Part shown: piece after piece, positions 1 through 14,570 of the stretch
How positions within the stretch are numbered: position 1 is the stretch's first letter
Layout: each line of letters begins with the position of its first letter
NCBI GenBank assembly: GCA_048938445.1
Contig: JBHLME010000113.1
Coordinates: 1-14,570, forward strand
Direction of reading: 5' to 3'
Source of the DNA: Promethearchaeota archaeon
GTDB lineage: Archaea; Asgardarchaeota; Lokiarchaeia; Sigyniarchaeales; SOKP01
Length of the DNA stretch: 14,570 nt
The notes under the pieces: generated by a model
Seen by the model: the letters and a program-made list of their open reading frames with translations, nothing else
Databases searched by the model: none
Told to the model about the DNA's origin: nothing
Translations under genes and position numbers: made by a program

Positions 1-18
1 GAATACTTTTTTTGCCAT
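1..18 (-). CDS. 5' end of a gene running off the left edge (MAKKVF...), product unknown
   Basis: ATG at 18-16 reads ATG GCA AAA AAA GTA TTC. A GGAGG Shine-Dalgarno (30-26) lies 7 nt upstream. Only 6 codons are visible. Confidence 0.55.
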
Positions 19-25
19 TTTTTTT

Positions 26-32
26 CCTCCAC
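26..32 (-). promoter_or_regulatory. Shine-Dalgarno GTGGAGG for the left-edge gene
   Basis: CCTCCAC on the + strand at 26-32, correctly spaced before ATG 18 in an otherwise poly-A/T context. Confidence 0.55.
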
Positions 33-59
33 TTTTTAATTAATTACTAATTTTTTTTA

Positions 60-314
60 TTAAAGTCCATATTTTTTATAATGAACTTCATTATATAATA
101 ATTCTTCTTTCAAATATTTAAAAGTTGTGGTAAATGTTCGATATCATATGTTTCGGTTAATAAGATCACCCAATCTTCAAGATCACGATGTCTGAGAAGA
201 AAAGCCAAAGAATATGAATGGAGCCTTCTCCTCTGAGATTTTTTAAGATCTTAGAAAATGAACCTTTTAAAGAGTAATTCTTTTTAAATCAATTAGATTT
301 ACTCTAAATCGCAT
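60..314 (-). pseudogene. Possible frameshifted remnant of a small gene (or homopolymer sequencing errors)
   Basis: Higher GC than the adjacent AT-rich 360-578 stretch. Protein-like minus-strand segments in different frames (MRFRVNLIDLK; NYSLKGSFSKILK; LAFLLRHRDLEDWVILLTETYDIEHLPQL; KYLKEELLYNEVHYKKYGL*) can be joined at A/T runs and end at TAA 62-60, just upstream of the next gene's SD. No family recognised. Confidence 0.3.
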
Positions 315-578
315 ATTAAACAATTAAAAATTAGTAGTGTGCTACAATAACACTAGTATTCCAGTAAATATTCTTTAAATTTAATATTAATAAAAAAATA
401 AATATATTTTTAATATCAACTTAATAAAAGAAATTTTTTACAATAATAAATATCCAAATTAATAACTATTTGAATTTAATATAATTGTAATTAAAATTAG
501 TTAGAAATTCTCTTGCTTCATCTCCATAATCTAATATAAATATAAGAATTAATATTAAATTCTAAATTATTTAATGTT

Positions 579-1643
579 ATGAAGAAAATTATATCTATTA
601 CAAAAGGGGATGGTATTGGACCTGAAGTAGTAGATGAGGGAATAAAAATATTAAAAATTATAGAAAATTATACAGAACTCGAATTTGAATTTCAAGAGGC
701 AATTGCGGGAGGTTTGGTTTGGAAGGAATATGGTGAGAGTTTACCTGCTAAATCATTTGATATTATTAAGAACTCTGATGCTTTATTATTTGGAGCAATT
801 GGAATACCAGAATTGCCTCAAGGAGTTGCAGAACTGGCAATCTTTAAAATAAGACATGATTTAGATTTGTATGTAAATTTAAGACCTATTAAATTATATG
901 ATGCTTTAAGGGACAGATGCCCCCTCAAGGAAGAATTTATTGGAGATGGTATAGATATTACTTTTGTTAGAGAAAATACAGAGGGGCTTTATCAAAATAT
1001 TGGAGAATTAAAGGAGGAAGAAGCATATAATATCATGAAATATACTCGAAAAGGATGTGAGCGAATTATTAAGTATGCATTTCAATATGCAAAAAAAAAT
1101 GGTCATGATAAAATAACTTCGGTAGATAAAGCTAATCTTTTAAAACCTAGTCAATTATGGCGTAAAATTTTTCACGAAATAGCTGAAGTCTATCCTGACT
1201 TGAAAACCGAAGATATATATGTAGATGCTTTTTGTCAATGGTTAATTAGAGCACCATTTTCTTATAAAACGGTTGTTACAGGTAACATGTTTGGTGATAT
1301 CATAAGTGATGAAGGTGCTTTCCTCATTGGTAGTCTAGGAATGGCTCCAAGTGGAAATATTCATCCTGGTAAGGTTTCAATGTATGAACCAATACATGGG
1401 TCTGCTCCAGATATAGCTGGTAAGGGTATAGCAAATCCAATAGGTACGATTCTAAGCGTGAAATTAATGCTACAAGAATCATTTGATCATCCCAAAATAT
1501 CTGAAGAAATTGAAATGGCAGTAGAAGAATCATTAAATGAAGGTAGAACCGTAGATATAACAAATCCAGATTTAAAGATTCTTTCGACTAAGGAAATGGG
1601 CAGTTTAATATCTGAAAAATTAAAAAAACGATTAAAGAAATAG
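579..1643 (+). CDS. leuB: Isocitrate/isopropylmalate dehydrogenase family protein, probably NAD-dependent 3-isopropylmalate dehydrogenase
   Basis: GDGIGPEV, DALLFGAIG, R..LDLYVNLRP, VRENTEGLY, VDKAN, YVDA and NMFGDIISD motifs are present. EPIHGSAPDIAG carries the NAD-type Asp-Ile pair. A Glu precedes the substrate helix (AELAIFKIR), as in IPMDH. The family call is secure; the substrate is inferred. Confidence 0.8.
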   Translation: MKKIISITKGDGIGPEVVDEGIKILKIIENYTELEFEFQEAIAGGLVWKEYGESLPAKSFDIIKNSDALLFGAIGIPELPQGVAELAIFKIRHDLDLYVNLRPIKLYDALRDRCPLKEEFIGDGIDITFVRENTEGLYQNIGELKEEEAYNIMKYTRKGCERIIKYAFQYAKKNGHDKITSVDKANLLKPSQLWRKIFHEIAEVYPDLKTEDIYVDAFCQWLIRAPFSYKTVVTGNMFGDIISDEGAFLIGSLGMAPSGNIHPGKVSMYEPIHGSAPDIAGKGIANPIGTILSVKLMLQESFDHPKISEEIEMAVEESLNEGRTVDITNPDLKILSTKEMGSLISEKLKKRLKK

Positions 1644-1741
1644 TTTAATATTCATTCAGAATTACTATAAAGATAATATTTGAATATTTCTTTTAATAAA
1701 TATTAATGAATATTTTGATTAATTCATAAGAGTGAGGGAAA

Positions 1742-2899
1742 ATGGGAAAGTATAAAATAGTTGTATTACCTGGTGATGGAATTGGTCCCGAGATAATGAC
1801 AGAAGCATTAAAGGTCTTAAATGTCATTGAAGATATTTTCAATAATATCAATTTTGAATTTATAAAATATGAATGTGGTGGTCAATATTGGTTAAAAACA
1901 GGCCGTAAAGAAGAATGGCCAGTAGAAGCATATGAAACATGTAAGAATGAATCAGATGCCATCTTATTGGGAGCAATCGGGTGGACAGATCCTACCACAG
2001 GTAAAACTGTTTCATACCCTAATGGTAAAATGGTAGGTCTCGAAGTCCTTTTTGGATTAAGATTTGGTTTAGATCTCTATGCGAACATAAGACCAACTAA
2101 ATTATATGAGGGAGTACAACATAAAATTTCTGGTGAGTTTCGACAAGTTTGGAAACCAGAAAATGTAGATTTTGTGTCAATCAGAGAAAATACTGAAGGA
2201 TTATATGCTGATACACATGGAAATTTAAAAAGAAATGAGATTATTGAAGTTGCTACGGATTGCAGATTAATAACACGGAAGGGTTCTGAAAGAGTTATCA
2301 AATTTGCATTTGAATACTGTAAGAGAAGGAATAAAGGTTCACCAAAAGATGGCAAGCTAAGAGTAACATGCGTGGATAAAAGTAACGTGACTGCGGGATG
2401 TAAATTATTCCGTCAAATTTACCAGGAAATTGCTCCAAAATATCCAAATATTGAAGAAGACTATGCTTTTATTGATGCCTTTACTCAATGGATAGTTCGC
2501 ACACCGGAATGGTTTGATGTTTGCGTGATACCAAATATGTTCGGAGATATTGCCACAGATCTGGCTGCTGTTCTTCAAGGGAGTTTGGGAATGGCCGCTA
2601 GCGGGAATGTAGGTGATAACTATGGGATGTTTGAACCTATACACGGTTCTGCACCAAAACATGCTGGCAAAAACATTATAAATCCAATAGCAACAATATC
2701 AGCAGCTCAAATGATGTTAGATTGGTTATCAATGAGGAATAACAATGATCCCGATTTAAAGAAAGGTGCTAATCTAATTGAAGAAGCTGTTCAATCACTC
2801 CTTAAAGAAGGAAAGGTCAGAAGTTATGATTTGGGAGGAAATTCAAGTACATCTGCAGTTGGAGATGCTATTTGTCAAAAGTTAAAAGAAATCTCCTAA
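1742..2899 (+). CDS. Second isocitrate/isopropylmalate/tartrate dehydrogenase family protein, substrate uncertain, NADP-type signature
   Basis: GDGIGPEI, DAILLGAIGW, LRFGLDLYANIRP, IRENTEGLY, VDKSN, NMFGDIATD and EPIHGSAPKHAG motifs. A purine-rich GAGTGAGGG precedes the ATG. Confidence 0.9.
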   Translation: MGKYKIVVLPGDGIGPEIMTEALKVLNVIEDIFNNINFEFIKYECGGQYWLKTGRKEEWPVEAYETCKNESDAILLGAIGWTDPTTGKTVSYPNGKMVGLEVLFGLRFGLDLYANIRPTKLYEGVQHKISGEFRQVWKPENVDFVSIRENTEGLYADTHGNLKRNEIIEVATDCRLITRKGSERVIKFAFEYCKRRNKGSPKDGKLRVTCVDKSNVTAGCKLFRQIYQEIAPKYPNIEEDYAFIDAFTQWIVRTPEWFDVCVIPNMFGDIATDLAAVLQGSLGMAASGNVGDNYGMFEPIHGSAPKHAGKNIINPIATISAAQMMLDWLSMRNNNDPDLKKGANLIEEAVQSLLKEGKVRSYDLGGNSSTSAVGDAICQKLKEIS

Positions 2900-2954
2900 A
2901 CTTTACCATTTATTACTATTATAGCATTATTAAAAATAAAATTCAACTGAAATT

Positions 2955-4508
2955 TTATCCTCTTATTGCTGAGAGCATAACAATTAACTCATCAAAGATT
3001 TCTAATCTATATTCACCCCCAATTTTAAAAAATAGCAAGGAAACAATCTTTTCTTCCAACAATTCATTAACATTCATTTCCTCCATTAGTTGGGACCAGA
3101 CAACATTTTCAGAAATTCGAATTCCAATTAACACGACTTTATTCTCTTTAATTGCTTTAATAATTTTAATAACCATGGTTTTCCAAGAAGGGGCTATATG
3201 TTGTCTCTGTCTTGCATCAAATATACAAAAAACGCCATCATCTTCTTCCGAAATAGTAAATGTATCATAAAGAAAATTTTTTACGACCAACCCATTTAGA
3301 TATTCATAAATTTTTTCTCCCTTAGTATCCTTAATTCTAGCATATTTACCCAATTGGCTTATTTCCGTTATAATTTGTAATCCTGGGCTCCAAAATTCAT
3401 TTTCAGCTATAAAAGTCAGGTTTAATTTACTTTTTTCATTAAGAATCGATAAAATTTCTTTTGAAATAGTTTCTTTCAACCTTTCTTCTTCCCTCTCTTT
3501 GCTCTTCATTATAAAATGATATGATATCAAATTGAAAGCATCCTCTATATTTAATCCAGATAAAGCACTTGTTTCTATGTAAGAAATATGAGACTTTCCT
3601 TTTTGTGAAAGAAAAGAAGCTTTATTTGAACCTTCTTCAGTGCTAATGACTCTTTGATCTTCTAAATCAGTCTTATTTCCTATTATTGTTACCGGTAAAT
3701 CCTTATCTCCAATAAATTCATTAAGTTCTTCAACCCAATTATCCAAATTATCAAAACTTTCACGATTAGTGATATCATAGACTATGAAAGCTGCTTGTGC
3801 TCCTTGATAATAGGCTTTTCTAAAGCGTTTAAAATATTTTTGAGCACCTACATCAAAGAGAGAAAGACAAATTTTATTTCCAAATGCTTCAAATTCATGA
3901 GATAGAATATTTAATCCTATTGTTGCTCGATAATCGTGAGTAAATTTATTCTCAACAAATCTCCTTACAATGGAGGTTTTTCCGACTTCATGATCTCCTA
4001 TAATAATGAATTTAAATTGGAATGTCCCTCCAGATTCTAATCTTAATTGATAAACTTGATGTTTGAGTCTTTGAAATTCAGAAGCACCTTGGTCAAAATG
4101 TGGTAAAATAAATTGAATGTTATCTTCTTCAGTAGCAGTAAGAATTTGAGCAACTTTTTCTGCTAAGAAAAAAGCATAAGGGGAGAATTTGTCAATAGAT
4201 GCCATATTGTTAATAACCAAACTTAAGGTAATTTTTTCATCAACACTAATGAAGAGAAGTCTATGAGCATCAGTATCAAATGAAGCATTACCAAACTTTT
4301 TAAATGAAAATTCATCTCGAATTCTTTCTAAAATTGGATTTATGATTCCAGATAAAACTGAAACTATTTCCATGTCAATATCTTCACGTTTTTCTCCTCC
4401 AATTATCAACCCATCGGCGTCAGACACTATAATAGCTTCAGTTTCATCATTTACTTCAATAAAATTTTTCATCAATGTAGAAAGAAGGTCAGGCCTGTTA
4501 ATTGTCAA
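2955..4508 (-). CDS. Roadblock/LC7 domain + Rab-like small GTPase + C-terminal alpha/beta domain fusion (517 aa)
   Basis: aa 1-124 show the Roadblock pattern (EAIIVSDADGLII...LLFISVDEKITLSLV). aa ~163-335 contain G1 GDHEVGKT, G2 YRATIG, G3 DVGAQ, G4 NKTD and G5 ETSAL, plus Rab-like YYQGA and IVYDIT. No C-terminal Cys prenylation motif. TTG start at 4508, alternative ATG at 4472. Confidence 0.92.
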   Translation of the reverse strand: MTINRPDLLSTLMKNFIEVNDETEAIIVSDADGLIIGGEKREDIDMEIVSVLSGIINPILERIRDEFSFKKFGNASFDTDAHRLLFISVDEKITLSLVINNMASIDKFSPYAFFLAEKVAQILTATEEDNIQFILPHFDQGASEFQRLKHQVYQLRLESGGTFQFKFIIIGDHEVGKTSIVRRFVENKFTHDYRATIGLNILSHEFEAFGNKICLSLFDVGAQKYFKRFRKAYYQGAQAAFIVYDITNRESFDNLDNWVEELNEFIGDKDLPVTIIGNKTDLEDQRVISTEEGSNKASFLSQKGKSHISYIETSALSGLNIEDAFNLISYHFIMKSKEREEERLKETISKEILSILNEKSKLNLTFIAENEFWSPGLQIITEISQLGKYARIKDTKGEKIYEYLNGLVVKNFLYDTFTISEEDDGVFCIFDARQRQHIAPSWKTMVIKIIKAIKENKVVLIGIRISENVVWSQLMEEMNVNELLEEKIVSLLFFKIGGEYRLEIFDELIVMLSAIRG

Positions 4509-4711
4509 ACGACTTATTCACAATTCTACTTTTTTTTTATTGTATCAAATAATAAAAATATTCTCTTTTAAACATATTTTTAAATTTGGAATTTTATTAT
4601 AAATTTGTATTTTTTCGAGTTTACCATTGAAAAAAGAATATTTTCTAAAAATATAATACCATTTGAGTATATTCATTTGATCATAAATTAAAAAAATGCT
4701 GTTAGGGAAAT

Positions 4712-5284
4712 ATGAAGTGCCTTATATGTCACAAGGATATTAATGAATTGAATATTGAAGAAAGAGTTGATTGCCCCAATCATCATTCAGTTCATACAGA
4801 CTGCTTAAAAGAATGGTTTAGTCATTCAAAGAGCTGTCCTTTATGTAGCGAACCATATTCTCAGCTTATTATCAATAAATATAAAAGCTATTTCCAGCAA
4901 AAAGAAAAAGAAGAGCAAGAATTTTTAGAAAAAGAAAAAAAAGAACAAGAGATTATTACAATAAAAAAAATTGCTGAAAAAATTGAATTTAAGAAATACA
5001 TTGAAATTATTGAAAAAAATTTTACTGAGAATAAAATCGGAGAAGCATTGGATAAAATTGAAGCATTAACCTCAAAATTTGGAAACAACCAAAAATTTGA
5101 TATAATGTTTTTAAAAGGAAAAGCCAATTACTTGAGAGGTCGTTATGACATGGCAATAAATTTTCTTTTTAAGTTAGTAAAAGAGCAATTTGACTTCCCG
5201 GAGGCATTCTTATATTTAGGAAAATCATATGAGGCCTTAGGTCTTGAAGATAAAGCAAAATGGGCATATGATCGAGTTAAATAA
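4712..5284 (+). CDS. RING-H2 zinc finger / coiled-coil / TPR protein, putative E3 ubiquitin ligase
   Basis: C3-x2-C6...C21-x3-H25-x2-H28-x2-C31...W35...C42-P-L-C45 matches RING-H2. An E/K/Q-rich helix follows (QQKEKEEQEFLEKEKKEQE). The C-terminus has TPR-like helices (FLKGKANYLRGRYDMAINFL; PEAFLYLGKSYEALGLEDKAKWAY). Confidence 0.88.
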   Translation: MKCLICHKDINELNIEERVDCPNHHSVHTDCLKEWFSHSKSCPLCSEPYSQLIINKYKSYFQQKEKEEQEFLEKEKKEQEIITIKKIAEKIEFKKYIEIIEKNFTENKIGEALDKIEALTSKFGNNQKFDIMFLKGKANYLRGRYDMAINFLFKLVKEQFDFPEAFLYLGKSYEALGLEDKAKWAYDRVK

Positions 5285-5285
5285 C

Positions 5286-5292
5286 TTTTTTT
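5286..5292 (+). terminator. Oligo-T tract right after the RING-TPR stop, possible archaeal-type terminator
   Basis: T7 immediately after TAA 5282-5284. Weak evidence, since T-runs are common in this window. Confidence 0.3.
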
Positions 5293-5315
5293 GATAGAAA
5301 TTCTTCTAATGATCT

Positions 5316-6722
5316 ATGGATAAAATCCATAATATTTGTTTAACAATAGCAGGAGCTGATCCGACTTCAGGGGCAGGAATTCAAGCAGATATAAGGACAT
5401 TTGATCGTTGTGGTGTCCATCCATTCTCAATTGTCACAGCTCTGACATATCAAACTGCTACAGATTTCTTTGGGTATACTTCATTGTCAGATCATTTAGA
5501 AGATCAATTAAAATCAATTTTTGAGCATTATGCTATTAAATATGTTAAAATAGGAATGATTCCTGATCTTAATTCTTTAGAAATCATCTTAAAGTATATA
5601 AAAATGTTCGATTTATCTGTCATTTATGATCCTATAACCATATCTAGTACAGGTGAACGTCTATCTAATGAAGGTATTGAAAAAAATTTGGAAAAAGAAT
5701 TATTTCCTGTTGTTAAAATACTTACTCCAAATATTTCTGAAGCATTATTTTATTCTGGAATGAAAACCAATGACTTGAGTTTAAAAAATATCATAGTAAT
5801 TAAGAAAGTTGCGAATCTCATTTTAGAAAAATTATATCGTAATTCTAATCATTATGAAGTTGAAAAAGCAGTCATTATCAAGAATGCAATTACAACTAAA
5901 GATAAAGTGATTGATTTAGCCTTGATTAATAAAGATACTGAAAAAGGTCTTGAAAAAGTTTATCGGACTTATGAAAAAAGAAAATTAGAATTTCAAGGTA
6001 ATGTACATGGAACAGGTTGCATTTTTTCTTCAGCTATCACTGCTTTTCTATGTCAAGGTAATAGTTTAGAAACAGCAATTAAAATGGCAGAGGTTTTTTT
6101 TGATGAAAAATTCCAAAAATTCATTGAATTACCAAAAAATGGTAAACTGATTGATTTAACATTAACAGAAGATAAATTAGATGTAATTAATCAGATTAAA
6201 GAAATTTATTCTTATGTTTCAACAATAAAAAAATTTTCAGTGTTGATTCCTGAAGTAAGGTTAAATATCTCTGGATCCTTGCCTAATGCTCAATCTAAAA
6301 ATGAAATCGCGGGAATAGAGGGTAGGGTTACTATAATTAATGGATATCCTCATGCTTCGGGGCAGATAAAATTTGGAGTATCTGATCATACAGCAAGGTT
6401 GATATTGGCAGCAAAAGAATTTGATAAATCGATAAATTTTGCTACAAATTTAAAATATGATGAAAAAATTATCAAATTAATTCAAGAAAAGACTGATTTA
6501 TTTACTTATGAATTTATAAGAGAAAGTCAACCTGATATAGTTAAATTAAAAGAACATTCAACTATGCAATGGCTAATTAAGGAAAGCATTGAAAATACAG
6601 GAAAGATACCAGATATAGTATGGGATAAAGGTGCCATAGGGAAGGAACCTATTATGAGAATATTTGCTAAAGACTCTCATGATATGATCTCTAAACTTGA
6701 TAAAATTATAAAAGTCATTTAA
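5316..6722 (+). CDS. thiDN: Bifunctional HMP/HMP-P kinase - thiamine-phosphate synthase (ThiD-ThiN fusion)
   Basis: N-terminal ThiD motifs: TIAGADPTSGAGIQAD, VKIGM, DP, LTPNISEA, HGTGC. C-terminal ThiN motifs: LIPEVRLNI, IEGRV, FGVSDHTAR, PDIVWDKGAIGKEPIMRIF. Confidence 0.93.
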   Translation: MDKIHNICLTIAGADPTSGAGIQADIRTFDRCGVHPFSIVTALTYQTATDFFGYTSLSDHLEDQLKSIFEHYAIKYVKIGMIPDLNSLEIILKYIKMFDLSVIYDPITISSTGERLSNEGIEKNLEKELFPVVKILTPNISEALFYSGMKTNDLSLKNIIVIKKVANLILEKLYRNSNHYEVEKAVIIKNAITTKDKVIDLALINKDTEKGLEKVYRTYEKRKLEFQGNVHGTGCIFSSAITAFLCQGNSLETAIKMAEVFFDEKFQKFIELPKNGKLIDLTLTEDKLDVINQIKEIYSYVSTIKKFSVLIPEVRLNISGSLPNAQSKNEIAGIEGRVTIINGYPHASGQIKFGVSDHTARLILAAKEFDKSINFATNLKYDEKIIKLIQEKTDLFTYEFIRESQPDIVKLKEHSTMQWLIKESIENTGKIPDIVWDKGAIGKEPIMRIFAKDSHDMISKLDKIIKVI

Positions 6723-6799
6723 TTTTAATCCCTTTTTTAAATCACATTTTAAGGTGTGGAGAATGAAAAAAAGAGTTAATATTAATAAAAAGTAGAAAA
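6723..6799. terminator. Convergent termination region between thiDN and the acyl-CoA ligase
   Basis: T-tracts on the + strand and A-tracts (T on -) flank a weak CACATT-TTAA-GGTGTG stem. Confidence 0.35.
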
Positions 6800-8446
6800 T
6801 TATTTACTCAATTCACGCAATTGAAGGTGAGAAATTTTGCCAACATTAGTTTTAGGAATTTCTTTTATGAATTCGACTTCTCGGGGATACTTATAAGGCG
6901 CCATCTTTTGCTTGGCCCATTCGATAATATCTGTTTCTGAAATTTTATTTTCATATTCAGGTTTTAACACGATAAATGCTTTAATGCCCTCCCCATATTG
7001 CGAAGGAATCCCGATTACACCAGACTCGAGTATTGCCTCATGAGTCATGAGAAAAGCTTGAATTTCTGCAGGATATACAGAGTGACCTTTGTATTTAATC
7101 ATATTTTTCAAGCGTTCTTTAATGACAGTATAACCATCATCATCAATCAAGACAGCATCCCCCGTGTGCAACCACCCATCTCGAATCACATTTTTAGTTT
7201 CTGCTTCACGTTTATAATATCCTTTCATTACCTGCGGACCTTTCACGCATAATTCTCCAACTATATTAGGTTCTAAGATAAGTTCTCCTGTCTCGGTATT
7301 AATGATTTTCATTTCCGTGTTTGGAAGAGGAATTCCAATAGTTCCATTTTTAGAATGTTCGGAAAATGGATTTACATGAGTAACTGGACTGGCTTCCGTG
7401 AGTCCATACCCATCTCGTAATTTTGCTCCAAGTATAGCTTCAAATTTTTCTTGAATTTCTTTTGGTAAAGAACCACCTCCTGATAAACAGGTGTTTATGC
7501 TACTTAAATCATAATTGTTAATATTCGGATGATTTATTATTCGATTATAAAGTGTAGGAACTCCAGGAAAGATAGTAACTTTATTTTGAGAAATAGCTTG
7601 GAGAACTTCATCCACATCACCCGCATTAGTCACTAATATTTGATTTGCTGCTAAACGCACTGATAGGTTCATAGCAACAGTTTGTGCATATATATGATAC
7701 AAAGGTAGGGCGGTAAGCATTACTTCCTTGCCAATTTTTGCGTCTTGGAACCAAACTCGATATTGTTCAACATTAGACACAAGGTTAAAATGAGTTAACA
7801 TTGCACCCTTAGGCAATCCCGTAGTTCCACCTGTGTACTGAAGACATGCTAGATCTACTTCAGGATTTATATCAATTTTTGGGAGATTTGGTTCTGTTTG
7901 TATAATCACATCTTCAAGAAATGGTTTTGAACCGTCTGACGAAATAATTTCCCCTTGATTAATAGGATCTGGATGAGTCCATCCTTTTAGTGAACTATAA
8001 ATTGTTTTTTCGACTTTTGTCTTAGGAATCACGGCATCATCAATATCCGCGAATTCCTCCCATAGAATTAGAATTTTTGCATCGCTATCATTTAATTGAT
8101 ATTCTATTTCCATTTCTCGAAAAAGAGGTGCAAGTAATGTTGCACGCGCACCACTTCTTAAGATCCCATAATAAGCAGGAATACATGGAGGAATATTGTT
8201 AAAATGTAATGCCACCGTATCCCCCTTTTTTACATTTAAATCATTTATCAAATAAGTTGCAATTCGATCAACTATCTCATCTATTTTTTTGTAAGTGTAT
8301 TGTACCCCTTGATGAGTCATGGCTATCGCATCAGGATAATTTCGTGCAGCTTCCCTAAGATTTTCATCAAGAGGTTTTTTAGGAAATTCTATTGTTTTTG
8401 GAACGTTCTCAGGCCAAAACTGATAATAAAGTTTTTCTAAAGACAT
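6800..8446 (-). CDS. Long-chain-fatty-acid--CoA ligase (AMP-binding ANL family, FadD-like)
   Basis: LQYTGGTTGLPKGAMLTH, LPLYHIYA, GYGLTEASP, GELCVKGPQVMKGYY, GWLHTGD and PKTNVGKI (catalytic Lys). Confidence 0.93.
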   Translation of the reverse strand: MSLEKLYYQFWPENVPKTIEFPKKPLDENLREAARNYPDAIAMTHQGVQYTYKKIDEIVDRIATYLINDLNVKKGDTVALHFNNIPPCIPAYYGILRSGARATLLAPLFREMEIEYQLNDSDAKILILWEEFADIDDAVIPKTKVEKTIYSSLKGWTHPDPINQGEIISSDGSKPFLEDVIIQTEPNLPKIDINPEVDLACLQYTGGTTGLPKGAMLTHFNLVSNVEQYRVWFQDAKIGKEVMLTALPLYHIYAQTVAMNLSVRLAANQILVTNAGDVDEVLQAISQNKVTIFPGVPTLYNRIINHPNINNYDLSSINTCLSGGGSLPKEIQEKFEAILGAKLRDGYGLTEASPVTHVNPFSEHSKNGTIGIPLPNTEMKIINTETGELILEPNIVGELCVKGPQVMKGYYKREAETKNVIRDGWLHTGDAVLIDDDGYTVIKERLKNMIKYKGHSVYPAEIQAFLMTHEAILESGVIGIPSQYGEGIKAFIVLKPEYENKISETDIIEWAKQKMAPYKYPREVEFIKEIPKTNVGKISHLQLRELSK

Positions 8447-8696
8447 TTACTAGTCATCATATTAATCTTTTTTTGGTCAATATATTCTCGTAATACTTTC
8501 CTCTAACTTATAAAATTACATGACCATATTAATTACTTCAGAACTTATTATTTTTAAATTTATAACATTTTTATGATGATATATTAAAAATATAAAAATT
8601 GTATAAAATGACATTAGGTCGAAAAAAAGAGTAACTTTTCTAAATAGAAATAGATATATATATTAATAGATGATCCAAATTTAATGATTAAAAGAT

Positions 8697-10004
8697 TTAT
8701 TTCTTTTTTTCAATAGCAGCTTTTAGGATCTTAATAGCACAGAATTCACCGCACATACTACATGCACCATCATCTTGCGTCGTGTGTTCATCTCTATAAT
8801 GAATTTTTCTTGACGTGTCTGGATCAATTGATTGATTTATCATTTCATCCCAATTTAGATCCTTACGGGCAATATCAATTTTATAATCCCATTGTGTAGC
8901 TCTTTTTCCATATCGTGCAATATTAACTGCATGAGCCGCAATTTTGGAGCATATCACTCCTCTTTTAACTTCTTCTTTATTTGGTAGTGCTAAATGCTCT
9001 GAAGGAGTTACATAACATAAATAATCCACTCCCGCCATACCGGCAATCACTCCCCCAATGGCAGATACTATATCATCATATCCAGGAGCAATATCAGTTA
9101 CTAAAGGACCTAACACGTAAAATGGGGCTCCATCGCATAAAGATTTCTGCATCTTTATATTACTTTCGATTTCATGAGCAGGCACATGTCCAGGTCCTTC
9201 AACTATGACTTGCACGTCCCTTTCCCAAGCTCTCTTTACTAATTTAGATATTTCGAGGAGCTCTTGAACTTGAACATAATCAGTAGCATCAAAAATACAA
9301 CCAGGCCTCATCCCATCTCCTAATGATAGAGTAAAATCATATTCTCTTGCCATTTCAAGTAAATAATCATACTTCTGGTAAAAGGGATTCTCTTGTTCAT
9401 TTTCGAGAATCCAAGCCGCTAGGAATGTTCCACCTCTAGATGTAACGCCCATCATGCGAGGATGATTTTTTAAAAAGTTAACAATTTCTTGAGTAACGCC
9501 AACATGAACCGTAAAGAAATCTACTCCCTCTTTTGCTTGCTCTTCTATTACATTGAATAGGTCATCCTCATCTAAGTTAATAATGGCACCTTTTTTTTCG
9601 ATAGCTCTCAGTGCTGATTGATAAATTGGAACGGTTCCAATAGGTACTTTTAATTCTTTTAAAATTTTTTCTCTTATTGTTATAACATCCGATTCAGTAA
9701 TGCCAGTACTCAAATCCATTACTGTATCTGCTCCGTATTTAACAGCGATTTGTGCCTTCTCAAGTTCACCTTCAATAGAGCATACTTTTTTACTTGAACC
9801 AATATTAGCATTAATCTTAACTAATAAACCTTCTCCAATACCTATTGGCTTTTCTAAATCTCGGATGTTTGATTTAGGAATGACAATTCTACCTTTTGCC
9901 AGACCTCGTTTTATAAATTCAACATCAACCTGTTCACTTTTAGCGACTATTGCCATTTCTTCTGAAATCTTTCCATTTCTAGCTTGATTCATTAATGTGG
10001 ACAA
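8697..10004 (-). CDS. thiC: Phosphomethylpyrimidine synthase ThiC (short archaeal type, radical SAM)
   Basis: KINANIGSS, GADTVMDLST, GTVPIYQ, SRGGT, SLGDGMRPG, EGPGH, PFYVLGPLVTDIAPGYD, YVTPSEHL and C-terminal Fe-S motif CSMCGEFC. TTG start with AAGGT upstream. thiDN lies nearby. Confidence 0.93.
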   Translation of the reverse strand: MSTLMNQARNGKISEEMAIVAKSEQVDVEFIKRGLAKGRIVIPKSNIRDLEKPIGIGEGLLVKINANIGSSKKVCSIEGELEKAQIAVKYGADTVMDLSTGITESDVITIREKILKELKVPIGTVPIYQSALRAIEKKGAIINLDEDDLFNVIEEQAKEGVDFFTVHVGVTQEIVNFLKNHPRMMGVTSRGGTFLAAWILENEQENPFYQKYDYLLEMAREYDFTLSLGDGMRPGCIFDATDYVQVQELLEISKLVKRAWERDVQVIVEGPGHVPAHEIESNIKMQKSLCDGAPFYVLGPLVTDIAPGYDDIVSAIGGVIAGMAGVDYLCYVTPSEHLALPNKEEVKRGVICSKIAAHAVNIARYGKRATQWDYKIDIARKDLNWDEMINQSIDPDTSRKIHYRDEHTTQDDGACSMCGEFCAIKILKAAIEKKK

Positions 10005-10044
10005 AATTTGATACCTTCTATAAATATCATGATTTTATTAAACA

Positions 10045-10059
10045 TGTACCTATAGTACA
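10045..10059. promoter_or_regulatory. Inverted repeat TGTAC-N5-GTACA upstream of thiC, candidate operator
   Basis: Perfect 5-bp arms about 40 nt upstream of the thiC start, in a very AT-rich spacer. Confidence 0.35.
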
Positions 10060-10147
10060 GAAACATACAATAGAATTATAATTTTATGGCTTAAAATCAA
10101 ATTAAAAAAATGGATTGATAAATGTATTAAAAAAAAGATCTACTAAA

Positions 10148-10471
10148 TTATTCAGGCGCTTGTAATCCTATAAATGGCATGGCCTCAACAATAGTGTAAT
10201 AGAGCCTCTGGGTATATTTAAAGCCTTCAATAGATGCTAACATTATCATGCGATTACTTGCCATATCCAAAGCTTCCCTTATTTTTCCTGGTTTAATTTC
10301 ACTAATATGGATTACATGTATACCTTCACGTTCAGAATTAACCGCAGATTGTACAATTGGTTTACCAATTGATCTGTCATCTGGATATTTTTTCATTACT
10401 TCTAGATATAATTTTCCTACTTCAACGGCCTTTGCAGCAGGATACCATGATTCTATAACAATATATACCAT
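10148..10471 (-). CDS. Small hypothetical protein (107 aa), alternating beta/alpha pattern
   Basis: The start is better placed at ATG 10471 (MVYIVIESWYP...) than at TTG 10480, because the AGGAGGT SD occupies 10486-10480. Normal protein composition. Confidence 0.8.
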   Translation of the reverse strand: MVYIVIESWYPAAKAVEVGKLYLEVMKKYPDDRSIGKPIVQSAVNSEREGIHVIHISEIKPGKIREALDMASNRMIMLASIEGFKYTQRLYYTIVEAMPFIGLQAPE

Positions 10472-10521
10472 TCTTTTCAACCTCCTTTATGAATTAGATT
10501 AAAAATATTTCAGATTAATAG

Positions 10522-10587
10522 ACATTTTTTTACAAAAATGTAGATATTAATTATGATTTACTTATATATAAGTCTTTACATTTTTGT
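10522..10587. promoter_or_regulatory. Promoter region of the 107-aa gene: palindromic TATA element with repeated ACATTTTT half-sites
   Basis: ACATTTTT-TTAC-AAAAATGT at 10522-10541, a perfect palindrome ACTTATATATAAGT at 10560-10573, and TACATTTTTGT at 10577-10587, which is the reverse complement of 10532-10542. Confidence 0.45.
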
Positions 10588-10605
10588 CAAATACTAAAAA
10601 TTTGA

Positions 10606-11070
10606 TTAATACATTTCTAATTTTTTTAAGAGTTCAATTAAAGATTCGGTTAGTTCATAATTCCTTAACTTGTTAAATGGTACAAATTTCGCATCTAACG
10701 CATCATCGTCTGCCATTGGAGCTTGATCAGCTGGACCTTCAACTTGTTCGACAAAATAATTTAGTAAAACGTAATGATACTCGATTTTTCCCTCATCATC
10801 GTGCATTATTTTATTAATGATTCCTGCTAAACTTGTAATTTTTGTTTTAAATCCTGTTTCTTCGAGAGTTTCCCTAATAGCGGCATCTTCCACAAGTTCG
10901 CCTAAGTTTAGATGCCCTCCCGGAATGCTCCAATATCCTGAGTCTGGATTATACTTGCGTTTAATTAAAAGGAGCGTATTGTTTCTTATAAGCATCGCAC
11001 CCACGCCAATGTGAGGCCTAATAGGATAATGCCGGGTATCATATACTGTCAAATCTTTTTCATTTTCCAA
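10606..11070 (-). CDS. Nudix hydrolase (ADP-ribose pyrophosphatase-like)
   Basis: Nudix box GGHLNLGELVEDAAIRETLEETG, plus R.YP.RP.IGVGA, WSIPGG, YHYVLL and DDALDA. TTG start 6 nt after the upstream stop, with a GGTGA SD overlapping that stop. Confidence 0.92.
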   Translation of the reverse strand: MENEKDLTVYDTRHYPIRPHIGVGAMLIRNNTLLLIKRKYNPDSGYWSIPGGHLNLGELVEDAAIRETLEETGFKTKITSLAGIINKIMHDDEGKIEYHYVLLNYFVEQVEGPADQAPMADDDALDAKFVPFNKLRNYELTESLIELLKKLEMY

Positions 11071-11076
11071 AATTAT

Positions 11077-11847
11077 TCACCACTTATTTATATCAGTGTT
11101 ATAAAGTAATTTATAAGCAGCCTTCGTGAGCCATATCCGCTCTCCCTTGCCAATCGAATCCCAATAATCAAAAACCATGTCTAATTGCTTTTGATCTAAT
11201 TGGGATTGATAAATCTTTAATAATTTTATTTTTTCATTGATTTTAAATTTTGTAAAAAAGTAGGGTTGTAATTGAGTAATTTTATTTAATTCTTGGATGA
11301 TTTTTTCTTGCTTAGAATATGGAATATAGTCCGCATAAGGTAAATCTTCATAAAATAAAATGGGCAATTCAGGTTTTTCTAACAATAAATCTTTAATGAT
11401 GTTTGTAAGGATTTTATGATCTACATGATTTCCAATACTTAATGGAGAGCAAATCAAACCTTCATGATTAACTAAAATTTTGAGTAATTCCTTTTTGACA
11501 ATGGGATATATCGGATCTTCGATAATTGGATTATCTTGAAATAAAGAAATATATTTACTGTAATTAGGACGACAAAATGCATCCTTAAAGTCTAAAAACT
11601 TAACTTTATAATTAGCTACTCTCCCTGCATTATTTTCTTCTTTTATTCTTAATCTTGTAACTTCTTGTTCTGATTGGGAACCATCATAGCCAATTATATA
11701 ATTAGTAATAGAAAAGACTACTATAACGGTAGGTTGTGCTTTAAATAATTTTCCTAATAGACAACCACCAAGAGAAAGAGGAACGTCATCAGTGTGAGCA
11801 GAAAGTATAATAATTTTACTGGTAATATCTTGAAATTTAGAACTCAT
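11077..11847 (-). CDS. PIG-L/LmbE family Zn-dependent N-deacetylase
   Basis: SAHTDD (HxDD), R..EE..A, LDFKDA, GNHVDH (HxDH) and FYEDLPY motifs. Confidence 0.88.
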   Translation of the reverse strand: MSSKFQDITSKIIILSAHTDDVPLSLGGCLLGKLFKAQPTVIVVFSITNYIIGYDGSQSEQEVTRLRIKEENNAGRVANYKVKFLDFKDAFCRPNYSKYISLFQDNPIIEDPIYPIVKKELLKILVNHEGLICSPLSIGNHVDHKILTNIIKDLLLEKPELPILFYEDLPYADYIPYSKQEKIIQELNKITQLQPYFFTKFKINEKIKLLKIYQSQLDQKQLDMVFDYWDSIGKGERIWLTKAAYKLLYNTDINKW

Positions 11848-11896
11848 GATGTTTTATCAAAATAAAAAAAGAAGTATTTTAATAATTTTTTATGGT

Positions 11897-13762
11897 TTAA
11901 TTCTTATCTTTTTTCTTATATTGTTTAACTGATAGGATGATTGTAGTTATACTTATAATTCCCATAAAAAGGAATAGATCATATCCAGGAATCTTTTGTT
12001 CATAAGGGAATATTGTAAATAAAGCATCAGATTGGTCTTCAGCAATGAGACCTCCAGAACAATAAGCAATCACTTTTATGAGGGTTTCACTTGAATATCC
12101 AATGGTTATTACATCCCATAAGTAACTATTTATCATTAATCCTGTTGCTAAAGAAATCCAAGCACTCCCATTTACAGAGTATTGAACTTCATATGTTACA
12201 CTATGCCCCCATGAATCTATAGCTGGAGCCCATATTATTGTATGACGACTATAAATTATCTCTCCTCCATTTGGAGTTAAAATAGTTGGATTAGATAAGA
12301 GATGAATATTACTAAAATGGTTAGTAACGTATCCAGGATTAGTTGTAGGAACATCTGGAGACTCATTTGTTGTTTCAACTAAAACACCAGAACTATTATA
12401 TTTCTTAATTTTAAAGGAAGAAATTGTTCCAGAAATGCTTGAAGCACCAATGCTCAAGAAAAAATTGATATCTGGGTCAACAGAGTAATATGCATAAAAT
12501 TCAGAAATGTCTAAAGTCATATAGGTTGGAAAAAAATTTAAATTATCATTATAATAATCAGGGATTATAGTACTATATGCTGATCCATAAGGTCCTACTC
12601 CTAGTGTAATTATATCATCCATTCGAGTAGGTGCTGAAGAAAATGTCCAATTAGCAATTAAAGTTGGTTGATAATCGATTCTATCTTCTAAATATAATAT
12701 ACCTCCCCATCCTTGTATTTCCTTAAAAGCCTCATATGTCAACCAGTAATATCCATTATCGGCAAATCCCGTACCCCAAGAATTTACTACTTTAAAAGCA
12801 CCTAGATCACCATCATCTGATATAGAATCATTATATCCAACAATCGTATTCGCATGATCTATAGTAATAGATGGAAGATTATATTCTAAAGAAGATATAA
12901 TATAATTTGAATCTGCAAATCCGTCATTATATTCACTTGAATTAAGGCAAAATGATACTGGAGTGCCTCCATCAATAATACTTTTGATAGTATTAATTAT
13001 TGTTCCAGCATTAAATGTTATTAAGTTATAGTCAAGAGCTCTATGATATGGTGCCTCGTTCCAAGCAGTTGAATTACCCCAACTATCAAAATCAAAAGGA
13101 TTATATGGCATTGCAGCTAATGTTGCAGCACCCCATTGTTTTAATATCTCTGCATTTTCAAATAGAGTTGATCCAGAATTATCAACAGCTAGTTTATTAT
13201 ATGCCCAAGCAGGACTTAATAAACAACTTTCATTTCCAGAACTTGCATCCCAACCGTTATCTTTTGCTTCAAGATATCCCATAGAATAATACACGACAGA
13301 CCATGAAGCACAAGATCCTTGACTTCCCTGAGATCTAACTTGAGGAAAATAAGTTTCATTAGATAAATCATTGGCAACCGCCGAAGTTTTTAGATTTTTC
13401 TGTAAATTTTCTTCCTTATATTCCTCCAAAATCATTAAATGTCCAACTAAATTATTTAAATCATTTTCATTAGGAAGTAACGCTCCAGTTCCTCTGAAAC
13501 CATTATCAATTTCACCATTAATATTTATATTATTTGTTATTTTCATTTCCTCAACTTTTTCTTCAGAAATTATCTCAGCTAAATATTTTTTGCCATTTAT
13601 TAGATGCACAATGGTTGAACTTCTATTATATTCACCTTCATTATTCTCATATTCATTTATTAAATTACTGTTTTCAATGATAAACTGGAAAGAGAAATAT
13701 GCAATATTTATAAAAATAAAAAAAAATAATAGCAAGGATTTTATTTGATTTGTTGACTTCAA
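11897..13762 (-). CDS. Secreted, C-terminally anchored papain-like (C1) cysteine peptidase with pro-region and beta-sandwich domains
   Basis: N-terminal hydrophobic segment (LLLFFFIFINIAYFSF). Catalytic motifs QGSQGSCASWS (oxyanion Gln and Cys), DHANTIVGY (His) and KVVNSWG (Asn), plus GYYWLTY. PTILTPNGGE marks an Ig/FN3-like domain. The tail is IPGY + TM + KQYKKKDKN. TTG start. Confidence 0.92.
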   Translation of the reverse strand: MKSTNQIKSLLLFFFIFINIAYFSFQFIIENSNLINEYENNEGEYNRSSTIVHLINGKKYLAEIISEEKVEEMKITNNININGEIDNGFRGTGALLPNENDLNNLVGHLMILEEYKEENLQKNLKTSAVANDLSNETYFPQVRSQGSQGSCASWSVVYYSMGYLEAKDNGWDASSGNESCLLSPAWAYNKLAVDNSGSTLFENAEILKQWGAATLAAMPYNPFDFDSWGNSTAWNEAPYHRALDYNLITFNAGTIINTIKSIIDGGTPVSFCLNSSEYNDGFADSNYIISSLEYNLPSITIDHANTIVGYNDSISDDGDLGAFKVVNSWGTGFADNGYYWLTYEAFKEIQGWGGILYLEDRIDYQPTLIANWTFSSAPTRMDDIITLGVGPYGSAYSTIIPDYYNDNLNFFPTYMTLDISEFYAYYSVDPDINFFLSIGASSISGTISSFKIKKYNSSGVLVETTNESPDVPTTNPGYVTNHFSNIHLLSNPTILTPNGGEIIYSRHTIIWAPAIDSWGHSVTYEVQYSVNGSAWISLATGLMINSYLWDVITIGYSSETLIKVIAYCSGGLIAEDQSDALFTIFPYEQKIPGYDLFLFMGIISITTIILSVKQYKKKDKN

Positions 13763-13916
13763 TTTTAATTACCTATTTTTTGGAAATATTGATAGTAATT
13801 TTATAAAAGAATTAGTATAAAAATCTATATCATCAATAACAATCAGATTTGGTTATATTTTATTGTAACATCTATTCTCAAATAAAATTTTTAACACAAA
13901 CGTTCCTATCTTAATT

Positions 13917-14402
13917 ATGGTGCGTCCATGGTATTGGCCTGAAGGTGGTCAACCACACAGAACAGAACCATTCACGTGGATTATTAAAGGAAAGATGGCA
14001 GCATCTTGGTGGCCCGATCCTCCAGTTTTTGAAATATATAAAAAAGAAGGTATAAAAGTAATCATTAATTGCTCGGAATTTGATTATCGCAATGAAATTC
14101 CAGAAGGATATAAATACTATCATATAAATATATCCGATTATGGGATTCCATCAGAAAGTCAATTAAATCATTTTCTTGAAATTACAGAAAAACACGGAAA
14201 AAATAAAGAACCAATTGTAGTTCATTGTGTAGCTGGATGTGGTCGCACGGGACAAATGATAGTAGCATGGGGCTCAGCAAATGGAATCATACCAAAAAAT
14301 ATGGATCCCGTTAAATGGATACGAAGTTATAGAAAATGTAGTCTTGAGACTAAAGAACAAATGGCTCTTGCTAGAAGGATTGCTAATAAGCTAAAGAAGT
14401 AA
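13917..14402 (+). CDS. Dual-specificity / protein-tyrosine phosphatase, DUSP23-like single domain
   Basis: P-loop VHCVAGCGRTG (CX5R), acid loop ISDYGIP, N-terminal FTWIIKGKMAASWWP and C-terminal IRSYRKCSLETKEQ. Confidence 0.92.
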   Translation: MVRPWYWPEGGQPHRTEPFTWIIKGKMAASWWPDPPVFEIYKKEGIKVIINCSEFDYRNEIPEGYKYYHINISDYGIPSESQLNHFLEITEKHGKNKEPIVVHCVAGCGRTGQMIVAWGSANGIIPKNMDPVKWIRSYRKCSLETKEQMALARRIANKLKK

Positions 14403-14491
14403 TATTATAGTTGGGTAAAACTTAATTACATATAATTTTATATTTTATATATTAATATAAAAGTAAAAATACCTTAAATTATCGAGTTCCC

Positions 14492-14570
14492 ATGAGTAAA
14501 GAAGAATACATATACATGATCATTGATAATGTCTTAGTATTTGGTATTAATAGTGATCTACAAGGAGATA
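14492..14570 (+). CDS. 5' end of a gene running off the right edge (MSKEEYIYMIIDNVLVFGINSDLQGD...)
   Basis: ATG at 14492 is open for 26 codons to the window end, downstream of an AT-rich TATA-like region. Confidence 0.55.
   Translation, partial: MSKEEYIYMIIDNVLVFGINSDLQGD

Follow-up and report, generated by a model that had tools for sequence, protein, structure and literature searches.

Comparative analysis of a locus in which the genes for a small GTPase and a RING-H2/TPR-like protein diverge from each other suggests that the latter (RING-TPR) is a probable ubiquitin E3 ligase tied to a thiamine cluster, while the GTPase may be a family-specific and possibly regulatory neighbor. We give this reading a probability of about 40%. 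The window, the whole stretch of 14,570 nucleotides analyzed here (GenBank assembly GCA_048938445.1, contig JBHLME010000113.1), comes from a Promethearchaeota archaeon, an Asgard identity with which a Loki-CTERM domain encoded in the window agrees, and the locus is conserved in one family of these Lokiarchaeia-type Asgard archaea, the home family. A preliminary description of this DNA gave gene coordinates that proved exact against the open reading frames and the sequence. The GTPase gene (517 aa, TTG start, TAA stop) lies at 2955-4508 on the minus strand, its TTG at 4508 lining up with the ATG starts of orthologs; the RING-TPR gene (190 aa, encoding a RING-H2 domain, a charged linker and a TPR-like domain) lies at 4712-5284 on the plus strand; and the A+T-rich, 203-bp spacer between them (4509-4711) holds the putative promoters of both. 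The pair had been placed among metabolic genes, in agreement with Pfam matches in the window to two Iso_dh proteins, ThiD/ThiN, an AMP-binding ligase and ThiC. The thiDN gene (5316-6722, plus strand), encoding an HMP-P kinase fused to a ThiN thiamine-phosphate synthase (Phos_pyr_kin 3e-48, ThiN 3e-46), starts 31 nt downstream of the RING-TPR gene on the same strand. Since a run of seven Ts immediately after the RING-TPR stop codon, inside this gap, could be an archaeal terminator, co-transcription with thiDN is putative. The conserved thiamine block also includes thiC (HMP-P synthase; 8697-10004, minus strand; ThiC_Rad_SAM 4.7e-184) and, at its outer edge, a NUDIX hydrolase gene (10606-11070, minus strand; NUDIX 1.8e-20). 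Scanned in full against Rfam at E<=1, the window shows no TPP riboswitch and no RNA element that would tie the locus genes together; its single match (Ref64, 25.5 bits versus 44.3) is at chance level.

The RING-H2 domain (residues 2-45; 4715-4846, plus strand) matches Pfam zf-RING_2 (PF13639) at 31.4 bits versus a gathering cut-off of 27.3, and at 34.3 bits in a six-frame search of the genome. Its ligands follow the pattern C3-x2-C6-x14-C21-x3-H25-x2-H28-x2-C31-x10-C42-x2-C45, a spacing that falls within the RING-H2 consensus C-x2-C-x(9-39)-C-x(1-3)-H-x(2-3)-H-x2-C-x(4-48)-C-x2-C, and all eight (C3, C6, C21, H25, H28, C31, C42 and C45) are invariant among 26 orthologs from four families. W35 and P43 are likewise invariant and position 5 is I or V; after c-Cbl-type RING structures, we take I/V5, W35 and P43 to be E2-contact positions. 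The same C3H2C3 pattern with canonical spacing, the helix Trp and the Pro before the last Cys pair are found in eukaryotic RING-H2 E3s (zf-RING_2; for example RNF24-type), and the structural neighbors of RING-TPR in the ESM Atlas, which serve as leads only, are eukaryotic RING proteins. Unlike these E3s, RING-TPR has an archaeal host, a RING at the N terminus with a charged linker and then a short TPR-like domain behind it, and a predicted activity, and its gene sits in a vitamin-biosynthesis cluster outside the genome's ubiquitin/E1/E2 clusters. The TPR domain named in the preliminary description is putative in the window protein. The helical domain at residues about 107-189 (5030-5278, plus strand) stays below Pfam cut-offs (best TPR_11, 16 bits versus 26.8), while orthologs exceed them (TPR_11 26.9 versus 26.8; TPR_1 32.5 versus 27.8) and their alignment has a conserved C-terminal motif block. 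Orthologs are present in 33 of 36 home-family genomes and 13 of 14 genomes of a sister family, and the 347 protein clusters of homologs at E<=1e-5 are named solely RING finger, TPR or hypothetical.

Among known E3s, CHIP/STUB1 is a quality-control ligase made of TPR, coiled coil and U-box, and LONRF-type ligases combine TPR and RING. RING-TPR resembles both in being a small protein that joins a RING-like E2-binding finger, by way of a helical linker, to a predicted peptide-binding TPR-like module, and the TPR part of LONRF1, an Atlas structural neighbor, aligns to residues 83-190 with a TM of 0.50. Compared with CHIP, the domain order is reversed and a zinc-binding RING-H2 takes the place of the U-box; we found no sequence homology to CHIP or LONRF beyond the domains. 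The preliminary description stated that Asgard archaea encode ubiquitin-system components and that the window holds no ubiquitin, E1 or E2 gene, and profile searches of the genome support both points. They identified two ubiquitin-family matches above cut-off, five ThiF-type E1-like genes and three UQ_con E2 genes above cut-off, with no ubiquitin, E1 or E2 match on the locus contig; the E1-E2 genes are grouped in three clusters, all on other contigs. Given an assembly contamination of 8.17%, the ubiquitin, E1 and E2 genes and RING-TPR are likely, not certain, to come from one organism. At E<=0.01 the genome yields six RING candidates, of which two exceed the cut-off. From the features of RING-TPR we infer that it most likely works as a true ubiquitin ligase that binds E2s, and that its TPR end would bind a substrate or adaptor.

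The preliminary description had missed a deeper association, between the RING-TPR gene and thiamine genes. In the home family, ThiDN is directly downstream of RING-TPR in 46 of 69 testable loci, ThiC lies no more than 5 kb downstream in 54 of 58, and one or the other is within 5 kb in 58 of 58. In the sister family, all 13 RING-TPR orthologs abut thiamine genes in differing arrangements: a ThiB/ThiP/ThiQ-like ABC transporter in eight loci (substrate-binding protein, TIGR01254 at 174.6 bits versus a cut-off of 93.4), ThiW with a conserved 233-aa ORF in three, and ThiDN, ThiN, ThiC or Thi4 in four, two of which also belong to the ThiW group. There the 5' neighbors of RING-TPR are variable and the 3' thiamine side is constant. 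Both families have a NUDIX gene next to ThiC or to the thiamine ABC genes, and one home-family genome (92% complete) lacks ThiC, the GTPase ortholog and the RING-TPR gene at once. The thiamine link is not seen at the single locus of a third family, nor beside a weak RING-TPR homolog of a fourth. Because the RING gene adjoins the GTPase in one family and vitamin B1 genes in two, vitamin B1 metabolism, rather than the GTPase, may be what the protein targets. The oldest genomic partner of RING-TPR would be the thiamine biosynthesis and uptake cluster at its 3' end, not the GTPase. Attachment to this cluster in two families, despite the differing genes, points to an E3 that would act on thiamine-pathway proteins or transporters, as post-translational feedback or quality control. 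As the two families belong to one order, the association may date to one ancestral arrangement, and RING-TPR could be a mere border gene of a thiamine cluster remodelled in place. We also considered, and dropped, a role for RING-TPR in clearing spent suicide Thi4: the closest matches of the genome's Thi4 are catalytic enzymes of archaea and bacteria (7rk0, E 9.5e-78, versus 8e-19 for yeast 3fpz), so that it resembles the catalytic, non-suicide type.

The GTPase, whose orthologs across the home family are 52-85% identical, matches Pfam Ras over residues 166-328 (E 1.3e-44; 152 bits versus a threshold of 21.6) and NCBIfam small_GTP at 72 bits. Its G domain (residues about 160-330; 3519-4031, minus strand) has intact G1-G5 motifs. 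G171, G176, K177, T196, D219, G221, Q223, N278, K279, D281, S314 and A315 do not vary among 21 orthologs, and T178 hardly does; G171, G176 and K177 belong to the P-loop, and two further motifs read D219-x-G221-A-Q223 and N278-K279-x-D281. By these motifs and its profile score, the protein is a Ras-superfamily GTPase. The best Foldseek matches of the G domain are Rab8a, Rab6, Rab21 and a Thorarchaeota Rab (28-36% identity), although pLDDT is low over this stretch in the full-length model. Rabs proper carry prenylatable C-terminal cysteines on a flexible tail. Here a long helix and a folded domain of 150 residues come after the G domain, and the protein lacks a C-terminal Cys motif, so we rejected membership of the Rab family and regard the protein as Rab-like in fold. 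A fold search with the full-length model returned only Rab matches, and the C-terminal domain was therefore modeled alone with AF2 (pLDDT 94.4, pTM 0.90). Together with the helix it spans residues 336-517 (2958-3503, minus strand) and is a predicted Arf-fold pseudo-GTPase: Foldseek matches it to Arf1, Arl1, Sar1 and HodArfR1 (TM 0.5-0.6, 10-16% identity) and a PDB profile search to Rho6/Rnd1 (E 4e-4), and its alignment shows neither the P-loop GxxxxGK[ST] nor NKxD. A phmmer search of the domain against the PDB returned nothing, so that the fold was resolved solely by profile and fold searches.

Assignment of the N-terminal domain (residues 1-123; 4140-4508, minus strand) to the Roadblock type is the weakest part of the observation. 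It draws on the AF2 topology, alpha-beta-beta-alpha-beta-beta-beta-alpha (H-E-E-H-E-E-E-H), predicted at pLDDT about 39-84. The top PDB profile match is a Roadblock/LC7 protein (7yh1) with a non-significant E of 0.12, and Pfam, phmmer and profile searches gave nothing significant for Roadblock by sequence. The preliminary description credited both proteins with eukaryotic-signature domains; RING-H2 and Ras do exceed their Pfam cut-offs, but Robl_LC7 (PF03259) has no match on the GTPase at E<=1 in either a protein scan or the six-frame genome search, which hit 26 other places, including weak matches in paralog N-termini (one at E 0.13). The analogy drawn there with Rag GTPases did not survive. 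The protein does recall Rag/Gtr in combining a Ras-superfamily G domain with a Roadblock-like one, and in having a RING protein encoded nearby. We nevertheless rejected this identity, as the Gtr1_RagA profile reaches 15.7 bits against a cut-off of 22, the best structural matches of the G domain are Rabs, the Roadblock-like domain is N-terminal, not C-terminal, and the fold at the C terminus is that of an Arf-like GTPase. In the MglA/MglB system, a Ras-like GTPase is paired with a Roadblock-fold GAP. A similar pairing is predicted in the window protein, but in one polypeptide, and this likeness suggests by analogy that the N-domain could regulate hydrolysis or dimerise the GTPase. In contrast to MglA, the G domain best matches Rabs and keeps the Ras-type catalytic Gln (Q223). 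Asgard Roadblock-GTPase fusions described in the main text of Tran et al. (2024, PMC10933270) are small GTPases with an N-terminal Roadblock-type domain, as predicted for the window protein, and Roadblock and longin fusions are assigned there to a Rag/Arf-like class. Unlike the fusions treated in that text, the window protein has a Rab-like G domain and a Roadblock-like domain too divergent for Pfam, and its P-loop-less C-terminal Arf-fold domain has no counterpart mentioned in the passages of that paper on such fusions.

Of the 33 home-family genomes that have the RING-TPR gene, 31 carry it as a divergent adjacent pair with the GTPase gene; counted by testable species locus, the figure is 77 of 79, and at the other two loci the genes lie within 1.5 kb. 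The preliminary description had proposed a synteny comparison as a check and named a lack of conserved adjacency in relatives as refuting its model. The adjacency is conserved inside the home family, so that the model is not refuted there, but it stops at the family's border: none of 13 sister-family loci, and neither of two loci from two further families, has this GTPase beside the RING-TPR ortholog. IDH1, on the far side of the GTPase, adjoins it in just 8 of 73 loci. Tandem GTPase copies occur in 52 of 80 loci, and one copy is always beside the RING gene. With 88 Ras-family matches and six RING candidates in the genome, one GTPase/RING neighborhood would be no surprise by chance; what exceeds chance is that it is conserved. 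Distant full-length homologs of the GTPase in two other families occur in an FMN_dh, GTPase, radical-SAM, GluRS context, with no RING gene nearby. As these homologs sit among housekeeping genes, adjacency at the level of one family is weak evidence taken alone. The spacer measures 104-282 nt (median 179) at the 77 family loci. Near 4565-4586, 5/5 same-genus loci share an element of ~19 nt made up of two TATA-like halves; it is not family-wide (4/78 spacers). A TATA-like 10-mer is present in 38/78 family spacers, and the recurring words are generic A+T-rich, TATA-like ones. Complex prediction for GTPase and RING-TPR from an alignment of each scored 0.00 versus a mark of 0.32, an outcome that speaks neither for nor against an interaction.

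The reading that we favor, a ligase tied to the thiamine cluster, has to be weighed against others. If the two genes formed a dedicated GTPase-ubiquitin pair, RING-TPR would ubiquitylate the GTPase or be switched by its GTP/GDP state, the two would be co-regulated from the spacer, and the thiamine genes would be bystanders. Such a pair would account for a junction much more stable than the IDH1 flank, for the tandem copy that always stays beside the RING gene and for the same-genus TATA-like element, and the G domain keeps all catalytic motifs, so that the GTPase can act as a switch. We consider it unlikely all the same: the adjacency is confined to one family, full-length GTPase homologs elsewhere have no RING nearby, the Rag analogy fails, and the spacer carries an inserted membrane-protein gene in one species and remnants of it in another. 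In addition, the whole block of IDH1, GTPase, RING-TPR, ThiDN, ThiC, NUDIX and DSP phosphatase was in place in 20 of the 20 family loci examined first, and with such synteny descent alone explains much of the conservation of the pair. Extended to the whole locus, descent would mean that the GTPase, RING-TPR and thiamine genes are functionally unrelated and that the clade, given how fast it rearranges, has had too little time to lose their order. As a control, the unrelated order FMN_dh, GTPase, GluRS persists across two other families, and 88 Ras-family matches make a GTPase beside any given gene no rarity. Descent alone is still somewhat unlikely in our judgment, because the GTPase/RING junction survives (77/79) where others break (IDH1 8/73, ThiDN 46/69), and in the sister family RING-TPR remains with thiamine genes (13/13) as their identity, order and strand vary, the thiamine side alone being constant.

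A different question is whether the RING-H2 domain acts in ubiquitylation at all, as opposed to being a zinc-stabilised interaction or nucleic-acid-binding module in a protein that acts as a scaffold or that regulates, for example, the expression of thiamine genes. The ubiquitin, E1 and E2 genes are absent from the locus, and with no TPP riboswitch in the window thiamine regulation must use something else. Against these points, which are consistent with a non-ubiquitin role, stand the Pfam score above cut-off with canonical eukaryotic RING-H2 spacing, the full ubiquitin/E1/E2 set in the genome and the invariance of W35 and P43, which presumably matter for E2 contact, not zinc binding; Pfam and NCBIfam searches detected no DNA-binding domain in the protein. 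We therefore judge such a role improbable. Returning to the ligase tied to the thiamine cluster, the GTPase would have been recruited beside it in one family, with a promoter region in common, and may act as a switch or as a co-regulated partner. The most elaborate version, in which a eukaryote-type RING-H2 ligase dedicated to the vitamin pathway adjusts, through ubiquitylation, how abundant thiamine biosynthesis enzymes or uptake transporters are and is gated in one family by a Roadblock-bearing Rab-like GTPase, is a long shot.

To our knowledge, almost nothing has been established about what Asgard ubiquitin ligases act on and do in the cell, or about the functions of the many Asgard small GTPases, and full-text literature searches yielded no published description of this gene pair or of a RING/thiamine link in Asgard archaea. 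The locus offers a testable handle: a small RING-H2/TPR protein with an invariant putative E2-binding surface, candidate substrates named by its neighbors (ThiDN, ThiC, the ThiBPQ-like transporter and ThiW), a candidate switch in the GTPase, and, in the sister family, relatives that belong to cultured Promethearchaeota lineages. A functional thiamine link would make this the first case in archaea of substrate-specific ubiquitin signaling tied to metabolism; otherwise, the locus would be a useful warning that genes in these slowly rearranging genomes can stay neighbors without sharing a function. Eukaryotes down-regulate vitamin B1 transporters in a ubiquitin-dependent manner and use Rag-type nutrient signaling. 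A vitamin-pathway ligase gated by the GTPase, if real, would be a prokaryotic nutrient-responsive GTPase-ubiquitin circuit predating these comparable eukaryotic ones. Outside the home family, an unrelated small Ras gene is found near the RING-TPR ortholog in 2 of 15 loci.

The two genes with eukaryote-type domains diverge from a 203-bp spacer exactly as the preliminary description had it, with the GTPase gene at 2955-4508 (minus strand, 517 aa, TTG start) and the RING-TPR gene at 4712-5284 (plus strand, 190 aa). Their setting among metabolic genes was likewise confirmed, with two Iso_dh genes, thiDN (HMP-P kinase fused to ThiN thiamine-phosphate synthase), an AMP-binding ligase gene and thiC nearby. 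We then compared the pair across related genomes and found that its synteny is kept throughout the home family and does not extend beyond it. RING-TPR orthologs occur in 33 of 36 genomes of the home family, and by coordinates a full-length GTPase of the same type is divergent and adjacent in 31 of these 33. The two exceptions are a locus broken by contig ends (genome G003) and a split assembly (G026) in which the first 33 RING residues adjoin the GTPase. A larger sample comprised 80 species-representative loci and, since it overlaps with the 36 genomes, depends on them. Of its 79 testable loci, 77 have the two genes divergent and under 400 nt apart (104-282 nt, median 179); the 80th locus extends only 655 nt upstream. 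At the remaining two loci the pair lies within 1.5 kb, and the spacer carries an inserted gene for a 329-aa multi-pass membrane protein, intact in one species (L116:6886-7875, plus strand) and reduced to 92-aa and 67-aa pieces in a related one (L081:7262-7811, plus strand).

The other junction of the GTPase gene is looser. The flanking Iso_dh gene, IDH1, adjoins it in 8 of 73 loci, a loss due in part to tandem duplication of the GTPase itself, which is present in at least two copies in 52 of 80 loci. Orthology is not simple in one genus (G012, G022, G029 and G035), where the copy beside the RING gene shows less similarity (52-53%) to the window's GTPase than does a copy elsewhere (61-62%). A separate observation concerns the spacer, where an element of about 19 nt near 4565-4586, with a short core between two TATA-like halves, is conserved in five of five same-genus spacers and in only 4 of 78 across the family; it probably serves as a core promoter for one gene or for both.

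The RING-TPR gene has a second set of neighbors. The first 20 home-family loci are syntenic over an entire block comprising the IDH1, GTPase, RING-TPR, ThiDN, ThiC (HMP-P synthase), NUDIX and DSP phosphatase genes. In the 80-locus set, 46 of 69 testable loci have ThiDN directly after the RING-TPR gene, in the same orientation and less than 200 nt away. ThiC is found within 5 kb at 54 of 58 loci, and one or the other of the two at all 58. One nearly complete genome of the family has neither the RING-TPR gene nor the GTPase ortholog nor ThiC. In the sister family, the 3' end of the RING-TPR ortholog lies against thiamine genes at 13 of 13 loci, the identity of these genes differing. An ABC transporter is found there at eight loci, with a binding protein that passes the NCBIfam thiamine-type model (174.6 bits versus 93.4) and a double-domain permease whose best match is ThiP. 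Three loci have a ThiW fusion with a conserved 233-aa ORF, and four have ThiDN, ThiN, ThiC or Thi4, two of these four also belonging to the ThiW group. In both families the thiamine cluster is bounded on its far side by a NUDIX gene. The 5' neighbors of the RING-TPR gene in the sister family are variable and include a hydrolase, Alba and a proteasome subunit. No thiamine link was seen at the single locus of a third family. Because the thiamine attachment is found in both the home and sister families and the GTPase adjacency in the home family only, the partnership of the RING-TPR gene with the thiamine cluster is older and more widespread than that with the GTPase, which was added in one family.

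Within the window, thiDN (5316-6722) starts 31 nt past the RING-TPR gene, and this gap opens with a run of seven T that could be a transcription terminator or part of a promoter. No riboswitch or other RNA family was found in the window. The conserved ORF of the sister family's ThiW-type clusters (232-233 aa) lies between ThiW and RING-TPR at two loci (L025:5769-6470 and L029:1118-1819, both plus strand) and between ThiW and ThiDN, downstream of RING-TPR, at another (L026:8146-8844, plus strand). It has no Pfam or NCBIfam match and is a candidate for a new thiamine-related gene.

Outside the home family, 15 RING-TPR loci were available (13 from the sister family and one from each of two further families), and a GTPase of the window's type was near the RING-TPR gene in none of them. 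An unrelated Ras-family gene (193 or 226 aa) is nearby in two of the 15, which is about chance level at 88 Ras-family matches per genome. Full-length GTPase homologs (31-37% identity) are present in the two further families in another context, a tight, operon-like arrangement of FMN_dh, GTPase, B12-radical-SAM and GluRS genes with unrelated functions (loci L161, L162, L163 and L164 of one family and L160 of the other). FMN_dh is directly upstream of the GTPase homolog at all four loci of the former, and no RING or thiamine gene is near these homologs in either family. As a control, this arrangement indicates that genes with no apparent relation can remain neighbors in these archaea over family-level divergence.

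The RING-TPR protein passes the Pfam zf-RING_2 cut-off (31.4 bits versus 27.3), as happens at only one other place in the genome. Alignment of 26 orthologs, drawn from four families, shows C3, C6, C21, H25, H28, C31, C42, C45, W35 and P43 to be invariant, and the ligand set is a C3H2C3 RING-H2 pattern with canonical spacing. The hydrophobic residue 5, the Trp and the Pro are at what we take to be the classic E2-contact positions. A linker rich in Lys and Glu follows, then a helical domain that is below TPR cut-offs in the window's protein and above them in orthologs. The family comprises 347 clusters at E<=1e-5, named, where a name is given, only "RING finger domain-containing protein", "TPR repeat protein" or "hypothetical". 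The expectation that the host encodes ubiquitin-system components was borne out: the genome (4.6 Mb in 256 contigs, completeness 96.5%, contamination 8.2%) has ubiquitin-like proteins, five ThiF-type E1-like genes and three UQ_con E2s, partly clustered and on contigs other than the window's. On one of the genome's contigs (C80:30054-30915 and C80:45430-46488) a ubiquitin-family gene has a Ras-family gene as its neighbor, and a Roadblock gene lies beside a ThiF-type E1-like gene; since the genome has 88 Ras matches and 26 Roadblock matches, these proximities may be chance. One genus of the sister family carries the RING-TPR ortholog as the C-terminal part of a 570-699-aa protein (L023:6801-8900, minus strand; L030:5487-7199 and L031:4212-6239, plus strand). 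Two of these three (L023 and L031) begin with another RING-like stretch, which is separated from the RING-TPR part by roughly 400 residues that have no Pfam match.

In the GTPase, Pfam Ras covers residues 166-328 (E 1.3e-44). Across 21 orthologs there is no variation in the core P-loop residues, the switch-I Thr, DxGAQ including the catalytic Gln, NKxD or SA, and the G domain should therefore bind and hydrolyze GTP. Foldseek matched the G domain to Rab8, Rab6, Rab21 and a Thorarchaeota Rab (28-36% identity), although the full-length AF2 model is poor there (pLDDT below 50 at residues 139-239). The analogy to Rag GTPases drawn earlier did not hold, as Gtr1_RagA falls under its cut-off and Foldseek groups the domain with Rabs. 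As for the Roadblock assignment, AF2 gives residues 1-123 an alpha-beta-beta-alpha-beta-beta-beta-alpha order, the Roadblock topology, but Pfam Robl_LC7 is not matched in these residues at E<=1 (it is at 26 other places genome-wide) and the best PDB profile match, a Roadblock/LC7 protein, has E 0.12, so that "Roadblock-like" is a reasonable but unproven label. Modeled alone (pLDDT 94.4), residues 336-517 adopt a small-GTPase fold resembling Arf1, Arl1, Sar1 and an Asgard Arf (TM 0.5-0.6, identity 10-16%), with a profile match to Rho6 (E 4e-4). Neither a P-loop nor NKxD is present in their alignment, and this is thus a pseudo-GTPase domain. Broken frames occur in two relatives, an adjacent GTPase with two in-frame stops (G027:C216:2144-3661) and a RING-TPR frame interrupted by one TAG into two pieces (G018:C37:17011-17522); these are either pseudogenes or assembly errors.

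We tentatively favor, at a probability of about 0.4, a reading in which the RING-TPR protein would act as a ubiquitin E3 whose TPR end would bind either proteins of the thiamine pathway or their adaptor. In the home family only, the divergently transcribed GTPase would have a common regulatory region with the RING-TPR gene and may gate the E3. A serious rival, even if we place it on the doubtful side, is pure synteny by descent. The FMN_dh control, with unrelated genes kept adjacent across families, speaks for it, and since the home and sister families belong to one order, a single ancestral arrangement may underlie the whole thiamine link; the varied thiamine genes of the sister family sit less easily with it. 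The direct GTPase-E3 module of the preliminary description, with the RING-TPR protein targeting the GTPase or switched by it, is compatible with a thiamine-directed E3 and fits the constancy of the home-family pair; it seems unlikely to us, given that the adjacency ends with that family. Less likely still is a RING with a non-ubiquitin role, which we consider improbable beside the canonical ligand pattern and the E2s of this genome.

RING-H2 fingers and Asgard Roadblock-GTPase fusions are known kinds, the latter already described (PMC10933270); in the text of that paper we found no mention of a P-loop-less Arf-fold tail. Full-text literature searches likewise gave us no report of such a tail, nor any of an invariant back-to-back pairing across about 80 species or of a eukaryote-type RING gene attached to thiamine biosynthesis or uptake clusters. 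The last of these three is the chief new point.

Several other features of the window, a complete contig of 14,570 bp with a G+C of about 30%, deserve mention. The Iso_dh genes form a tandem pair on the plus strand, the first (579-1643) having orthologs of 68-81% identity in the family block and the second (1742-2899) about 40% identity to those orthologs; the other family loci compared showed no separate gene corresponding to the second. Beyond thiC (8697-10004) and among NUDIX and PIG-L-like neighbor genes, a 621-aa papain-family protein (Peptidase_C1; 11897-13762, minus strand) has a Loki-CTERM sorting domain at its end (21.3 bits versus 19.9) and is probably a cysteine protease that is either secreted or anchored at the cell surface. 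The 161-aa dual-specificity protein phosphatase gene (13917-14402, plus strand) accompanies the block in many family loci and is a further eukaryote-like signaling gene close to the GTPase and RING-TPR pair.
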